A stretch of 64,000 nucleotides of DNA, from the NCBI GenBank assembly GCA_021788015.1, contig JAJYLD010000003.1, positions 33,772 through 97,771 of the forward strand, in the 5' to 3' direction. Every line of letters begins with the position of its first letter. Within the stretch, counting starts at the first letter, position 1. The position numbers were made by a program, and so were the translations under genes. This document shows positions 1-64,000 of this stretch, in pieces. Under the pieces are notes generated by a model that saw only the letters and a list, made by a program, of their open reading frames with translations, made no database searches and had not been told where the DNA came from. This DNA comes from a bacterium (GTDB taxonomy: Bacteria > Patescibacteriota > Patescibacteriia > Patescibacteriales > JAKAJF01).

Positions 1-22
1 TCCTATTGTTTTGGACATAGTA

Positions 23-51
23 TTGACAAATTGATAAATTATGTTTATATA
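23..51 (+). promoter_or_regulatory. sigma70-like promoter (TTGACA-17-TATATA)
   Basis: TTGACA 23-28, 17-nt spacer, TATATA 46-51; AAGGGGG RBS then ATG at 79. Confidence 0.5.
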
Positions 52-78
52 TTATTAATTTTATTAAGGGGGATAAAA

Positions 79-246
79 ATGCGCAAGACCTCATGTGAGA
101 TCTTTTTTAACAATGCAAGCGGAATAAAAGAAAAGGTGGACAATTGGCTTAAAAAAAATCCTACGTTCGAGATAGTTGCAGCAACCCAATCCCAATCAGG
201 GGACTCGAGTTTTATTACACTAACCGTTTTTTACACACATCTCTAA
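79..246 (+). CDS. small hypothetical protein (55 aa)
   Basis: ORF-track frame 31..246 trimmed to ATG at 79 preceded by AAGGGGG; own promoter and terminator. Confidence 0.5.
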   Translation: MRKTSCEIFFNNASGIKEKVDNWLKKNPTFEIVAATQSQSGDSSFITLTVFYTHL

Positions 247-265
247 TCCCAATTCCTCTCACTTC

Positions 266-296
266 CCGCCACTCCTTTCGGATGGCGGTTTTTTTA
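266..296 (+). terminator. rho-independent terminator
   Basis: ccgcca (266-271) / tggcgg (283-288) stem followed by T-run. Confidence 0.7.
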
Positions 297-329
297 TTTG
301 ACTATCCTCACCCGGCGCTAATCGCGCCA

Positions 330-462
330 CCCTCTCCTAGTCAGGAGAGGGATTTTTCTATTCTTCCCCTCTCCAGACTTGGAGAGGGGCTAGGGGTAAG
401 GGCCTGTCTAGGAGAAGGGCGAGGGATGAGGCCAGGCTTGGAGAGGGGTAAGAGGTGAGGGC
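330..462. repeat. tandem G+C-rich palindromic repeat units (CCCTCTCC..GGAGAGGG, GGGGTRAGGG tail)
   Basis: units at 330-351, 366-403, 440-462; related copies at 13305-13389, 22726-22759, 62761-62820, 63961-63991. Confidence 0.7.
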
Positions 463-488
463 AATCCACAAATCTTGAAAACGGGGCT

Positions 489-1463
489 CTATTTCAACGC
501 ATCGGCTCCCGCGGATATCTCGGCTATTTCCGCCGTTATCGATGCTTGTCTTGCCTTGTTATAAAAGAGCGTCAATTCGTCTATCATCGAACCGGCCGCT
601 TCCGTCGCCTGATGCATAGCCGCCATGCGGGCGCTCTGCTCAGACGCATTCGATTCAAGCAAAGCCTGGTAAAGCTGAACTTCGACCAATCTTGGAATCA
701 TCTCGTCCAAAACTTCTCTCGGATTCGGTTCGAATGTATATTCATATTCGAACTTTTCGGTTTTCAAATGCTTTTCTTCTTTTTCTTTGATAAATCCCCT
801 TGTCGTTCCCACTCTCGTATCCTGACCGACAACCCCAAGGTAATGGTCCGCATGAGCGTTGATGTCGACCGGCAAAATCTGTTTTACTCTCGGCATTTGT
901 TTTACGGGGCTGACAAAATCGGTGTAAGCGACCATAATCCTGTCGTACCTTCCCGAAAGATAATCATTGATAATGTATTTCGCGATCGGAACCACTTCGG
1001 AGACTTCGGTAGCCAAATCAAGTTTTTCGAATTCGGCCACGATTTCATGGCCGTGACGGTAAATAGCGCTCCCCTTTTTGCCAATTAAAATAAATTCCGC
1101 GCCGATGGAATATTCCCTTCCTGCTTTATGGTGTTTCTTAATTGATTCATGAACCTTATTGATAATGGCGGTGTTGAATCCGCCGCACAATCCCCTGTTC
1201 GAGGTAATTAAAATTATTCCTACTTTTTTTATTTCTTCCCTTTTTGTCAAAAGCGGATGCAAATTGGTCCCATCCGCATTATTCAAGGCCCGTGACAAAT
1301 TCAAAACGGTCTCCCAGCTCAAATTGGCGTAAGTTCTGGTACGCAAAACCGCTTCGACCGCCTTGCGCATTTTCGCGGCCGAAACCATTTCCATGGCTCT
1401 CGTAATCTTTTTCGTATTCCTGACCGATTTTATTCTTCTTTGTATGTCTCTAGTACTTGCCAT
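489..1463 (-). CDS. atpG: F-type ATP synthase gamma subunit
   Basis: N-terminus MASTRDIQRRIKSVRNTKKITRAMEMVSAAKMRKA and C-terminal ITAEIAEISAGA are classic gamma motifs; follows atpA. Confidence 0.95.
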   Translation of the reverse strand: MASTRDIQRRIKSVRNTKKITRAMEMVSAAKMRKAVEAVLRTRTYANLSWETVLNLSRALNNADGTNLHPLLTKREEIKKVGIILITSNRGLCGGFNTAIINKVHESIKKHHKAGREYSIGAEFILIGKKGSAIYRHGHEIVAEFEKLDLATEVSEVVPIAKYIINDYLSGRYDRIMVAYTDFVSPVKQMPRVKQILPVDINAHADHYLGVVGQDTRVGTTRGFIKEKEEKHLKTEKFEYEYTFEPNPREVLDEMIPRLVEVQLYQALLESNASEQSARMAAMHQATEAAGSMIDELTLFYNKARQASITAEIAEISAGADALK

Positions 1464-1519
1464 TCATTTATTATTAACGTGTTCACGAGTTAACAAGTTT
1501 GTAACCCGTTAATAAACAA

Positions 1520-3037
1520 TTACAATGTTGATTTATAGTCTTTTATCAAAATTTTCATTTTCTCTTCCGTCTCCGCACTTAAATCTCCCGTCTTAACGAT
1601 TTCACTCAAAATGTCCTTGCCGTTATTTTCCGCGTATTCGCGCAGACCGGTTTCGAATTCTTGAACTTTGCTTACGTCAACATCATCGATAAAACCGTTG
1701 ATTAACGCGAAGAAAACCAAAACTTGATGGGCGACTGGAAGCGGGGAGTATTGATCCTGCTTGAAAATTTCGGTCAATCTTTTTCCTCTTTCAAGTTTCG
1801 CTTGCGTTTCCGCGTCCAAATCCGATCCGAACTGAGCGAAAGCCGCCAATTCCCGATACTGCGCCGCTTCGAGGCGCATTTTCCCGGCCACCTTTCTCAT
1901 GGCTCTGATTTGCGCGTCTCCGCCGACGCGGGAAACGGAAAGACCGGCGTTAACGGCGGGGCGGTTGCCTTGATAGAACAAATCCGGTTCCAAATAAATC
2001 TGGCCGTCGGTAATGGAAATAACATTTGTCGGAATATACGCGGAAACATCTCCGGCTTGAGTTTCGATTATCGGCAAAGCCGTGATCGAACCGCCGCCGA
2101 ATTCTTTATTTAATTTGCATGATCTCTCCAAAAGTCTCGAATGAAGATAAAAAACGTCTCCCGGATAAGCTTCGCGTCCCGGCGGTCTTCGGAGCAACAG
2201 GGAAATTTCACGATAAGCGACCGCATGTTTCGATAAATCATCATAAATTATTAAAACGTCTTCTCCTTTGTCCAAGAAATATTCGGCCATGGCGGTTCCG
2301 GCGTATGGCGCTATATACAATAAGGAAGCGGGGTCGGATGCGCCCGCTAAAATAACGGTTGTGTATTCCATGGCGCCCGCTTGCTCCAATTTGGCGACAA
2401 TGTTTGCGATTTTCGATTCTTTTTGACCAATGGCGATATAAATGCATTTCATGTTCTGACCTTTCTGATTGATGATGGCATCAATGGCGATCGCTGTTTT
2501 CCCGATTTGTCTGTCGCCGATAATCAATTCTCTTTGGCCGCGACCGATCGGAATCATGGCGTCGATCGCTTTTATTCCCGTTTGCACCGGTTGGTTTACA
2601 CCCTGACGAGTGATGACTCCGGGCGCGATTTTTTCGATTGGGTAAAAAATGTTCGATTCGATTTTTCCTTTTCCGTCCAAAGCTTCTCCTAAAGGATTGA
2701 TTACTCTCCCGATTACGCCTTCGCCGACCGGCACTTCGAGAATCTTTCTGGTCGCCTCGACTTCCGTTCCCTCTTTTACGCCCGCAAAATCTCCGAGAAT
2801 GATGGCGCCGACCGAATCCTCTTCGAGATTCAAGGCCACTCCGAAAACATCTTCCGCATCGGTCCACGTTTTAAAAAGAAGCATCTCCGACATCATCACG
2901 TCGGAGAGACCGGAAATTTTCGCGATCCCGTCCCCGATCTCCAAAACATGTCCGACGGTTTTCCTTTTCGCTTCGGATTTGAATTCCGCGATTTTGTTTT
3001 TGAGTTGTTCAACAATAAAATCTTTGGTAGTAGACAT
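1520..3037 (-). CDS. atpA: F-type ATP synthase alpha subunit
   Basis: Walker A GDRQIGKT, conserved alpha core; start trimmed to MSTTKDF (ATG at 3037). Confidence 0.97.
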
Positions 3038-3057
3038 ATGTTTAATTTGCGATTTAC

Positions 3058-3101
3058 GATTTGCAATTTTCAATTTAAATTGAAAATCGACAATTGCAAA
3101 T
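3058..3101. repeat. AT-rich intercistronic hairpin (atpH/atpA gap)
   Basis: perfect 20-nt palindrome ttttcaatttaaattgaaaa (3067-3086) extended by ttgcaa/ttgcaaat arms. Confidence 0.7.
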
Positions 3102-3111
3102 TGAAAATAAA

Positions 3112-3513
3112 TTATTTTATCATGTTTTCTTTCAACTCTTTAATCCTTGCCTTCAAACTGCCGTCCATAACCTGATCTTCGTACTTTATAACCACTCCGC
3201 CCAAAATACTTTTATCCACTTTTTCGGTTAATGCCACTTCTTTGGCCCCGGAAAGCTTTTCGACATAATCTTTAACTAACTTTAAAACGTCTTTATCCAA
3301 TTCTCTCGCGCTTGTCACTTCGGCTTCGACGACTCCATGATTCCTATCCCAAATTTTTATAAATTCGTTTAAAATTTTTTCAATTTTTAAAAAATCGTTG
3401 TTCTCTTTCAAAATTCCCACGAATTTTTTTATAACAGATTTAATCTCGTCCGCAGTTTTATCAACTACGGATTCATAAAGGCTTTCTGCGTATTGTCTAA
3501 TGGTAACTTTCAT
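3112..3513 (-). CDS. atpH: F-type ATP synthase delta (OSCP) subunit
   Basis: operon position between atpF and atpA, size, C-terminal [20 protein letters not shown] motif; start trimmed to MKVTIRQY. Confidence 0.8.
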
Positions 3514-3520
3514 TTTAACA

Positions 3521-3580
3521 GACGAGACGACAGACGACAGACGACAGAAAATTCCTGTTATCTGTTTTCCGTTGTCTGTC
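3521..3580. repeat. word hairpin (gacagac repeats) in atpF/atpH gap
   Basis: gacgagacgacagacgacagacgacag vs ctgttatctgttttccgttgtctgtc, imperfect inverted arms. Confidence 0.6.
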
Positions 3581-4067
3581 ATCTAATTATTTTCTTAATC
3601 AATTCTTTATCTTTTTTAACATCAACTCTTTCTTCAAGAATTTTTTCAAGCGAAGCGAGAACCAAATCGGAAACTTCGTTTCTAATTTCTTTCAAGGTCT
3701 GCGCCTTCTCCGCTTGCATTTTCTCTTTTTCCTGATTTATAATTTGGCCGATTTCTTCTTTTGAGCGGGCTATGATATCCTTTTTTCTTTCCTCGGCCTG
3801 CGCGCCCGCTTTCGCCAAAATTTCGTTAGCTTCTTTTTTCGCTTTCGCCATTATGACGTTGTACTCTTCGTTGGTCTGAAGCAATTTTTCCTCGATTGTC
3901 TTCGCGTCTTCCATGCTCTTTTCGATCTTTTTCGTTCTTTCCTGCATCACTTTCACGAGAGGTTTTAAGGCGAAATAATACAAAACCGCGAAAACAATCG
4001 CGAAATTTATTGCTTGAGCCAATAACAAACCCGTATCGATATGAAATGTTTCAATTAAAGATTCCAT
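3579..4067 (-). CDS. atpF: F-type ATP synthase b subunit
   Basis: N-terminal TM helix then long charged coiled coil; operon position. Confidence 0.85.
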   Translation of the reverse strand: MESLIETFHIDTGLLLAQAINFAIVFAVLYYFALKPLVKVMQERTKKIEKSMEDAKTIEEKLLQTNEEYNVIMAKAKKEANEILAKAGAQAEERKKDIIARSKEEIGQIINQEKEKMQAEKAQTLKEIRNEVSDLVLASLEKILEERVDVKKDKELIKKIIR

Positions 4068-4070
4068 AGC

Positions 4071-4174
4071 AATTTTTAATTTTATAATTTTTAATTTTTA
4101 AATAATTTTTAATATCCAAATTTTAAAAATTAGAATATTATTTACAAAATTATAAAATTAAAAATTAAAATTTT
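4071..4174. repeat. long AT-only hairpin (atpE/atpF gap)
   Basis: aatttttaattttataatttttaattttta (4071-4100) pairs with aaaattataaaattaaaaattaaaatttt (4146-4174). Confidence 0.65.
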
Positions 4175-4238
4175 AATAATTTTACCACTACCCCGCGCAA
4201 ATTTACCGGGGCAGTCCGTAAAATCACTAATTCGTGAA

Positions 4239-4543
<305 letters not shown>

Positions 4544-4551
4544 AAAATTTT

Positions 4552-5385
4552 TTAATGTTCTTCTTTCGTCGTATTTATGGTTAAATATGCCAAAATCAAC
4601 ATTGCAAAAATCAAAGCCTGGATTAAGCCGACAAGAACTTCAAGAAACATAAACGGAACGGGCAAACCGAAAGCCAAAATTGCGGACATGGAGGCGAGTA
4701 GAACTTCGCCGGCAAAAATGTTTCCGAAAAGACGAAATGACAAGCTCATAACTTTTGCGATTTCTCCGATAATTTCAATAAAACCGACAAAAATTTTAAT
4801 CGGGTTAACAATTAAAACGGTTAAGTCCCCTCTTATCTTTTCCGGTATTTCCAAAATCGCTTTTATGTTTATAAATTTATTGAAATGATGCCAAGCTCCG
4901 ACTGTCGTAACTCCGATGATATGGCTTACAACAACCCCGATTATGGCCAATGACAAGGTGGCGTTCAAATCGGCCATGCCGCCGCGAAAATACGGAACAA
5001 AAACATTATTTCCGTTCTCGGCGACAACCTTTCCGACCGAACCGATACCGGGCAGAAGTCCGAGCCAATTGTTTAAAAGAATAAAAACAAAAAAAGTGAA
5101 AACGAACGGAAAAAACATCAATGATCTTTCCCTCGATCCGGTTACAGAATCGAAAATCCCCAAAAAACCGTCGATAACCGTCTCGAAAGCGTTTTGAATT
5201 CCGCGAGGAACGGTCCTAAGATTCAAACGAATCGCCAAACTGAAAATTACGATCAAAAAAACAACCAGCCATGAATTTAAGAGAGAATTGGTCACATGAA
5301 AATTGCCGATATTAAAAATCGGTTCGGCGAACATCGTGGTGTCGTGAACAATTGCGGTATTCGATTGTGTTGGAAGTTGCGCCAT
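4552..5385 (-). CDS. atpB: F-type ATP synthase a subunit
   Basis: multi-TM protein with LSFRLFGNIFAGE motif (essential Arg). Confidence 0.92.
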   Translation of the reverse strand: MAQLPTQSNTAIVHDTTMFAEPIFNIGNFHVTNSLLNSWLVVFLIVIFSLAIRLNLRTVPRGIQNAFETVIDGFLGIFDSVTGSRERSLMFFPFVFTFFVFILLNNWLGLLPGIGSVGKVVAENGNNVFVPYFRGGMADLNATLSLAIIGVVVSHIIGVTTVGAWHHFNKFINIKAILEIPEKIRGDLTVLIVNPIKIFVGFIEIIGEIAKVMSLSFRLFGNIFAGEVLLASMSAILAFGLPVPFMFLEVLVGLIQALIFAMLILAYLTINTTKEEH

Positions 5386-5419
5386 TTTTCAATTTTTTTA
5401 TTCATTATTAATTTAACAA

Positions 5420-5710
5420 TTATTTCTTTTTACCTTTTTTTTCCTCTTCGTCTATCTTTTTGTACTCATCTTCCGCGTCCTTGACCAACCTGAACATGGA
5501 GAAGATAAACGCAATCCCCACACTTGCGAGAAAAAGCCAAGGCTCGGTATGGAATGCCTTGTCGAGCCATTTTCCGATCATTACTCCGATTAAAACCGGA
5601 ATTACTATCCAGAGTGACAATTTCGAAAAAAGTATCAGGGCGGGTTCCCACCAACTTTTTGTTTTTTTCCGGTTTGCATCTTTTTTATTTTCGTTTTTGT
5701 CTTCGTTCAT
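5420..5710 (-). CDS. AtpZ/AtpI-like small membrane protein
   Basis: two predicted TM helices, immediately upstream of atpB; start trimmed to MNEDKNEN. Confidence 0.5.
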   Translation of the reverse strand: MNEDKNENKKDANRKKTKSWWEPALILFSKLSLWIVIPVLIGVMIGKWLDKAFHTEPWLFLASVGIAFIFSMFRLVKDAEDEYKKIDEEEKKGKKK

Positions 5711-5914
5711 AAAACAATAAACAAGGGCTTTTTTGTCCTTGATTTTTAGAATTTGTCTCAAAAATAGCTTTTAGTCTTTTTCTAAGGATTTTCGAGCAAA
5801 CCCGCTTGCTCGCCCAGTATTTTGGCGAGGCAGGCAGCCGGATAAAAACTAAAAAAACCAAAAATTATTTTTTAAGACATTCTTAGTAAAAATATGGATT
5901 TTTCACCCATATTT

Positions 5915-5942
5915 ATGATACAATTTCCCCCCTAAATGTCAA
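5915..5942 (-). promoter_or_regulatory. candidate atp operon promoter (TTGACA-16-TATCAT)
   Basis: reverse complement of 5937-5942 = TTGACA, of 5915-5920 = TATCAT, 16-nt spacer. Confidence 0.5.
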
Positions 5943-5949
5943 TACTTTT

Positions 5950-6396
5950 TTACTTTTCATCCAGGTCGCCTTCGGGCATGCCCGCTCCCGCACCCCATTT
6001 CTCTCTAATTTTACCGCTTTTCTCAACACGAAAACCGGTTTTTTCTAATTTTTTTTGGGGAGATTTGTTTTCAGAAGATATGTAGCCCTTTTCTTCATCT
6101 GCGTAATATTTCAATCCCATGTTTTCCAATTTGGCTTTTATTTTATCGCTCAAGGTATGATATCTTTTTCCGGAAATGGGAATTTCATCAATATATCCGT
6201 CGTCCGGCAAATCTATTATTATCCGATAAATATAGGCGTCATTAAAACGGTCGCCGCCTTTCGGTTTTTCTTTTTGAAAAAATTTTTCAACTCCTTCTTC
6301 TATTTTTTGATCTCTTTCTAGAATCTCGCCCTTCTTTTTGGCGAAATCAATCGGTTCATCTCTTAACGGCAAATCTAATTGTTTTTCATTGATCAT
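5950..6396 (-). CDS. hypothetical protein (148 aa, highly charged)
   Basis: clean ORF between dnaJ and atp promoter; no motif recognised. Confidence 0.5.
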   Translation of the reverse strand: MINEKQLDLPLRDEPIDFAKKKGEILERDQKIEEGVEKFFQKEKPKGGDRFNDAYIYRIIIDLPDDGYIDEIPISGKRYHTLSDKIKAKLENMGLKYYADEEKGYISSENKSPQKKLEKTGFRVEKSGKIREKWGAGAGMPEGDLDEK

Positions 6397-6487
6397 ATTA
6401 ATGCACGGAGAACGAGAAGATAAATAAGAATGGAAGAATTTTTTGTTTTATTCTTCTTGTTTTAAATATTTGTAAATTTGTATCCGG

Positions 6488-7564
6488 TTAAATTCCCAAA
6501 TTTTTTAATTTTTCTCTTTGATCGCGATTTAAGCCGGTCGGCGTTTTTACGATCACTTCGACAAGATGATCGCCTCGACCGCGCCCTTGCAGCTTGGATA
6601 CGCCTTTGCCCTTAAGTTTAAACACGGTTCCCGATTGGGTTCCTTCCGGTATTTTTAGACTGACCGGGCCGTCGATTGTTTCTACATCTATTTTATCACT
6701 CAATGCGGCTTGAGTAAAATTGATATTTACTTTCGAAATAATGTCGTCGCCTTCGCGTTCAAATCTTTTGTCTTCGCGCACTCTTACGCGCACATACAAA
6801 TCTCCGGCCGGTGCGCCTTTTTGCCCCGCTTCGCCCTGACCGGAAAGACGAATCGTCTGATTATTATCGATGCCGGCGGGAACTCTTATTCTTAAAGTCG
6901 CGCGTTCCTTAACCGTTCCCATACCTCTGCATTTTGAGCACTTTTCGTAAATTTTTCCTTCCCCTCCGCAATCCGAGCACGCCATCTGCACCTGCATGCT
7001 CCCGAAAATCGTTCTTTGCACTTTGGTAACATGTCCCGTTCCGCCGCAGACTTTACAAGTTTCAACTTTTTCTCCGGCTTCCTGTCCTGTGCCTTTACAT
7101 TTCCGGCATTGGATATTTTTTTCGATGGTGATTTCTTTTTCCGTTCCGAAAACCGCTTCTGTAAAATCAACGGTTAGGGTTACCTCTACATCGCTTCCTT
7201 TCCTCGCCCTGCTTGTTCTTCTCCCGCCGAAACCGAAAATATCGCCCAATCCGCCGAACATGTCGCCCAAATCGCCCATATCGAAGCCCTCGGCGAAATT
7301 TGAAAAATCGCGAAAGCCTTCGAAGCCGTGAAATCCCCCGCCCGCTTGCGCGTGTTCAAAGGTTGAGCCGAACCGATCGTATTGGGCTCGTTTTTTCGGA
7401 TCGCCCAAAACTTGATAGGCCTCGTTTATTTCTTTGAATCTTTCTTCGTTGCCGCCTTCTTTGTCCGGATGATATTGATGCGCCAACTTACGAAAAGCTT
7501 TTTTAATTTCATCCTGGGAAGCGTTTTTTTCAACGCCGAGAATTTTATAATAATCTTTTGCCAT
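6488..7564 (-). CDS. dnaJ: molecular chaperone DnaJ
   Basis: J domain with HPD (YHPDKEGGN), G/F region, four CxxCxG zinc-finger repeats. Confidence 0.97.
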
Positions 7565-7746
7565 AATTGAAGAATGTATTGGTTTATGCTATACTTTTTT
7601 CGCTCTTTGGAAGAGCGGGCTTATCGTTCGCCCTGGAAAACGATATTTTCCAGAAGAACGGTGCGCGGGGGTCGGATTTTATTCGACCCCCTCTTTACAT
7701 TTTTAAAATTTTGTATAAAGATAAAGAAAAAACATGGGAGGGCTCT

Positions 7747-8265
7747 ATGAACCTTAATAATCTTTACTTCTCACGCAGATGCGAGCTCAAAGGTCTGATT
7801 GATCGCCTTGATAAAAAAGAACGGCATTTTTTCCTTTTCTGTCTTTATAAAATAGCCGATGCCGCCGATTTGATTTTTGAAAATCAGGAAGTTGGCTGTC
7901 ATACTCTTTATAAAATCATTATGCATCTTGTCGATTACCGGATTTATATGGAAATAAACAGAAATATTTTTCTTCCGCTGGATATTTCCATAAACGACTT
8001 TGAATCAGAAATTTACAGAATGCGGGAAACGTGCAGAAACATTACAACGGGAATCAATGCCAAAGACACCCTTTACCAAATTATGCTCGCGTACGCAATA
8101 ATGGGCCAATGCCATGAACGCGGTAAAAATATCCACTGCATCTATCAAGTTTTTGTAAAGGATTCGCCTGAAATTTTTCGCTTTCGGGCGCCCGCTCTTA
8201 TCGCAGATTTTGGTTTTGAGGATATTGAAAACATCCTTTCACAAATCCCGCCGGACAATGAATAG
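7747..8265 (+). CDS. hypothetical protein (172 aa)
   Basis: ORF 7567..8265 begins at TTG inside hairpin-rich DNA; ATG at 7747 has GGGAGGG RBS 6 nt upstream. Confidence 0.5.
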   Translation: MNLNNLYFSRRCELKGLIDRLDKKERHFFLFCLYKIADAADLIFENQEVGCHTLYKIIMHLVDYRIYMEINRNIFLPLDISINDFESEIYRMRETCRNITTGINAKDTLYQIMLAYAIMGQCHERGKNIHCIYQVFVKDSPEIFRFRAPALIADFGFEDIENILSQIPPDNE

Positions 8266-8277
8266 TCCGGTTTTTTT
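8251..8277 (+). terminator. rho-independent terminator
   Basis: ccggac (8251-8256) / gtccgg (8265-8270) followed by seven T. Confidence 0.75.
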
Positions 8278-8551
8278 ATGCTTTAAATCCGATTTCTTTG
8301 TCGATGTCCGCCGCTTCTTTTATTTCGCCGAATTGGCTTTCATATCTTTTTAAATTTTCATCCATGGCCCTGATCAATCTTTTAAAATGACCCGGACTTG
8401 TGATAACTTTTGAAACGACTTTTCCGGAGATACCGGCGATGTTCGCGAAGATCATCTGAAATTCTTCTTTGTTGTGCGTGATCTGCGCAAGGTTAGTATA
8501 CTCCGCTCCCGGAATATTGTCATTAATTTGAATTTCTTGTGGTTTTTGCAT
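8276..8551 (-). CDS. DUF3467-like protein
   Basis: YTNLAQITHNKEEFQMIF ... SPGHFKRLIRAMDENLKRYESQFG resembles DUF3467 family pattern (recognised by eye). Confidence 0.6.
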   Translation of the reverse strand: MQKPQEIQINDNIPGAEYTNLAQITHNKEEFQMIFANIAGISGKVVSKVITSPGHFKRLIRAMDENLKRYESQFGEIKEAADIDKEIGFKA

Positions 8552-8562
8552 ATATTTTACAA

Positions 8563-8590
8563 TCTGTCATCCCGGGCCTGACCCGGGATC
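8563..8590. repeat. solo TGTCATCC hairpin repeat
   Basis: ctgtcatcccgggcctgacccgggatcc; 8 nt downstream of stop of 8598..9050. Confidence 0.75.
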
Positions 8591-8597
8591 CAAAAAA

Positions 8598-9050
8598 TTA
8601 TTTATTTTGAATGAATATTTTTAATGATTCCCAATTTTTTAAATATTCGTATTTAATTCTTAGATCACAAAAATTAGCAACACCTTTTTTGGCCAGTTCA
8701 TCAACATCTTTTAAAACAGTTTCGAATTTTTCTTCAAGGTCTTTATTTCTGCTCTCTAAAGCTTCGTCAGTGGAATATGGAAAATTATTTTTTTCCAATT
8801 TATCATTTGAAGAGTCGGCTATATAAACTTCGCATTCCTCATTTAACAAATCCTTAACCGCCAAAAGATTGTGACCATCGATAGCTATATACCCTTCTTT
8901 ACTTGGATGCTTTCGAATTATCGGTGCCGGTGGCAAATCGTTTAATTTATTTTCAAGGATTAACAAGCCGATATGTCTAATCGTTTTTTCTTTCAAAAAA
9001 TCCTGAGACGGTTTGATTAGGGACGTTTTTATTTTTATTAATTTCCCCAT
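8598..9050 (-). CDS. hypothetical protein, possible ParB/Srx-like fold
   Basis: IKPSQDFL ... YIAIDGHNLLA loosely resembles ParB-like nuclease domain signatures; weak. Confidence 0.4.
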   Translation of the reverse strand: MGKLIKIKTSLIKPSQDFLKEKTIRHIGLLILENKLNDLPPAPIIRKHPSKEGYIAIDGHNLLAVKDLLNEECEVYIADSSNDKLEKNNFPYSTDEALESRNKDLEEKFETVLKDVDELAKKGVANFCDLRIKYEYLKNWESLKIFIQNK

Positions 9051-9052
9051 AT

Positions 9053-9505
9053 TTATCTTCCTCCTTCCAAATAAACTTTTTTCGATTTTATGAATGATGA
9101 TCGAATTCGTAAAGCCAAGGTTTTACTTAACTTTGGCAAAGCCTTCCCGATCGGTTCAAATTTAAAATCAGACAATTCTTTTTTCGGTAATTTTATTTTC
9201 TTAATTTGGTTTTCATTCAAAATTCCTCCGTAAAAAATAAATTGTAAACTTTCTGTTTTATTTTCTTCTTGATGTTTGTAATCTACACAAACGAAATCTA
9301 AACTTTTTATTTTTAAATTTATTTCTTCTCCAATCTCTCGTGTGCATGCTGCTCTCGGCGATTCATTTTCATCCACAACTCCGCCGGGAATGGACCAGTA
9401 ATCTTTATAAGTTGGTTTCACTATAAGCAACTCTTTCTTCTTATTAAAAAATAAAGCACCGACTCCGACTCTTTTTTTCGGTAAAGTTTTATAATAATTT
9501 TTCAT
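9053..9505 (-). CDS. NUDIX hydrolase
   Basis: Nudix box GGVVDENESPRAACTREIGEEINL. Confidence 0.85.
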   Translation of the reverse strand: MKNYYKTLPKKRVGVGALFFNKKKELLIVKPTYKDYWSIPGGVVDENESPRAACTREIGEEINLKIKSLDFVCVDYKHQEENKTESLQFIFYGGILNENQIKKIKLPKKELSDFKFEPIGKALPKLSKTLALRIRSSFIKSKKVYLEGGR

Positions 9506-9515
9506 TTTAATTTTT

Positions 9516-9543
9516 TTGTCATCCCGGGCTTGATCCGGAATCC
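9516..9543. repeat. solo TGTCATCC hairpin repeat
   Basis: ttgtcatcccgggcttgatccggaatccc; 8 nt downstream of stop at 9551. Confidence 0.75.
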
Positions 9544-9550
9544 CAAAAAA

Positions 9551-9694
9551 TTATCTCAGCAACGCTTTTATACTTTTTGGCATTTCACGGCAAGCGCAAT
9601 TTTTCGCGTGCGCTTTGTGCCATTCTATTCTTTGCTTTAATGTTGGATTTTTGGGCATCTTGTTTTTCAGATGCCATTCTTTATTTATTTTCAT
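9551..9694 (-). CDS. small protein (47 aa) MKINKEWHLKNKMPKNPTLKQRIEWHKAHAKNCACREMPKSIKALLR
   Basis: ATG..TAA ORF below the 60-aa track cutoff, translated by hand; fills dnaK/Nudix gap. Confidence 0.5.
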   Translation of the reverse strand: MKINKEWHLKNKMPKNPTLKQRIEWHKAHAKNCACREMPKSIKALLR

Positions 9695-9737
9695 AATCAT
9701 TTACGGTATAAGTCGATTCCCACTCTCTGCGGTTTTC

Positions 9738-9780
9738 GCAAAATATCCGTGTGGGAACAGAGCATGCCCTGTTCCCACGG
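9738..9780 (-). terminator. terminator after dnaK
   Basis: gtgggaacag (9751-9760) / ctgttcccac (9769-9778) stem; on minus strand followed by atatttt. Confidence 0.6.
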
Positions 9781-9789
9781 ATAGGTTAT

Positions 9790-11688
9790 TTATTTTTTCT
9801 CTTCAAATTCGCCTTCAACCGGACCTTCGTGGTCATGATTATGGTCATGATCATGCCCACCCTGTTCAGGACCGGCTTGATCTGCGCCCGGTTGTTGGTA
9901 CATCGAGGCGCCGATTCTTTGCGCGACGGTATTCAATTCGTCCAATTTCTTTTTAATTTCATCGCTATTGTCCGAATCTTTTACCGTTCTCAATTCGGCG
10001 AGCTTGTCTTCTAGTTCTCTTTTGTCTTCCGGTTTCATCTTGTCGCCCGCGTCTTTCAATAATTTCTCGGTCGAGAAAACAACAGCATCGGCCTGATTTT
10101 TCATTTCCACGGTTTCTTTTTTCTTCTTATCCTCTTCGGCGTGCATCTCCGCTTCCTTTCTCATTTTTTCAACTTCTTCTTTTGAAAGCCCGGAAGAAGC
10201 CGTGATCGTAATTTTCTGCTCTTTGCCGGTCGCTTTGTCTTTCGCGGAAACGTTCAAAATTCCGTTCGCGTCGATATCGAATTTAACTTCGATTTGCGGA
10301 ACGCCGCGCGGCGCCGGCGGAATGCCGTCTAAAATGAAGCGGCCCAAAGTCTTGTTGTCCCCCGCCATCGGACGATCGCCTTGCAAAACATGAATGTCAA
10401 CGCTCGGCTGATTGTCGGCCGCAGTTGAGAAAACTTGCGATTTCGAAGTCGGGATGGTCGTATTTCTTTCGATAATCGGAGTCATAACTCCGCCCAAAGT
10501 TTCGATTCCCAAAGTCAAAGGAGTAACATCTAGCAAAAGTACGTCGCGCACTTCTCCCTGTAAAACTCCGGCTTGAACCGCCGCGCCCATGGCCACGACT
10601 TCGTCCGGATTAACGCTTAGGTTCGGTTCCTTCCCGAAAAATTCTTTCACTCTTTTCTGAACCAAAGGCATGCGAGTCATGCCGCCGACCATGACGACTT
10701 CGTTGATGTCGTTCACGGAAAAACCGGCGTCCTGCAAAGCCTTTTTACAAGGCTCGATTGTGCGTTCGACCAAATCGGAAACCAATTCTTCGAGTTTGGC
10801 CCGAGACATTTTCATGACCAAATGCTTCGGACCGGTCGCGTCGGAAGTTATGAACGGCTGATTGATTTCCGTTTCCATGGCCGAAGAGAGTTCAATTTTC
10901 GCCTTTTCCGCCGCTTCCTTGATTCTTTGTAAAGCCAGATTGTCTTTGCCCAAATCAATGCCCTGATCTTTTTTGAATTCATCGATAATCCAATTTACGA
11001 TTCTTTGATCGAAGTCTTCGCCGCCGAGATGAGTATCGCCGTTGGTTGATTTCACCTCTACCGTATCTTCGGAAATGTCCAAAATCGAAATATCGAATGT
11101 GCCGCCGCCCAAATCGTAAACCGCAATCTGCTGGCCCTTCTTTTTATCAAAACCGTAAGCGAGCGCGGCCGCGGTCGGTTCATTGATAATGCGTTTTACG
11201 TCGAGACCGGCAATTTTGCCCGCGTCTTTTGTCGCCTGTCTTTGCGAATCGTCGAAATAGGCGGGAACGGTAATCACCGCCTCGGTAATTTTTTCACCCA
11301 AGCGCGCTTCCGCGTCCGCTTTCAATTTCGCTAAAATCATCGCGGAAACCTCTTGCGGCGTGTATTCCTTATCGCCCATTTTCACTTTCACTCCTTCGCC
11401 CGCCTGGACGATTTTATAAGGCACGAGCTCTATATCTTTTTGCACTTCTTTGTCATCATATCTTCGCCCGATTAAACGTTTAACCGCATAAATCGTATTT
11501 TCCGGGTTGATGACGGCCTGGCGTCTTGCCGGAAGGCCGACCAATCTTTCGCCGTTTTTGGAAATGGCGACAACAGACGGAGTGGTTCTCGCCCCTTCCG
11601 CGTTCTCGATAATTTTCGGCTGGCCGCCCTCCATGATGGCCATCGCGCTGAATGTTGTTCCTAAATCAATTCCTAAAATTTTTGCCAT
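9790..11688 (-). CDS. dnaK: molecular chaperone DnaK (Hsp70)
   Basis: [17 protein letters not shown], full Hsp70 architecture; His/Asp-rich tail HDHDHNHDH. Confidence 0.98.
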
Positions 11689-11766
11689 AGTATTTTTATT
11701 CTCATAACTCGCAACGCATAATGCGTAACGGGTTATTTTATTTTAATTATTTAATGATTTATTTTA

Positions 11767-11791
11767 CCGTCATTCCCGAAAGCGGGAATCC
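11767..11791. repeat. solo hairpin repeat (GTCATTCCCG..CGGGAATCC variant)
   Basis: ccgtcattcccgaaagcgggaatcc. Confidence 0.7.
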
Positions 11792-11804
11792 AGAAAAATT
11801 AATT

Positions 11805-11969
11805 TTATTTTTCAATTTTTTTTAAAATATTATTTTTAAATTCTTCCACTTTTTCTTTATCCTCTATGACTTCGCCGTTATACAATTTATTTAAAAGAAG
11901 AATTACGCCGCATTTTTCACATTCGCCCCAATTGCATCCCTTTTGCTTTTTATAAAGTTCTCGGCACAT
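11805..11969 (-). CDS. possible small Cys-rich protein (54 aa)
   Basis: hand-translated MCRELYKKQKGCNWGECEKCGV...; four Cys; no RBS seen; low confidence. Confidence 0.3.
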   Translation of the reverse strand: MCRELYKKQKGCNWGECEKCGVILLLNKLYNGEVIEDKEKVEEFKNNILKKIEK

Positions 11970-12010
11970 TTCAATTTCTTTTTCAAATATTTCTTTTTAC
12001 ATATTCATAT

Positions 12011-12457
12011 TTAAATTTTATTTCCAAATTTATCTCGGTCATTAACCCAATCGTATCTTTCAACAAATCTTAAATAGAAACCAAACGGGTCAACCATTCT
12101 AAAGTCTTTTTTCTCATATTTATCATTTAATTCTTTTACGATTTTATTTTCGTGCAACTTACTTATTTCTTTGTAAAAATTTTCTATGCCATCAATCGGT
12201 AAAATTATTTCGACTCCGTAGCCTCTTTGTGTATTTTTATCAAAACTCCTAAAAAAAGAATGCTCATAAACCGTTTCGTCTCCGCAATAAAAATTTAAAA
12301 TGCTTTCCCCTTTTCTCATAACCATATACCCTTTCTTTTTTGAATCCGCTTCTTTTTCCCAAACGACTTCGAAACCGATAGACCCGTAAAAATCCTTAGC
12401 CATTTTAAAACTTGGAACGTGTAATTCTAAAAGAATATCGGATTTTAACATAAACAA
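12011..12457 (-). CDS. VOC (glyoxalase/bleomycin-resistance) family protein
   Basis: beta-alpha-beta-beta-beta pattern, FYGSIGFEVV ... FRMVDPFGFYLRF. Confidence 0.7.
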   Translation of the reverse strand: MFMLKSDILLELHVPSFKMAKDFYGSIGFEVVWEKEADSKKKGYMVMRKGESILNFYCGDETVYEHSFFRSFDKNTQRGYGVEIILPIDGIENFYKEISKLHENKIVKELNDKYEKKDFRMVDPFGFYLRFVERYDWVNDRDKFGNKI

Positions 12458-12492
12458 AAAATAATTTTTAATTTTGAACCGTAATTCTTCTC

Positions 12493-12712
12493 TGTCATCC
12501 CGGCCTCCGAGCCGGGATCCAGGAAAAATGTTATGCTGGGGCGTAGCGATAACATCTCGTTTTTTCTGTATACACGAGATCCTGTCGGTTCATTCCACTT
12601 CCCTCCAGGATGACATCCCCTTTATTCAGTATCCCTACGGATTTATCCTGGATTGCGGTTCACCTGCCCGAAATGCTTCGCAATCGAAGCAGGCGGGAGC
12701 CCGCAATGACAA
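12493..12712. mobile_element. MITE-like composite repeat, copy A (220 bp)
   Basis: starts tgtcatcccggcc..ccgggatcc hairpin, ends with 35-mer cctgcccgaaatgcttcgcaatcgaagcaggcggg and gcaatgacaa; ORFs 12474..12719 and 12610..12807 are its translations. Confidence 0.6.
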
Positions 12713-12719
12713 TGTATAA

Positions 12720-13295
12720 TTATTTTGCAAACGGATTTTCCATTTCAAATTTTATTTCCGGAGTGCTGTTCACCACGCTTTTCGGAATTCCGTATTTTTT
12801 TGCATAAATCACATCAGCAGAACAAAACAAAGCTTCGCTATAATCAAATCCCAATTTCTTGCTTACATTTTTTACCTCTTCTTCCGACTTCCCTTCTATC
12901 TCGACAAACGGTTCAAGAAACGGCCATTCATCAATCATAATTTCCACGCCGTCCAATGCCCAAATTTCCCTTTTTGTTTCCTGATACGATTTTCCTTCGC
13001 AACCCAACAGGTTTAAAATTTCCACTCCTTTTTGAAAATCGTCGATTACCAAGTTAATCTCTTTCTGGTCTTCAATTTTGTCTCCCTCAAAAATTTTCAA
13101 GGTCATGGTAATTTTATCTCCTTCGTCGCGAACTCGAATGAATCGGTCTTCCTTATCATCATGGTTGGGAAAATAAAATGGAATTCTCTTTTGCATGAAT
13201 TCCGGCCTCACCAATTTTGCGCCAATCTCTTTCAATTTTTCGCTCATTTCATCTCTGTTTATGTTTAAATATGTGGCTTCGTATTCGACTTGCAT
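12720..13295 (-). CDS. CYTH domain protein
   Basis: N-terminal VEYEATYL, RVRDEGDKITMTLK, FVEIEG strands typical of CYTH/triphosphate tunnel enzymes. Confidence 0.7.
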   Translation of the reverse strand: MQVEYEATYLNINRDEMSEKLKEIGAKLVRPEFMQKRIPFYFPNHDDKEDRFIRVRDEGDKITMTLKIFEGDKIEDQKEINLVIDDFQKGVEILNLLGCEGKSYQETKREIWALDGVEIMIDEWPFLEPFVEIEGKSEEEVKNVSKKLGFDYSEALFCSADVIYAKKYGIPKSVVNSTPEIKFEMENPFAK

Positions 13296-13304
13296 TTTAT
13301 TTTG

Positions 13305-13389
13305 TCCCTCTTTGAAGGGAGAATAAGAGGGTTAAATTCTTTTTAAATTTTGTTTTTTAACCTCTCTAACTCTCCTTTGGAAGGAGGGC
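13305..13389. repeat. G+C-rich palindromic repeat units
   Basis: tccctctttgaagggaga...agagggt and cctctctaactctcctttggaaggagggc. Confidence 0.6.
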
Positions 13390-13422
13390 ATTCTTACTGC
13401 CTACTTCCTACTTCCTAATTAC

Positions 13423-13833
13423 CTATTTCTTTGTTTCCACTTTAATTTTCTTCGGTTTCGCTTCTTCCGCTTTCGGAATGGAAATTTTTAAAATTCCGCC
13501 TTCCGCGATCGCGCTCGCTTTGTCGCTTTGAACATGCGAAGGAAGTTGGACGCTTCGATAAAAACTGCCGCGGCGAATTTCCTTGCGGTAATAATTTTTA
13601 TCTTCGACTTCGCTTTTCTTTTCGCTTTCGCCCTTGATTGTTAAAATATCGTTTTCAATCGAGATGTCCACCTTTTCCGGATCGATGCCCGCTAACTGCG
13701 TTTCGACGATGACATTGTCCTTGTCTTCATACATATCGATCGCCGGAACAAATCTCTGCCCGCGCACGGCCGGCAAAAATTCGTCAAACATTTTATCCAT
13801 CTCTTCAAATGGTTCCCATTTAATGATTGGCAT
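13423..13833 (-). CDS. Hsp20/alpha-crystallin small heat-shock protein
   Basis: alpha-crystallin domain PAIDMYEDKDNVIVETQLAGI...GSFYRSVQLP...GILKISIPK. Confidence 0.92.
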   Translation of the reverse strand: MPIIKWEPFEEMDKMFDEFLPAVRGQRFVPAIDMYEDKDNVIVETQLAGIDPEKVDISIENDILTIKGESEKKSEVEDKNYYRKEIRRGSFYRSVQLPSHVQSDKASAIAEGGILKISIPKAEEAKPKKIKVETKK

Positions 13834-13944
13834 ATTTTTTATTTATTCCATCTGCTTTCAGTAAAGAAAAGGCAGTCTGGAATTCTTAATTATTGAATTA
13901 TGAATCATGAATTATGAATTAAATTTTCCTTAATTCATAATTCC

Positions 13945-14799
13945 TTATTCATGCTTCCATTCAAACACCGCCACTCTCGCCGCTTTGATAACTTTACCCT
14001 GCAGTTTGTAGCCGGAAGAAATTTCTTTCGCTACAACATGGTCCAGGTTTTCGTCATCGGTTTCTTCCGTTGCAACAGCTTCCATGATATTATGATCGAA
14101 TGTTTCGCCGACGGTTTTGATTTCTTCGATGCCGAAACTTTTCAAAACTTCCCCGAACTGCTTTACAACATATTTGATACCGTCGAGCCAGCTGTTCGTT
14201 TCCTCTCCGGCATGCACCAAAGACGTTTTTAAATTGTCGTAAACGGGAATGAATTCCACAATCATTCTTTCGTTTGCGTATTTTGCGAATTCATCTTTTT
14301 CTCGCGCCGTTTGCTTTAATAAATTATGATAATCGGCCAGTGCGCGTTTGTATTTTTCTTCACAATCTCCTTTATCCCTTTCTTTGATAAAGTTCTCCAC
14401 TGTAACTTTTGTAAAAGGGTTCAAGTTTAATTTTTCCAAAGCTTCTTTCGGATCAGTCCAGACAAATTCGATATTTTCATCGCTTTTTTGCGCCTCACCG
14501 CTCTTTAATTTTGCTTTAAACTCTAAAAAGACAAAATGTGTTTTGTTTATAAATTCTTTTGGAAAAATGGCATTTTGATATCCCAAAAATTCAAGGTTTC
14601 CGATTTCCAGTCCGGTTTCTTCTTTGACTTCTCTGATTGCAGTTTCTTCCGCGCTTTCGCCGATTTCAATGTGACCCCCGGGCAAATTGTACACTTCTCC
14701 ATCTTTCCATCTCGGACTTTTTGTTAAAAGAACCTCGCCTCTATCATTACAAACAATAACGCCAACTGCCGGTTCCGGATATTTTTTTTCTTGTTCCAT
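13945..14799 (-). CDS. grpE: Nudix hydrolase domain fused to nucleotide exchange factor GrpE
   Basis: residues 1-140 carry Nudix box GGHIEIGESAEETAIREVKEETGL; residues ~145-284 are GrpE (YKRALADYHNL...FDHNIMEAV...GYKLQGKVIKAARVAV); one uninterrupted ORF. Confidence 0.85.
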   Translation of the reverse strand: MEQEKKYPEPAVGVIVCNDRGEVLLTKSPRWKDGEVYNLPGGHIEIGESAEETAIREVKEETGLEIGNLEFLGYQNAIFPKEFINKTHFVFLEFKAKLKSGEAQKSDENIEFVWTDPKEALEKLNLNPFTKVTVENFIKERDKGDCEEKYKRALADYHNLLKQTAREKDEFAKYANERMIVEFIPVYDNLKTSLVHAGEETNSWLDGIKYVVKQFGEVLKSFGIEEIKTVGETFDHNIMEAVATEETDDENLDHVVAKEISSGYKLQGKVIKAARVAVFEWKHE

Positions 14800-14802
14800 A
14801 TT

Positions 14803-15498
14803 TTATTTAAATAATTTTGTTATTTCTTCGGTCAGGTATTTTACCAAAGCCGCATTTTTTTCATAATTCATGCGCATCGGCCCCAAAATTCCGAATAATC
14901 CGATTTGGCCTTCGACTTTGTATTTCGCCGTTATCGCGCCGCAGTAGCGGCTAAACGGATTTTCCGAGCCGAGCATGATCTGCACTCCGAAACCGAGCTT
15001 GTCGAAATTTTTCTCGATAATTTCATCCATTCTGTCGATGATTCCGGAAATATCGTAAATCAAACCGTTCTGCGCGAATTCGGGCTGGGCGAGTAAATTG
15101 GAAATGCCCGTGTAATAAAGATCATGCTTATGAAACGCCCAGAAGACGGCGCTTTCGGACATCTTTGCGATCGTTTTGGCCGCTTGTTTGTATCCGAGTT
15201 CATTTTTTTTCTTGAGCATGGATTTTATTTCTTCCGTTTCGCTTCCATCCAATTTTTTCTCAGTGATATTTTCAATATAAAACCGGAAAGCTTTTTCCGT
15301 CGGGATTCTCCCAGCGGATGTATAAGGCTGTTTTATATAACCTCTTTCTTCAAGTTCGGCCATTTCGTTTCGGACCGTCGCCGGGGAAATTTTCAATTTA
15401 TATTTATCAACCAAAACACCGGACCCGACCGGCGCGCCCGTTTTTATGTGTTCTTTTAGGATAATTTTTAAAATTTGTTCTTTGCGTTTATCCAGCAT
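14803..15498 (-). CDS. hrcA: heat-inducible transcription repressor HrcA (short, 231 aa)
   Basis: N-terminal wHTH KEHIKTGAPVGSGVL...SPATVRNEMAELEERGYI..PYTSAGRIPT; CIRCE upstream. Confidence 0.9.
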   Translation of the reverse strand: MLDKRKEQILKIILKEHIKTGAPVGSGVLVDKYKLKISPATVRNEMAELEERGYIKQPYTSAGRIPTEKAFRFYIENITEKKLDGSETEEIKSMLKKKNELGYKQAAKTIAKMSESAVFWAFHKHDLYYTGISNLLAQPEFAQNGLIYDISGIIDRMDEIIEKNFDKLGFGVQIMLGSENPFSRYCGAITAKYKVEGQIGLFGILGPMRMNYEKNAALVKYLTEEITKLFK

Positions 15499-15504
15499 AT
15501 TTAC

Positions 15505-15533
15505 ATTTTATAAAAATTAGCACTCTCTGTCAA
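15505..15533 (-). promoter_or_regulatory. hrcA promoter TTGACA-17-TAAAAT, -10 ends 6 nt before ATG
   Basis: reverse complement 15528-15533 = TTGACA (inside CIRCE spacer), 15505-15510 = TAAAAT, ATG at 15498. Confidence 0.55.
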
Positions 15534-15543
15534 GGAGTGCTAA
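15517..15543 (-). promoter_or_regulatory. CIRCE operator (HrcA binding site)
   Basis: TTAGCACTC-tctgtcaag-GAGTGCTAA, perfect match to TTAGCACTC-N9-GAGTGCTAA. Confidence 0.92.
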
Positions 15544-15544
15544 A

Positions 15545-15594
15545 ATGTCATCCTGGAGCTCTATCGCTTCGCTACGCTCCGTTCCAGAATGACG
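15545..15594. repeat. TGTCATCCTGGAGC...GAATGAC hairpin repeat
   Basis: atgtcatcctggagctctatcgcttcgctacgctccgttccagaatgacga; 28 nt below purA stop. Confidence 0.7.
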
Positions 15595-15621
15595 ATAAAA
15601 AAACCGCCTAAAATTAAGCGG

Positions 15622-17115
15622 TTATAATACTATTGTTTCCTCCCTATCGGGACCGACGGAAAGAATCCGCGGGACTATGCCTGTTTCTTTTTTGACATAA
15701 TCCAGGATTTCTTTCAGCCTGTCCGGTAAACCCTCCAGGGTTTTTGCTCCTCTGATATCCTGTTGCCACCCCCCGAACTCTGTATAAATGGGGCGGCAGA
15801 ACTGCAAGACCTCGGTCTGCGGAATGGCCGTTTCAAAAACATCCCCGGTCTTGATGGTTTTTTCTCCGAGGCGGTAATCCGGCCCCTCGTACCGATACGC
15901 ACGGCATAGCTTGATGCGTTCGCATCCGCTAAGCACATCGAGCTTGGTCAGGATTACGTCCGGACCGTTTATGCCGATGGCGTAGCGGAGCAAGGGTAAA
16001 TCTAGCCATCCCGTTCTCCGCGGCCGGCCGGTCGTGGCGCCGTATTCGTTTCCCGCGATTCTTATGGCAATGCCCTGGTGAAATTCATCGCGGTCATTAA
16101 CGGTTACCGGCAAGGAATTTTCAAAATTTCTGTTGCCGTCGCCGTTGCACCATTCCTCGGATTTCGCTCCACCCATCTCAGTCGGGAAAGGCCCGCCGCC
16201 GACTCTGGTCATGTAAAAAGCTTTCACAATGCCCAAGGTGAGATCGACCTGCTTTTCGCTCAGGCCGACTCCTTTGGCGAGTCCGCGGACCGACGGGTCT
16301 GAAGACGTGACGTACGGAAAGGATCCGTAATCGATGCTCAGGAGCAAACCTTGCGCGCCTTCGAGCAAAATCCTCTTTTTGCCCGCTGACCTTTGCATGA
16401 ACTCGTCCGTATCGCGGATCATGCCCTCGAGCTCCTTGCCGTACACGTTGCAGTATTTTTCCACGATGGCGTCAACATCGATGATATCGGCCGGATCGTA
16501 GTAAATACCATTTTCGAGGTGCTCGTGGGACATAATCTTTTCGACCAGTTCGGGGTCATAGGTCTTCAGTATCCTGACTTTCTCGCGCAGGTTGCGCTCG
16601 AGCTTTTTCACGAAGACATCCTTATTCAGGAGGTCGTTCATGATCAGTCCGGTTCTGGCGTAATGATCAGTATAGCACGGTCCGATTCCGCGGCCGGTCG
16701 TCCCGATCTTGACCCTGCCCGAGTCGCTCTCTTTGATCCTGTCCAGTAAAAGGTGCTGAGGCAGGACGAGTTTGGCGTTGAGCGCGATCATGAGATGATC
16801 GTAGCGCAAACCGTTTTCTCGGAGTTGCGCCAGCTCTTCGCAAAGTATCCTCGGATCCAGCACGGTACCACTTCCGATGACATTGATCTTCCCGTTTTTG
16901 TCGTGAAGGATGCCGGACGGAATCAAATGGGAAATGAATTCTATATTTCCGGTTTTGACCGTATGGCCGGCGTTTGCACCTCCCGTGCCCCTGGCAACTA
17001 CGTCCGCCCATGACGCGAAATAATCGATGAATTTCCCCTTGCCCGTGTCGCCCCACTGATTGCAGACTACGGCGAGGATCCATGCTACCTTGTTTAAGAG
17101 TTTTTCCAAGTTCAT
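15622..17115 (-). CDS. purA: adenylosuccinate synthetase (long form, 497 aa)
   Basis: QWGDTGKGKFID P-loop, GGANAGHTV, TTGRPRRTGWLD motifs. Confidence 0.92.
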   Translation of the reverse strand: MNLEKLLNKVAWILAVVCNQWGDTGKGKFIDYFASWADVVARGTGGANAGHTVKTGNIEFISHLIPSGILHDKNGKINVIGSGTVLDPRILCEELAQLRENGLRYDHLMIALNAKLVLPQHLLLDRIKESDSGRVKIGTTGRGIGPCYTDHYARTGLIMNDLLNKDVFVKKLERNLREKVRILKTYDPELVEKIMSHEHLENGIYYDPADIIDVDAIVEKYCNVYGKELEGMIRDTDEFMQRSAGKKRILLEGAQGLLLSIDYGSFPYVTSSDPSVRGLAKGVGLSEKQVDLTLGIVKAFYMTRVGGGPFPTEMGGAKSEEWCNGDGNRNFENSLPVTVNDRDEFHQGIAIRIAGNEYGATTGRPRRTGWLDLPLLRYAIGINGPDVILTKLDVLSGCERIKLCRAYRYEGPDYRLGEKTIKTGDVFETAIPQTEVLQFCRPIYTEFGGWQQDIRGAKTLEGLPDRLKEILDYVKKETGIVPRILSVGPDREETIVL

Positions 17116-17116
17116 A

Positions 17117-18655
17117 TTACACCCTTCCTGTTTCGTTATAGTTCGGAGCTTTTTGTGTTATCACTATATCGTGCGGATGCGACTCCCTCTGCCCGGCGCT
17201 GTCGATACGGTCGAAATCGGCCTTCCTCTCTAAATCAGGAATGTCTTTGGCGCCGAGATACCCCATTCCGCTTCTTAACCCGCCGATTAGCTGGTAGACG
17301 ATAATGGAGACAGGACCCTTATAAGGGACAACAGCTTCGACACCCTCAGGCACCAGTTTTTCTTTCGACCCATCGCCCTGAGAATATCTTTCTCTCGACG
17401 CTTTATTAGTTTCCATTGCGCCAAGAGACCCCATCCCTCTGTAGCTCTTTACGGGCATCCCGTTTTTGATAAGCACCTCGCCGGGAGCTTCGTCCGTGCC
17501 GGCAAGCAAATTGCCGAGTATCACTGTGGAAGCGCCTGCCCCGATGGCAATCGGGATATCTCCCGAATAGGTAATCCCGCCGTCTGCTATTATCGGTATT
17601 CCGGATCCTCTTATTTTTTTCTCGCAATCATAAATTGCGGTAACCTGGGGCCGGCCAACGCCCGCTACTACCCTGGTAGTGCAAATTGAACCGGGTCCCT
17701 GACCGACTTTGATGGCATCAGCGCCGGCCTTAGCCAGTCTTAAAGCCGATGCCCCTATTGAGACGTTGCCGGCAACTACATCGATATGTGGATGGGCCTT
17801 CTTACAGGCCTTCACAGTTTCGATTACGTCCTTGCTGTCCCCATGGGCGGTATCGATTACGACAACGTCCACACCTTTTGGCGCCAACAACTCCATCCTT
17901 CTCATCGCGTCTTCGCCCACTCCTATGGCCGCTCCTACTACGAGACTGCCATTTTTATCAAGACTGTATTCGTCCGTGTTGCCCATTATAACCCGCTTCA
18001 CGTCCGGTAGGGTGTAAAGTCCGACAAGTTTGCCTTCGCTATCCAAGATGGGCAGGATCTTTTTCCTGCTCCTGCTCATAATTTCGAAGGCGGCCTTTGC
18101 CGATATTCCTTCCTTCCCTGTCACGAGCTCTTTGGACATGATCTTATTTACTGCGAGGTCATGATTTATGCAGAAGTCGAAATCATTGCGGGTAAGTATG
18201 CCCACAAGCTTTTCATTGTCATCCCTGACCGGGAAACTATGAAACTGGTATTTCTTTTCCTCGATCGTTTTTAATACATCCTTGACCTTGCTATTTGCAT
18301 TCACGCAAATCGGTTTTTTGATCGGACGGCCTGTCAGGTAGAACTTCACCTTGGCGACAGCCGATGCCTGCTCGCTCGGCGTCATGTTACGATGAATTAT
18401 ACCCAACCCGCCGAGTTTCGCCATAGCGATTGCCATATCCGCTCCGGTCACCGTATCCATCGGAGAACTCACTATAGGAATATTGAGACAGATGTTGCGT
18501 GAGAAACAAGTCCTAAGGATTACCTCGGCCGGTTTGACTTCGGTATACATCGTCTTTAGACGGACATTGCCGTACGCAAGCGCAAGTCCATGCTTGTCCA
18601 TCTTTGCGAAAAATCCATCTCTCTTTCTTTTGATTCCTGTGCTTTCCTTTGCCAT
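17117..18655 (-). CDS. guaB: IMP dehydrogenase
   Basis: IPIVSSPMDTV, tandem CBS insert, catalytic GIGPGSICTTR-like GQGPGSICTTRVV loop. Confidence 0.95.
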   Translation of the reverse strand: MAKESTGIKRKRDGFFAKMDKHGLALAYGNVRLKTMYTEVKPAEVILRTCFSRNICLNIPIVSSPMDTVTGADMAIAMAKLGGLGIIHRNMTPSEQASAVAKVKFYLTGRPIKKPICVNANSKVKDVLKTIEEKKYQFHSFPVRDDNEKLVGILTRNDFDFCINHDLAVNKIMSKELVTGKEGISAKAAFEIMSRSRKKILPILDSEGKLVGLYTLPDVKRVIMGNTDEYSLDKNGSLVVGAAIGVGEDAMRRMELLAPKGVDVVVIDTAHGDSKDVIETVKACKKAHPHIDVVAGNVSIGASALRLAKAGADAIKVGQGPGSICTTRVVAGVGRPQVTAIYDCEKKIRGSGIPIIADGGITYSGDIPIAIGAGASTVILGNLLAGTDEAPGEVLIKNGMPVKSYRGMGSLGAMETNKASRERYSQGDGSKEKLVPEGVEAVVPYKGPVSIIVYQLIGGLRSGMGYLGAKDIPDLERKADFDRIDSAGQRESHPHDIVITQKAPNYNETGRV

Positions 18656-18776
18656 TCGATTACCTCCATCAAGGTATTTATCATTTATACAAAATCCCTT
18701 AACCCTTTATCTAAATTTGATTTTTCAATGAACAAAATCCCCTTACCTTAACACGAAAAAAAGAGGATTGTCAAAT

Positions 18777-18849
18777 GGGTCTTGGGCCGAATACGCTTTC
18801 GTTACGAAATTTTAAAATTGCAGTAGAAATGGGATTCGGCTCAAGACCC
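18777..18849 (-). promoter_or_regulatory. long hairpin in guaB-purA leader
   Basis: gggtcttgggccgaat (18777-18792) pairs with attcggctcaagaccc (18834-18849), 15/16 bp, 41-nt loop; TGtTATAAT extended -10 upstream on minus strand. Confidence 0.45.
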
Positions 18850-19034
18850 AGAATACGAAAAAGCCAGGCCGATTTGACCCGAGCTTTTAAGTTTTCCACA
18901 TTATAACAAAATTTTATTTTAATGGGTAGAGGCGGGAGCTTGCCCCGTTAGAGATCTGCTTTTTATTCAAATTCCAATATTGAAAACTAATCAGAATTTT
19001 TATTTCAGATTTATTTTGCGGGTCAGCTATATTT

Positions 19035-21059
19035 CTAACGAGGCGAAGAACTTACAGCCGCGGTACTTGTAGCCGTGCTCGAAGCCGTGCTTGTCGCATA
19101 GCGACCTTTAAAATACCAATCCACGAATTCATTGGCAACCGGAACGGCGACGGACGCCCCCTCTTCTCCTTGCTCGATTAAAATCGTAAAAGCGATTTGA
19201 GGATGATCATAAGGAGCAAAACCGGTAAACCAGGCGTGAGGAGGTTCTTTAGTTGACCACTGGGCCGTTCCCGTTTTTCCGGCAACTTCAACAGGAGCCG
19301 AGCCCAGCATGGTCGCGCTTCCGGACGTAATCGTCTGGCGCATGCCTTCGCGAACTATTTCCACATTCGGCGGGCTGATAATCCCGCTCCTAATTTCGTA
19401 GGGAGCTATTTTCTGAATGGACTGATCATCGCTATTTAAAATTTCTTCGACGAAATGCGGACGGTAAAGATGGCCTCCGTTTGCAAAATAACTAGTTACC
19501 ATTGTCAGCTGAAGCGGTGTCAATGTAAAAGCGCCTTGGCCAATGGAGACGTGGTAAGTATCGCCAATGTACCATGGTTGTCCGGTTGTTTTTTCTTTCC
19601 ATTCCGCGGTCGGAATAAATCCGGTGGCTTCGCCCGGCAAATCCACTCCGGTTTGAGTACCTAAATTAAAAAGTCTCTCATATTTATCGATCCTGTCCAA
19701 ACCCAAGCCTTGAAAATTTTGATAACCGCCGCCAATGATGTAAAAAAACGTATTTACCGAATCCGCAAGCGCCTTTCTTACGTTGGTCACCCCGTGTCCG
19801 CCCGCTTTCCAGTCCGGGAAAAACCATTGTCCGACATGCAAACCGCCCGTGCTCAAAAAGGTGGTATTTTCATTGATTACCCCCTCCTGCAACGCCGCCG
19901 CAGCTATAACCTGCTTAATGGTCGATCCCGATGGATATTCCCCGCTTATGGCCCGATTGAACAAAGGTTTGTCCTGTTCATTTAAGAGCTGCTCATATTC
20001 CTTCGCGCCGATTCCTTTCGCAAAATCGTTGTTATTATAGGTGGGGAGGCTTACCGAAGCTATTATTTCCCCGGTATTCGGATCCATGACAATGGCCACG
20101 CCTTTTGTCAGATGATGTTTGTTTAACATATCGCGCAAAAGCTGTTCGAGTTTTTGTTGGGCCGCGAGATCGATCGATAAAACCAAATTATCCCCGTCCT
20201 TACCTTGCTCTTCTCCGATTATTTTTTTCTCTTTTCCCAAAGCGTCCACTTCGATTTGTTTCTTTCCGTAAACACCGCGAAGTTCGGACTCGTAATAAGC
20301 TTCGAGTCCCGTCTGTCCCATATAATCGATAGGCAAATAATCGCTGCCCGCCTTTTTTAATTCCGCGTCCGTTATTTTACCCGTGTAGCCCAAGATATGC
20401 GAAAGGGAAAGCGCGCCGCCGAAATCATACTGTCGTCTGGTCGTGTTCGACAATACCACTCCGCTCCAAGTCGCCGATTCAATATAGAGTTGCATGGCTT
20501 TGTCGTAGTCGATATTGTCGGCTATGAACAAAGGATTGAGGGCATCAAGAGAATTTTTATTGACTTTGGCAATTTCGGTTTTTATTTCATCCGGAGTTTT
20601 GTTTCCTAAAATTTGACTGATGCGCGTAATAATTTGATTGAGTTCGTTATCGTCTTTGGGCAGGTCGGAAGGAATGACATAAAGCAAAAAGTTGGCGACA
20701 TTGCGAACCAAGGGAACGCGATTCCGGTCATAGATAATCCCTCTTTTCGGCTCGACGCGTTCGATGCGGATTCGATTTCCTTCGGCCATCGAATAATAGT
20801 AATCCCCTTTCGCGACTTGCAGCCAAGCCGCTCGGGCGACAAGAACGGAAAGGAAAAAAATTAAAATAAAACTTATCAAAGGAAGCCTTCTAAAATCAAA
20901 AGATTTCCCCAAAGTTTCTTTCGTTTTGTTTCCGGAAATATACGAATCTTCGGTCCAGCCCAAACGATAGGAAAAATTGGCCAAATTGCCGAATCTTCCT
21001 TCTTTTATGGAAAAGGGGTCGTCATCCCCCCTTTTTCTTTTTTTATAATTAAAAACCAT
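19035..21059 (-). CDS. mrdA: penicillin-binding protein 2 (elongasome transpeptidase)
   Basis: SGSTIKQ (SxxK), SVN, KTGTA motifs; follows mreBCD; Ser/Thr/Ala-rich C-terminal tail. Confidence 0.9.
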   Translation of the reverse strand: MVFNYKKRKRGDDDPFSIKEGRFGNLANFSYRLGWTEDSYISGNKTKETLGKSFDFRRLPLISFILIFFLSVLVARAAWLQVAKGDYYYSMAEGNRIRIERVEPKRGIIYDRNRVPLVRNVANFLLYVIPSDLPKDDNELNQIITRISQILGNKTPDEIKTEIAKVNKNSLDALNPLFIADNIDYDKAMQLYIESATWSGVVLSNTTRRQYDFGGALSLSHILGYTGKITDAELKKAGSDYLPIDYMGQTGLEAYYESELRGVYGKKQIEVDALGKEKKIIGEEQGKDGDNLVLSIDLAAQQKLEQLLRDMLNKHHLTKGVAIVMDPNTGEIIASVSLPTYNNNDFAKGIGAKEYEQLLNEQDKPLFNRAISGEYPSGSTIKQVIAAAALQEGVINENTTFLSTGGLHVGQWFFPDWKAGGHGVTNVRKALADSVNTFFYIIGGGYQNFQGLGLDRIDKYERLFNLGTQTGVDLPGEATGFIPTAEWKEKTTGQPWYIGDTYHVSIGQGAFTLTPLQLTMVTSYFANGGHLYRPHFVEEILNSDDQSIQKIAPYEIRSGIISPPNVEIVREGMRQTITSGSATMLGSAPVEVAGKTGTAQWSTKEPPHAWFTGFAPYDHPQIAFTILIEQGEEGASVAVPVANEFVDWYFKGRYATSTASSTATSTAAVSSSPR

Positions 21060-21090
21060 AATTAATAATAAATTCTAAACCTGAACATCT

Positions 21091-21193
21091 AAATTCTAAA
21101 CAAAATACCTAAATTCAAAATTCAAATATCTAAATGTTTTGAATTTTTATCTTTCGAATTTTGAATTTGTTTCGGATTTAGGATTTAGAATTT
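21091..21193. repeat. long word hairpin (aaattc/taaat words) in mreD/mrdA gap
   Basis: aaattctaaacaaaatacctaaattcaaaattcaaatatctaaa pairs imperfectly with tttgaatttttatctttcgaattttgaatttgtttcggatttaggatttagaattt. Confidence 0.65.
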
Positions 21194-21249
21194 TTGTTAG
21201 AATAACAATCATTGCGTTCGTTTAATAGGCCAATATGCCAAGAATGTCA

Positions 21250-21783
21250 CTATCGTTTTATCAGAAATACCGGCTTTAATTTTACGCTCAAAAAATTGAA
21301 AGCGTAAAATAAAATCAATGTGCCGAAAAGATTCAGAATCAATTGCTTCAATTCTCCCGTCCAAAATCGCTCGTCCAAAACCAAAAAAGAAACTTTGTTT
21401 AAAATGAGACTCAAAAAATATCCGATTGAATTGGAAAAAAATTCATAAAATAAAGATCCGAAAAAGGTGAGAGCCAAAAAAGAATAAAGCGAACGGTTCG
21501 TGAAAAAATGAACCAAAAGAAAATTTACAATTACTATTGTAAGCACCAAAGAAAAAAGATGCGTTCCAAATGGTTCGAAAGAAAAAATATCAAGAAGCGT
21601 TCCCGTTCCGATCACCCACCACAAGCTTAAGTTTAATCCGCCCATAACCAAAATGAAAAGTAAAATTATCAAAGACAGATTAAAATTTCCGAACCAAGAA
21701 GGTAAACCGCTGATAAATCCCGTTTGGACGAGAGCGAGTATTAATATCAGAATTGAATTTAAAAGTATTTTTCTGAATCGCAT
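21250..21783 (-). CDS. mreD: rod shape-determining protein MreD
   Basis: polytopic membrane protein directly after mreC; start ambiguous (21783 or 21825). Confidence 0.7.
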   Translation of the reverse strand: MRFRKILLNSILILILALVQTGFISGLPSWFGNFNLSLIILLFILVMGGLNLSLWWVIGTGTLLDIFSFEPFGTHLFSLVLTIVIVNFLLVHFFTNRSLYSFLALTFFGSLFYEFFSNSIGYFLSLILNKVSFLVLDERFWTGELKQLILNLFGTLILFYAFNFLSVKLKPVFLIKR

Positions 21784-21879
21784 ATCTTGTATAGCATATC
21801 TCGTATAGCACTTAGTTTTTTCCATCGTTCATCCATAATAATCAAAACGACATGTGCCGCGAGATATGCGATATGTGAA

Positions 21880-22686
21880 TTAATTCGGTATCAGAACCGA
21901 TACTATTGTTAAATCGTTCGGATCGACCAGGGGCTCGACAACCGCGTCCTGCCAAAGTTCGTTATTCTCTTTATTGACCTGGGCCACGGTTCCGATAACA
22001 AGTCCGCGAGGAATATCCGTTTCAAGTCCGGAAGTGATGATGATGTCTCCCATCTTGATCGATTTTGTTTGCGGAATAAAATTCATTTTTATAATCAAGC
22101 CCAAATCGCCCTCGGCTATCCCGCTTGTTTTGTCCTGGTTCTGGACGGTTACGGCGATCTTGCAAGCCGGATTGACCGTAAGACAGGCTTCGGAAATACT
22201 ATCTTTTACATCCATTATCTTTCCGACAATTATGCCCTGACCGCTTATAACCGGATAGCCTATGTCGATTCCGTCTTTCGCTCCCTTGTTAATTAAAATG
22301 GTTTCGCCGGTATCGGAATCGACACCGCCCCTTGAAATAATATCGGCCATCACGTAATGCTCTTTGTTTTGCGTAAAAAATTTAAGGTAATCGCGCAAAG
22401 TCTGATTTTCGTCTTCCAAATTTTTTAAGTTTGAATTTTCTACAATTAAATTATTGACTTGGCTTTTCAAATTTTTCACTTCGTTCTCGAGGGTGGTCTG
22501 ATTTTCTTCCGCATTGTATGTTTTTCTAAAAAAAGAACTTACCGAATACATTCGGGAAAGCAATGGCCTTGAAACCCGCGTTAAAAGATTTTCCGCGGGC
22601 AAGAGAAGACCGATGTAATGCAAAAAAACGAGCAGCACAACAGCCGCTCCGAATGTGGTTATTTTTTTTGTGTCTAATTTTACCAT
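21880..22686 (-). CDS. mreC: rod shape-determining protein MreC
   Basis: N-terminal TM, coiled coil, two beta-barrel regions (GMPVISGQGIIGKI-like, TSGLETDIPRGLVIG). Confidence 0.88.
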   Translation of the reverse strand: MVKLDTKKITTFGAAVVLLVFLHYIGLLLPAENLLTRVSRPLLSRMYSVSSFFRKTYNAEENQTTLENEVKNLKSQVNNLIVENSNLKNLEDENQTLRDYLKFFTQNKEHYVMADIISRGGVDSDTGETILINKGAKDGIDIGYPVISGQGIIVGKIMDVKDSISEACLTVNPACKIAVTVQNQDKTSGIAEGDLGLIIKMNFIPQTKSIKMGDIIITSGLETDIPRGLVIGTVAQVNKENNELWQDAVVEPLVDPNDLTIVSVLIPN

Positions 22687-22725
22687 GATTGAGGATATTC
22701 CTCTCCCGTCTCACTTATGTTCGAC

Positions 22726-22759
22726 ACCCTCTCCCAATTAGGGGAGGGCCGGGGTGAGG
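22726..22759. repeat. G+C-rich palindromic repeat unit
   Basis: ccctctcccaattaggggagggccggggtgagga. Confidence 0.65.
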
Positions 22760-22760
22760 A

Positions 22761-23804
22761 TTAGAATTCTTGAGTACTCGGAGTGAGCACTTTGCCTAAC
22801 AGTTCCGGATCGGACAGAAGAATTCCGGTCCCGCGAGCGACGCAAGTAAGCGGATCGTCCGCGACTTTTACGGGTATTTTTGTCGCTTGGGCGATTTCCT
22901 TGTCGAGTCCGCGGAGCAAAGCTCCTCCGCCGGTCAGAACGATTCCGTGCTCGTAAATATCCGCCACCAATTCCGGCGGTGTCGTTTCCAAAGTGATTTT
23001 TATATTTTCAATTATTTGATTAACCGTCCTCGATATGGCTTCCCTGATCTGGGCATCATTAACCGTAATCGCCCTAGGCAAACCATTAATCAGATCGCGT
23101 CCCCTGATTTGCATCTCCATCATCTCCTTTAAAACAGTTGCCGATCCGATTCTGATTTTTACCGCTTCGGCAAGCTGTTCGCCGATAAGCATATTGAACT
23201 CTTCCCGGACATACTGCATGATATTGTTGTTCAGTTCGTTGCCGGCCAAACGCAAAGTTTTCCAAGTCACCGCTCCCCCCAGAGAAATGACCGCGATTTC
23301 TGTCGTGCCTCCGCCGATATCGACAACCATGGTCGCCGTCGCTTCGGTTACCGGAAGTCTCGCTCCGATCGCCGCCGCCATCGATTCCTCAATTAAATAT
23401 ATCTGACGCGCGCCGGCCGATTTGGCCGCGTCTTCGACCGCCTTCTTTTCCACCTCGGTTATGTCCAAAGGTATGCCGATGACGACGCGAGGACGAGGCA
23501 CCAAAGTAAAACTTTCTCCGTGCACCTTGTTGATAAAGTATTTAAGCATTTTTTCCGTAACCTCGAAATCGGAAATTACGCCGTCCACCAATGGTTTTAC
23601 CGCTTGAATATGGCCGGGCGTTTTCCCGACCATTCTTTTCGCCTCTTCTCCGACCGCCAAAATTTCGTCCGTGCGCATATTGACGGCGACAACCGACGGC
23701 TCATTGATGATGATGCCTCTTTCCTGAACATAAACCAAAGTACTCGTGGTACCCAGATCAATACCCAAATCTTTCGAAAATTTTCCCAAAAATTTATTAA
23801 ACAT
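22761..23804 (-). CDS. mreB: rod shape-determining protein MreB
   Basis: actin-fold motifs [41 protein letters not shown]; start trimmed to MFNKFLGKF. Confidence 0.97.
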   Translation of the reverse strand: MFNKFLGKFSKDLGIDLGTTSTLVYVQERGIIINEPSVVAVNMRTDEILAVGEEAKRMVGKTPGHIQAVKPLVDGVISDFEVTEKMLKYFINKVHGESFTLVPRPRVVIGIPLDITEVEKKAVEDAAKSAGARQIYLIEESMAAAIGARLPVTEATATMVVDIGGGTTEIAVISLGGAVTWKTLRLAGNELNNNIMQYVREEFNMLIGEQLAEAVKIRIGSATVLKEMMEMQIRGRDLINGLPRAITVNDAQIREAISRTVNQIIENIKITLETTPPELVADIYEHGIVLTGGGALLRGLDKEIAQATKIPVKVADDPLTCVARGTGILLSDPELLGKVLTPSTQEF

Positions 23805-24019
23805 GTAAATAAATACAAAAGTCTGCCCGCCAATCGCTACGCTTAAGGCGTTAGCAGGCAAAAGTCAAAATATGATAACTAATTTCTAAATTATGATTCC
23901 TAATAAAATTTCTAACATTTAATTTCTAATTTTTATTGGAAATTAAAAATTATAGTTTAGACATTCTGGTTTTTTACTTTGGCAAAATATTTTTTTAAAA
24001 TTTCGCCATTTTTACAAAA

Positions 24020-24346
24020 TCAACTATGCATCTCATTCAGCTCTTCCCATTTCCATTCTCTCGCTTTCGCTTTATTTAATTTTTTTAAAATTTCTTTCTC
24101 GATGTCGATTCCGTATATTCCGGCCAAATGCGCGACTCTGATAACTATGTCGGCGAGCTCTTCTTCAAAACCATTCTCGCCGTCCATTCTTTTTTTCCGA
24201 AACGCATCAAGGGCTTCGCTCACCTCGCTATGGATTAAGGCTAGTTTTTCCATGGTGTTAATTTCTTCCGGCCGCGTGCCGAATCCTTTCTCTTTTGCGA
24301 TATCCATGATCAAATCGGTTATTTTTTTAAATGTTTCTTCTTCCAT
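24020..24346 (-). CDS. MazG-like all-alpha NTP pyrophosphohydrolase
   Basis: EKLALIHSEVSEALDAFRK ... EEELADIVIRVAHLAGIYGIDIE; start trimmed to MEEETFKK. Confidence 0.72.
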   Translation of the reverse strand: MEEETFKKITDLIMDIAKEKGFGTRPEEINTMEKLALIHSEVSEALDAFRKKRMDGENGFEEELADIVIRVAHLAGIYGIDIEKEILKKLNKAKAREWKWEELNEMHS

Positions 24347-24402
24347 CTGAATTGCAAATCGCAAATTGTCCGCCTGGAGCGAATCCGCCCTGGGCGGAAA
24401 AA

Positions 24403-24714
24403 TCAAAAATTACTTAATCTCTTTTCAAGTTCTTCGGCGGTCCGCCAAAAAGACTTTTCCAAATCGATTCCCAATTTCCCGGCTATCCAAAACAGCGACA
24501 AAAGAATATCGCCCAGTTCATGTTCCAATTCTTTAATATCATTTTTTGCATCGTCGCGATAACCTTCGTAGACCATCAGCTTTTTTGATAGATTACCGAT
24601 GTCTTTCACCATCCCCATAAAAATCTGATCCACTCTCCATTCTTTTGGTTCGATATTGTCGTAAAGTTCTCGAATCTTACGCGCTTGCTCGCGCATTTTT
24701 TGTAAATCACTCAT
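24403..24714 (-). CDS. MazG-like all-alpha NTP pyrophosphohydrolase (paralog)
   Basis: ELEHELGDILLSLFWIAGKLGIDLEKSF; start trimmed to MSDLQKMRE. Confidence 0.72.
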   Translation of the reverse strand: MSDLQKMREQARKIRELYDNIEPKEWRVDQIFMGMVKDIGNLSKKLMVYEGYRDDAKNDIKELEHELGDILLSLFWIAGKLGIDLEKSFWRTAEELEKRLSNF

Positions 24715-24767
24715 AAAAAATCGCAAATTGTAAATCGAAAACTGCCTGCCGGAGGCAAATCGAAAAT

Positions 24768-26036
24768 TCATTTTAATTTATCTACAACTCCTTCCAGGCC
24801 GATGAAAACCGCTCCCTCTTGATTTCTCTTTTTTACCTCGACGGAGTTTTCTTTTAATGTTTTCTCACTCACAACGACTCGGTACGGGCAACCGATCAAA
24901 TCCGCATCCGCGAATTTTTCTCCGGCGCCGGCATCGCGATCGTCGTACAAAATTTCTATTCCCGACTTTTTCAAATCATTGTATAATTTTCCCGCCGCGT
25001 CGCGTACAGACGCGTTATTTTTTCCGGACAGTTCGATCAAATGCGCTTTGAACGGCGCCACTTCTTCCGGCCAGATTATGCCTCGCTCGTCATGATGAAC
25101 TTCGACGATCGCTCCCATCAATCTTGTCACGCCTATTCCGTAACTGGCCAAATGGACCGGTTTCTTTTCGCCCTTTTCGTCGGTAAAATACAACCCCATC
25201 GCTTTGGTGTATTTGTCGTAAAACCTGAAAATATTGCCCGTTTCTATACTTTTTGAAACAACGATTTCTCCTCCGCATTTCGGACATTTTTTTATCTCGT
25301 CCTTTTTGTAAATTTCGATATTTTGCGCGAAATCGCACTTATCGCAATGCGCGATCCGATCTTCGCCCGATTCGGAAATCGCCTGAAATTCATGGGAAAA
25401 ATTTTTAGTGAAACTTCCTCCCGAAGCCTCAACCATAAGAGATTTGCATCCCGTTCGATCAAAAACTTTTTTATACGCTTCTCCGACTTTAAAATAATAA
25501 TCATCCAATTCTCCGGCGTCTTTATGAAAAGAGTACATGTCTTTCATTATGAATTCTCTGCCTCTTATCAAGCCGGACTTCGGCCTGAGTTCCTGTCTGA
25601 ATTTGGTTTGAAACTGATAAAACGCGTAAGGTAAATCTTTATAGGAATGCGTATATTTTTTTGCGAGCTCGATAGCGACCTCTTCGTGCGTCGCGCCAAA
25701 ACCGACGTCTCTTCCGAGTTTGTCTTTCAACTGATACATCACCTCTCTCATTCTGCCCCAGCCTTTTTCGTCCTCGGGACCGATATCGGTATCTTTCCAA
25801 ATTTCTTTCGGCTGAAGAGACGGCATCAAAATTTCCTGACCGCCGACATTATTCATTTCTCCTCTGATTATATTTTCTATTTTATCGATAACCCGCCAAC
25901 CGAGAGGCAAAAAGGAATATACTCCCGCCATGAGCTTATCCGCAAATCCGGCCTTAATAAGGATTCGAGCGTTAAAACTCGTCTCGTCTTTCGGCAATTC
26001 TTTGGTTGTCTTCGTGAATAGTTGAGATTGGCGCAT
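24768..26036 (-). CDS. proS: prolyl-tRNA synthetase, minimal form without INS editing domain
   Basis: MRQSQLFTKT...AGFADKLMAGVYSFLPLG, class II motifs, Cys4 ribbon CDKC...CPKC in place of INS, anticodon-binding C-terminus; 422 aa. Confidence 0.9.
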   Translation of the reverse strand: MRQSQLFTKTTKELPKDETSFNARILIKAGFADKLMAGVYSFLPLGWRVIDKIENIIRGEMNNVGGQEILMPSLQPKEIWKDTDIGPEDEKGWGRMREVMYQLKDKLGRDVGFGATHEEVAIELAKKYTHSYKDLPYAFYQFQTKFRQELRPKSGLIRGREFIMKDMYSFHKDAGELDDYYFKVGEAYKKVFDRTGCKSLMVEASGGSFTKNFSHEFQAISESGEDRIAHCDKCDFAQNIEIYKKDEIKKCPKCGGEIVVSKSIETGNIFRFYDKYTKAMGLYFTDEKGEKKPVHLASYGIGVTRLMGAIVEVHHDERGIIWPEEVAPFKAHLIELSGKNNASVRDAAGKLYNDLKKSGIEILYDDRDAGAGEKFADADLIGCPYRVVVSEKTLKENSVEVKKRNQEGAVFIGLEGVVDKLK

Positions 26037-26099
26037 AGGGAGAATGAATGTAAAAGGTGAACAAATTTTTTGTTCAGTTACGCATGCTTTTATAAATTC

Positions 26100-26128
26100 A
26101 GTTTAACCCAAAAGCCAAACCTTGTCAA
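26100..26128 (-). promoter_or_regulatory. candidate proS promoter TTGACA-17-TAAACT
   Basis: reverse complement 26123-26128 = TTGACA, 26100-26105 = TAAACT. Confidence 0.4.
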
Positions 26129-26271
26129 AGCAATTCAGACAACAGAAAACAGACGGCAGACGGCAGAAAAAATTTTGAAATTTATGAAATTGAGACAAAT
26201 TTATTGAGATTAATCGTTGTTGTATCCACAATAAATTTCCACTAATTTCACGAAGCGAGTTTCATTTTTTA

Positions 26272-26460
26272 TCATTGCGGCCTCCGAGTCGCAATCCAGG
26301 AGTAAAATGCGTTAAGGCGGATTTTAAATTTTTTATATCCAGCACATCTTTTCTAATTCTTTACACTACAAATCAAAAATTTATTCTAATCACACCTGGA
26401 TCCCGAATCACCTGCCCGAAATGCTTCGCAATCGAAGCAGGCGGGAGTCCGGGATGACAA
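26272..26460. mobile_element. MITE-like composite repeat, copy B (189 bp)
   Basis: tcattgcggcctccgagtcgcaatccaggagtaaaatg ... identical 35-mer cctgcccgaaatgcttcgcaatcgaagcaggcggg ... gggatgacaa. Confidence 0.6.
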
Positions 26461-26546
26461 ATTAAAAGAGACGTGGCATTGCCCCGCGTCTCTAAAAATT
26501 TTTTCAGTGTAATCAGTGAATTCAGTGCGAATCAGTGGTTCAGAAT

Positions 26547-27440
26547 TTATTTTTTCCCGATTTTCTCCCAAACCACAAGCAAGGGCGAAGCCACGAAAAT
26601 CGATGAGTACGTTCCGATAAAAATTCCGATCGTCAAAGCCAGCGCGAAATTTCTGATGGACGCGCCGCCAAAAATGGTTATCGCCAATAAAGTCAAAAGC
26701 ACCGTCAAGGAGGTGTTGAGGGAGCGAACCAAAGTTTGATTCAAGCTCGTATTGACAGTGCCTTCAAAATCTTCGTTGCTGCGCGGTAAATTTTCGCGGA
26801 TACGGTCGAAGACTACGATGGTGTCATGCACGGAATAGCCGAGAACGGTCAAAACGGCGGCTACGAAAGCAACGTCGATTTCAATGCCGAGATATTTTCC
26901 CAAAACGGCGAAAACTCCGACCGTGATTATGACATCATGAAACATGGCCAAGAGAGCGGATAAGCCGTATTTCCAGGAAGCGACCGGCTTCGATACTTTT
27001 CGAAAAGCTATGCTGATATAAATAATGATGGCGACGAGAACCCAAAAAATGGCATAAACGGACTTTTGTTTCAATTCGTTTCCTATTGAAGGGCCGACGG
27101 CGTCATATTGCAATTCGTCAATTCCTTTCTTGTCCAAACTTTTTAATCTGTCCAAAACTTCCTGGTGCGTTTCTTTGCTTGAATCCTGATATCTCAAAAT
27201 AACATCGCTCGCGCCCGCCGGTTGCACGGTCAAGCCGCCCAATTTCAGATCTTTAAGGTTATCCTCAATGGCAGAGTTGCTCGGCCTTTGGCCTAAAAAT
27301 TTTACTTCAAGAGAAGAACCGCCGGTAAAATCAACCCCTAGCTTTAATCCCCAAACGATAAGGGCGAAAAGCGCGACTACGAATAAAATTCCCGAAATTG
27401 TCAGCCAAATATTTTTCTTTTGTATAAATTGGTAATTCAT
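26547..27440 (-). CDS. secF: protein translocase subunit SecF
   Basis: LGVDFTGGS, six TM, HDVIITVG and DTIVVFDRIRE motifs. Confidence 0.93.
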   Translation of the reverse strand: MNYQFIQKKNIWLTISGILFVVALFALIVWGLKLGVDFTGGSSLEVKFLGQRPSNSAIEDNLKDLKLGGLTVQPAGASDVILRYQDSSKETHQEVLDRLKSLDKKGIDELQYDAVGPSIGNELKQKSVYAIFWVLVAIIIYISIAFRKVSKPVASWKYGLSALLAMFHDVIITVGVFAVLGKYLGIEIDVAFVAAVLTVLGYSVHDTIVVFDRIRENLPRSNEDFEGTVNTSLNQTLVRSLNTSLTVLLTLLAITIFGGASIRNFALALTIGIFIGTYSSIFVASPLLVVWEKIGKK

Positions 27441-27553
27441 CCCGTTAGAAGCAGATCGCGATCTGTTATAATCTGCAAAAATTATTTTTTAGTTTACGAT
27501 TAAAAATTTACTGAATTATTACTCCCGACAGAAGCGATCGCGGCTTCTAACGG
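27441..27553. repeat. long-range hairpin in secD/secF gap
   Basis: cccgttagaagc... (27441-27465) pairs with ...gcttctaacgg (27529-27553); 11 bp perfect plus partial. Confidence 0.55.
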
Positions 27554-27580
27554 AATTCGTATAAATTAAATTCGAACGCT

Positions 27581-29704
27581 TCAAATATTTTTTATTCCAT
27601 TCGAATCATTCGCATATGAGTTCGAAATATCCGCATTATTTTTCCCCATTCCGATCAACCATCTCTTTTTTTCTAGCCAATCGACCGGAATCAATTTTAA
27701 GAAGTTTCTGGTAATGACAATCGCCGAGAACATAGACAAGAGAACACCGATAATAAGAGTCACGGCGAAACCTTTGACGACGCTGGTTGTGAACATGATC
27801 AGGATTACAGAGGTAATGATGGTCATCGAATTGCTGTCGCGAATCGACGGCCATGCTCTTCGAAATCCTTCTTCAAGCGCCATACCCAGCGGCTTGCCTT
27901 TATGCAATTCTTCCCGCAAACGCGCGAAAATAAGAACGTTCGCGTCGACGGCCATACCGATTGACATGATAAAACCGGCCAAACCGGAAAGGGTCAAGGT
28001 TACGGGCCAAAGTTTGAATATGGACAAAACCAAAATCGTATAGATTATCAAAGATAGGACGGCCAAAAATCCGGGGAAACGATAAATAATAATCATGAAC
28101 AAGGCCACAAGTAAAAAAGCGTACAATCCGGCTTTCAAACTGGCAGTCAAAGAATCATGACCCAAGCTCGCTCCGACGGTCTGTTGGTTGACGAGAGAAA
28201 TCGGAACGGGCAAAGCTCCGGCGTCCAATCTTTGCGCCAACAATTTCGCTTCTTCCAATGTGAAATTTCCGGTAATCACCGCTTTTCCGTCGGGTATTTT
28301 TTCATTAACAGTCGGAATGCTTATCGGATAACCGTCCAAAAAGATGGCAACCTGTTTGCCGATATTTCTTGCCGTTATGTCTCCAAACATCTTCGCTCCC
28401 TGACTGTCGAATTGCAGAGACACTTCCGGAGAGTTGTCCTGCGGATTGAATTCGACGGAAGCGCTTTGCAAGTTCTTGCCGGTCAATTCCGTGTCTTTCC
28501 ATTGGCTTTGATTGCCGAGTATGTCCTGGACGGATTTTGTTTTAATCAAAATGTGACTGACTTTATATTCATAAACCGGCCGTTCGCTTTCTTTGTAAAT
28601 CAAATGATAACCGAATTGCGTTTCCACGATATTGGAAATTGTTCCGGTTTTCATGGCAAAAACGGCGTCTTCGAAAGGTTTGACCATTTTGCCTTTTCCA
28701 AACCAGCCCAATTCTCCGCCCGTGGTCGCCGCGCCCGGTTCGGTCGAGTTCTTCTTGGCCAAATCTTTAAAGTTAGCCGGGGTGGCTTCGGCTTTCAGTT
28801 GCTTTATTTTCGCCAAAGCTTGATCTTTAGTCAGGTTGCTTGTGCAGCTATCCGCGCCTTTGTAGCAAATCAAAATATGCGCGGCATCGACTTCCGTTTC
28901 CGGTTTGTTAGAGAACGGATCGGTTTTCTGTCTTTTATCCTCGAGTTTTACGATCTCGTAACCTTGGCTCGTCTGTTTTAAATTCTGGTTGATTTCTCCC
29001 TTTTTGAGAGTCGCGGCGATAGCGGCTATTTCCGGATTTGAACTGCTGTCGACCCAACCCAATTCCCCGCCATTGTCTTTTGTGGCGTCATCTTGACTGA
29101 ATTGTTTTGCCAAAGCGGAAAAATCGCCTCCCGAAAGCGCTTTGCCGAGGACCGAATTCGCCTGGTTTTCCGCCGCCTTGTTAAAATCGTTCAAATCTTT
29201 TTGCTGCGCCGCGGTCAGTTGATTCGGAGCGTTGTTTTGTTCTTTGAATTCAAGAAGCGGCGTTTCCCCGATCATTTTTATCGCTTGATTTATATCTTTA
29301 ATGCCGGCCAACTCAACGATGATTTGGTATTCATTGCCGGATTTATTGGTTTCCACAAGAGGTTCGCTGACCCCGAAAGTATTGACTCTTCTTTCGATAA
29401 CGTCGCGCACGCCGTCAAGGGCGTTCACTTTGTCCGCGTCCGGAACGGCGGAAAGGTCGGCTTTGTAAACCAAACGCGTTCCGCCCAAAAGATCAAGGCC
29501 CAATCTGAATGGAATAACCTTCATATAAGGAAGTTTTACGTAATTATCCGTCTTCGCGGCAATGGCATCGACCGCCTTATTGTAAGACGATCCGCCGACA
29601 ACCAAACCTCCCGCCAAAGCCAAAAGCATAATAAGCGCGAAAGCGCGCCAAGCCTTGCCTTTTCCGCTTGGTTGGAAAATCTTTTTGATAAATGTGTCTG
29701 ACAT
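27581..29704 (-). CDS. secD: protein translocase subunit SecD with inserted parvulin-type PPIase domain(s)
   Basis: LGLDLLGGTRL, P1 head, C-terminal 6 TM core; residues ~160-400 contain AHILI...GGELGWFGKGKMVKPFEDAVF...FGYHLIY parvulin signature plus a degenerate second copy. Confidence 0.9.
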   Translation of the reverse strand: MSDTFIKKIFQPSGKGKAWRAFALIMLLALAGGLVVGGSSYNKAVDAIAAKTDNYVKLPYMKVIPFRLGLDLLGGTRLVYKADLSAVPDADKVNALDGVRDVIERRVNTFGVSEPLVETNKSGNEYQIIVELAGIKDINQAIKMIGETPLLEFKEQNNAPNQLTAAQQKDLNDFNKAAENQANSVLGKALSGGDFSALAKQFSQDDATKDNGGELGWVDSSSNPEIAAIAATLKKGEINQNLKQTSQGYEIVKLEDKRQKTDPFSNKPETEVDAAHILICYKGADSCTSNLTKDQALAKIKQLKAEATPANFKDLAKKNSTEPGAATTGGELGWFGKGKMVKPFEDAVFAMKTGTISNIVETQFGYHLIYKESERPVYEYKVSHILIKTKSVQDILGNQSQWKDTELTGKNLQSASVEFNPQDNSPEVSLQFDSQGAKMFGDITARNIGKQVAIFLDGYPISIPTVNEKIPDGKAVITGNFTLEEAKLLAQRLDAGALPVPISLVNQQTVGASLGHDSLTASLKAGLYAFLLVALFMIIIYRFPGFLAVLSLIIYTILVLSIFKLWPVTLTLSGLAGFIMSIGMAVDANVLIFARLREELHKGKPLGMALEEGFRRAWPSIRDSNSMTIITSVILIMFTTSVVKGFAVTLIIGVLLSMFSAIVITRNFLKLIPVDWLEKKRWLIGMGKNNADISNSYANDSNGIKNI

Positions 29705-29830
29705 AAAATAAAAACCTGAATCAGGTGTTAGTGAGTATGTGAATATTTTAAACCATTATTAGGTTAAACGCAATATTGACAAAAAAACGCTAAAATTTTA
29801 TTATAAAGATTTTTTAATGAAATAATTTTT

Positions 29831-30012
29831 TCAAAACACCACGGGGTTCGGGGGCGGAATTGAGTCCCGCCGACGGCGGGAAGAGAACCTTAATATAAAT
29901 CAATGTGATAGCGAATTGGAGCCCCCAAAACTTTCCCGCCTGCATCGCTATGCGAAGCATTGCGGGCAGGTTGCCTACTTTTTGGTTACAAAAAGTAACT
30001 CCTAGCGAAGCG
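29831..30012 (+). repeat. three-copy structured element, copy 1 (candidate ncRNA), with nested 36-nt hairpin insert
   Basis: blocks GGGGGCGGAATTGAG, CAATGTGATAGCGAATTGGAGCCCCC, hairpin tactttttg-gtta-caaaaagta, CCTAGCGAAGCG; TTGACA-17-TATTAT at 29776-29804 upstream. Confidence 0.55.
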
Positions 30013-30014
30013 TT

Positions 30015-30707
30015 TTAAAATTTTAACCCTATATACCCCAACATCGCATCAAGTTTCTCTTTCCTCTCCCGCCGCGCGGAAAAATATTTTTCGCTTTCGC
30101 AAAAAGTGCATTCTCCGCTCGCCTCGATATTCTTTTCTAAAATTCCATTTTGCAAAAGTTTAATGAAAATAATTTTTTCCAATTCGACAAAAATTTTTCC
30201 GTCCTTCTTTAAAATCGCTTCCGGATATTTTTCGAAATTAAAAAGCACTTCTTTTCCGATTTCAAAATGGCATTTTTGAATCCCCGGACCGATTCCGATA
30301 AGAATATTTTCAGGATTGGCTCCGAATTCATTATTCATTTTCTCAATTGTGTTTTTAATGGTCCCGCCGGTGATCCCGCGCCAACCGGCATGCGCGATTC
30401 CTATAACTTTTTTATTAGGATCAAAAAAATAAATCGGAAAACAATCCGCCATTGTAATTGTTAGCAATATTTCTTTTTCATCCGTCACGAGCCCGTCGGT
30501 TTCAGGGATATTTTTCTCACCATCTTTAAAAACACGAGCGACATTCGTGCCATTAATCAATCCTGCCCTTATGATACTATTCTCAGAAACGGAAAGATTC
30601 GAAAAAAAATTTTCTCTATTTTCATTATTATATTTCATGTCTCCGTCTTTCTTTTCAGAAATTCCGTAAACTAACTCCTGATGTTTTTCAAAATGGGTGA
30701 ACTTCAT
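30015..30707 (-). CDS. pgeF: YfiH/PgeF (DUF152) laccase-domain protein, peptidoglycan editing factor family
   Basis: IGIAHAGWRG, CTFC...YFSARRE motifs. Confidence 0.82.
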   Translation of the reverse strand: MKFTHFEKHQELVYGISEKKDGDMKYNNENRENFFSNLSVSENSIIRAGLINGTNVARVFKDGEKNIPETDGLVTDEKEILLTITMADCFPIYFFDPNKKVIGIAHAGWRGITGGTIKNTIEKMNNEFGANPENILIGIGPGIQKCHFEIGKEVLFNFEKYPEAILKKDGKIFVELEKIIFIKLLQNGILEKNIEASGECTFCESEKYFSARRERKEKLDAMLGYIGLKF

Positions 30708-30715
30708 AAAATTAA

Positions 30716-31018
30716 TTATGCCTCCTCCAAAATTATCCTCTCTTCAAATCTACCTCGCTCTTCTTTTTTCTTTTGTTTAATTTCTAAAATTTCTTTTTCA
30801 GGAAAACCTTTAAATTCATAAATCGCTTCAAGCACTTCCAAAATATCCGCGAGCTCTTCTATGTTTTCCGCCTCTAAAAATTCTTCAACCTCTTCTCTTA
30901 ATTTATCTCGCAACTTATTCCAATATTCTTTTTCGTCCGCAATGTGAGTTTTAGGATTCGCTCCCTTTCCTAAAATGAATTCGGGAATTTTATCACGTAC
31001 TAATTTATTGTATTTCAT
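30716..31018 (-). CDS. MazG/PRA-PH-like NTP pyrophosphohydrolase (100 aa)
   Basis: KLVRDKIPEFI ... EELADILEVLEAI pattern. Confidence 0.68.
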   Translation of the reverse strand: MKYNKLVRDKIPEFILGKGANPKTHIADEKEYWNKLRDKLREEVEEFLEAENIEELADILEVLEAIYEFKGFPEKEILEIKQKKKEERGRFEERIILEEA

Positions 31019-31095
31019 ATTGACTTTTTAAACCCTAGGTATATTATAAGTTTAGAATAAATTTTGGCTCTTTGCCAAAGGAGGGAACACCAACA

Positions 31096-31323
31096 GTGAA
31101 TAAGCCGAATTTAAAAATAGGCAAGACTTATGCTTTTTCCCACAGGTTCTATAGCCGCAACCTAAACCTGAGCTTCAATAAAGGGACATACATAGGGATC
31201 GAAGGCGGCAGGCACGCTTTCAGGGGAGTTGGGTCTTATAAGGTATATATATTTTATATCAATGACACTGTAATGGTCATGTTACCCAAGTCCAAGTCCA
31301 AACCCAAATCCAAGGACGGCTAA
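31096..31323 (+). CDS. hypothetical protein (75 aa, Lys/Ser/Pro tail)
   Basis: GTG at 31096 preceded by AAGGAGGG; terminator follows. Confidence 0.5.
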   Translation: MNKPNLKIGKTYAFSHRFYSRNLNLSFNKGTYIGIEGGRHAFRGVGSYKVYIFYINDTVMVMLPKSKSKPKSKDG

Positions 31324-31337
31324 ACCCGTCTTTTTTT
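31315..31337 (+). terminator. weak rho-independent terminator
   Basis: gacgg/ccgtc 5-bp stem then seven T. Confidence 0.5.
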
Positions 31338-31682
31338 ATTTCCTCAAAATCCAACTCATAATAAAATCAACAATGTACCCGATTTCATTTTCATTCAATT
31401 CTTTTCCCTTTTTAATTCCGTGCCATTTTTCAAGGCAACTGCGGCAGCAAGTCGCGGTCGCGTGCTGGGCAATAAAACCGGATGGCCTCGCATCGGCGTT
31501 TGCTTGCCGTCGTTTTCCGGATAAGCATCGGCCAGACGGGACTTTATAAATTCATAAGCATGCTTTCGAATCGCCTCTTCCCCTTTCATTCCCAAATATT
31601 CTTTTTCTTTCGGCTTCAGTTTGAAACTCGATCGAAATTTCGATTTTGCCAATCGGGATTTTAAATTTTTTAGATTGTACAT
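31336..31682 (-). pseudogene. DUF4186-family gene interrupted by a -1 frameshift in a T4 run
   Basis: ORF 31395..31682 matches family up to PMRGHPV; the next frame reads FIAQHATATCCRSCLEKWHGIKKGKEL...; total span 347 nt (3n-1); shift at 31474-31477. Confidence 0.7.
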
Positions 31683-31690
31683 AATCTAAA

Positions 31691-31841
31691 TTGTCATTGC
31701 GGCCACTGAGCCGCAATCCAGGGGTAAAATAAAGGAGGTGATTTTTTAAACAGTATCCAAGCACATCTTTCTGTAGTGTGCTTTTTTATTTCACATCCAT
31801 ACGGCTCACACCCGGATCCTGAATCAAGTTCAGGATGACAA
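31691..31841. mobile_element. MITE-like composite repeat, copy C (151 bp)
   Basis: ttgtcattgcggccactgagccgcaatccaggggtaaaat ... atccaagcacat ... ggatcctgaatcaagttcaggatgacaa; 8 nt below csaA stop. Confidence 0.65.
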
Positions 31842-31848
31842 TTACATT

Positions 31849-32178
31849 TTAAAACATCTTCCCTCCGAGCGGAACTTTTTTGTCCGGCGCCAAAAGAATT
31901 ACATTTCCGTCTTCATCGGCAACTCCCAAAGTTAAAACTTCGGAAACGAACGGCCCGATCTGCTTTGGCGGGAAATTAACGACGGCCATAACCTGCCTAC
32001 CGACTAATTCCCCTTTCGAATAATTCGTGATTTGAGCCGACGATTTTTTAATGCCGATTTCATTTCCGAAATCGATCGTCAGCTTGTACGCCGGTTTGCG
32101 CGCTTCGGGAAAATCTTCAACCTTAACAATTTCTCCCACTCTGATATTCACTTTTTCGAAATCTTCGTAAGTGATCAT
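31849..32178 (-). CDS. csaA: tRNA-binding domain protein (CsaA/YgjH-like)
   Basis: FEKVNIRVGEIVKVEDFPEARKPAYKLTIDFG ... GRQVMAVVNFPPKQIG. Confidence 0.85.
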   Translation of the reverse strand: MITYEDFEKVNIRVGEIVKVEDFPEARKPAYKLTIDFGNEIGIKKSSAQITNYSKGELVGRQVMAVVNFPPKQIGPFVSEVLTLGVADEDGNVILLAPDKKVPLGGKMF

Positions 32179-32639
32179 AAATTTTCCACAATCGATAAAT
32201 CGCCATCTATTAAATTATGCGAATCGTCATATGAAAATTTTCCTCTGAACTTTTCTCCCCTTAAAAATATCGGCAGCCACATCGCATCGCTTTTCCACAT
32301 TTTATCGTACGGCATTTCGGCAATATGAAACCATTTCGGCATCATTTCGTCGCTTTCTTTCGGCTCACCGGAAAAATTATCGATTTTAAAAATATGCACT
32401 TCTAAAATTTCCGGATTATTTTTAAATTCAAATTCTAAAATTCCATTTTTTTTCAAATCTCCCGCTTCTATTCCAGCTTCTTCTTTTAATTCTCTTTTTG
32501 CTCCTTCTTCTATCTGTTCTCCCAATTCAACTTTCCCTCCGAACCCGTTCCATCTGCCCGCACCTAATCCAACTTTTTTAAAACCAAGTAAAATTTTTGA
32601 ATCTTTTATAATTAAGCAAAGAGTTTGGATGTTTTTCAT
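32175..32639 (-). CDS. NUDIX hydrolase (MutT-like)
   Basis: Nudix box GFGGKVELGEQIEEGAKRELKEEAGI. Confidence 0.85.
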   Translation of the reverse strand: MKNIQTLCLIIKDSKILLGFKKVGLGAGRWNGFGGKVELGEQIEEGAKRELKEEAGIEAGDLKKNGILEFEFKNNPEILEVHIFKIDNFSGEPKESDEMMPKWFHIAEMPYDKMWKSDAMWLPIFLRGEKFRGKFSYDDSHNLIDGDLSIVENL

Positions 32640-32689
32640 GAATTTATTTTACTACACTTACTTTTAAAACGCCATCAAATTTCAAAAAC

Positions 32690-32717
32690 TTGACAAATAA
32701 TTTATTTATGTTATAGT
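32690..32717 (+). promoter_or_regulatory. sigma70-like promoter TTGACA-16-TATAGT
   Basis: TTGACA 32690-32695, TATAGT 32712-32717. Confidence 0.55.
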
Positions 32718-32726
32718 AAAAACAAG

Positions 32727-32834
32727 ATGAATATTATGAATCAAAATAAGCAAATTTCACCGGGCCAGAAAAACCAGTATTCAATCGGAAAAATGTGGCC
32801 GAAACGAAAAAAAATTAATTACAAAGAAACATAG
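32727..32834 (+). CDS. possible micro-protein (35 aa, basic)
   Basis: hand-translated MNIMNQNKQISPGQKNQYSIGKMWPKRKKINYKET; framed by promoter and strong terminator. Confidence 0.4.
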   Translation: MNIMNQNKQISPGQKNQYSIGKMWPKRKKINYKET

Positions 32835-32837
32835 AAA

Positions 32838-32860
32838 ACCGCCGAAAAGGCGGTTTTTTG
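32838..32860 (+). terminator. rho-independent terminator
   Basis: accgcc-gaaaa-ggcggt then T-run. Confidence 0.78.
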
Positions 32861-32983
32861 GTACCCAAAATGATTAAAGAAGTTTAAAATAGCTCTTTAC
32901 AAAGGAGGTGATGCCTAGAGAAACATGGCGCATGAGAGTAAACTTGCCATTGGCCAGTAAAAGACAAAGAAGGAGATACGAAA

Positions 32984-33280
32984 ATGCCAAAGGTAACTTT
33001 TGACGTAAAGGAAAAACGGAAGCACGAGGGCAATTCGGTAACGGTTACTCTAACGCTCGCCGAAGACGCCCCCGCGGAGCTCCATTTCTCAAACGGCGAA
33101 AGGTCGATTGAACAAAACTTCAGCCACGAGGATGAGGAGATCCTAAAATCCCTTCGCAAGGAGTCCCGAGATAACGAGCTAAACAGCCTCAAAACTCAGG
33201 CTGAAGATCTCGGACTCGGCCGAAAATTCAAGGTCGTAACCACGGAGCTGACAAAGACATTGACCGGAGAAACAGACTAA
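32984..33280 (+). CDS. hypothetical protein (98 aa, acidic)
   Basis: GAAGGAGA RBS before ATG; terminator follows; antisense ORF 32884..33192 rejected. Confidence 0.55.
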   Translation: MPKVTFDVKEKRKHEGNSVTVTLTLAEDAPAELHFSNGERSIEQNFSHEDEEILKSLRKESRDNELNSLKTQAEDLGLGRKFKVVTTELTKTLTGETD

Positions 33281-33294
33281 GTCTCTGCTCAAAA

Positions 33295-33322
33295 GCCCGA
33301 TAAAAATATCGGGCTTCTTTTT
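33295..33322. terminator. bidirectional terminator between convergent genes
   Basis: gcccgata/tatcgggc stem, A-run upstream and T-run downstream. Confidence 0.75.
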
Positions 33323-33330
33323 ATTTATAT

Positions 33331-33909
33331 TCATGATGCCAAACTTTTTTCCCTTCCCAATTTTATCGCCGTGAGAACGCCTAAGCTCGCAAGAAAAATA
33401 TAAAACGGGAATGCCAATAAAACAAAATTAAAACCGCCGACCGCGATGCATGATAACAATCCTCCCGCCAAAGTTAACACCCATGAACTTACGGTTTCGG
33501 TTTCCGGATGTTCATATGTTTTAATCATGGTCAGAACCGCTCCGGTTCCGTCAATGAGAATAATAAAAAATAAAGCGACGGCCGCTTCTTTGGTGATGTA
33601 CCAAAGTATCAGGCTTAAAATTATACCGGCGAAAGCGATTTTGTCCCGTTTTAAAAATCCGCCGAGTCCGTATTTTAAGGCCAGAAAAAAAATGAAAAGA
33701 TCACCGAGAGTTTGCGCGCCGGTCATGATTAAAGAATAAGAGGCGCCTTTCGCGAATTGAGAAAAAAATGAAATCAAACCCATAATCGACCAAATTAGCC
33801 AGGACATTCTTTCCGGTTTTGTTTTAAATAAAAAAATGTCTCGGATGTAGGGCGCGAACGATAACAAAATCGCTATGCCGGACAAATATCCGGCGAGTTC
33901 TTTGAACAT
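33331..33909 (-). CDS. polytopic membrane protein, unknown function
   Basis: about six hydrophobic helices; start trimmed to MFKELAGY because upstream codons lie in MITE copy D. Confidence 0.6.
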   Translation of the reverse strand: MFKELAGYLSGIAILLSFAPYIRDIFLFKTKPERMSWLIWSIMGLISFFSQFAKGASYSLIMTGAQTLGDLFIFFLALKYGLGGFLKRDKIAFAGIILSLILWYITKEAAVALFFIILIDGTGAVLTMIKTYEHPETETVSSWVLTLAGGLLSCIAVGGFNFVLLAFPFYIFLASLGVLTAIKLGREKSLAS

Positions 33910-33916
33910 AAAATAA

Positions 33917-34090
33917 TTGTTATTGCGGCCTACGAGCCTGCGTACCGGACAGGCAGGCCGCAATCCAGGGGTAAAACATAAAAACGTGAATTTTTAAAAT
34001 GCATCCAAGCACATATTTTTTTAGCCGCATCCTAAATTTTACCATTCCTACTGCTCGCCCCTGGATCCTGAATCAAGTTCAGGATGACAA
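33917..34090. mobile_element. MITE-like composite repeat, copy D (174 bp)
   Basis: ttgttattgcggcc...ggccgcaatccaggggtaaaac ... atccaagcacat ... ggatcctgaatcaagttcaggatgacaa (right arm identical to copy C). Confidence 0.65.
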
Positions 34091-34215
34091 TTTTATTGGC
34101 TCCATGCTTTGCGTGAAGCCTGGATGCAGACCATGATTTTAAAATTCGACCCGTTTGCATTTCGGCCCCGGGTAAAACCCGGAGCCGGCTAAGCAGGAAT
34201 CAAAAAAACTAAGTC

Positions 34216-34725
34216 TTACTTAATAATTCTATAATGCAATTGTATTTCATTTTTTGATAATTTTTTAACATTTATCAACTCAAGATTTTTTTCAAAATCC
34301 CCATCACTAAATAATTTTATTCCTTTTCCTAAAATTATAGGTTCAATATCTAAATATATTTCATCAATTAAATTCTCTTCAATAAAAGCAGCATTTAGTA
34401 TGCTGCCCCCAGCAACAATTATAATTTTAAAATCTTTTAATTTCTCCAATGCTTCTTTGGGCGATGCTACAATAAGATGATTTTGAGAAATTAATTCAAC
34501 TTTGCTTCTAGAAACTACAATTAATTTTACATCGTTTAATTCTGTAAATTCAGGTTGTTTAGTTAAAATATAATAAGTTCTTCTTCCCACCACTAAACAG
34601 CCGGATTGTCTAACTGCAACACTATAACTATCCCATTCTATTTTGGAAATCCAACCGGTATTATCATCTTCTTTTGCAATCATCCCGTTGGCGCTTATGG
34701 CCATATACAGAATAACTTTTTTCAT
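34216..34725 (-). CDS. dihydrofolate reductase-like / RibD C-terminal domain protein
   Basis: MKKVILYMAISANGMIA...LVVGRRTY...VAGGSILNAAFIEENLIDEIYLDIEPIILGKG. Confidence 0.72.
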   Translation of the reverse strand: MKKVILYMAISANGMIAKEDDNTGWISKIEWDSYSVAVRQSGCLVVGRRTYYILTKQPEFTELNDVKLIVVSRSKVELISQNHLIVASPKEALEKLKDFKIIIVAGGSILNAAFIEENLIDEIYLDIEPIILGKGIKLFSDGDFEKNLELINVKKLSKNEIQLHYRIIK

Positions 34726-34850
34726 ATTATTTGAATTTATTCCTATGCCCCTTAGCTGGCTCCGTGCTTTGTATGGAGCCAAAATGCAAAGCTTGGTTAC
34801 TGATTTTTACATTCCGCTTCATAACATAACGGGGGTTATGGAGCTGATAG

Positions 34851-35351
34851 TTACTTAATCTTAATCCAATAGCGTCTTACTAACTTTTCTCCTTTCCTTA
34901 TCTTATCCTGCAGAATCCCACCGTTTGCTTCAATAATTTTCTGTGATCCGACATTATCATCGTCGCAAGTTACCAAAGCTTTCTTAATATCTAATTGTAA
35001 AGTTTTTCTTAAACCCAATTTCAAAATTTTTTTCCCATAACCCTTTCTTCTTTCCGAGGGTCGAATTTCATAACCGATGTGACCGCCTTCTTCCCGAAGT
35101 CTTTTAGTTAAATTGTGCCGAACAGAAACTCGACCAATAAACTTATTTCTATCGACAAGCCAAAAAACACTTTGAAGCACATAGCCTTTAGGCACCCTCT
35201 TTTCTTGGTCTCTTAATTTCTTTACAAATTCGGCAAATTGCTTCGGCGATTGTTTTGACTCTATATCTTTGTTTCTCCCTTCTTTGTGAGATTCTTTTAC
35301 TGCTTGCAAAAAACTTTTTTGATATTTTGTTGTCGGCTTTACCAGTCTCAT
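34851..35351 (-). CDS. GNAT family N-acetyltransferase
   Basis: acetyl-CoA motif RRKGYGKKILKLGL ... NVGSQKIIEANGG. Confidence 0.82.
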   Translation of the reverse strand: MRLVKPTTKYQKSFLQAVKESHKEGRNKDIESKQSPKQFAEFVKKLRDQEKRVPKGYVLQSVFWLVDRNKFIGRVSVRHNLTKRLREEGGHIGYEIRPSERRKGYGKKILKLGLRKTLQLDIKKALVTCDDDNVGSQKIIEANGGILQDKIRKGEKLVRRYWIKIK

Positions 35352-35366
35352 ACATTACTTTCACCT

Positions 35367-38102
35367 TTACTTTCCGTGACAGTGTTTATATTTTTTTCCG
35401 CTTCCGCACGGGCAGGGATCGTTGCGACCCACTTTTTTACCGTCGGAATTTTTTGCTTTTGAGTTCGAAGTGACGGTTTTTTCATTTCCATTTCCCGCCT
35501 CTTTTACTGGTGCGCTAAAATTTTTCGCCATTTGCAAAAGGTTGGGCGCGATGATATTTTGCACATCGCCGACTTTATAAATACTGTAAACGACTTCCTT
35601 TTGAATGACATTATTGAGTTCATTGTATAATCGGTACGCTTCTTTTTTATATTCGACCAAAGGATCGCGCTGGCCGTAACCGCGAAGACCGATTCCTTGC
35701 CTTAAAGTCGACATTACCTCGAGATGTTCAACCCAGAGAGCGTCGATCGAGCGGAGCAAAACCGCTTTTTCCATTTCCGCCCAATTCAATCCGACTTCGT
35801 TCGCGTGTTTCGACAAACTTTCATACTTTTCACGAGCCAATTTTACGAGGTAGTCGATAATTTCCGTTCTTGCCTTGGCCTTGTCCAGCTTGTCTCCGTC
35901 GGAAACGAATTTATTCAAATCGTTTTTTAATTCTTCGCCGACCGGAAAAATGGTCGAAACCACTTCCCTGATCTCGTTCAAATCCCATTCCTTTATTTCT
36001 TTCTCGGCGGTATGGAAAGTGATGACTTGTTCGATTTCATTATCAACCATGGTTAAGATTTTATCGGAAAATTTTTTTTCATCTCCGCTTTCTTTTAAAA
36101 TTTCTCTTCTGCGGTTATAGATGGCTTCGCGATGTTTGTTCAAAACGTCGTCGTATTCGACCAAATGTTTGCGGATATCGAAATTGTTGCCTTCCACTTT
36201 TTTCTGCGCGCTTTCGATCGATTTCGAAATGATTCTGTTTTCAATCGGCATGTCTTCGGGCATATTCAAGCTGGTCATGATTCTTTTCATCCTGTCGCCG
36301 CCGAAAATGCGCATCAAATCGTCTTCCGTCGAGACGTAAAATTGCGACGAACCCGGATCGCCTTGGCGTCCGGAGCGGCCGCGAAGCTGATTGTCGATGC
36401 GTCTCGATTCATGCCTTTCCGTGCCGACAACATGCAACCCGCCCGACTCGATTACTTTGTCGTGTTCTTTTTTCCATTCTTCGTATTCGGGATCATTTTT
36501 CTCGGGTTCGCGTCCGCCGAGCATAATATCGACGCCGCGGCCGGCCATGTTTGTCGCGATCGTGATTGCGCCCGGTTTGCCCGCTTCGGTAATTATTTGC
36601 GCTTCCCGTTCATGGTTTTTCGCGTTTAAAATATTCGGCCGAAGTCCTTCGAGCTCCATCATCTCGCCCAAGATTTCGTTTTTTTGTATGGAAATCGTGC
36701 CGACCAAAACCGGCTGGCCCGCTTCGTGGCGGCGTTTCACTTCTGCGACAACGGCCTTGAATTTTCCCGCTTCCGTTCGATAAATCAAATCGTTCATGTC
36801 TTTTCGAACCATGAGCCTGTGCGTCGGAATGACGGTCGTTTCCAAATTGTAAATTTTCGAGAATTCTTCCGCTTCGGTCAAGGCCGTTCCGGTCATGCCC
36901 GAAAGTTTTTTGTACATTCTGAAATAATTCTGGAAAGTGATGGTCGCCAAGGTCTGTGATTCCTTTTGAATCTTCACGCCCTCTTTCGCTTCGATGGCCT
37001 GATGCAAGCCGTCCGAATATCTTCGACCTTGCATAAGCCGGCCGGTAAACTCGTCGACAATGATCACTTCGCCTTCGCGAACGACATAATCGCGATCGCG
37101 CTTGAACAAAACGCGCGCTTTCAAAGCCTCTTCGATATGATGCACTTCGCGGATTCCGCCCATGGTATAAATATTTTCGACCCCGAGCCATTTTTCCATT
37201 TTCGCGATTCCGGCTTCGGTCAAAGTTGCCGCCCGCATTTTTTCATCGACATTGTAATCTTCGTCTTCTTTCAAGCGATCGACGAGTTCGGCGAATTTAT
37301 AATATTTGTCGGTCGACTCTTCGGCCGGCGCGCTTATGATCAAAGGCGTTCGCGCTTCATCGATTAAAATCGAGTCGACTTCATCGACGATTGTAAAATA
37401 AAGTTCGCGCTGGACCATCTGATCCAAACTTGAGACCATGTTATCGCGCAAATAATCAAAACCGAACTCGTTGTTCGTTCCGTACAAAACATCGCATTGG
37501 TAGGCTTCGCGCCTCGAGACCGGCCGAAAATGTTTCATTCTTTCATCAAATTGTTTCTCGTCGATATATTCGGGATCATAAACATAAGCGGCGTCATGAA
37601 TGACAACCCCTGTCGACAAACCCAAAAAGTGATAAACGCGTCCCATCCAACCGGCGCCGACTCGCGAAAGGTAGTCGTTGACGGTAACGAGATGCGCTCC
37701 CCGTCCGACCAAAGCGTTTAAATACAAGGGCAAAGTTGCGACCAAAGTTTTTCCTTCTCCCGTTCTCATTTCCGCGATCTGGCCGCGATGGAGAACGATG
37801 CCGCCGATTAACTGCACGTCGTAATGCCTCTGGCCCAAAACCCGTTTGGCCGCTTCGCGCACCAAAGCGAAAGCTTCGGGGAGAATAATTTCAAGACGCT
37901 CCTCGATTATTTCTTTTTCCCTTTCCGGTTGGATTTTATCAAGTTCCAGTTTCTTCTTCAGTTCGGCGGTCATGTTCTTAAGCTCTTCGTCCGACATGGC
38001 CGAAAATTGGCTTTCAAGGCTGTTAATTTTTTTAATAATCGGATCGAGAGACTCGACCACTTTTTTATTCGGATCGCCGAAAATTGCCGTAAATATGGAC
38101 AT
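35367..38102 (-). CDS. secA: preprotein translocase ATPase SecA
   Basis: MRTGEGKTL Walker A, DEVDSILIDEARTPLI, C-terminal zinc motif CPCGSGKKYKHCHG. Confidence 0.98.
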   Translation of the reverse strand: MSIFTAIFGDPNKKVVESLDPIIKKINSLESQFSAMSDEELKNMTAELKKKLELDKIQPEREKEIIEERLEIILPEAFALVREAAKRVLGQRHYDVQLIGGIVLHRGQIAEMRTGEGKTLVATLPLYLNALVGRGAHLVTVNDYLSRVGAGWMGRVYHFLGLSTGVVIHDAAYVYDPEYIDEKQFDERMKHFRPVSRREAYQCDVLYGTNNEFGFDYLRDNMVSSLDQMVQRELYFTIVDEVDSILIDEARTPLIISAPAEESTDKYYKFAELVDRLKEDEDYNVDEKMRAATLTEAGIAKMEKWLGVENIYTMGGIREVHHIEEALKARVLFKRDRDYVVREGEVIIVDEFTGRLMQGRRYSDGLHQAIEAKEGVKIQKESQTLATITFQNYFRMYKKLSGMTGTALTEAEEFSKIYNLETTVIPTHRLMVRKDMNDLIYRTEAGKFKAVVAEVKRRHEAGQPVLVGTISIQKNEILGEMMELEGLRPNILNAKNHEREAQIITEAGKPGAITIATNMAGRGVDIMLGGREPEKNDPEYEEWKKEHDKVIESGGLHVVGTERHESRRIDNQLRGRSGRQGDPGSSQFYVSTEDDLMRIFGGDRMKRIMTSLNMPEDMPIENRIISKSIESAQKKVEGNNFDIRKHLVEYDDVLNKHREAIYNRRREILKESGDEKKFSDKILTMVDNEIEQVITFHTAEKEIKEWDLNEIREVVSTIFPVGEELKNDLNKFVSDGDKLDKAKARTEIIDYLVKLAREKYESLSKHANEVGLNWAEMEKAVLLRSIDALWVEHLEVMSTLRQGIGLRGYGQRDPLVEYKKEAYRLYNELNNVIQKEVVYSIYKVGDVQNIIAPNLLQMAKNFSAPVKEAGNGNEKTVTSNSKAKNSDGKKVGRNDPCPCGSGKKYKHCHGK

Positions 38103-38192
38103 AATTTAAAAAAACACAAAAATTGTGCGTTAATTTATCAGTGTAAATATTATAAAATAAATTAGAACGAAAATCAACCCTTAAAAAATTCC

Positions 38193-38286
38193 AATTTTTA
38201 ATTTTCAAACAATGCTTAAATTTTTTAATTTTTAAAATTTGAGAATTGAAAACTGTTTAAAAATTTAAAATTGAAAATTAAAAATT
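38193..38286. repeat. long AT-rich hairpin in hpf/secA gap
   Basis: aatttttaattttcaa (38193-38208) is the exact reverse complement of ttgaaaattaaaaatt (38271-38286). Confidence 0.7.
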
Positions 38287-38360
38287 TTATTTCTGATTTT
38301 TAACAAAAGCCATCCGATATTAAACGAACGGCTTTCATGAAAGAAAATTAAAACTATATC

Positions 38361-38672
38361 TTACAGTCCCTTTCTCTTTTCCTTGTACTTTATAATCATT
38401 TTTTCCATAAGATCCTTCGCTTTATCGATCGCCTCATAAATTTCCGTTCCAGTATCTTCAACACGGAGCAATTCTCCGGGGACGGATAAATTTATTTCCG
38501 CCCGGTAAATTTCACCTTTGGAGTGATGATTGGTCGTCCTTTCCAGTTCGACATCCGCGTTTATGACCGGAAAATTTCCAAGATAGCGGTCGAGCATGTC
38601 CATTTTCTCCCGGACATAATCTTTTAATTCCGGGGATAATTCCAATTTTGTCGCTTTGATTTTTATTTCCAT
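38361..38672 (-). CDS. hpf: ribosome hibernation promoting factor (short HPF/RaiA)
   Basis: LELSPELKDYVREKM..L.RY ... AEINLSVPG ... IYEAIDKAKDLMEKMI. Confidence 0.9.
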   Translation of the reverse strand: MEIKIKATKLELSPELKDYVREKMDMLDRYLGNFPVINADVELERTTNHHSKGEIYRAEINLSVPGELLRVEDTGTEIYEAIDKAKDLMEKMIIKYKEKRKGL

Positions 38673-38681
38673 ATTATCTAT

Positions 38682-38782
38682 ATGTCATCCTGGAGCGAAG
38701 CGATAGGATCCCGTTTTGATTCAGTTCACGAGATTCTATTCCCCGGGTCTGGCCCGGGGCTAAAGACGCTCCGGAATGACAG
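38682..38782. repeat. TGTCATCCTGGAGC...CCGGAATGACA repeat (101 bp)
   Basis: terminal inverted ends, inner ccccgggtctggcccgggg hairpin; 6 nt below rseP stop. Confidence 0.7.
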
Positions 38783-38787
38783 TAAAA

Positions 38788-39948
38788 TTAAGAAGTTAAT
38801 TTATGAATCAAGAAAACAATCCAATATTTAAGTTTCAATTCGTTCGCGGTCACAAGCAAAATCAAAATCATTAGCAAAACAAAGCCCATGTTGTGAATAA
38901 GAGCTTCCAATTCCCTTTTGACCGGTTTGCCCTTGATTTTTTCGAAGACCAAGAAAAGGACTCGACCGCCGTCCAACGCCGGAAATGGAATGAAATTGAT
39001 AATGGCCAAATTGATTGAAAGCAGGGCGGCGAATTGAAGGACATAGTCGATTCCCATCCGCGCCGCTTCTCCGGTCATTTGGGCTATCCTGACCGGACCG
39101 GCCAGATCGGCCGAAACGCCATGCCCCAAAATCAAATTTTTCAGCAATTCGTAAAAAGCGACGATAATGGCCCAAGTTAAAAACAAAGTTGTTTTTATTC
39201 CTTCCCAAATCGCCATGTACCACGGCAATCTGACAATTCCGTATTCGCTGATCGCCACTCCGATTCCGCCTCGTTTCGTTTCTTGCATATAACGCGGGGT
39301 GACTTTAATATCCATCTCTTTCGAAGCCCGTTTGACATCGTAAGTCAATTCCTTGTTTGTGTTTTGATTGACGTAATTTTCCAAACCGGCGTAATCGGAA
39401 AAATGAATATTGTTTATGCTTAAAATCAAATCGCCCTCTTTGATTCCGGCTTTTTCCGCGGGCGAATTTTGAAGAACCTGCACAACTTCGATTTCTCTTC
39501 CCGTTACGGTCGCTTTCGGATTTATGTTTCCGTCCAATGATTGCGGAAAGCCGATCATAAGTCCGATTGAAATAAGAATCGCGGCCAAGATTACGTTCAT
39601 GCTTACGCCGGCGGAAAGAATGGTCGCTCTTTTCCAGATTTTTTTGTTGGCGAAGCTGTCCGGATCATTATTGTCGCCGTCTTCGCCTTTGATTTTCACG
39701 AAGCCGCCGAGAGGTATCCAGTTTATGGAATAAATCGTACCCGGAACTTCTTCTCTAACCGCGCGGCTCCCCGAGACCAGTCTCCATTTTTTCTCTTTGT
39801 TTCTGTAAACTCCCAAAATGCGCGGCGGGAAACCGAAACCGAACTCTTCGGCCTTGACTCCGAATTTGCGGGCGGTTACGAAATGCCCGAGCTCATGCGC
39901 GAAAACGAGCACGCTTAAAATTATGATGAAAGTGATTAAAGTTAACAT
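38788..39948 (-). CDS. rseP: RIP metalloprotease RseP (site-2 protease, M50)
   Basis: HELGHF zinc motif, PDZ region, LSINLAIINFIPFPALDGG. Confidence 0.9.
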   Translation of the reverse strand: MLTLITFIIILSVLVFAHELGHFVTARKFGVKAEEFGFGFPPRILGVYRNKEKKWRLVSGSRAVREEVPGTIYSINWIPLGGFVKIKGEDGDNNDPDSFANKKIWKRATILSAGVSMNVILAAILISIGLMIGFPQSLDGNINPKATVTGREIEVVQVLQNSPAEKAGIKEGDLILSINNIHFSDYAGLENYVNQNTNKELTYDVKRASKEMDIKVTPRYMQETKRGGIGVAISEYGIVRLPWYMAIWEGIKTTLFLTWAIIVAFYELLKNLILGHGVSADLAGPVRIAQMTGEAARMGIDYVLQFAALLSINLAIINFIPFPALDGGRVLFLVFEKIKGKPVKRELEALIHNMGFVLLMILILLVTANELKLKYWIVFLIHKLTS

Positions 39949-39952
39949 GATT

Positions 39953-40041
39953 GGAAATTAGAAAGTAGGATGTAGGAGGTAGAAAGTTGGAATTGGAAAT
40001 TAGAAAAAAATCCTACTTCCTAAATCCTACTTCCTAATTCC
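39953..40041. repeat. word hairpin (ggaagtagg/cctacttcc words) in frr/rseP gap
   Basis: ggaaattagaaagtaggatgtaggaggtag vs ctacttcctaaatcctacttcctaattcc. Confidence 0.7.
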
Positions 40042-40595
40042 TAAATCGTCATTATTTCTTCTTCTTTTTTGTCTCTGATTTCTTTTATTTCGTCATTTTT
40101 CTTTCTTACCTCTTCATCCAATTCTTTAATGAACCTGAATTTGTCGTCCTCGTTAATCTCCTTGTTTTCTTCCGCGTTCTCAATATTGGTTTTAATTTCA
40201 TCCCTAACTTTTCTCAAACTAACACGCGCCTCTTCCGTCTTTTCGTTCAATTTTTTAACCAATTCGCGTCTGTTTTCTTCGGTCATCAGGGGCAATGTCA
40301 ATCTTATTTTGTCGCCTTCATTAACCACGCCGAAACCCAAATTCGCTTCCATAATCGCTTTCTCGAGGTCTTTCAAAACGCTTTTGTCCCATGGGGTTAC
40401 GGTCATGCTTCTCGCTTCGGCCACGGCGATCGTTCCCAATCCGTTCAAGGGCGTTTTCGTTCCGTAGGCTTCGACGTAAATTCCGTCCAAAATCCCCGGA
40501 TTGGCCCTTCCCGTCCTAAGGGAACTGATGTCTTTTTTAAAAAAATCGATTACTTTACCGAATTCATTTTGTTTGGTTTGAATATATTTGTTCAT
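40041..40595 (-). CDS. frr: ribosome recycling factor
   Basis: LRTGRANPGILDGI, LTLPLMTEENRRELVK, SLRKVRDE motifs. Confidence 0.96.
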   Translation of the reverse strand: MNKYIQTKQNEFGKVIDFFKKDISSLRTGRANPGILDGIYVEAYGTKTPLNGLGTIAVAEARSMTVTPWDKSVLKDLEKAIMEANLGFGVVNEGDKIRLTLPLMTEENRRELVKKLNEKTEEARVSLRKVRDEIKTNIENAEENKEINEDDKFRFIKELDEEVRKKNDEIKEIRDKKEEEIMTI

Positions 40596-40600
40596 ATTTT

Positions 40601-40682
40601 AGGTTGTAGTTTGTAGGATGTAGGGCGTAGGATTTTACTGCATTTTAAAAATTCTACAACCTACATCCTACAAGCTACGAGC
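40601..40682. repeat. word hairpin (gtaggatgtagg words)
   Basis: aggttgtagtttgtaggatgtagggcgtaggatt vs aattctacaacctacatcctacaagctacgagc. Confidence 0.7.
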
Positions 40683-40687
40683 TAATT

Positions 40688-41767
40688 TTATTTAACCGCC
40701 TTTACGGCCATATAAATCATGCCGGCGTTGTCCGGATCGACGATCAATTTCCAACCGGCGCGCTGTGTCGGCAATTTTTTCGTTGTCCAGGTTTTGCCCC
40801 CGTCCGAACTGCGATAAAATGTCGTGTTGGTTACGTAATAAATTTCGTCCGAGTTTTTTGGGCTCACGGCGACCGCGTTTATGGTCGCCGCGTTTTCGGG
40901 AGTTAATAATTGAATGCCCGTCCACGTATCGCCGTTATCGGTCGACCTCACGAGACCGTAAGAATTGGCCAGAATAATTGTATTGGGGTCGGATTGCGAA
41001 GCGGCCAGATCCCTGAAATTGATGGTATCCTTAAATTGTTTCAAGGCGTCGCTTAAATCGGTCCAGGTGCTTCCGCCGTCTTTCGATCTGGAAATGCCCC
41101 TTCCCTTGATGCCGACGAAAACGATTCTGGAGTCGGCCGGTGAAATAAGAATTTTTTCCACCACGTCCTCGAATCTGTTTAATGCTCGCCAGCTGTTTCC
41201 CCGATCTGTGCTTTTTAAAACGTCGCCGCGGGAAAGGCCCATATAAACGTTGGCGTCGTTGTAATAATCGACGGCCAAAGCGGTCACGGTCACGGTCGGG
41301 TCATTGTCATAGTATACTTGATTCCATGTTCTTGAGCAATCGGTCGATTTTAAAACCCGGTTTTGCGAAGCGACGTAAATCGTGCATTTCGCGTTCGGGT
41401 CGACGGCGACGGCCTTTACGTTTATTTTTCCGAGACTTATAACCGCCTGCCAGTCGTTGCCTTTGTCATAAGTATAATAGAGGCCATTGTCGACGCTGCC
41501 GTAGTACAGAGCGTCCGAATCGCTCGGGTCCAGAACCAAATCGTTGGCATCCAAGCCGCTGATGCTTCCCGGCGTTCCTTGCGTAGTCGGAATCAAATCT
41601 TTGGTTGTCCAGGTATTGCCTTTGTCCGTGGAAACAAAAACGCCTCCGGCGCTTCCGGTTCCGCTTCCGTTGCTATTGACTTGAATCACGCATCCGGAGA
41701 CTAATAGCGGGACAATCGTAAATAAAATCAACTTTTTTATTCCGGTGGATTTTTGTTTTGTAAACAT
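40688..41767 (-). CDS. BNR/Asp-box repeat beta-propeller lipoprotein (Ycf48/sialidase-like fold)
   Basis: lipobox LLVSGC; five SxDxGxTW repeats (STDKGNTWT, STDRGNSWR, SKDGGSTWT, STDNGDTWT, SSDGGKTWT). Confidence 0.75.
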   Translation of the reverse strand: MFTKQKSTGIKKLILFTIVPLLVSGCVIQVNSNGSGTGSAGGVFVSTDKGNTWTTKDLIPTTQGTPGSISGLDANDLVLDPSDSDALYYGSVDNGLYYTYDKGNDWQAVISLGKINVKAVAVDPNAKCTIYVASQNRVLKSTDCSRTWNQVYYDNDPTVTVTALAVDYYNDANVYMGLSRGDVLKSTDRGNSWRALNRFEDVVEKILISPADSRIVFVGIKGRGISRSKDGGSTWTDLSDALKQFKDTINFRDLAASQSDPNTIILANSYGLVRSTDNGDTWTGIQLLTPENAATINAVAVSPKNSDEIYYVTNTTFYRSSDGGKTWTTKKLPTQRAGWKLIVDPDNAGMIYMAVKAVK

Positions 41768-41776
41768 ATTTTTGAG

Positions 41777-41828
41777 GTTTGTAGGTTTTAGGTTTGTGGG
41801 TTATAATTTCAAACTAAAACCTACAAAC
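41777..41828. repeat. word hairpin (gtttgtaggtttt words)
   Basis: gtttgtaggttttaggtttg vs caaactaaaacctacaaac. Confidence 0.7.
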
Positions 41829-42828
41829 TAATCGCTATTTGTTCTAAAACCAATTTCGGATTGACATTGCCCAAAAGATAAATTTCGGCATTTCTTAAAA
41901 CATGAAATAAGTTTAAAAAATCAGTTTTCTTTTTTCCGATTTCCGAAAGTTCTTTGTTGAAAATTTCGTTTCGGATCAAATCGTTATGCCCGTATCCGAG
42001 AAGCAAAAGATCCCTAAGCAATCCTCTCCATATTTTTATCGCCTCTTCCGCCGATCTCGCGTTCTCCTGGCCGTTGCCTTTTTCGCCGACGATTTCTTTG
42101 ATACCCGAAAAACGGTCGTTTATGTCTTTATCGAAAAAATTTAAAAAAATTTTTGCGGTTTTTAGATACGAATCGAGAAATTCCCGATTTTTTAAAAATT
42201 TTAAAGCCAAAGCCGGCCGGCCGAGGCTTAATCGCGCGAAATTTTTTGCCGCGCTTCTCGTGATTTTTTCTTCGTTCACGAGATAATCGTAAATCAGGTC
42301 GGAATCGACCGGATTGAATCTCAAAATTTGACTCCGCGAAACGATAGTCTTCGGCAACAAATCGAGCGCCGAAGTCGTCAAGATTACGACCACGTCCTTT
42401 TTCGGTTCTTCCAAGGTTTTCAGAAGCGCGTTGGCGGCTTCGAGGCTTAAGGTATGGGCTTCGTTGACGATGCCGATTTTGTATGAATTTAAAAATGAAC
42501 TCATGCTCAAGCGCTGGATAAGATCGCGGACCTGTTCGATGGAAATATTTTTTTTGTCCTCTTCTCTTTTTATTGAAATGACATCGCTAAGAGCGCCCGT
42601 TTCAAAACGTTTACAGGAAGCGCATTCTTCGCAAGCCGTTTCTCCTTTTTTTTCACAAAGCAAAACTTTGGCGAAATAATGGGCGAGATGATTTTTCCCC
42701 AAATTGTCCGGACCGTAAAAAATATACGTTCCGGAAATGGAGTTATTCTTGATGCTTTTGATTAAAAAATTAACAATTTGGCCATTGCCGACAATCGGCC
42801 ATTTCGATTGTAAATTTTCCGATTTCAT
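41821..42828 (-). CDS. holB: DNA polymerase III delta-prime subunit
   Basis: AAA+ P-loop GPDNLGKNHLA, Cys4 module CEKKGETACEECASC, SRSQILRF sensor; start trimmed to MKSENLQ. Confidence 0.82.
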   Translation of the reverse strand: MKSENLQSKWPIVGNGQIVNFLIKSIKNNSISGTYIFYGPDNLGKNHLAHYFAKVLLCEKKGETACEECASCKRFETGALSDVISIKREEDKKNISIEQVRDLIQRLSMSSFLNSYKIGIVNEAHTLSLEAANALLKTLEEPKKDVVVILTTSALDLLPKTIVSRSQILRFNPVDSDLIYDYLVNEEKITRSAAKNFARLSLGRPALALKFLKNREFLDSYLKTAKIFLNFFDKDINDRFSGIKEIVGEKGNGQENARSAEEAIKIWRGLLRDLLLLGYGHNDLIRNEIFNKELSEIGKKKTDFLNLFHVLRNAEIYLLGNVNPKLVLEQIAISL

Positions 42829-42970
42829 AAGTTTATTATACCAATCAGGAGTTAAAAAAGCAACCTCACACAATTCGCGGATACCATGTGGACTAAAAGC
42901 ACGGGTACACAATGATTTTCTTCTTATTTAAATAATTGCGACCTTTAAAAATTGCATAAAAAGGTATTCA

Positions 42971-43107
42971 AGTCACCCGGGGCTCGGGGGCGGAATTGAG
43001 CGCCAGCGCGAAGCAACTAAAATTTCATCAACGTGATAGCGAATTGGAGCCCCCGAAACTTCTTTGGTTACTTTCTTGGTTACAAGAAAGTAACTCCTAG
43101 CGAAGCG
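42971..43107 (+). repeat. three-copy structured element, copy 2 (candidate ncRNA)
   Basis: same blocks as copy 1; 3' hairpin tactttcttg-gtta-caagaaagta shows a compensatory c/g insertion. Confidence 0.55.
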
Positions 43108-43121
43108 GCTTTGTTTCGATC

Positions 43122-43150
43122 TTGATTTTTTCCCCAAAATTCAGTAGAAT
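43122..43150 (+). promoter_or_regulatory. promoter TTGATT-17-TAGAAT, -10 ends 8 nt before ATG
   Basis: TTGATT 43122-43127, TAGAAT 43145-43150, ATG 43159, no RBS. Confidence 0.5.
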
Positions 43151-43158
43151 TAGCATAT

Positions 43159-44532
43159 ATGAAAAGATTCTTCCAATTCAAAAAATTACTGCTTTTACTC
43201 GGGGATGTTTTCATTTTATACGCCTCTCTTTACATAACCCTGCTTATTCGCTACCAAGAAATTCCGACGGCTCAAGTTTGGGCGAACCATGTTTGGCCGT
43301 TCACGATTGTCTTTGTTGTTTGGATTATTATTTTTTACATCGCCGATTTGTATAATTTGCATCTCGCCGTAAACAACCCGAAATTTTTCCAGAAGACGAA
43401 TAAAAGCGTAATCGCGGCCGTAATTTTCGCTTTGGCCTTTTTCTACGCCGATCCGGAAACGAAAATCGCTCCGAAAACCAATCTTTTGCTTTATATCGCG
43501 ATTTTTTACATTCTCTTTTTCCTTTGGCGAAGATTGTACAATCGATCCTTAAAATCGTATCTCCCCAAAAAAAATATCGCCATCATCGGCTACGACAATC
43601 AAGTTGAGAAATTAATCGAGGAATTGAAAGAAAAACCTCATCTCGGCTATGTCATTTCTTTCATTCTCGATGATAAAAATGAAAACCGCGAAAATGAAAT
43701 CAACGGAATAAAAATCATAAACGGCATCGAGAATCTTAAAAACGCGGTTTTGGAAAATAAAATCGATACTATCGTTTTAAGTTCGGACCCGAATAAATCG
43801 GATGAATTGAGGACGTCTCTTTTTAATTGCATCTACCTAAAAATAAATTATATCGGCCTTCCCGATTTTTATGAAAACATAACGGGTAAAATTCCGATCG
43901 ATACGATCGGCGAGATGTGGTTTCTCGAAAACTTGAGCGAAGCCGACAAAATTTGGTTCGATTCGTTCAAAAGAATTTACGACGTAATTCTCGCTTTGCT
44001 TTTATTTTTGATTACTCTCCCCTTTTGGTTAATTATCGCCGCTATAATCAAAATCGAAAGCCGCGGTCCGGTTTTTTTTATTATGAAACGGGCGGGCAAG
44101 GATGACAGAAATTTTAAATTGATAAAATTCCGTACCATGCGCGAAGAAGGCAATGATCGCTCTCTGACTACGGAAAACGATGCCCGCGTCACCAAATTCG
44201 GAAAATTTTTGCGAAAGACGAGAATAGACGAAATCCCGCAAGTGATAAATATTTTAAAAGGCGACATGAGTTTTATCGGCCCGCGCCCGGAAAGGCCGGA
44301 ATACGTTATTGAATTGGAAAATGCCATTCCTTTTTATAAAGAAAGGATGCTTATAAAACCGGGCCTGACCGGCTGGGACCAGATTTCCGGCGAATATCAT
44401 TCTCCGACCGTCGAAGACAGTTTGAAAAAGCTGCAATATGATTTATACTACATAAAAAACCGATCCGTTTATCTCGATATCTCGATAATTTTAAAAACGA
44501 TCGCCACGGTTTTATCAAGAGGAGGGCTTTAA
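43159..44532 (+). CDS. polyprenyl-phosphate glycosylphosphotransferase (WbaP/EpsB-type priming sugar transferase)
   Basis: N-terminal TM bundle, ESRGPVFF..R.G..FKLIKFRTM, DEIPQVINILKGDMSFIGPRPERP. Confidence 0.9.
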   Translation: MKRFFQFKKLLLLLGDVFILYASLYITLLIRYQEIPTAQVWANHVWPFTIVFVVWIIIFYIADLYNLHLAVNNPKFFQKTNKSVIAAVIFALAFFYADPETKIAPKTNLLLYIAIFYILFFLWRRLYNRSLKSYLPKKNIAIIGYDNQVEKLIEELKEKPHLGYVISFILDDKNENRENEINGIKIINGIENLKNAVLENKIDTIVLSSDPNKSDELRTSLFNCIYLKINYIGLPDFYENITGKIPIDTIGEMWFLENLSEADKIWFDSFKRIYDVILALLLFLITLPFWLIIAAIIKIESRGPVFFIMKRAGKDDRNFKLIKFRTMREEGNDRSLTTENDARVTKFGKFLRKTRIDEIPQVINILKGDMSFIGPRPERPEYVIELENAIPFYKERMLIKPGLTGWDQISGEYHSPTVEDSLKKLQYDLYYIKNRSVYLDISIILKTIATVLSRGGL

Positions 44533-44535
44533 TTA

Positions 44536-44734
44536 GGATGTAGGAGGTAGGTTGTAGGAGGTAGATTATAAACCAAGCCTACGACTTAAAACCTAATTTT
44601 CGAAATAAACCCCACTTTCGTCGCGGCAGAATCTCTCAGAAGAGGATTTTGCCGATAACCCGTCAGAATCCCTTTCAGGAGATTCTAACGCAACGGAATA
44701 AACCCTACTTCCTACTTCCTACAACCTAACACCT
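44536..44734. repeat. 30-nt-arm word hairpin enclosing ~140 nt
   Basis: aggatgtaggaggtaggttgtaggaggtag (44536-44565) vs ctacttcctacttcctacaacctaacacct (44705-44734). Confidence 0.65.
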
Positions 44735-44740
44735 AAACTT

Positions 44741-46606
44741 ATGTGCGGCATTGCCGGAAAATTATATTTTAAAGAAAAAAAAGTCACGCCCGAGGAAATA
44801 AAAAAGATGACCGATGCCATCTCTCATCGCGGTCCCGACGATGAGGGAATTTTTGTTAGGGAAAATGTCGGCCTGGGTCACCGCCGCCTTTCCATAATCG
44901 ATCTTTCTGCGGCCGGGCACCAGCCCATGTCTGATGAAGAAGGAAAAATTTGGATCGTCTTTAACGGCGAAATTTATAATTTCCTGGAACTCCGGGAAAA
45001 GCTCGAAAAAGAAGGAGTAAAATTCCGTTCGAAAACAGATACGGAAATTATTATTCATCTCTACAAAAAATATGGCGTGAAATGTCTTAATTATTTGCGG
45101 GGCATGTTCGCTTTCGCGATTTGGGATGAGTTTAAAAAAGAATTGTTCATCGCCCGCGATCGCCTCGGGAAAAAACCGCTCAAATATTATTTCGATGACC
45201 ATGTTTTTATTTTCGCGTCCGAACTGAAAGCCGTTCTGCCCAATACGGAGGTGAAAAAAGAAATTGATTTTGAAGCGATCGATGAATATTTGACTTACCA
45301 GTATATTCCTCATCCGAAGACCGGTTTTAAAAATATTTGGAAACTCGAGCCGGCTCATTACTTGATTGTAAAAAACGGCCGGGTGATAAAAGAAAAATAT
45401 TGGGATTTGGACTACACGAAAAAATTGGATTATTCGGAAGAGGAATGGGAAGAAATAATTTTAAATAAATTAAAAGAAGCCGTCCGCTTGCGTTTGATTT
45501 CGGACGTGCCTTTGGGCGCGCATCTTTCCGGCGGAATCGATTCGAGCTTGATTGTCGCGCTGATGGCGAAAGAAATGAAAGAGCCGGTCAAAACTTTTTC
45601 CATCGGTTTTAAGGAGGCGGACTATAACGAACTGCCTTTTGCGCGGATGGTTGCGGAAAAATATAAAACCGATCACCATGAATTCATCGTCGAGCCGAAC
45701 GCGATCGAAGTTTTGCCGAAATTGGCTTATCATTACGAAGAGCCATATGCTGACTCGTCCGCTTTGCCAACGTGGTATTTATCCGAACTGACAAGGCAAA
45801 ACGTCACGGTCGCTTTGAACGGCGATGGCGGAGACGAAAATTTCGCGGGCTATGACAGATACGCCGCCCTGAAACTCTTCCATGATTTAAAATTTATTCC
45901 CTCAAAAAAAATATTGAAAGAGATTAACAAAAAATTATACGATCTCACCAAAATCAAACTGTTCAGAAAGGGCTATCGTTTTCTTGATTCTTACGATACC
46001 GATCCCCTTTCTTTTTACCTGAAAATCATCGACCATTTCGGCGCGGAGGACAAAAAATCAATCTACTCGGTCGAATTAGAAGAAAAAGTTAAAAATTCCC
46101 GCTGGAACTCATTTTTAAATTCGAAATTCGAAAACGGAAAAAACTTAAACTGGCTCGATCAAATTTTGTATACGGATATAAATTCCTATCTTCCCGACGA
46201 TCTTCTCGTCAAAGTCGATATCGCCTCCATGGCGCACGCTTTGGAAATCCGCTCGCCTTTTCTCGATCATGAATTTATGGAGCTCACGGCGAAAATTCCG
46301 GACAATCTAAAATTAAACGGTTTCAATAAAAAATACATCTTAAAGAAACTCGCTTACAGATATCTTCCGAAAGAATGCATCGACCGCCCGAAGCAAGGTT
46401 TCGGCGTACCTCTTGAGCATTGGTTCCGCGGCAGCCTTGAATCGTATCTCAATGAACGGCTTTTCGACGAAAAATTTTCCGTTTTCGGATTTAAAAAAGA
46501 TGGCCTGAAAAAAATGATCGATGATCATAAAAATCACCGATCAAATTATGCCAACCAGCTTTGGGATCTATTGATGCTCAGGGAATGGCTCGAGTCATTT
46601 TTCTAA
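44741..46606 (+). CDS. asnB: asparagine synthase (glutamine-hydrolysing) family amidotransferase
   Basis: MCGIAG N-terminal nucleophile, SGGIDSS PP-loop. Confidence 0.9.
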   Translation: MCGIAGKLYFKEKKVTPEEIKKMTDAISHRGPDDEGIFVRENVGLGHRRLSIIDLSAAGHQPMSDEEGKIWIVFNGEIYNFLELREKLEKEGVKFRSKTDTEIIIHLYKKYGVKCLNYLRGMFAFAIWDEFKKELFIARDRLGKKPLKYYFDDHVFIFASELKAVLPNTEVKKEIDFEAIDEYLTYQYIPHPKTGFKNIWKLEPAHYLIVKNGRVIKEKYWDLDYTKKLDYSEEEWEEIILNKLKEAVRLRLISDVPLGAHLSGGIDSSLIVALMAKEMKEPVKTFSIGFKEADYNELPFARMVAEKYKTDHHEFIVEPNAIEVLPKLAYHYEEPYADSSALPTWYLSELTRQNVTVALNGDGGDENFAGYDRYAALKLFHDLKFIPSKKILKEINKKLYDLTKIKLFRKGYRFLDSYDTDPLSFYLKIIDHFGAEDKKSIYSVELEEKVKNSRWNSFLNSKFENGKNLNWLDQILYTDINSYLPDDLLVKVDIASMAHALEIRSPFLDHEFMELTAKIPDNLKLNGFNKKYILKKLAYRYLPKECIDRPKQGFGVPLEHWFRGSLESYLNERLFDEKFSVFGFKKDGLKKMIDDHKNHRSNYANQLWDLLMLREWLESFF

Positions 46607-47722
46607 ATTTAGAATAAGTTTTTTATCATCTTCTATAATCTTCATTATATCATGATTTTCCTTCGCGTAAGCGTACGCCTTTTCCGCCATCACATGCAAA
46701 AGTTCTTTGTCACCCAAAATTTCTTTAAGATCATTTTTTAATTTTTCAAAATCGCCGTTCGCGCACCTGCCGATTCCGTACTTTTCAAGCATGCCGTTCG
46801 GGTTGACATTCAAACTCAAAACTGGCGTTTTGCCTTTTAGGGCCTGGATAAACGTATTCGGGAAACCTTCCGATTTTGAAGTGTTAACATAAATTTTCGC
46901 GTTTAAAAAATAACTGTCGAATTTGTCCGATGGCAAAAATTCGATAAATTCCAAATTGGGTAACCCCATCGCCTTGCCTTTAATTTCATTAAAAAATTTA
47001 AAATCATTTGTGGGTGGGCAAATCATGACAAATTTCTCTCCGGGGAAAAATTTTACAAGCTCAATAAATAAAAACGGTTGCTTCCAGTCTTCTCCTCGGG
47101 CCACCCATAAGATAAAATCCTTGTTTAAAGGAATGGATTCGGGAATATAATGAGCGGATTGCCTGATAATTCCGTCTTTTCCATAAACTTCCTTTAATAC
47201 TTCTTTTTGCGACTCGTGCTGAACTATAATTAAATCGGCGATTTTTAAACCCAATTTAAATAATCTCCATCTAACAAATCCGACTAATCCTCCCTGCATC
47301 CAACTTGGTTTTGTTCCGATTACATCTTCGTCGTGCGCCGTCATGTAGATAAATTTCTTGTGATTAAGTTTACAAAATAAAGCGACCTCACCCGTTTCAA
47401 GGCCGGCCGTTCTTTGAATATAAATATCGGCGTTTATTTTTTTGACCTGTCTCCATAATTTGACAAAACCCAAAACAGCTCGAAGATATTTTAAATTTTT
47501 TTTGGGGTTAAAAAATTTGTATAACTTAATACCCTTTCTAATTTCGAAATCTGGTTGGCCGAAATCGCCGACAATAAATTCGATTTCAAATCTTCTATCC
47601 TTCGCTAATTCAACGGCCATGTTATGTAATTGCAGCTCGGCTCCTCCCGCTCTCGATAAAGAGGCGGGGTTAAAATACTGATAAGCATACAAAGATACGA
47701 TGCAAATTTTAATGGTTTTCAT
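46595..47722 (-). CDS. glycosyltransferase family 1 (GT4-type)
   Basis: C-terminal EGFPNTFIQALKGKTPVL (E-x7-E-like) motif; start trimmed to MKTIKICIV. Confidence 0.82.
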   Translation of the reverse strand: MKTIKICIVSLYAYQYFNPASLSRAGGAELQLHNMAVELAKDRRFEIEFIVGDFGQPDFEIRKGIKLYKFFNPKKNLKYLRAVLGFVKLWRQVKKINADIYIQRTAGLETGEVALFCKLNHKKFIYMTAHDEDVIGTKPSWMQGGLVGFVRWRLFKLGLKIADLIIVQHESQKEVLKEVYGKDGIIRQSAHYIPESIPLNKDFILWVARGEDWKQPFLFIELVKFFPGEKFVMICPPTNDFKFFNEIKGKAMGLPNLEFIEFLPSDKFDSYFLNAKIYVNTSKSEGFPNTFIQALKGKTPVLSLNVNPNGMLEKYGIGRCANGDFEKLKNDLKEILGDKELLHVMAEKAYAYAKENHDIMKIIEDDKKLILNLEK

Positions 47723-48587
47723 TTTTTTTAAAAACAAATTCATTACAACCAGTCTGATCAAATGAGAATCTGTTAAAAATCTTCTTTGGAATCGAAATTA
47801 ATTTTGTCGGATTGCTTACAAGAGAAAAATTTAATTTTTCAACAAATGAATTTATTTCTTCAACGGTTGCGAATTCATACGGGTACCCGCCAAGCCAATC
47901 GATCACATCGTAAAAGATGCTCATTCCCCTTTCTCTGCCTAAAATATCCTTTAATCTAAAAGGTCTCGGCTTTCCGATAAGGGCTGATTTGCAATAAGAT
48001 CCGAATCTCCTGAACATTACATAACCAAAATAAAAATAGATTAAGAATAGTTTTATCCATTTTGGAGAATTATTGTAAAATCTTTTCATCTTCAGCCAAA
48101 ATTCGGAAGAAGCGGTCTTGTTATAAATTGCGATTATAAATTTTCCTCCTGGTTTTACCAATTTGGCGGCATTTTCTATCGCTTTCCACATATTGCCGGT
48201 GTGATGCAAAACGCCCCAGCTATAAACAACGTCTCCTTGACTTTCAAATCGCTTAACCAAATTTTCATCAAGTATGCTGCCTTCGAAAATTTCCCAATTT
48301 TCAAGATTTTCTTTGGCGAATTTTTCTTTTGTCAATTTGGTTGCGTTTATACTATGAGGATCGACATCAAAACTAATAACTTTAGCGCATCCCAACCTAA
48401 GGGCGCTTAAGGAAAAAATTCCACTCCCACAGCCGATGTCGATAAAAGTTTTTCCTTTATACTCCTCTTCGGGCATGTATTTAGAAAAAGATTTTTTTGA
48501 TATTTCAATTTTCTCTTCGTCTAAAAAATTCTTAACGTATTCAGTCCAATTTCTGCCAAAAGAAAAGTATGGTGTTTTATTTTTCAT
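47709..48587 (-). CDS. class I SAM-dependent methyltransferase
   Basis: motif I FIDIGCGSGIFS. Confidence 0.8.
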   Translation of the reverse strand: MKNKTPYFSFGRNWTEYVKNFLDEEKIEISKKSFSKYMPEEEYKGKTFIDIGCGSGIFSLSALRLGCAKVISFDVDPHSINATKLTKEKFAKENLENWEIFEGSILDENLVKRFESQGDVVYSWGVLHHTGNMWKAIENAAKLVKPGGKFIIAIYNKTASSEFWLKMKRFYNNSPKWIKLFLIYFYFGYVMFRRFGSYCKSALIGKPRPFRLKDILGRERGMSIFYDVIDWLGGYPYEFATVEEINSFVEKLNFSLVSNPTKLISIPKKIFNRFSFDQTGCNEFVFKKNENH

Positions 48588-49702
48588 AATTTTTGGAAAA
48601 TCATTTTATAATTAAAAATAGTTTTTTCTATATTAAAATTATTCCGCGCGAATCCGTAAGCTCTGGCTGATATTTCTTCCCATAATTTTTTATCTTCCAA
48701 CAATAATTTTGTTTTCTCGACCAGTTGATTAAAATTCCCCTTAACGAAAAATCCTAACTTATTATTTTCTATTATATTATCCGGATCTGCCAAAAAAGAT
48801 AAAACGGGAGTTCCTGATTTCATTGCATCAATTAAGACATTAGGTAGTCCTTCTCTTTCCGAAGTAAGAACGAATATTTTTGCTTTTTGAAAATATTCCT
48901 CTTCTATTTTATCTCTCGGCACCCCGGGAATCAATCGCACATTTTTTAACGCGGAAATTTCGTTGTCAATTTTTTGAGCCAGATCTTTATATTCGTTATC
49001 TTTTTGCCCGATCATGACAAATTTTTCATCTGGAAATTTTTTTGCAAGGTTAATTAAAACTTCCGGCTTTTTATAATCAACCATTCGGCTCACCCATAAA
49101 ATAAATTCTCTTTCTTTTTTTTCGAAAGGCATTATGGGATGTGAATTATAAATTACTTCGGAGTTTAAATTATAATTTCTTTTTAAAAGTTCTTGTTGGA
49201 TTTTTGTTTGGGCGATTAGCTTGCTGTTTTTAAAAACCAGAACAACCAAGGGAGCCAACCACTTTTTCCCTCCGAGCATCTTATCTTTTAAATCTTCGAA
49301 ATTTGTTTCCCATTCATGTTGTAATTTAAAAATAAATTTCTTCCTGAAAATCTTTGCCGCAAAAAAACATAAAACCGATTCAAGCGAAGATCCCTTTGAG
49401 AAATAAATATCCGCTTTAATTTTTGCGTGAACCGAAATTATGCGCCATAAATATCGTAAATAATTTCCCCTCCTTATCTTAGGAAAGTAATTTTCAATGA
49501 TAACCAAATTTATTTTTTCAATTTTTCTTTTTTCATTTTTTTCTCCCAAAACAGAAAAGTAAACTTCAAAATTTTCATCTTTGCTTAATTCTTGAGCGAT
49601 ATGCCACATATCAAGCTCGCCTCCTCCAAAACCGGTTTCCTTGCTCTCGATAAGGGGCAAAGCATTTGGTGAAAAAAAACAAATTTTAAGTTTTCTCTGC
49701 AT
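48584..49702 (-). CDS. glycosyltransferase family 1
   Basis: EREGLPNVLIDAMKSGTPVL motif. Confidence 0.82.
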   Translation of the reverse strand: MQRKLKICFFSPNALPLIESKETGFGGGELDMWHIAQELSKDENFEVYFSVLGEKNEKRKIEKINLVIIENYFPKIRRGNYLRYLWRIISVHAKIKADIYFSKGSSLESVLCFFAAKIFRKKFIFKLQHEWETNFEDLKDKMLGGKKWLAPLVVLVFKNSKLIAQTKIQQELLKRNYNLNSEVIYNSHPIMPFEKKEREFILWVSRMVDYKKPEVLINLAKKFPDEKFVMIGQKDNEYKDLAQKIDNEISALKNVRLIPGVPRDKIEEEYFQKAKIFVLTSEREGLPNVLIDAMKSGTPVLSFLADPDNIIENNKLGFFVKGNFNQLVEKTKLLLEDKKLWEEISARAYGFARNNFNIEKTIFNYKMIFQKL

Positions 49703-49708
49703 AAAACG

Positions 49709-50473
49709 CTAAATTTTCTTTAAAATTAAAAAAATATATGGGCTAAAAATTTTAGATTCCCTTTGAATATTTAATTTTCTTAAAAATTTATCAACTACGG
49801 TTTGAAAAAAATTTACAGTTTTGTGAAGCCGGATTTTATGTTTCGCGATTCCCAAGAGAAAAAGATTAAAGACGCCAAAATAATTACAATAGATGGTCTC
49901 AAAACCGGCTGTTTTTATTTTTTCAAAATCTTTTTTTGTTATAATAACATGCTCTTTCAGCAACTCTTTATTGATTAAAAATTGCAGAAATCTATAAAAC
50001 GGACTTGATAAATTGGGAACCCCGATTATTAAATATCCTCTCTCGTTGAGCAAATCAAAATGCTTTTGGATAATTTCCTTGGGCGGATCGAAATGTTCTA
50101 TTAAACCTATAGAAAAAACCATGTCGTATTTTTTTCCCGATTGAAAATTCAAAACATCTCCCTCAAAAACATTCGCGGGCGTATTCAATAATCTCATGTT
50201 TTCCCTTGTCGCCTCCACTCCTATTTTTGAATAATCGATTCCGCTCACTTTGTAACCGAATTCATCGTGAAAATAATGCATCCATCTTCCCGGCGCGCAA
50301 CCCAATTCCAAAAATTCAAAATTATTATCCTCCGGCAAATATTTATGAAAAAATTTATCCATTACCTCGACATAATAAGGATTATAGTCGGTTTTAAAAA
50401 CCTGCGGCAAAGAATGCGATTCCCAAACATCGCTCCAAGTTTTCTCTTCTGTCAGCTTTTTACTTTCAGACAT
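49709..50473 (-). CDS. SAM-dependent methyltransferase
   Basis: motif I FLELGCAPGRW. Confidence 0.78.
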   Translation of the reverse strand: MSESKKLTEEKTWSDVWESHSLPQVFKTDYNPYYVEVMDKFFHKYLPEDNNFEFLELGCAPGRWMHYFHDEFGYKVSGIDYSKIGVEATRENMRLLNTPANVFEGDVLNFQSGKKYDMVFSIGLIEHFDPPKEIIQKHFDLLNERGYLIIGVPNLSSPFYRFLQFLINKELLKEHVIITKKDFEKIKTAGFETIYCNYFGVFNLFLLGIAKHKIRLHKTVNFFQTVVDKFLRKLNIQRESKIFSPYIFLILKKI

Positions 50474-50483
50474 GTGATATATA

Positions 50484-51050
50484 TTATTTTATAACGGCCA
50501 ATTTCACATCCAGATCCCAGGCGGGATACAAATAACTTAAAAAGGTGGATTCATAAAAATGTGGATGTTTATTTGCAAGTTTAGCAATGATTGATTTTAT
50601 AAAAAATTCAAGAAAGTGGCGCGTTTTTCCTTTCCAGTTTAAAGACTTGTAATTCGACTCATTAAAAGTATATTTTTTATTTATCAATTTAAAATTATTT
50701 TGAAAATTATAATGAGGAACTTTATCGCTACGGGAGAAGTAATTGAAAGTCAAATAAGTAAAAAATCTTACATGCGTCGGATCGCGGAACGCTCTTTCGC
50801 TTCGGAAATAAGGAACCAGTATTCTAACTTTTGCACCTGGCTTGCAAACCCTCCAAAATTCCGCCATCAACTCCGGAAAATTATGAATATGTTCGAGAGT
50901 GTGCGAACAAAATATCTCTTCGACGGAATTGTCTTCGAAGGGTAATTTTTTTTCCAAATCGCAAACATAATCGACGCCTTCGAGAGGCAAAATGTCCACG
51001 CCTTTAAAACCTTCTTTTTTGCGCGTACCGCAACCTATGTCCAATTTCAT
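50484..51050 (-). CDS. SAM-dependent methyltransferase (type 11-like)
   Basis: MKLDIGCGTRKKEGFKGVD, HTLEHI. Confidence 0.78.
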   Translation of the reverse strand: MKLDIGCGTRKKEGFKGVDILPLEGVDYVCDLEKKLPFEDNSVEEIFCSHTLEHIHNFPELMAEFWRVCKPGAKVRILVPYFRSERAFRDPTHVRFFTYLTFNYFSRSDKVPHYNFQNNFKLINKKYTFNESNYKSLNWKGKTRHFLEFFIKSIIAKLANKHPHFYESTFLSYLYPAWDLDVKLAVIK

Positions 51051-52348
51051 ACGGCTGTTTTAATCAATTTAAATAAAATTTTAACGGCAATATAAAATAA
51101 AATTGTTGAAGTTATGATTGTTCCCAGAATCGCGCCGGCAATGCCCATTCTCGGAATTAAAAGCCAATTCAAAAAAATGTTAAGCAACGGTCCCGTCGGC
51201 GTAAGATAAATAAACCCCAACTTTACCGCCCTAATTCCCATAGAAGCATTTATGTTCCCCAAAATCATTAAGAAAAAATAAAGCGTTATGCTTAAAGCCA
51301 TGAGGACGGCCACGCGCCAATCGAAAGCGAATGCTTTGCCATAAAATTTAAAAAGAATCCAGATCAGAAAAAAATTGCCCGCGAAAATAACGAGCCCGGC
51401 TTTTTCCCCGAAAGTAATGACTTTATCATACAACGCTTTTATGTCATTATGTCCCGACGCCATGGGCAGAAAAACCTGCGAAACCGTGTTTAAAACCTTG
51501 CCTGTGAAAATATTGAATGACATGTAGTAGGCCGAATACAAACCGACCGCCGCCGCCCCGAGATAATAATTGATCATCAAATTATCGAGATTGCCGAGAC
51601 TGAAAAAACCGGCGAATACGCTAAGCATGCTGAATGTTCCGTAATTAAAAACTTCCTTGAAAACTTTGCGGTCGAATTTGAACAAAGCGCTTCGAAAAAA
51701 GACAATGCCGATCGCGATAACGAAAAAAAGCCGCAGCATGTTTCCCCAAAAAAGACTTTCAAAACTGAAATTACGCAGGACAAAAAGATAATAGATGACG
51801 GCGAGGACAAAAACAAAAGCGGAAGCGAGCCAGAAATACGACAAATTTTTAAATTTTTCCAAACCCTGAAAAAAGGACTGGAAAAGATAAAAAAAAGCGG
51901 TGACAAGGGAATAAACAATGGCCAGGTTGTAAAGATCGGAACTTATTTTAAAATACGGGGCGATGAATGGCCTAAAGAAAAAAAACAAAACGGAAAAAAC
52001 AAAACCCAGGAAAATTACGGACCGGAACGCCGAACCGATAATCGCGTCTTTTTTTTCTCTTTCCGCGCCGAGATACCTTAAAGCGCTTGTCGAAAATCCC
52101 CAAAGGACCGGAATGGCGAGAAATTCGCCAGCGCTCACGATCAAATTGAATTTTCCGTATTCGACCGGGCCGATATAGCGGATGACCAGAATATTGAATC
52201 CGAAAGTGATGAAAGTCGCCGAACCGATACCGAAAAAAGCGTAAAGCAAATTTTTAAAAAACTTTTTCGAAAACTCGCCCGGAGTGTGCCCGAAAATTTT
52301 TTCATAGAGTTTCCCGAATCCTCTTTTTAATTTTTCCGTTTTAAACAT
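51047..52348 (-). CDS. polysaccharide flippase (Wzx/MOP family)
   Basis: 433 aa, about 12 TM helices, inside glycan locus. Confidence 0.75.
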   Translation of the reverse strand: MFKTEKLKRGFGKLYEKIFGHTPGEFSKKFFKNLLYAFFGIGSATFITFGFNILVIRYIGPVEYGKFNLIVSAGEFLAIPVLWGFSTSALRYLGAEREKKDAIIGSAFRSVIFLGFVFSVLFFFFRPFIAPYFKISSDLYNLAIVYSLVTAFFYLFQSFFQGLEKFKNLSYFWLASAFVFVLAVIYYLFVLRNFSFESLFWGNMLRLFFVIAIGIVFFRSALFKFDRKVFKEVFNYGTFSMLSVFAGFFSLGNLDNLMINYYLGAAAVGLYSAYYMSFNIFTGKVLNTVSQVFLPMASGHNDIKALYDKVITFGEKAGLVIFAGNFFLIWILFKFYGKAFAFDWRVAVLMALSITLYFFLMILGNINASMGIRAVKLGFIYLTPTGPLLNIFLNWLLIPRMGIAGAILGTIITSTILFYIAVKILFKLIKTAV

Positions 52349-52772
52349 ACGTTTCCGCTTTTTTGAAAACGATTAATTTATAACTGAAATAGCTTAAGAC
52401 CGCGATAATTCCGGAAACGACTATCTGGGCGACAAGATAATACAACCCGATTTTCTCGACGAAAAAAAACATGCCGAAGGAATTCAACCCTAAACTTACC
52501 AGATTGACGAAAAAAAATAAGATAAACTGGCGATGCGCTTTGTCTTTTTGCTCGAATCGAAAAACAAAAAATTTCTGTAAAGTAAAATTAACGATGATGC
52601 CGAGCGCGTAGCCCAGGGCGGACGATAAAACATACCAGAGTTTAAAAAATTCGGTAAAAACGTAAAGCAGTGAGAAAGTCACAAGAAAAGCTATTCCGCC
52701 CGAAAAAAGGAAAGGTATGAAATTTTTATGTTCCTTCGCAAAGCTTAAAAATTTGTTGGTTCTTTCGTCCAT
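52341..52772 (-). CDS. GtrA family membrane protein
   Basis: four TM, size and pattern typical of GtrA-like proteins. Confidence 0.75.
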   Translation of the reverse strand: MDERTNKFLSFAKEHKNFIPFLFSGGIAFLVTFSLLYVFTEFFKLWYVLSSALGYALGIIVNFTLQKFFVFRFEQKDKAHRQFILFFFVNLVSLGLNSFGMFFFVEKIGLYYLVAQIVVSGIIAVLSYFSYKLIVFKKAETYV

Positions 52773-53680
52773 GCGATTGTTTTTTTAATCCCCTCTTCGA
52801 GAGAAAATTCGGGCTTCCAATTCAGGATTTCCTTCGCCTTCCTTGCGTCAAGAACGCTCCTCAGGACTTCGCCCGGGCGCTCCGGCGCGAAATCGTAATC
52901 GAATTTTTCTCCGGTCGCTTTTTCAATGTCGCTTATGATATCAAGGACGCTCACTTCCTTGCCAAGGCCGATGTTCAAAGTTCCGTTATAGCCGCCTTTC
53001 ATGGCTCCGAGACAGGCGTTTATAACGTCGCCGACATACACGTAATCTCTCGTCTGCTTGCCGTCGCCGTAAACGACGCTTTGTTTGCCGTTTAAAAAAT
53101 TATGCAAAAAGATGGTAATTACTCCGCATTCGCCGCCCCTATATTGTCTTGGACCGTAGATATTGGCCAGGCGCAGGACCGTGTAGTCGAGTCCATGGAT
53201 ATTATGAAACATTTCGAGATATTTTTCGGCCGCGAATTTATGGATGGCATAAGGCGACATGGGTTTTATCAAGGTATCTTCCGTCGCCGGCCCGTCCACG
53301 CTTCCGTAGATAGCGCCGCCGGTCGAGACGAAAATAACTTTTTTTACTTTCGTATCCGCGCTCGCTTTAAAAATATTGTAACTGCCGACGGCGTTCACTT
53401 TATTATCAAACATCGGGTCTTCGACGGATTTGATGACATCGATTTGCGCGGCCAGATGAAAAACATAATCGAATTTTTCTTTTTCAAAAATTTCTTGCAT
53501 TTTTTCCGCATCGCAAACATCCGCTTCAAAAAACTTCGCCTTTGAATTTATATATTCTCTTTTGCCGGTCGAGAGATTGTCGATGACGACGACATCATGG
53601 CCTTCGTCTATAAGCCTGTCGACAAGATTTGAACCGATAAATCCGGCACCGCCGGTAACAAGTATTTTATTTCTTTTCAT
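52745..53680 (-). CDS. NAD-dependent epimerase/dehydratase (GalE-like)
   Basis: ILVTGGAGFIGSNL Rossmann motif, YAIHK (YxxxK); start trimmed to MKRNKILVTGG. Confidence 0.9.
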   Translation of the reverse strand: MKRNKILVTGGAGFIGSNLVDRLIDEGHDVVVIDNLSTGKREYINSKAKFFEADVCDAEKMQEIFEKEKFDYVFHLAAQIDVIKSVEDPMFDNKVNAVGSYNIFKASADTKVKKVIFVSTGGAIYGSVDGPATEDTLIKPMSPYAIHKFAAEKYLEMFHNIHGLDYTVLRLANIYGPRQYRGGECGVITIFLHNFLNGKQSVVYGDGKQTRDYVYVGDVINACLGAMKGGYNGTLNIGLGKEVSVLDIISDIEKATGEKFDYDFAPERPGEVLRSVLDARKAKEILNWKPEFSLEEGIKKTIAWTKEPTNF

Positions 53681-54015
53681 ATAAATATGATTAAAATTTA
53701 GAACCGACCCGCCCGCCACGCGAGCCCGTGAGTCTGCTTTTTAAATATCTTCGGCCAAAACCGGTTTTAAAATATTTTTCTCTTTTTATTGCCGCTTCTT
53801 TTAAAAGACATGCTTCATAATAAATTAATCTTAACGGTCGGCGATCGCGAGTTGAGGGTACTTTACCTTTATTATGTTTTATAAATCTCGTCTTTAAATC
53901 ATCTGTCCAGCCGACATATAATTTTTTATCGTTTAAACTTTCTAAAACGTAAGTATAAAACATAAGCTCGCGGGCGATGCGGGCGGGTAAATCCGGCACC
54001 GCCGGTAACAAGTAT
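53666..54015 (-). mobile_element. 350-bp insertion carrying GIY-YIG gene, bounded by 28-nt perfect direct repeat
   Basis: taaatccggcaccgccggtaacaagtat at 53638-53665 and 53988-54015; inner imperfect inverted repeats acccgcccgc (53706-) / gcgggcgggt (-53988). Confidence 0.6.
53691..53963 (-). CDS. GIY-YIG nuclease domain protein (short, UPF0213-like)
   Basis: FYTYVLES...KLYVGWTDDLKTRFIKHN ... REKYFK; start trimmed to MFYTYVL. Confidence 0.85.
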   Translation of the reverse strand: MFYTYVLESLNDKKLYVGWTDDLKTRFIKHNKGKVPSTRDRRPLRLIYYEACLLKEAAIKREKYFKTGFGRRYLKSRLTGSRGGRVGSKF

Positions 54016-54125
54016 GTTCATAATTTCTAATTTTTAATTTTGTAATTTTTAAATAATAAACCAAATTTGATTACGACGAATAAACTCAAGTCTCAAAACG
54101 CAAAACTCAAAACCAAAGCTTAAAA

Positions 54126-54413
54126 CTAAAATCTTTTATTCTTAAGGGTAAGAAGGCTGGCGCCTAGCATTTTTGAGAGTTCTTCAAGCTCTTGCAATAA
54201 TTTATTAATTTTAATTTTATCGGTATTTGTCGCGTCTCTTAAAAGCCCAAACCAATATTTGCTTTCATTCGCAGATTTTAATGCTATTTCGTAAAATTTT
54301 ATAAAATCTTTTTTCGATGAAGACGATTTTGCTTCAACGATATTCGCTCCGATTGAGGTTACTGACCTTAACAATTGATCCGCTATTATCCAAAAAATTC
54401 TTTTATTCGGCAA
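54126..54413 (-). CDS. four-helix-bundle protein (23S rRNA intervening-sequence protein family), N-terminus apparently frameshifted
   Basis: QLLRSVTSIGANIVEAKSSSSKKDFIKFYEIALKSANESKYW; family-like N-terminal 28 codons lie in another frame at 54403-54489. Confidence 0.75.
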   Translation of the reverse strand: MPNKRIFWIIADQLLRSVTSIGANIVEAKSSSSKKDFIKFYEIALKSANESKYWFGLLRDATNTDKIKINKLLQELEELSKMLGASLLTLKNKRF

Positions 54414-54520
54414 CGATTATCGAAAAATAATAGGCTCTTATTCTTATGTCAGTTTTGGGGTTTTGCGTTGCAGCTTTGAGATTTGACATTTGCGTTTTGA
54501 GATATGTTATTTTTTTATTT

Positions 54521-55417
54521 TCAAAATCCATCGGTTATTGAAAATTGGTTATTGGCATGTTGGTTATTGGTTATTTCTCCATATACTTCTTCCAGTAACT
54601 CCAAATCCTTATTGCTCTTTTTCAGTAAATCGAGATTTTTGTTCCGCAAGCTTTCAAAAAATTTTTCTCCGAGTTCGTCGCCGACGATTTCTTTGTATAA
54701 ATTAAAAAAAGCTTCGTAATCTTTTATGAAACAATGGCCGCCCGCTCCCCTGCCCGATTGATGAATCGGTTCCATGTGGCTTTTCCCGATACGGGCATCG
54801 GCGGCGATCATGTCGCGGATATTTTTCCAATCGCAGCCCAATTCTTCGGCCAAGTCATGAAGCAAGTTCGCGTAAACCACTTTTGTGTACAAAAAAACAT
54901 TCGAGCCGTATTTTATCAGTTCCGCTTCTTTGGCCGGACAAATCAATTTAAACGGCGATTCGGGCAAAACATCCATGACTTCCTCCGCCTTTTTTCGATA
55001 TTCTTCGTTGTCGACGGGAATGCCGATTATGTTTCGCGAGGGATGGGCGGCGTCGTAAGCGGCCGTCGCTTCGACTAAGAACTCCGGAGAATGCATGACA
55101 AAAATTTCCGGATTTTCTTTTTGGAATTTTTCCGTCGTTCCGGGCAGAATCGTCGATTTGATCACGGCCGTTTTCCCCTTGCCGATATTTTTTAACGCAT
55201 CCTTTACATAAGAATCATTAAAAACATTTTTAATCGTCGGCGTGGGTACGGCGATAAAAACGATATCGCAATCTTTTATTTTTTCTTTGTTTCGGACATA
55301 CGGCTCTTCGAGTGAATAACGCGTAACATCAAAACCGCGATTCTCGAAATCGTCGGCGTAATTTTTTCCTATCCAACCCTGGCCGATGAAACCGATTTTT
55401 AACTTGGAATTAGCCAT
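54521..55417 (-). CDS. UDP-glucose/GDP-mannose dehydrogenase family protein, short form (298 aa)
   Basis: IGFIGQGWIG, IAVPTPT, IKSTILPGTT, SPEFL.E..A, catalytic-Cys motif GAGGHCFIKD; lacks usual C-terminal domain. Confidence 0.68.
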   Translation of the reverse strand: MANSKLKIGFIGQGWIGKNYADDFENRGFDVTRYSLEEPYVRNKEKIKDCDIVFIAVPTPTIKNVFNDSYVKDALKNIGKGKTAVIKSTILPGTTEKFQKENPEIFVMHSPEFLVEATAAYDAAHPSRNIIGIPVDNEEYRKKAEEVMDVLPESPFKLICPAKEAELIKYGSNVFLYTKVVYANLLHDLAEELGCDWKNIRDMIAADARIGKSHMEPIHQSGRGAGGHCFIKDYEAFFNLYKEIVGDELGEKFFESLRNKNLDLLKKSNKDLELLEEVYGEITNNQHANNQFSITDGF

Positions 55418-55576
55418 AAAATAAAAAAATGAGATTTCCTAAAAAGTCCCTTATTTCATCTCAATTATCCCATTTTCAAGCATACAAGTCAACCTTTCTT
55501 TTCACGTAACGCATAGCTAAAATAATGCGTATACACAAAATTTAGCGAGCACAGAAAATTGATAAACATTATACAT

Positions 55577-55714
55577 TCAAAACACCAATGGGTTTGGGGG
55601 CGGAATTGAGCGTCAAGGCGAGAGAATTTAAGATAAATCAATGTGATAGCGAATTGGAGTCCCCAAAACTTTTTGCCTACTTTTTGGTTACAAAAAGTAG
55701 GGCCTAGCGCAGCG
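55577..55714 (+). repeat. three-copy structured element, copy 3 (candidate ncRNA)
   Basis: same blocks; GGGGGC pairs with GTCCCC (G-U only if + strand RNA). Confidence 0.55.
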
Positions 55715-55715
55715 A

Positions 55716-56828
55716 CTAATTTTTATATAAATTTCTATACCCTAAAAACGTATTTTTTATAGAAAAAGAGTTTGATTTTTCAAGATTCATCTCTCGCGCT
55801 TTTTGCAAATTTCCGGAATCAGTCAACTTTTTAAACTTTTCAAAAAAATCTTTTTCATTTTCAAGCGCGTATAGCTGCTCTTCCGATAAAAGTTCACGAT
55901 TCCCTCCGACATCGCTCGCCAGAACCGGCAAGCCGGCGGAAAGAGCTTCGAGCAAAACGATGGGAAGCCCTTCGTAACGGGAAGTCAAAACAAACATGTC
56001 GAAAACTTTTATATAACTATGGGCGTGATCATTTCTTATTAAAAAAATTTTATTTCCCAGATTCATGTCCTTGATTAATTTTTCGCAACTCGCCCCGTTC
56101 GGACCGTCGCCGAAAATGATTCCGATCGCGTTCTCTTTTATTTTTAAAATTTCCGGAAACGTCTTAATGAAAAATTCGTAATTTTTCTGATACGAAAGCC
56201 TGCCGACGGAACCGATGATGAATTTCCCGCCTAAATTTAATTTTGTTTCCCGCTCGAGATATTTTATGGCTTCCTCGCTCCCGAGAAAATTCAACTCTTC
56301 AAGTCCGTTGTAAATTACCGTTCCTCTCTTCGCCAGCTTTTTTCTAAGAGCGATTTCAAAATTACTTCGGCTCACAAAAACGGATTCGTCGACGAATAAA
56401 AGCAAAAATTTAAAAAGGAAAAAATAAAACCATCTTGAAAAAAACGGCGCTTGATAATTTTCATCGAGCATGGAAAGTCCTCGAAACGTAAAAACGGTTT
56501 TCGGTTTTGTTTTTGCCATCTTTGCGCCCATGCTTCCAAAAAGGGCATTCGAACTATTAAAATGAACGGCATCGAATTTATTTTTATCCAAAAAATTTTT
56601 TAATTCGAAAATAAAAAAAACGTTCGAGAAAAAATTTCGCGACCGCTTTAGCCGTTTGAATTGGTGGTAAGGAATTTTATTTTTTTCGAGTTCGTTTTTT
56701 AAAAAATCACCCTCGCCGAAACCGACTTCCATATCGACTCCGTTCCGAATCCCTTCTTTGGCCAGATTTAAGACCGAAACCTGCGCGCCTCCGATGTCTC
56801 CTTTTGTGATGACGATTAAAACTTTCAT
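55716..56828 (-). CDS. glycosyltransferase family 1
   Basis: YEGLPIVLLEALSAGLPVLASDVGG motif. Confidence 0.85.
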   Translation of the reverse strand: MKVLIVITKGDIGGAQVSVLNLAKEGIRNGVDMEVGFGEGDFLKNELEKNKIPYHQFKRLKRSRNFFSNVFFIFELKNFLDKNKFDAVHFNSSNALFGSMGAKMAKTKPKTVFTFRGLSMLDENYQAPFFSRWFYFFLFKFLLLFVDESVFVSRSNFEIALRKKLAKRGTVIYNGLEELNFLGSEEAIKYLERETKLNLGGKFIIGSVGRLSYQKNYEFFIKTFPEILKIKENAIGIIFGDGPNGASCEKLIKDMNLGNKIFLIRNDHAHSYIKVFDMFVLTSRYEGLPIVLLEALSAGLPVLASDVGGNRELLSEEQLYALENEKDFFEKFKKLTDSGNLQKAREMNLEKSNSFSIKNTFLGYRNLYKN

Positions 56829-56976
56829 CTCTTTTTAGAGGTAAACATGTTTAAATTTTTCGTTTCAAAAACATGTTTCAAGTTAAATAACCCGCCGGAA
56901 GTAAAATTTTATGAAACCTCTAACGGGATTCATACCCCTAAATTATGGGCTAAAAAAGAAGAAAAGTCAATGAATT

Positions 56977-58101
56977 TCAAAAATTGACGGTAAGAGGCGA
57001 GCCCAATCCGGTCACATAATCGTAATGCCTGCGCGCGTGGCAAAAATAGCCGCAATCGCCGTTCGTTCCGTTTCGAATGTCGCGAAAATAATAGCCGTCT
57101 TTACCCGAAGCCTTGTCAAAATAAAATCTGTCATTATCCGCCGCCAGCCCAAGCGCTTTGATCGCGGCCCACTGCGGGGCGCCCGCGCTGGTTCCGCCGA
57201 CCGTGTACCAATTTTTTTTAGATTTGCCGCTAGAACGATAAACCGGAAATCCCGAGCGCGGATCGGCGTCATAAGATACATCAGGAACGGCGCGATGGCC
57301 GTTCGCTTTGGTTACGGAATAATTCATTTGATAGAGCGGCTCCGGTTCGTAAGCGCTGACGCCCCCGCCGCTTCCCGCCCAAGCGGTTTCGGACGATAGT
57401 TTTCCATTTTTGGAAAAATTCAAATGCGTTCCGCCCACCGCGACCACGTTCGGCGAGGCCGCCGGCCAACTTACGCCCGTTCCATTGTCTCCCGATGAGG
57501 CAAAAAAAGTGATTCTTCCGTTCGAATCCTTGAAGTGGTTGTCAAGATTGGCTTCGTCCGGAAACTCGGCTCCGCCCCAACTCATGGAAATGGCGACTAC
57601 ATCCGGTCGCGCGCGCGCGTAATCAACGGCTTTAAGCAAATTGATTCCGCTCGGCGTTTTCGCTTCGACTAAAAGAATTCTCGCTTCGGGCGCGATTGCG
57701 TGCGCCCATTCGACATCAAGAGAGGTTTCGAGCGCCCAGTCTGCGTCATGTTTCGTTTTACTCATTATGTGTTTTTCAAAACATCCATTTTTTGAAGTGC
57801 AGGCCGGCAATTTGAATTGTTTGCTGAAAATATTCAAATCTTTTTCAATGGCGGCATCGTCATACGCGCCGATGAGAGCGATAGTGCCGCGGCCGCCGTT
57901 TGTCGGAAGATTGTAAGCGGCCTTAGTTTGGGCCGGTGTCAATCCGCTCGGATGGTCGCTTGCTCCGCCGAATTGATGAATCGGAGGACGGCCTCTGAAA
58001 TTCGCGAAGCGATAAGCCGCTTTAACTTGAGTTACCGGAAAAATCAAAATTGTTGATAGCATGACCACGACGATTTTTAAACCAAAATGTTTTTGAAGCA
58101 T
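56977..58101 (-). CDS. secreted S53 (sedolisin/kumamolisin-like) serine peptidase without prodomain
   Basis: signal peptide; ETSLDVEWAHAIAP, SSGDNGTG, GGTSAGAPQWAA motifs; start trimmed to MLQKHFG, 4 nt after upstream stop. Confidence 0.8.
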   Translation of the reverse strand: MLQKHFGLKIVVVMLSTILIFPVTQVKAAYRFANFRGRPPIHQFGGASDHPSGLTPAQTKAAYNLPTNGGRGTIALIGAYDDAAIEKDLNIFSKQFKLPACTSKNGCFEKHIMSKTKHDADWALETSLDVEWAHAIAPEARILLVEAKTPSGINLLKAVDYARARPDVVAISMSWGGAEFPDEANLDNHFKDSNGRITFFASSGDNGTGVSWPAASPNVVAVGGTHLNFSKNGKLSSETAWAGSGGGVSAYEPEPLYQMNYSVTKANGHRAVPDVSYDADPRSGFPVYRSSGKSKKNWYTVGGTSAGAPQWAAIKALGLAADNDRFYFDKASGKDGYYFRDIRNGTNGDCGYFCHARRHYDYVTGLGSPLTVNF

Positions 58102-58105
58102 ATTT

Positions 58106-61100
58106 TTATTGATTTTCAAACGCCGACGCGACCCAGCCGCCACAATCAAAATTATCGGTTGCGTCTTGCCCTTTTCCGTCCGGATTTAGATAATAAGTCG
58201 GTCCGGTTTCGCTTCCCCACCAATTATATTTCGCGTCAATCGGATCGGCGAGACCGTAATACGCGTCAGACACGCCATGACCATTACCGGAAAAATTATT
58301 GTAGTTGATAACGGGCGCGGAATTGTCGGCCACGGCGATTCCGGCGCCGTTGTTGTAAAAATTATTATGGACAATGACCGGATTGGCGCTTCCATGCGCG
58401 GCAACCGCCGTACCGGAAAAATCGGAAAAGGTATTGTGGCTGAATTTAGTCGGACTGGAAGAAGATGAGGTTCGAAAATCTATGCCGGCAAGATTATACG
58501 CGAATCGAGAATGGATTATTGTATCATTTCCGTTATTTTCAAAAACCATGGTCCCGGTATGGGCCGCGCCTCCGTATTTAACAATGGCATGATCGAAATC
58601 AATCGTGCCGTTAATCGTCATTCCTCCCCAATAATTTCCCGATACGGCATCGCTTCTATAAGAATAATCAAAAGGAGCGCCATCGGAAACGGAAGTAAAA
58701 ATTATCGGATTTTTTTCCGTGCCATTCGCCCTGATAGCGCCGGAGACGTAAAGCGTGACCGGCATGATAAACCATTGTCTTTGGTATGGAGGCCCGAATT
58801 TTATGACAACCCCAGGCTCGATCGTTAAAACGCTGCCCGGCGGAATCGTGGAATCATATCCGATGTAATATGGATTATTGTCCGGAGTCAATGTCTGGGT
58901 AACGATATTGTACGCCCAATCTCTTTTTAATTCGGTTAATTTTTCAGTTGCGGGGGATGTCTTTACGCTAATAATATTGGACGGAAGCGACCAGTTTTTC
59001 CCGTTGAATATTCTTACGCCGAAACAGTATCGGGTCTCCGGGTTTAAATTTTGCACAACCGCTTCTTGTCCGACGCCGGCACCGCTCGCTGGCGCGGAGA
59101 CATCTTCGGCCGAGAGAGACGTTCTCCAATTTCTAATCAAATCGCATTCGCCGGCGCTTTCGAGATAGCGAATTTCATAAAACGCTCCTTCGCCGACATT
59201 GCCATTAGCGGTCGAAGTCCAAGCCAATTTTATCGTTGAAGAAGATACGCCGGAATACACGGGAGTCAAATCGGTTATTTCTCCCGGAATAACGGGAGCG
59301 GCATCTCCGGGTTCGGACGGCGAATCGGAATTTTTTGGAACGGCGTTTCCCGACATGATAAAATCGTTTTGATTGTCGTTTTGATCATAACCGTTGCCGG
59401 ACCATTCTTCTCTTCCGCCCCGCCCCAATGAATCCGCGGTTGAGGTCGCGGAAGCCTTTCTTATCAAAACGTAACCGGCAGTGGGATTATCGGCCAGCGT
59501 TCCTTCGTAATCGACCGCTTTCCCCATTCCGATTTTGTCCACGGTCGAACTGCCATTGTACAAGATAGCCGTATTGTCATCGCTTACGGAATAACTGCCG
59601 CCGGAATAAACCGCATCGGGAATGACTTTTCCCGAATAACCGGAAGGATGGACGATGAGAAAATAAGAGCGGGACTTGATGCGAGCGTCTCCGAAATCGG
59701 AAACCAAATTGTATTCTTTTCCGCTCGCCGTTTCTCTTTTTAATCTGTAACCGGCCAGATTCACGTCCGAATCTGTCGGATTATATAATTCCACAAATTC
59801 GTCATCGGCCGTTTGCCCGGCGATTTGAATTTTGCTTATGACAACGTGGTCGGCAATTTCAGAATCAAAACTCGTTTCACTTTCATTGCTCCAGTCGCCC
59901 AAGTTTCCCGCTTTGTCTTTCGCGCGCACGCGGAAATAAATTTTGCTTTTTGCGGGAACATCAATATCAAAATACGCATCCGTGTTTGAAGCGGAAAGCC
60001 AATCCTGCCAATCGCCGTCTCCGATTTTGTATTGGACATCATAGGCGATAATTCCGCTGCTCGACGCTTCCGACGAATCGTCGCCCGCCCACTTCACTTT
60101 GAATCCGGGCACGTAATATTTCGGTTCCAAATCAAGCACGGTTGAAGTCGGAGCGGAAAAATCGGTTATCCAGGAAGTGGACGCGATTTCGCTTTCATTG
60201 CCGATTTCGTCCGCGCCTTTGACGGCAAAATTATTTTCACCTTCGTTCAAATTTTCGAAAGTCACGGTCGCCTCGCATGTTTGCCATTCACCCCCGTTCA
60301 ATTTGCATTCGTAATTCGCCTGTTCGTCCGCGTAAAACGCGAAAACCGCTTCGGTCGAGCTTGAAAATTCGTCCGGCCTTTTCGTGAAAATTATTTTCGG
60401 GGCTTGCGTGTCGATACGCCAGGAAAAAGACGACGGGGCGGAATCGGTTTGATTTGAAGAATCGGCCGCCTTTACTTCAAGGACATGGTCTCCGTCGGGC
60501 AGAGAAAAATTTTCTTCGCCATTTGAATTATGCCAGCCTCCTCCGTCCAAATTGAATTGAAATTTATTTTTTCCGACCGAAGAAAATTTAAAATGCGCCA
60601 GGGATGAACCGGAAATTTTGTCGGGATGCGCGGTTACGATCGTTTCCGGCAGTTCATCGGTTTGACCGATATTTATAATCGGTCCCGACCATCCGGAAAC
60701 GGGAAAAACGAACGGAATCGTTCCTTTGCTTTCCAAATTTTTTTCTTTTTTCGGCGCGGCGGGTACGGGTTTGATTTTCGCGCCCTCTTTTCCGCCCGTG
60801 TCGGCGTCTCCGGAAGAAGTTGTCGGTTTTCCGTTATTTGTATTCGTTTCGGTCGTTTCATTTTTTGCCGCTGTCAAGTTTGCTGCGGGTTCAATTTTCG
60901 CCGCCAAATTTGCCGGTTCGGGTTGCGTTTCTCCTTGCGCTTTTTTAGGCGTAAAGACATCATTTATTTTTATCGGATTCTGAACCGAGTTTATGATTTC
61001 GTTCGAAGTCGTTAGACCTTGTTTTGCGACTTGAGTGATAATGTCTTTGTTGGCGGCGGTAAAAAATCCTAGGCCGGTCAGAACTTTTTGGCCAATTTCT

Positions 61101-62083
61101 TTGGCATTATCCCAACCTTTTTGAATAGTGGCCAATTCAATATCTCCCGCAGTATATTTTGTATTCTCCCAAAAATCGGAAGCGTTATTTTTCATCTTAT
61201 CCCAAAAACTTAAATTTTCATTTTGTTTCTCTTTGTCTATCCCGGCAAATTTTTTTACAAAATAGTCAATCGCCCCCGCGCTATATCCAACCGCTTTGGG
61301 GTAAAGCATGTTCCAGTAGTCGAGATGAACTTTAAAATTATCTAGTTCATATACAGGCAATAGCCCTGTTCTATCCACTAAAAGCAATTTATATTTTTTA
61401 CCACCCAAATCTACCATCAGAAATTCATTATTTCCATCTAATTTAAAATAGGTATTTTGTGTTTTGCTTAAATTAATTGTATCTTTGCTAAAAAAATTAT
61501 AATGAGAAAAGCTGGCCATGCTATCAAAAACTCCGTTTAAATCTTTAACAGGAATAAAATTCACTTTAGTCAAATCAACTATGCCGTTTTGCCTAGCCCA
61601 TCCTTCAAAAGGATCTCCTTCCGGGTGCGCGTCATTGCGAGTATGCGCGGGCACACTCATGTCCTGAATCAAATGCAAAATATGTCCTATTCCTTCGTAA
61701 GCCCTTTTATAATTCCCTTCTTGATAATTCTTTAAAATTGTCGATTCGGAATAATCTCCTTCAAAAGAAATCAAACCGCTTTGATTCTGCGCCCATTCTT
61801 TCGCCGACAGCCCCTTAAAACCACTGTCATCTAAACCGCTGCCAGTTTCAGGGTTATAAAAATGATTTATATATCTTGGATCCGCATCTTCAGCTATGGA
61901 ACCTTGAACAATCCAATTAATTTGTTCGTCAGTCAGCTTCCCGCCGGCATGTTTATTAAAAATTTCGATGGCAACGCTACTTATTTTAGGGTGAGTGATA
62001 ATATTGTCATAGCCCCATACTTGCCACGCCGGAAATAAAAGAAGAGTAACAACAAATAAAATTTTTGTTTTTCTTAAAATCAT
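58106..62083 (-). CDS. 1325-aa secreted multidomain protein: Zn-dependent phospholipase C-like domain, Pro/Thr linker, Ig-like repeats, lamin-tail domain, Fn3, right-handed beta-helix
   Basis: signal peptide; W..TH...HFYNP...GNYKRAYEGIGHILHLIQDMSVPAH matches alpha-toxin N-domain zinc ligand pattern; DEFVELYNPT (LTD); PbH1-like repeats near C-terminus. Confidence 0.85.
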   Translation of the reverse strand: MILRKTKILFVVTLLLFPAWQVWGYDNIITHPKISSVAIEIFNKHAGGKLTDEQINWIVQGSIAEDADPRYINHFYNPETGSGLDDSGFKGLSAKEWAQNQSGLISFEGDYSESTILKNYQEGNYKRAYEGIGHILHLIQDMSVPAHTRNDAHPEGDPFEGWARQNGIVDLTKVNFIPVKDLNGVFDSMASFSHYNFFSKDTINLSKTQNTYFKLDGNNEFLMVDLGGKKYKLLLVDRTGLLPVYELDNFKVHLDYWNMLYPKAVGYSAGAIDYFVKKFAGIDKEKQNENLSFWDKMKNNASDFWENTKYTAGDIELATIQKGWDNAKEIGQKVLTGLGFFTAANKDIITQVAKQGLTTSNEIINSVQNPIKINDVFTPKKAQGETQPEPANLAAKIEPAANLTAAKNETTETNTNNGKPTTSSGDADTGGKEGAKIKPVPAAPKKEKNLESKGTIPFVFPVSGWSGPIINIGQTDELPETIVTAHPDKISGSSLAHFKFSSVGKNKFQFNLDGGGWHNSNGEENFSLPDGDHVLEVKAADSSNQTDSAPSSFSWRIDTQAPKIIFTKRPDEFSSSTEAVFAFYADEQANYECKLNGGEWQTCEATVTFENLNEGENNFAVKGADEIGNESEIASTSWITDFSAPTSTVLDLEPKYYVPGFKVKWAGDDSSEASSSGIIAYDVQYKIGDGDWQDWLSASNTDAYFDIDVPAKSKIYFRVRAKDKAGNLGDWSNESETSFDSEIADHVVISKIQIAGQTADDEFVELYNPTDSDVNLAGYRLKRETASGKEYNLVSDFGDARIKSRSYFLIVHPSGYSGKVIPDAVYSGGSYSVSDDNTAILYNGSSTVDKIGMGKAVDYEGTLADNPTAGYVLIRKASATSTADSLGRGGREEWSGNGYDQNDNQNDFIMSGNAVPKNSDSPSEPGDAAPVIPGEITDLTPVYSGVSSSTIKLAWTSTANGNVGEGAFYEIRYLESAGECDLIRNWRTSLSAEDVSAPASGAGVGQEAVVQNLNPETRYCFGVRIFNGKNWSLPSNIISVKTSPATEKLTELKRDWAYNIVTQTLTPDNNPYYIGYDSTIPPGSVLTIEPGVVIKFGPPYQRQWFIMPVTLYVSGAIRANGTEKNPIIFTSVSDGAPFDYSYRSDAVSGNYWGGMTINGTIDFDHAIVKYGGAAHTGTMVFENNGNDTIIHSRFAYNLAGIDFRTSSSSSPTKFSHNTFSDFSGTAVAAHGSANPVIVHNNFYNNGAGIAVADNSAPVINYNNFSGNGHGVSDAYYGLADPIDAKYNWWGSETGPTYYLNPDGKGQDATDNFDCGGWVASAFENQ

Positions 62084-62100
62084 TTTTGTTTACTTTCTAG

Positions 62101-62164
62101 ATTCCCGCTTCCCGCCTGCAACGTTATGCGCAGCAGTATCGCGGGTAGGTCGCGGGAATGACAA
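62101..62164. repeat. ATTCCCGC...GCGGGAATGACA hairpin carrying the 36-39 nt CCCGCCTGC..GCGGGYAGG module
   Basis: attcccgcttcccgcctgcaacgttatgcgcagcagtatcgcgggtaggtcgcgggaatgaca; 1 nt below stop at 62165. Confidence 0.7.
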
Positions 62165-62674
62165 TTATATAGAATCAATTTCCCAATAACCATTAACATT
62201 TTTGATAAACTCAATTGGATGCGCCATTGTATCTGTTTTATTTGTGGAATTATAGTAATGATAAGAAGCAAAATTTCCCAGCACATTATCTTGATTAATC
62301 ATCACGGGAAATCTCTTTACCCATGCATCAAATTTTTCCTTATCCTGAAACGCTTGTTTATATTCTTCTCTGTGTTTTTCCGTAATTAAACTCAACGCTC
62401 CTTCTGTATTATTTTTTAATAAATCATCCCTAAACGCCGCATACACTTCTTCCGGCGTGTTTTTTGCCGGCGCTTCGTAATATTGCGGAGGAAACTTTTG
62501 GCTTAATTCTTCTTTTGTGTACCACCGCCCGTCCCATTTAACCAAATCTCCCCGATTGATTTGAATTTTGGTATAAATTAAAAAGAAAACCGCGACGACA
62601 ACCAAAAAAAGTGTCGCCACCCCAAAAACTTTTAAAATCATTTTTATCGCATTGGTTATTTCTTCTTCTTTCAT
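62165..62674 (-). CDS. membrane-anchored hypothetical protein (169 aa)
   Basis: single N-terminal TM helix, soluble C-terminal domain; upstream of the giant protein gene. Confidence 0.55.
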   Translation of the reverse strand: MKEEEITNAIKMILKVFGVATLFLVVVAVFFLIYTKIQINRGDLVKWDGRWYTKEELSQKFPPQYYEAPAKNTPEEVYAAFRDDLLKNNTEGALSLITEKHREEYKQAFQDKEKFDAWVKRFPVMINQDNVLGNFASYHYYNSTNKTDTMAHPIEFIKNVNGYWEIDSI

Positions 62675-62760
62675 AATAAAATTAAAAATACGGGAATTTA
62701 GTTATCCCCAGTTTAATTTAATTTTAAAACATTCGAGATAAAATTTTTCTAAAAACGAAA

Positions 62761-62820
62761 CCCCCTCCCGACTGGGAGGGGGTTAGGGGGGGCTGGTCAG
62801 GAAAGGGCGAGGGGCGAGGT
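62761..62820. repeat. G+C-rich palindromic repeat unit
   Basis: ccccctcccgactgggagggggttaggggggg...gggcgaggggcgagg. Confidence 0.65.
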
Positions 62821-62849
62821 TTCTTTAAAAGAAAAAGCACCGAAAAAAT

Positions 62850-63584
62850 TTATTCGGTGCCGAGCCATTTGTGAATTGCATATGCCACAACTTCCCGCCC
62901 TGGCTCAAAGGGCAAAAAATGTCCGTGCCTCGGAAAAACCCTCACGTTCCCCTCATAATAATCGGCGATCTTCTTGCCGATGGAGGGCGGGACGAATTTG
63001 TCGTCCCGAGCGATGACGTGAAGAATCGGGCACTCTATAGCGTCCGCCTTCACCGCCATGGAAATCGTGAGCATTTGCAAGGCGGCGAACCCCTTTTCGC
63101 CCCGCATTTCTTCGTAAAGCTTGTGTCTTTGCTCTCCCGGGATGAACCCGAAGAAAAACTTTTCGGCGTCGGACCATGTGGGTTCAAATGTCCGGTCTCC
63201 CAGAATATCGAATGCATACTTCGGAAGTACGCGCAAGATATTCCAGTTCAGGAGCGGGATGCCCCGAGGAGGAACTGAACACATCAGAACCACCTTTCCC
63301 ACCACTTTCGGCCCCAACATCTCAGCCACCTTTTGAGCTATAAGTCCGCCCATAGAGTAGCCGATGATAATGACGGGGTCGTCGGAAGAGCGACGCTCTT
63401 CCTCTACCGCCAAAATGGCATTCTGAAGATAATTATAGAGATACGGCTCCTGCCGATCTCGATACAAATCGGGGATAATAACGTCGTACCACCCCAAGCT
63501 TATCAGCACTCTCGCGAATAAATACATCATCTCGGGGGTGCAGAATGAACCATGAAAGATAACGACCTTCTGTTTGCGGGGCAT
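62850..63584 (-). CDS. alpha/beta hydrolase
   Basis: nucleophile elbow GYSMGG; strong AAGGAGGGG RBS. Confidence 0.85.
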   Translation of the reverse strand: MPRKQKVVIFHGSFCTPEMMYLFARVLISLGWYDVIIPDLYRDRQEPYLYNYLQNAILAVEEERRSSDDPVIIIGYSMGGLIAQKVAEMLGPKVVGKVVLMCSVPPRGIPLLNWNILRVLPKYAFDILGDRTFEPTWSDAEKFFFGFIPGEQRHKLYEEMRGEKGFAALQMLTISMAVKADAIECPILHVIARDDKFVPPSIGKKIADYYEGNVRVFPRHGHFLPFEPGREVVAYAIHKWLGTE

Positions 63585-63739
63585 TTATTCCCCTCCTTAT
63601 TCGTATTTTAAAATAGCGCGAGTTAAAAACCCGATTTTTTATTATGAAGCATTTACTGCATTCTGTCAAGATTTTGCATAACGTATAACTCATAGCACGT
63701 AACAAATTATTAAAAATATGCGAGCACAGAAAATTTAGT

Positions 63740-63828
63740 GGAATTTTTTGCTGAAAGCGAGGAAAAGACGATTTCACTGTTTGAGCGGAGCGAGTTTGAA
63801 ATCGTCCCGAGCGAAAGCAAAAAATTCC
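63740..63828. other. nested long hairpin in 375-bp non-coding region
   Basis: ggaattttttgct/agcaaaaaattcc (13 bp) enclosing gacgatttca/tgaaatcgtc (10 bp). Confidence 0.6.
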
Positions 63829-64000
63829 CTTAATTTTCTCAAACGAGCGACTTTTTGGTTCTTTTTCTAGAAAAAGAACCCTCCACGGAATGGCCCAAGC
63901 GGAGCGATTGTGGCATGGGTGAAATGTTGACAAATAAATTCGTGAGTATTAAATCAAACCCCCTCTAACCCCTCCCTCCTAAGGAGGGGAATTAAAAAAG

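Follow-up and report, generated by a model that had tools for sequence, protein, structure and literature searches.

A candidate family of structured, possibly mobile intergenic repeats in a Falkowbacteria-like member of the Patescibacteria

Results and Discussion

A structured element of about 140 nt occurs in three copies within the 64,000-nt stretch of contig analysed here (referred to as the window). It is proposed to represent a new, lineage-restricted family of dispersed, probably mobile intergenic repeats of Falkowbacteria-like Patescibacteria, a reading in which about even confidence is placed. On this proposal the family multiplied and moved at the DNA level, possibly crossing between lineages. 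The mobile-repeat interpretation was ranked first because of the sharp boundaries of the element, the non-orthologous positions of its copies, empty orthologous sites, a foreign insert nested in one copy, implied extra copies, the absence of a conserved promoter or terminator, and a cross-genome identity that exceeds that of housekeeping genes. A preceding sequence-only reading had presented the element as a candidate non-coding RNA. A real, structured, conserved and non-coding family with no match in Rfam was indeed found, whereas its standing as an independent gene was not borne out, since a consensus promoter accompanies copy 1 only and no terminator is conserved. The family is known from four sequences in two genomes, copy number and mobility being inferred.

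With a SecD protein that is fused to a PPIase domain and has its best named matches in Falkowbacteria, the host belongs to the Falkowbacteria-like Patescibacteria. The contig containing the window is also public as GCA_027328865.1 DAHWTJ010000003.1 and is present in ENA and in Logan assemblies.

Occurrence and Boundaries of the Element

All three copies were recovered at the places named earlier, on the forward strand, when the positions were re-read in the sequence (Table 1). A covariance model (R1) was built from these three window copies; it scored them at 147–165 bits, the next-best score in the window being 15.4 bits. Furthermore, the 17-mer GTGATAGCGAATTGGAG occurred exactly three times in the window, as compared with 0.16 expected occurrences. 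The 3' ends given previously were correct, but at the 5' ends homology begins one to four bases earlier, at TTCAA. Both element ends are abrupt, homology being bounded by TTCAA (5') and AGCG (3'), and a comparison of the flanks revealed no significant mutual similarity among the three copies. Copy 1 owes its extra length to a variable hairpin that is longer by 8 nt and to a 36-nt insertion. The copies are spaced 13.1 and 12.6 kb apart, a regularity that does not carry on into the 10 kb on either side of the window.

Table 1. Positions of the element copies and associated features in the window.
Feature	Positions	Strand	Size	Covariance-model score	Remarks
Copy 1	29830–30012	+	183 nt	147 bits	
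Copy 1, rod helix	GGGGGC 29850–29855 × GCCCCC 29921–29926	+			
Copy 1, 3' hairpin	29976–29997	+			TACTTTTTG-GTTA-CAAAAAGTA
Copy 1, nested GC-rich hairpin	29935–29970	+	36 nt		Belongs to another repeat family
Sigma-70-like site	29776–29804	+			TTGACA-17-TATTAT; upstream of copy 1; 11/12 matches
Copy 2	42967–43107	+	141 nt	154.6 bits	
Copy 2, rod helix	42986–42991 × 43049–43054	+			
Copy 2, 3' hairpin	43067–43094	+	12 bp		One extra C-G pair
Copy 3	55576–55714	+	139 nt	165.1 bits	
Copy 3, rod helix	55596–55601 × 55659–55664	+			One G-U pair
Copy 3, 3' hairpin	55676–55701	+			Tail of copy 3: CCTAGCGCAGCG
16-mer upstream of copy 3	55545–55560	+	16 nt		GCGAGCACAGAAAATT; also at 63720–63735 in the window-end element
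Window-end element	63720–63906	+			Layout like that of the element, sequence different

Predicted Structure and Strand

From 5' to 3', a leader of 11 nt is followed by a rod measuring about 85 nt, then by an A/U-rich 3' hairpin of 22–28 nt with a GUUA loop, and finally by the tail CCUAGCGMAGCG. The rod is closed by the helix GGGGGC/GCCCCC, which is extendable by UUU/AAA and GGG/CUU, and it contains an inner AAUU/AAUU helix, a short variable hairpin and an A/U-rich linker. In copy 1, the leader reads TTCAAAACACC, the variable hairpin has 7 bp and the tail reads CCTAGCGAAGCG. The four conserved blocks were found in the copies as described before. The same applies to the closing helix with its G-U pair in copy 3, accompanied by the AAUU/AAUU extension, to the variable hairpin following GAATTGAG, and to the 3' hairpin with its paired C/G insertion in copy 2.

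Compensatory changes in the helices, also claimed in the sequence-only reading, were observed in the model-fitted alignment, where 95% of the cells were paired. Seven pairs were altered on both sides, versus 2.3–2.9 in shuffles and at most one with slid partners, a count that derives from four sequences and about three independent events. Six of these seven pairs are located in the palindromic 3' hairpin and go back to one or two events, mostly the C/G insertion of copy 2. DNA palindromes can stay symmetric without selection on RNA.

Conserved cores alternate with variable hairpins that retain their pairing. This arrangement speaks for a rival interpretation, namely a multi-copy family of independently transcribed sRNA genes on the forward strand, which is judged unlikely. 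Minimum free energies support it for copy 3, which folds better on the forward than on the reverse strand (−37.2 vs. −29.2 kcal/mol). Against it, copy 1 (−63.6 vs. −62.6 kcal/mol) and copy 2 (−44.2 vs. −44.0 kcal/mol) fold equally well on both strands, a result that also removes support from the earlier strand call, and the fold z-scores of the copies are modest (−1.6 to −2.5). Moreover, the forward strand had previously been inferred from wobble pairing, an argument that was not borne out: variable G-U pairs on this strand number one in the rod helix and one in the variable hairpin, both of copy 3, and are outnumbered by four C-A mismatches that become G-U pairs if the reverse strand is the RNA.

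Conserved Cores and Coding Potential

Variation is distributed unevenly along the element: of the 48 columns that make up the two cores 8 are variable, whereas 21 of 27 vary in the intervening segment (Fisher p = 2.5e-7). The best-conserved part is the 20-nt block AUCAANGUGAUAGCGAAUUG, which is mostly unpaired. Both cores contain GAATTG, and the variable segment between them is homologous from copy to copy and not guide-like. Something reads the cores, be it a partner of an RNA or an enzyme that binds DNA or hairpins; conservation concentrated in cores is equally typical of functional RNA.

A further interpretation takes the near-invariant unpaired cores, GGGGGCSGAAYUGAG and the 20-nt block, as functional sites of a self-contained, horizontally mobile structured RNA gene. 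Such a gene would specify a small ribozyme or the scaffold of a new ribonucleoprotein and would have been copied to new gene-end positions, RNA selection keeping identity above 80% across Patescibacteria genera. Both the mobile RNA gene and this assignment of its functional sites are regarded as improbable.

That the element is a small gene for a protein, or a fragment of a decayed gene, is effectively excluded. It is true that a forward-strand frame is open across the 3' half up to a conserved TAG in all four copies, and that an ATG in copy 3 yields a 39-aa ORF. However, the 8-nt longer hairpin shifts the frame in copy 1, a start codon is missing from copy 2, and the copy of the related genome carries an in-frame TAA. 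Searches of all translated frames against 5.8 billion proteins, a collection in which such short ORFs are seemingly not included, returned no match. The copies had been described as intergenic, which is correct with respect to real genes, although public annotations call a spurious 48-aa ORF in copy 1 and one of 39 aa in copy 3, the two lying on opposite strands.

Genomic Context and Placement at Stop Codons

Nearly all genes of the window are encoded on the reverse strand, and the GC skew is negative throughout. Copy 1 is located between a Cu-oxidase_4-family gene and the gene for SecD, copy 2 between the divergent genes for the DNA polymerase III delta' subunit and a sugar transferase, and copy 3 between genes encoding a GT4 glycosyltransferase and a UDP-glucose dehydrogenase. 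The flanking genes have no functional relation to one another. All four known copies, including one from a related genome, are antisense to their neighbouring genes. This uniform orientation (four of four copies) would arise by chance in about 1 of 8 cases and could reflect function.

The 3' end of copy 1 lies 2 nt from the stop codon (30015–30017) of the convergent Cu-oxidase_4-family gene, and that of copy 3 lies 1 nt from the stop codon (55716–55718) of the convergent GT4 glycosyltransferase gene. Such a distance of 1–2 nt was found in three of the four copies, that is, in every copy having a convergent gene, and its probability under random placement within the spacers is about 1e-5. Possible causes are a target preference of the insertion mechanism or, in a streamlined genome, the loss of all dispensable DNA except on the side of the spacer that carries the promoter.

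Read on the gene strand, three of the four copies start 1–2 nt past a stop codon, all copies run with the gene flow, and the four C-A mismatches of the forward strand turn into G-U pairs. These features favour a gene-sense cis-acting RNA, i.e., a structured 3'-UTR or intercistronic module that is selected rather than mobile and protects, processes or terminates mRNAs, as known repeats do (PMC3184786). A cis-acting module of this kind is nevertheless rated as rather unlikely. Copy 2, lying between divergent genes, has no upstream gene on the reverse strand, and a scan together with a reading of the copies showed that neither strand of the conserved part has a G+C-rich stem with a U-run behind it. 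Moreover, a cis-regulatory role is difficult to reconcile with functionally unrelated flanking genes, leaves the sharp boundaries and new sites unexplained, and would be a consequence of a repeat more than an alternative origin.

For a mobile repeat, the position between co-directional genes implies that the reverse complement of the element is probably co-transcribed with them. By analogy with REP, ERIC and SPRITE sequences, it may then act as a structured 3'-end or intercistronic RNA. According to a review, known intergenic repeats are often located at gene 3' ends, are co-transcribed and influence mRNA stability (PMC3184786).

Promoters and Terminators

The sigma-70-like site reported upstream of copy 1 was found to exist, matching the consensus at 11 of 12 positions, and speaks in favour of an sRNA gene. 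Its −35 box overlaps the −35 box of a divergent, SecD-facing site (TTGTCA-16-AATAAT; 29782–29755, reverse strand). In a promoter scan, no consensus site was detected immediately upstream of copies 2 and 3: the nearest promoter-like site of copy 3 ends about 50 nt upstream, and those of copy 2 are located inside or downstream of the element. Inspection by eye of the 49-nt spacer in front of the relative's copy revealed no evident promoter. Likewise, scanning past the tail of the three window copies yielded no conserved terminator, the only terminator-like structure being that of copy 2, which is built from the flank. Neither a promoter at a fixed distance nor a conserved terminator, as used to recognise an independent sRNA gene, was thus found among the three copies.

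Each of the four copies points away from the start of a gene, and the spacers of 49–159 nt could hold a divergent promoter. A more specific version of the sRNA hypothesis accordingly assumes divergent transcription from the promoter region of the neighbouring gene, the RNA acting in trans via its unpaired block or in cis as antisense to the convergent 3' end; it is considered equally unlikely. Identities of 80–84% for the element between the two genomes, versus 61–68% for their genes, are compatible with strong selection on such an RNA. Against this stand the promoter regions, which lie outside the similarity, and the positions of the copies, which are not conserved between genomes.

Copies in Related Genomes and Implied Further Copies

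A covariance-model search, proposed in the sequence-only reading as a check, was applied to fetched neighbourhoods of SecD orthologues and identified a fourth, independent copy in a relative (122 bits, E 2e-29). This copy is located at positions 8812–8953 of locus L031 and is identical to positions 9788–9929 of locus L032 (assemblies GCA_027348615.1 and GCA_021813875.1; SecD 70% identical). Its cores differ at a few bases (GGGGGCCGAACTGAG and GTGATAGCGAATTGAGGGCCCC), for which reason exact-core patterns missed it. When the relative's copy is compared with copy 3, identity amounts to about 80% (model alignment) or 83.6% (BLAST), approximately the identity observed among the window copies. Between the same two genomes, SecD, SecF and ProRS genes show 61–68% DNA identity, and 39–44% at third codon positions. 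That the copies of the element differ less than housekeeping genes do is consistent with a recent spread, or with source copies that are under constraint and go on propagating; as an argument against a mobile repeat, it could also mean purifying selection on an RNA.

In the relative, the copy lies antisense to its neighbours, 1 nt beyond the point where a ProRS-like gene ends at its native stop codon. The C-terminus of this ProRS-like protein aligns to the last residue with its window orthologue, which overlaps the next gene, so that no element is present at the corresponding window site. Conversely, the spacer between the delta' and sugar-transferase genes, harbouring copy 2 in the window, measures 98 nt in L024, and the spacer upstream of SecD, harbouring copy 1, measures 95 nt in L031/L032; both are too short for the element. 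The conserved location looked for on the basis of the sequence-only reading was therefore not observed, the sites of the copies being different and non-orthologous between the two genomes. The features by which dispersed repeats are recognised, namely several copies, placement at non-orthologous sites and relatives whose orthologous sites are empty, were thus all present.

Model searches of L024, L030, L033, L034/35 and L036-42 gave no credible match, and about 85 kb from four other relatives contained no copy under either of the two covariance models used. An exact scan of 185,579 species genomes for the 17-mer yielded 20 chance matches only; the two matches from the Patescibacteria group that were read (L011, L018) fall in open reading frames. 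A gapped pattern of the two exact cores produced one chance match in JGI metagenomes, and three exact patterns produced none in viral contigs, all these exact patterns being too strict for the relative's copy. Phage and plasmid collections, searched by BLAST with copy 3, likewise returned chance matches only.

Evidence for additional copies was obtained from Logan unitigs. At the 26410 repeat, an exact repeat known from the window, they end precisely 30 nt (k−1) into the repeated sequence (L029), and they break in the same way inside copy 1, on both sides, and inside copy 3. Since no 31-mer is common to the three window copies, these breaks imply further copies in the sample, of the copy 1 type as well as the copy 3 type, sharing exact stretches of at least 31 nt.

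Nested Insert and Neighbouring Repeat Families

The 36-nt hairpin within copy 1 has no counterpart in copies 2 and 3 or in the relative's copy. It shows 89% identity over 38 aligned nt to 12662–12698 and 26410–26446 on the opposite strand, and these two sequences are themselves nested in other hairpin repeats. The insertion is clean, with no duplication of the T-run. The window contains several more families of short hairpin repeats, and the tail motif AGCGNAGCG, which occurs 10 times compared with 1.55 expected occurrences, is common to four repeat types. The shared tail motif and the other hairpin repeats indicate that the element is a piece of a mosaic of small palindromic repeats. Literature searches for the GTCAT...AGCGNAGCG hairpin (by sequence string) and for Patescibacteria repeats retrieved nothing specific.

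As noted earlier, a 16-mer upstream of copy 3 recurs in an element at the window end (Table 1), and its match score was reached in 0 of 500 shuffles. The window-end element possesses a long rod, a perfect 24-nt palindrome (63857–63880) and the tail CUCC...AGCGGAGCG. It folds with −61.3 kcal/mol (z = −4.0) and scores 15.4 bits (E 0.044) with the covariance model; at best, it represents a distant relative of the copies.

Comparison with Known RNA and Mobile-Element Classes

The earlier statement that the element matches no known RNA family was upheld, as the proposed search of Rfam 15 gave no match at the gathering score in the whole window. Permissive Rfam matches on copy 1 (E at least 0.39) remained far below gathering and concerned unrelated eukaryotic families, and ARAGORN predicted no tRNA or tmRNA. 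A riboswitch was rejected, as a downstream gene in sense direction is present at copy 2 only. K-turn, C/D-box, HDV-like and hammerhead ribozyme motifs, as well as Helitron/IS91-like ends, a retron and a TIGR array, were dropped after sequence reading and the Rfam scan. The element is also no integron attC site, the copies being 13 kb apart among housekeeping genes without an R''/R' core pair at their ends.

A DDE-derived MITE was rejected because its hallmark, terminal inverted repeats, is missing: TTCAAAACACC at the 5' end shows no complementarity to CCTAGCGAAGCG at the 3' end. Furthermore, the flanks contain no adjacent direct repeat, the sole match (TAAAATTTTA, copy 1) being 31 nt from the left end. 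The sequence-only reading had named target-site duplications and variable presence as signs of a plain MITE: presence is variable, the copies being non-syntenic between genomes, but neither target-site duplications nor terminal inverted repeats were found. An assignment to REP/REPIN sequences fails on the unit length of about 140 nt and on CTAC...GTAG, which surrounds the 3' hairpin in copy 3 only. No Y1 transposase/RAYT gene and no gene for TnpA, TnpB, IscB, a DEDD recombinase or a partner transposase was found among the public gene calls, which cover about 73 of the 84 kb of the contig that were read.

Another alternative holds that the element is an orphan or remnant RNA, or an end module, of a larger mobile element, for example an IS200/IS605-type miniature element (PATE) with an omega-RNA-like scaffold or a stand-alone IS110/IS1111 bridge or seek RNA. 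Its chances are considered slim, as are those of the associated view that the conserved loops are enzyme-binding or guide segments. The combination of subterminal hairpins with missing terminal inverted repeats and target duplications does recall IS200/IS605 ends. However, IS200/IS605 ends carry similar hairpins, whereas the left rod (~85 nt) and the right hairpin (22–28 nt) are unrelated in sequence, and no conserved target of 4–5 nt adjoins either end (left flanks ATTTT, AGGTA, ATACA and GGTTG). Also in its favour, the two cores share GAATTG with variation mostly between them, and IS110-family transposases occur in the lineage, one being encoded in the relative at L032 6748–7965, 1.8 kb from its copy. 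Stand-alone copies of an IS110-associated sRNA are reported for Pseudomonas putida (PMC12288879). Against an IS110 connection, no DEDD recombinase gene flanks any copy, the relative's IS110 element is neither similar nor linked to its copy of the family, and the IS110 non-coding regions have their own upstream structures without similarity to the element. Moreover, its variable segment does not resemble a guide, and genes for TnpA, TnpB, IscB or a DEDD recombinase are missing from the gene-called part of the contig.

Terminal inverted repeats, target duplications and a partner transposase gene in the gene-called 73 kb are all lacking, which also counts against a mobile repeat. These absences argue against a classical MITE, and the missing inverted repeats and duplications point to a single-strand or hairpin-recognising (HUH-type) or a site-specific mechanism rather than to cut-and-paste transposition by a DDE enzyme. 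Copying would depend on an enzyme provided in trans, with the conserved cores and hairpins as its recognition sites. Pure junk is argued against by the retention of 140–180-nt units in a streamlined genome.

Significance and Relation to Known Repeat and RNA Families

Hardly any small dispersed repeats or non-coding RNAs have been described from candidate-phyla-radiation bacteria. In streamlined genomes, a 140-nt unit raises a real question provided that it is retained in several copies, surpasses housekeeping genes in conservation between genera and is located 1–2 nt from stop codons. Its unusual features are the very strong conservation, the invariant unpaired cores and this position. As a mobile repeat, the element would testify to an active mobilisation system leaving neither inverted repeats nor duplications, and to an exchange of genes among uncultured lineages. 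Should it act as an RNA, it would constitute a new family, and a mobile RNA gene would establish, in candidate-phyla-radiation bacteria, a new class of mobile non-coding RNAs. In practical terms, spurious ORFs are called inside the element and assemblers break contigs there.

Among known RNA families, the Qrr, csRNA and LhrC types consist of paralogous structured RNAs of 100–150 nt with conserved unpaired seeds and variable stems. Each paralogue of these families has a promoter and a Rho-independent terminator, and the loci are usually syntenic among relatives. In the element described here, by contrast, promoter and terminator are not conserved and positions differ between genomes.

PATEs also lack terminal inverted repeats and target duplications, possess strand-specific subterminal hairpins and can yield structured omega- or re-RNAs. 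The element differs from them by its dissimilar end hairpins, by the missing conserved target tetra- or pentanucleotide, and by the absence of TnpA and TnpB genes from the gene-called ~73 of 84 kb.

Similarities to REP sequences, which depend on RAYT (an HUH Y1 enzyme), comprise the hairpin-based structure without terminal inverted repeats or target duplications, the location at gene ends, the strand and orientation bias, and an occurrence alongside a mosaic of other small palindromic units, which recalls BIMEs. REPs measure 20–40 nt and have a GTAG or CGTC head (PMC3733652). Unlike REPINs, the element is about 140 nt long, shows GTAG/CTAC at the 3' hairpin of copy 3 only and has no inverted-pair architecture; in addition, no RAYT gene appears among the public gene calls for the contig.

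In general appearance, the element resembles the ERIC, BOX, RUP and SPRITE elements of enterobacteria and pneumococci, which are multi-copy intergenic sequences of 100–200 nt with stable hairpins, often located at gene 3' ends and co-transcribed, some of them being modular or carrying internal insertions. With these families the element has in common its size, its hairpins, its placement at gene ends, an insertion nested inside the unit and a patchy distribution across genomes. ERIC, RUP and BOX possess terminal inverted repeats and target duplications (TA in the case of ERIC), whereas the element has neither. Furthermore, it bears no sequence similarity to any of them and belongs to a host of the phylum Patescibacteria. 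It is also distinguished by two long, near-invariant cores and by a conservation between genomes that surpasses that of housekeeping genes.

Intergenic repeats and mobile elements

The intergenic duplicates and the self-complementary stretch compiled in the table show that the intergenic DNA of the window's genome is repeat-rich. At several gene boundaries there are also short purine-rich repeats of the TAGGAGGTAG type, together with their complements.

Repeats and associated features (bare numbers are window positions)
Feature	Position	Remark
Tandem G-rich repeats	373-462	3 x 30 nt
Intergenic duplicate	31710-31843 and 33957-34092	79% identity over 136 nt
Intergenic duplicate	4071-4139 and 38219-38286	84% over 69 nt, inverted orientation
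Self-complementary stretch	4074-4170	101 nt
TAGGAGGTAG-type repeats/complements	39950-40053, 40598-40631, 44518-44565; 13392-13420, 44703-44731
GTCAT-bounded family	12647-12719, 15540-15600, 26272-26308, 26395-26467, 31692-31725, 31810-31848, 34060-34097, 38685-38777
GTCAT-bounded family, relatives	L024 ~21030-21080; L032 8455-8535
AGCGNAGCG motif	3649, 15565, 15570, 23835, 30004, 38694, 43099, 55706, 63784, 63898
36-nt module	29935-29970 (+)	inside copy 1 of the structured repeat; CCCGCCTGC..GCGAAGC..GGGCAGG
36-nt module, other copies	12662-12698, 26410-26446	opposite strand
Unitig breaks within repeats	L023 end; L026 and L029 both ends
IS110-family transposase (PF02371) and upstream segments	L032 6400-7965; L031 5759-6989	disrupted in L031
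28-nt exact duplicate	53638-53665 and 53988-54015	epimerase N-terminal NAD-binding motif
Window-end element	63720-63906	surrounding intergenic region to ~64042 (L025, reaching past the window end)

Among these repeats, a family of hairpins or miniature elements is bounded by GTCAT...CCAGG or GTCAT...ATGAC and often carries AGCGNAGCG in its loop. Relatives possess versions such as GTCATTGCGAGGAGCGGAGCGACGTGGCAATC and GTCATCCTGAGCGAAGCGAAGGATC, and the family, for which no name was found in the literature, is presumably widespread across many phyla. The motif AGCGNAGCG occurs 10 times in the window versus 1.55 expected occurrences and contains GCGNAGC, a very stable DNA mini-hairpin. In four different types of repeat, AGCGNAGCG makes up the tail or the loop, and it may therefore represent a shared recognition or cleavage site. 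Furthermore, a GC-rich hairpin module of 36 nt, with copies approximately 89% identical to each other, sits within another repeat at each of its three window sites, where no target duplication was seen. The module itself resembles a very small element that is prone to insertion.

Short-read unitigs of the window's organism (Logan SRR13170411) end approximately 20-35 nt into repeats, mostly at exactly 30 nt, which is a practical indication that assembly is broken up by the repeats and that there are additional copies. Moreover, seven independent assemblies of a relative of the Falkowbacteria CG1_02_37_44 type (L036-L042; first 200-450 nt) all break just upstream of SecD, within the 3' end of a putative transposase gene. 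Its translation (...YNFKRPHQSLNYQTP...) is reminiscent of the rve integrase type, and an insertion sequence at this position appears to fragment these assemblies.

In the SecD neighbourhood of another relative (L031 and L032; assemblies GCA_027348615.1 and GCA_021813875.1), an IS110 transposase gene is intact in L032 and split in L031. Upstream of this gene lie two structured segments that resemble each other (..CCCCTTGGGTAGAAAGACG...GTCTTTCTGCCCAGC..) and have the appearance of a bridge RNA's two loops. Within the window, the 28-nt duplicate codes for the NAD-binding motif at the N-terminus of an epimerase, and therefore the start of this gene is duplicated. A small GIY-YIG ORF (54126-54413) adjoins the duplicated start, which suggests a homing-endonuclease-type insertion.

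The window-end element consists of a long rod, a perfect palindrome of 24 nt and a CUCC...AGCGGAGCG tail, and its fold has a z-score of -4.0. The 16-mer GCGAGCACAGAAAATT is common to this element and the region upstream of copy 3 of the structured repeat. Compared with copies 1-3, the window-end element is alike in layout but different in sequence.

Follow-up and report, generated by a model that had tools for sequence, protein, structure and literature searches.

The locus described here raises the question of how a nuclease gene can occupy the 5' end of a host gene while leaving that gene complete. In a stretch of 64,000 nt of Patescibacteria DNA, which we call the window and to which all coordinates refer, an SDR epimerase gene sits within a polysaccharide-biosynthesis operon, and a 28-nt perfect direct repeat (TAAATCCGGCACCGCCGGTAACAAGTAT) is present there in exactly two copies, whose starts are 350 nt apart, with a GIY-YIG nuclease gene between them (Table 1). 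The repeat reaches 31 nt if one mismatch is allowed; no third copy with three or fewer mismatches was found in the window, and 100 dinucleotide-preserving shuffles gave zero matches to the repeat. The distal copy, preceded by ATGAAC, starts a leader ORF in which a truncated SDR 5' end continues into the 5' arm of the cassette; this ORF is out of frame with the nuclease, which uses its own ATG. The proximal copy is preceded by the epimerase start ATGAAAAGAAATAAA and belongs to the intact ORF. An earlier note, made from the letters of this DNA, had described the perfect duplication, the 31-codon ORF on the distal copy and the 311-aa epimerase on the proximal one, and the repeat search and the ORF list bear it out.

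Table 1. Features of the cassette locus in the window (positions in the 64,000-nt stretch; a slash in a sequence marks the junction)
Feature	Position	Strand	Sequence or remarks
Host gene, intact 311-aa SDR epimerase/dehydratase	52745..53680	-	Pfam Epimerase, E 2.6e-64
Proximal 28-nt repeat copy	53638..53665	-	Part of the intact epimerase ORF; followed by the uninterrupted target GGATTTA/TCGGTTC
AT-rich spacer	53666..53695	-	Outside the repeat; epimerase start ATG at 53680-53678, codons MKRNK
GIY-YIG nuclease gene, 90 aa	53691..53963	-	Own ATG, stop included; Pfam PF01541
Target relic, right half	53696..53706	-	CGGTTC(T)AAAT, I-G-S-N codons; directly after the 3' arm
3' GC-rich arm	53707..53727	-	GGGCTCGCGTGGCGGGCGGGT; inverted repeat; third codon positions invariant
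Leader ORF, 31 codons	53926..54021	-	MNILVTGGAGF+TRPHRPRA..., MNILVTGGAGFTRPHRPRAYVLYLRFRKFKR; from the ORF list
5' GC-rich arm	53966..53988	-	ACCCGCCCGCATCGCCCGCGAGC; inverted repeat; base-paired to the 3' arm in the MFE structure
Distal 28-nt repeat copy	53988..54015	-	Codes for ILVTGGAGF plus one base of the codon that follows; the junction with the element falls on its last base
AT-rich upstream motif	54022..54041	-	AAAATTAAAAATTAGAAATT; abuts the distal ATG
Uninterrupted target junction, duplex form			GGTGCCGGATTTA/TCGGTTCAAAT
Predicted form of an empty or excised allele			Upstream motif, ATGAAC and repeat joined straight to TCGGTTCAAATCTT

The cassette, of about 280 bp, lies between the GGA-TTT-A and TC-GGT-TC codons (GF/IGS) of the truncated SDR 5' copy, and the second, complete gene 5' end begins 41 nt downstream of the 3' arm. 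The final 12 or so codons of the nuclease gene (..TGSRGGRVGSKF) come from the 3' arm and the target relic, which agrees with the host sequence TCGGTTCAAAT except for one extra T. AT-rich motifs of the AAAATTAAAAATTAGAAATT type occur eight times in the window against 0.29 expected, most of them upstream of minus-strand gene starts, and the one before the distal ATG is probably a genome-typical promoter or 5'UTR signal. An intact target lies 350 nt downstream of the nuclease gene, which is unusual for homing, where insertion normally destroys the site.

That this arrangement is an artefact of assembly or a two-strain chimera is scarcely credible. The source is a metagenome-assembled genome, and for two of the other contigs the end lies within 30-230 nt on the upstream side of the cassette; however, the structure is 100% identical in three assemblies from different assemblers (GCA_027328865.1, contig DAHWTJ010000003.1; an ENA MEGAHIT k141 contig; and a Logan contig of SRR13170411), which agree base by base and each contain both repeat copies, their source samples possibly being not independent. 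Moreover, the 28-nt repeat is shorter than the k-mers used, and the same architecture is found in dozens of unrelated contigs.

The protein of the nuclease gene, as the earlier note had proposed, is a GIY-YIG domain, with 55.1 bits to Pfam PF01541 over residues 1-71 (cut-off 22.6, E 9.4e-15). Residues Y17, Y28, G30, R38, H42, E62 and E74, which we take to be the catalytic motif residues by analogy with I-TevI, are invariant in 35 relatives and all present in the window protein. The predicted structure (pLDDT 81.7) has a beta-beta-alpha-beta-alpha-alpha core, and the protein termini that are encoded by the arms are of low confidence or disordered in the model. Sequence matches among PDB entries were the UPF0213 proteins 1zg2 (E 1.4e-9) and 1ywl (1e-6) and, at 0.03-0.3, SLX1; a Foldseek search with the model returned 1zg2 (2e-4) and SLX1 and HIGLE (1e-3 to 1e-2), these closest folds having probability 1.0 and TM 0.52-0.60, all fold matches being GIY-YIG domains and the catalytic domain of I-TevI reaching an E of about 0.3. 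Neither a DNA-binding domain nor an SLX1-type C-terminal zinc finger, nor any other domain beyond the catalytic core, was found with Pfam or in the model, and Pfam detected no transposase domain; the related nucleases of the family (78-90 aa) also consist of the catalytic domain only. By sequence and predicted fold, the nuclease is a minimal UPF0213/SLX1-like domain and not I-TevI-like, and for such an enzyme, devoid of a DNA-binding domain, the idea of a homing enzyme that reads the 28-nt site is no more than a hypothesis. SLX1, HIGLE and UPF0213 (YhbQ-like) proteins are its nearest relations in both sequence and fold. SLX1 and HIGLE cut branched DNA in a structure-specific manner, and such a specificity would, by analogy, suit an element with hairpin or cruciform ends; SLX1 has a C-terminal zinc-finger domain, an SLX4 partner and a role in repair. 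We know of no established function for UPF0213 proteins, and of no member that is a mobile element with a defined insertion site.

The arms have the consensus CCCGCCCGC..GCGAGC and GCTCGC..GCGGGCGGG, enclosing the nuclease gene. In the window, they form an inverted repeat of 15 nt (53707-53721 and 53974-53988) with 87% complementarity, so that the GC-rich inverted repeats of the earlier note are real, with its coordinate of 53706 one base off. The 5' arm is nearly invariant across 15 aligned elements, and third codon positions are invariant in 6/6 cases in the 3' arm vs 0/77 in the ORF core (Fisher p = 2.6e-9); judged from this pattern of conservation, the arms are under constraint at the nucleotide level. 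In the MFE structure the two arms are paired (z = -3.3; -42.6 kcal/mol for the arms by themselves), and covariation is uninformative on this pairing because the arms are almost invariant. The 20-nt 3' arm was absent from the viral contigs searched. Every element has TYGGYTC after the 3' arm. That this sequence is a locally duplicated right flank was ruled out as a general rule, since its match to the own host (5.1 of 9) equals that to other hosts (5.2 of 9). A solo hairpin of the same family as the arms is found elsewhere in the window, at 29935-29970.

The earlier note had suggested that the same cassette be sought at other Rossmann-fold genes, and among the relatives we found at least 19 distinct Patescibacteria loci with the junction ..GGNTTYA/CCCGCCCGC, each with a short upstream leader copy and then the start of a complete SDR gene downstream. 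The host SDRs are mutually 22-45% identical and the nucleases 64-83% identical to that of the window, and the spacer between the 3' arm and the proximal copy measures 14-41 nt. About half of the loci have the leader joined in frame to the nuclease, for which it provides the start of translation; fusions of the type M..ILVTGGAGF-TRPHRQRA-nuclease make up 26 of the best 120 nuclease matches. Sister elements with the same arrangement were found at the starts of GT4 glycosyltransferase genes (N-terminal ..P-x-x-GG loop) and at tRNA D-arms. A position just upstream of a same-strand tRNA was seen in 86 of 134 distinct loci, with a recognisable partial 5' tRNA copy, ending in the D-arm or D-loop and abutting the same hairpin, in 33 of these 86. 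The layout is common to all target classes: a partial 5' copy of the target, the hairpin, the nuclease gene and the intact target. Within the window itself there were no further GIY-YIG paralogs or other SDR targets, and no tRNA genes.

Sites without the cassette were also found. Four syntenic orthologs (L175-L178; 83-85% amino acid identity) have a single 5' end, and in L174, whose flank and leader are 98.7% identical to those of L165, the junction TTTA/TCGGTTCTC is unoccupied, although a 10-N scaffold gap comes after this site, where coverage is 3x, and the locus may be a chimera of strains. For the epimerase of the window, no near-identical empty allele was found, the nearest homolog being 65% identical; the N-termini of epimerase homologs are mostly M-x-(x)-ILVTGG, which is compatible with MN.. 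and MKRNK.. alike.

From these comparisons of sequences we consider it likely, with a probability of roughly 0.8, that the locus carries a site-specific selfish cassette whose host gene is preserved by duplication of its 5' end. As far as sequences can tell, the window cassette belongs to a family of mobile elements in Patescibacteria that are site-specific and reside at conserved 5'-proximal sequences. Two proposals of the earlier note agree with these results, namely that a selfish GIY-YIG cassette occupies DNA encoding GxxGxxG (identical junction in at least 19 SDR genes, and orthologs free of it) and that the duplication lets the host gene survive (complete gene start downstream in all 19 SDR loci).

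The leader, hairpin and nuclease might instead no longer be mobile and be inherited vertically, as a domesticated regulatory or RNA-processing device of polysaccharide and tRNA operons. The strong RNA stem of the arms around the nuclease ORF, the overlap of the nuclease start by the leader, the persistence of an intact target beside the nuclease gene and the wide distribution of the arrangement would suit such a device. Nevertheless, we regard it as improbable in view of near-identical nucleases in unrelated SDR, GT4 and tRNA genes, syntenic orthologs without the cassette, young perfect repeats alongside decayed ones, mosaics and tandem remnants, and degenerate copies. The degenerate cassettes are L004, which is without a start, and L098 and L145, which are interrupted; a tandem remnant is present in L167. 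L088 and L091 form a mosaic with its breakpoint in the 3' arm region, in that their spacer, D' and gene are common and their nucleases are different. In six contigs with an identical nuclease (L168-L173), the mosaic breakpoints lie 400-600 nt beyond the element on its downstream side, an uninformative case of the mosaicism usual in polysaccharide loci; the related operon in L168 is 39% identical to that of the window, a distance too great for the native start to be recognised.

A classical DNA transposon or MITE, with the arms as terminal inverted repeats, the 28-nt repeat as target-site duplication, a transposase elsewhere and the GIY-YIG gene as cargo, is a further reading to which we give little credence. 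The inverted termini (10+7 bp), the direct repeat on both sides and the solo hairpin at 29935-29970 recall such an element, but the proximal repeat is separated from the 3' arm by 41 nt (14-41 nt in relatives), the repeat varies from 28 to 56 nt among loci, and the same codon boundary is hit in unrelated genes. In addition, the GIY-YIG gene is the only consistently associated ORF, and the arms lie inside or next to its reading frame. The fixed-length duplication flanking terminal inverted repeats and the transposase by which IS elements and MITEs are recognised are thus not seen in the cassette.

Still less probable is that the cassette is an intervening sequence taken out of the RNA or the protein (as a group I/II intron, by IVS-like excision and ligation, or as an intein), with the functional enzyme made from the distal start. 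In its favour, the hairpin joins two target halves, the ..VGS.. encoded after the 3' arm resembles the IGS of the motif, and introns and IVSs abound in CPR genomes (PMC11270868, PMC13011429). Against this, no Rfam family was found at E <= 1 in 53300-54900 except a chance snoRNA match, the roughly 280 nt are almost all ORF and leave no room for a ribozyme core, and no intein motifs were present. The upstream copy ends about 11 nt into the right-hand target and then meets a stop codon, and a complete downstream ORF with its own start exists in every locus; a ribozyme core or splicing motifs, by which group I/II introns and inteins are defined, give way here to a complete host ORF downstream of the cassette.

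Given a selfish cassette, the origin of the two copies is the next point. The distal copy had been taken for the orphaned original start: it is truncated and out of frame in the window, which fits, whereas in about half of the relatives it is the translation start of the nuclease, and the differences between distal and proximal copies are mostly synonymous (70:18). Identity between copies is higher within the own host than across hosts (21.6 vs 19.6 of 28, permutation p = 0.00015), with p = 0.08 after three near-perfect loci are left out; with this near equality and the 70:18 bias, import from a functional gene fits as well as local duplication followed by exchange of elements. Both copies correlate with nuclease relatedness (Mantel rho 0.48 for the leader and 0.36 for D'). 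Repeat lengths differ between loci, with 28 nt in the window, about 37 nt including the ATG in L009 and 56 nt including 21 nt of the 5'UTR in L092; the repeat is perfect in young insertions and decayed in older ones. Perfect repeats that include a host-specific 5'UTR or 5' flank (56 nt in L092, 42 nt in L086 of the GT4 class, and 20-46 nt in the tRNA class) argue, at the level of sequence, for local duplication in young insertions. A purely local duplication does not account for the proximal ATGAAAAGAAATAAA of the window, because the repeat excludes the start codons MKRNK, and a carried or filler start is possible there. The similarity of the window spacer to that of its nearest relative reaches p ~0.1, and elsewhere AT-rich composition confounds this test. 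The replacement 5' end that the cassette had been thought to carry is a hypothesis, which the perfect repeats with host flank argue against in young insertions and to which the spacer test, not significant for the window, adds no support. We lean, with somewhat less than even confidence, to a repeat made by local duplication via staggered breaks or repair synthesis.

The alternative is homing of the mORF type, in which the mobile unit would comprise the nuclease, the spacer and a donor-derived 5' end, and repair after a break at the motif would copy this unit from an occupied gene, so that the recipient's own start would be found in the distal copy, whereas the proximal start and the N-terminus would come from the donor. 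Such a process would be the mirror image of the fungal mitochondrial mORFs, with their foreign C-terminus and displaced native one (PMC3630166). It is also consistent with the synonymous bias of the copy differences (70:18) in most loci, with most copies being no closer to their own partner than to other loci, with the start codons of the proximal copy lying outside the repeat in the window, with the genome-typical upstream motif abutting the distal ATG, and with TYGGYTC travelling with the element after the 3' arm. However, perfect repeats with host 5'UTR or flank (L092, L086 and a dozen tRNA species) are not donor-derived unless the donor is the recipient locus itself, and if a tRNA 5' half were carried, the resulting tRNA would be chimeric and non-functional. 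The correlation with nuclease relatedness is no weaker for the leader than for D' (0.48 vs 0.36), L088 and L091 differ in their nucleases despite a common spacer, D' and gene, and the window spacer is not significantly like that of its nearest relative (p ~0.1). We consider this type of homing unlikely, yet a more serious contender than the transposon, the domesticated device or the intervening sequence.

Under local duplication, the following course of events may be proposed. Insertion would be accompanied by duplication of the 5' segment of the target, its right edge always being the point of insertion and its left edge varying; the choice of targets would follow from this, because only 5'-proximal sites can be rescued by a 5' duplication. 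The upstream copy would retain the host promoter, 5'UTR and start codon and drive the nuclease, which would be expressed as an N-terminal fusion or, in the window, through leader translation that overlaps the nuclease ATG and melts the arm stem. The invariant arms may be the substrate of a structure-specific nuclease, portable homology for recombination and spread of the element, or both, and leaders may later have been swapped between loci together with the nuclease. Tentatively, and with slightly less assurance than for the local duplication itself, we suggest an undescribed class of bacterial mobile element, in which an SLX1-like nuclease would act on its own hairpin or cruciform instead of reading a long target. 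It would insert 5'-proximally in tRNA, SDR and GT4 genes and duplicate the 5' part of the target, with the orphaned copy serving as promoter, ribosome entry site and even N-terminus, by a chemistry distinct from that of homing endonucleases and transposases. In the full-text literature, of which the coverage was incomplete, we found no published description of a hairpin-bounded GIY-YIG cassette with a duplicated gene start, which is absence of evidence only.

By analogy, the closest counterpart is the fungal mitochondrial mORF, a free-standing LAGLIDADG or GIY-YIG ORF in a protein gene, often in phase with the upstream part (atp6 of Allomyces macrogynus; atp6, atp9, cox2 and nad3 of Glomus), where a duplicated gene terminus keeps a complete frame beside a displaced partial copy (PMC3630166). 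In mORFs, however, the 3' end is duplicated, whereas it is the 5' end in the window cassette and the 19 SDR loci; mORFs are organellar and encode full-size homing enzymes, whereas the Patescibacteria cassette is on a bacterial chromosome and encodes a catalytic domain of 78-90 aa only. Unlike mORFs, the cassette is bounded by an invariant GC hairpin and its family also targets tRNA genes, and the foreign origin of one copy has been demonstrated for mORFs, whereas the tests for the cassette are non-discriminating.

The GIY-YIG genes of T-even phages (SegA-G, with SegB in the T4 tRNA cluster) and I-TevI are likewise selfish and lie in or next to conserved genes, including tRNA regions (PMC2330249). 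They share with the cassette the GIY-YIG catalytic domain and the location in or near conserved genes, and they spread via break-induced repair; but Seg and Tev enzymes have a C-terminal DNA-binding domain attached via a linker, which the cassette nuclease lacks, and phage homing involves neither target duplications nor hairpin termini, both of which the cassette has. Integrative elements of tRNA genes, with duplication of the attP/attB core, resemble the cassette in the conserved target, the flanking direct repeat and the gene that remains functional, but they use a tyrosine or serine integrase, usually the tRNA 3' end and a fixed core, in contrast to the absence of an integrase, the 5' end and the variable repeat of the cassette.

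If the reading of a selfish cassette is true, selfish nuclease cassettes have succeeded as a family even in the small genomes of Patescibacteria; this family avoids killing the host gene by settling in its first few dozen nucleotides and leaving a second gene start behind, as a bacterial, mirror-imaged counterpart of the fungal mitochondrial mORFs. It would account for hundreds of 'GIY-YIG nuclease family protein' calls beside tRNA genes and for ORFs whose initial Rossmann motif leads into a nuclease, and would suggest, in concrete and testable form, what the uncharacterised UPF0213/YhbQ-type GIY-YIG domain does. The invariant hairpin would be a recombination breakpoint between genomes, and gene callers and curators of metagenome-assembled genomes ought to reckon, at cassette sites, with gene starts in duplicate and with truncated fragments of tRNA genes.

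Another small ORF between inverted repeats in CPR genomes is that of the four-helix-bundle protein 23S_rRNA_IVP in 23S rRNA IVSs. It resembles the cassette in this layout but belongs to a different protein family, with no target duplication seen, and IVSs are defined by RNase III excision from rRNA. A 23S_rRNA_IVP cassette is located immediately upstream of the GIY-YIG cassette in the window (54091-54502), and other loci have one in the corresponding position.

The exact 28-nt repeat and the reading frames around it proved to be as the earlier note had described them, and the GC-rich inverted repeat that it had seen was located by an inverted-repeat search (see the table). The coding strand at the locus is the minus strand. 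A repeat finder extended TAAATCCGGCACCGCCGGTAACAAGTAT to 31 nt with one mismatch and placed the starts of the two copies 350 nt apart; no third copy was found in the window when up to three mismatches were allowed, and a match occurred in 0 of 100 dinucleotide-preserving shuffles. The distal copy opens a truncated SDR gene start (the leader), the proximal copy opens a typical SDR epimerase/dehydratase gene (Pfam Epimerase, E = 2.6e-64), and the nuclease gene between them is enclosed by the two halves of the inverted repeat (the arms). The epimerase was also recorded, in identical form, in three assemblies (the NCBI MAG GCA_027328865.1, contig DAHWTJ010000003.1; an ENA MEGAHIT contig; and a Logan contig), all of which have both repeat copies and a cassette region 100% identical to the window, and the possibility of an assembly artefact was therefore excluded. 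Two of the three assemblies end just upstream of the cassette (the contigs L002 and L003 start at window ~54231 and ~54051), within or beside a neighbouring IVP cassette; these breaks may come from strain variation or local repeats. The epimerase gene belongs to a minus-strand polysaccharide operon (UDP-sugar dehydrogenase-like gene, epimerase, then GtrA, flippase, methyltransferases and glycosyltransferases) in a window of 41.6% G+C. The UDP-glucose/GDP-mannose dehydrogenase-like gene (54521-55417, minus) encodes only 298 aa, with N-terminal and central domains and no C-terminal domain, and is either a short subfamily or a truncation; a 266-aa version is present in the related operon of locus L168.

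Coordinates and anatomy of the cassette, read along the coding strand in the window, and of cassettes in other target classes
Feature	Position	Strand	Remark
AT-rich motif AAAATTAAAAATTAGAAATT	54041-54022	minus	first element, before ATGAAC and the 28-nt repeat
Distal-copy ORF (leader)	54021..53926	minus	31 codons, MNILVTGGAGFTRPHRPRAYVLYLRFRKFKR; ATGAAC before the repeat
28-mer TAAATCCGGCACCGCCGGTAACAAGTAT, distal copy	53988-54015	minus	window scan
5' arm	53974-53988 (inverted-repeat half)	minus	ACCCGCCCGCATCGCCCGCGAGC; A of ACCC is the final base of the repeat
Nuclease start		minus	TT, then ATG, after the 5' arm
GIY-YIG ORF	53963..53691	minus	90 aa, own ATG; 55.1 bits against a cut-off of 22.6
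3' arm	53707-53721 (inverted-repeat half)	minus	GGGCTCGCGTGGCGGGCGGGT; with CGGTTC(T)AAAT codes the last twelve nuclease codons (..TGSRGGRVGSKF); stop codon next
AT-rich stretch, 30 nt		minus	after the nuclease stop; contains ATGAAAAGAAATAAA
28-mer TAAATCCGGCACCGCCGGTAACAAGTAT, proximal copy	53638-53665	minus	after the AT-rich stretch; then TCGGTTCAAATCTT.. and the remaining epimerase
Epimerase ORF	53680..52745	minus	311 aa; ATGAAAAGAAATAAA directly before the proximal copy
Copies of AT-rich motif AAAATTAAAAATTAGAAATT	4079-4098, 4154-4173, 23907-23926, 38186-38205, 38260-38286, 54022-54041, 54199-54218		window
GT4-class cassettes	L086:1948-2360; L168:2420-2830		also L169-L173
tRNA-class loci (L010-L163)	L014:2364-2840; L041:2418-2810; L073:2423-2810; L066:1748-2230		examples

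More than 1300 relatives came up when the nuclease was used as the query, and 26 of the best 120 are annotated as M..(I/L)(L/V)(V/I)TGGAGF-TRPHRQRA- ORFs that run in frame into the nuclease. DNA of relatives was collected from genomic and metagenomic sources. Among these, 19 distinct loci fall into the subfamily whose nuclease has the ..AGSRGGRVG tail (the window, L004-L009, L084, L085, L087-L089, L091-L093, L098, L145, L164 and L167), and all 19 have the window architecture: a short leader stops exactly at ..GGN-TTY-A and is followed by CCCGCCCGC.., the nuclease and ..GCGGGCGGGT, with the ATG of an SDR gene 14-41 nt further on, this gene being complete wherever the contig extent permits reading. 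The host genes are GalE-like, GDP-sugar-type, RfbB-like, UDP-glucuronate-epimerase-like and others, with pairwise identities mostly of 22-45%, whereas the nucleases are 64-83% identical to that of the window, indicating that the element moved among genes with little in common beyond the glycine-motif DNA. Comparison of these sequences reveals a recurrent, site-specific cassette at one codon boundary of unrelated genes.

Two further target classes were recognized. In L086 and L168-L173 the target is a GT4 glycosyltransferase gene, whose truncated 5' copy has a tail-bearing element behind its ..P(M/L)(V/I)GG codons, GGCGG being directly followed by CCCGCCCGC, and an intact GT4 gene lies downstream; the perfect repeat of L086 is 42 nt long and includes the ATG. 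The tail-less 78-aa relatives (a sister clade) are mostly tRNA-associated: a same-strand tRNA gene, of twelve amino-acid identities, lies within 130 nt downstream in 86 of 134 distinct loci, and 33 of these 86 have a recognisable partial copy of the tRNA 5' part upstream, at times with up to 35 nt of the tRNA 5' flank. The partial copy ends at tRNA nt 12-14 or 18-22 (D-arm or D-loop) and abuts the same CCCGCCCGC hairpin; in L014 the order is 5' flank and tRNA 1-19, hairpin, tRNA 20-29, nuclease, 5' flank and intact tRNA-Asn. All targets are conserved and lie in the first few dozen nucleotides of the gene, which is the sole place where a short duplication can rescue it. GIY-YIG genes between hairpins of slightly different sequence (GCCCGCCCGCC..GGCGGGCGGGG) were also seen at L040/L150, L051, L055, L125 and L039, in a context that is neither SDR, GT4 nor tRNA.

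The earlier note had suggested a search for the cassette elsewhere and for alleles free of it; the cassette does recur at other loci, and cassette-free orthologs of another host SDR gene exist. Orthologs of the L165 host SDR gene in L175-L178 (83-85% identity) are syntenic and cassette-free with a single 5' end, and have a 23S-IVP gene upstream in its stead. In L174 (97% identity), the upstream flank and leader are 98.7% identical to L165 over 238 nt, and the leader runs on from ..GCCGGGTTTA directly into TCGGTTCTC with no hairpin and no nuclease, which is suggestive of an unoccupied junction; a 10-N scaffold gap follows, at 3x coverage. Cassette-free orthologs, repeats ranging from perfect to decayed, arms constrained as nucleotides and leaders often translated into the nuclease are all evident in the compared loci. 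We consider that the cassette is, or formerly was, mobile and selfish, and that it persists because the duplicated 5' segment leaves a complete gene (probability roughly 0.8). The earlier proposal of a selfish cassette that spares its host gene holds in that a complete gene start lies downstream in 19 SDR loci; the carried origin that it gave to the replacement 5' end is one possibility among others. A domesticated regulatory device is contradicted by the spread over unrelated genes, by orthologs that lack the cassette and by the occurrence of degenerate copies, and an intron, IVS or intein by the absent ribozyme signal and the complete downstream ORF.

The repeat always ends on the right at the junction with the 5' arm, and its left edge differs by locus: the perfect repeat of L092 is 56 nt long and takes in 21 nt of 5'UTR, and that of L009 is about 37 nt and takes in the ATG. 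Identity between the copies over the last 28 nt is 28/28 in the window and L092, 26/28 in L009 and 17/28 at the lowest. A TIR/TSD transposon is contradicted by this variable length, by the missing transposase and by the spacer between arm and repeat (in the window, 41 nt separate the 3' arm from the proximal copy, with no direct abutment). A leader is on average more similar to the downstream copy in its own locus than to the copies elsewhere (21.6/28 vs 19.6/28; permutation P = 0.00015), an excess that is non-significant after dropping three near-perfect loci (P = 0.08). Differences between copies are mostly synonymous (70 vs 18), and motif quirks are common to both copies of a locus (GGAGY/GGAGY in L005, GGTGF/GGTGF in L009, TGSGGF/TGGSGF in L006). 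Loci with related nucleases also tend to have similar leaders (Mantel rho = 0.48, P = 0.002) and, a little less strongly, similar proximal copies (rho = 0.36, P = 0.016).

There is nearly an even chance that insertion duplicates the 5' segment locally; this is supported by the perfect repeats that take in host-specific flank, notably in a dozen tRNA species, where a carried 5' half would yield a chimeric tRNA. Such duplication might arise from strand breaks offset by a variable distance, or from repair synthesis re-using the 5' side. For the SDR hosts, a replacement end carried by the element, as in the mobile endonuclease ORFs (mORFs) of fungal mitochondria, is a serious alternative; it fails for the tRNA class. 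Later exchange of leader and nuclease between occupied loci via the invariant arms is conceivable at somewhat less than even odds, and would account for the synonymous-type divergence and for the mosaic of L088 and L091. Starting ~50 nt before the end of the nuclease ORF, these two loci are ~99.5% identical across the arm, the spacer and the proximal copy and into the host gene for over 330 nt, but only ~70-75% identical upstream, where the nuclease body, leaders (MRVLITGGAGF vs MAKCLVTGGAGF) and flank differ; the switch makes the conserved arm region a recombination breakpoint. Upstream of its full element, L167 has a solo 3'-arm remnant with the same spacer and leader, which re-insertion into the intact downstream target or unequal repeat exchange would produce. 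Direct repeats of 60-127 nt, with hairpin and target fragments flanking the nuclease gene on both sides, occur in L013, L017, L033, L141 and L167:1590-1680, forming tandem or nested arrays.

Motif AAAATTAAAAATTAGAAATT, which adjoins the distal ATG, has 8 copies in the window vs 0.29 expected; most of them precede the starts of other minus-strand genes, and the motif probably acts as a promoter or 5'UTR signal in these bacteria. The distal copy would then carry native upstream signals, which favours its ATG as the native start. An inverted pair of the motif was noted at 4071-4173, and one of nearly the same sequence stands before the SDR start in L175-L177. The repeat of the window does not take in the start codon of either copy, so that the proximal ATGAAAAGAAATAAA must be the native start or else DNA that was carried in or added as filler. 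The TCGGTTC-T-AAAT directly after the 3' arm repeats the host sequence directly after the proximal copy (TCGGTTCAAAT), so that the upstream partial gene copy extends ~11 nt past the cassette. TYGGYTC follows the 3' arm in all elements and fits its own host no better than other hosts (5.1/9 vs 5.2/9), indicating that it is element-borne; it is probably a relic of an ancestral right half-site. Some homologs of the window epimerase have N-terminal extensions of ~115-125 aa unrelated to GIY-YIG. Among the homologs with odd N-termini (P0145, P0152, P0162, P0163, P0200, P0197 and P0173), that of P0197 ('RRPARLALRSMAGE') resembles a translated GC hairpin, and that of P0173 (MSKILYMSKILITGG) looks as if the 5' end had undergone a small tandem duplication. 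All of these may be traces that related events left at this gene end.

Across 15 aligned elements, the 5' arm is almost invariant, and invariant third codon positions number 0 of 77 in the ORF core vs 6 of 6 in the 3' arm (Fisher P = 2.6e-9), the pattern expected of arms constrained as nucleic acid. The minimum-free-energy structure of the window transcript pairs the arms over a long range (z = -3.3), and the two arms linked through a tetraloop have a folding energy of -42.6 kcal/mol. As they barely vary, covariation is uninformative on whether RNA, single-stranded DNA or a cruciform is the relevant form. Leaders are in frame in L006-L009, L089, L092, L093 and L167, with W, F, I or L at the position of the nuclease start codon; the window, L005, L084, L085, L087, L088 and L164 have a nuclease ATG right behind the 5' arm and a leader that meets a stop or finishes in another frame. 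Three loci, L004, L098 and L145, appear degenerate. With six other loci in the same state, the window frameshift is a regular variant rather than plain decay: the distal copy does end out of frame, as the earlier note observed in calling it an orphaned start, but mere decay does not describe it. The nuclease ATG of the window lies within the leader ORF, with an overlap of 36 nt, and ribosomes translating the leader might open the arm stem beside that ATG. A solo GC-rich hairpin of the arm family (CCTGCCCGCAATGCTTCGCATAGCGATGCAGGCGGG) lies in an intergenic region without a nearby nuclease gene (29935-29970, minus), and a second small GC palindrome (CCCGCCGTCGGCGGG) 60 nt downstream (~29866-29880).

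The only solved sequence relatives of the nuclease are two uncharacterised UPF0213 proteins and, marginally, SLX1. Its AlphaFold model (pLDDT 81.7) has a compact core and disordered arm-encoded termini; the nearest folds are UPF0213 BH0048, SLX1 and the plant resolvase HIGLE (probability 1.0, TM 0.52-0.60), and the I-TevI catalytic domain matches only weakly (E ~0.3). Domain, sequence and model analysis found no DNA-binding domain in the 90 aa. Rather than a long sequence, the nuclease may recognise a structure, either its own hairpin or a cruciform, a possibility that we regard as somewhat less likely than not.

The closest described analogue is the fungal mitochondrial mORF, which occurs in atp6, atp9, cox2 or nad3, frequently in phase with the gene, and goes together with a duplicate of the C-terminal gene end (PMC3630166, which also cites the Allomyces atp6 case). 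The free-standing GIY-YIG homing genes of T4, including SegB in the tRNA cluster, are related in concept (PMC2330249). For CPR bacteria, the literature found consisted only of a remark that some non-intron insertions in rRNA genes contain GIY-YIG ORFs (PMC11270868) and of work on tRNA group I introns in which GIY-YIG is not mentioned (PMC13011429). Full-text literature searches of incomplete coverage turned up no account of UPF0213-type cassettes bounded by hairpins at the 5' ends of SDR, GT4 or tRNA genes. Free-standing selfish endonucleases that come with a partial duplication of the host gene are a known kind, and the mechanism has a real chance of being categorically new.

Directly upstream of the window leader lies a gene for a 23S-rRNA-IVP four-helix bundle (54091-54502; ORF 54126-54413, minus), inside a 21-nt inverted repeat (54091-54111/54482-54502, 90% complementary) and lacking ~25 residues at the N-terminal side of the family profile. 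In unrelated Patescibacteria loci (L175:1005-1373, L176:787-1152), an IVP gene is found at the corresponding position, 100-130 nt before an SDR start, and may be a second selfish-looking cassette that favours the position upstream of SDR genes.
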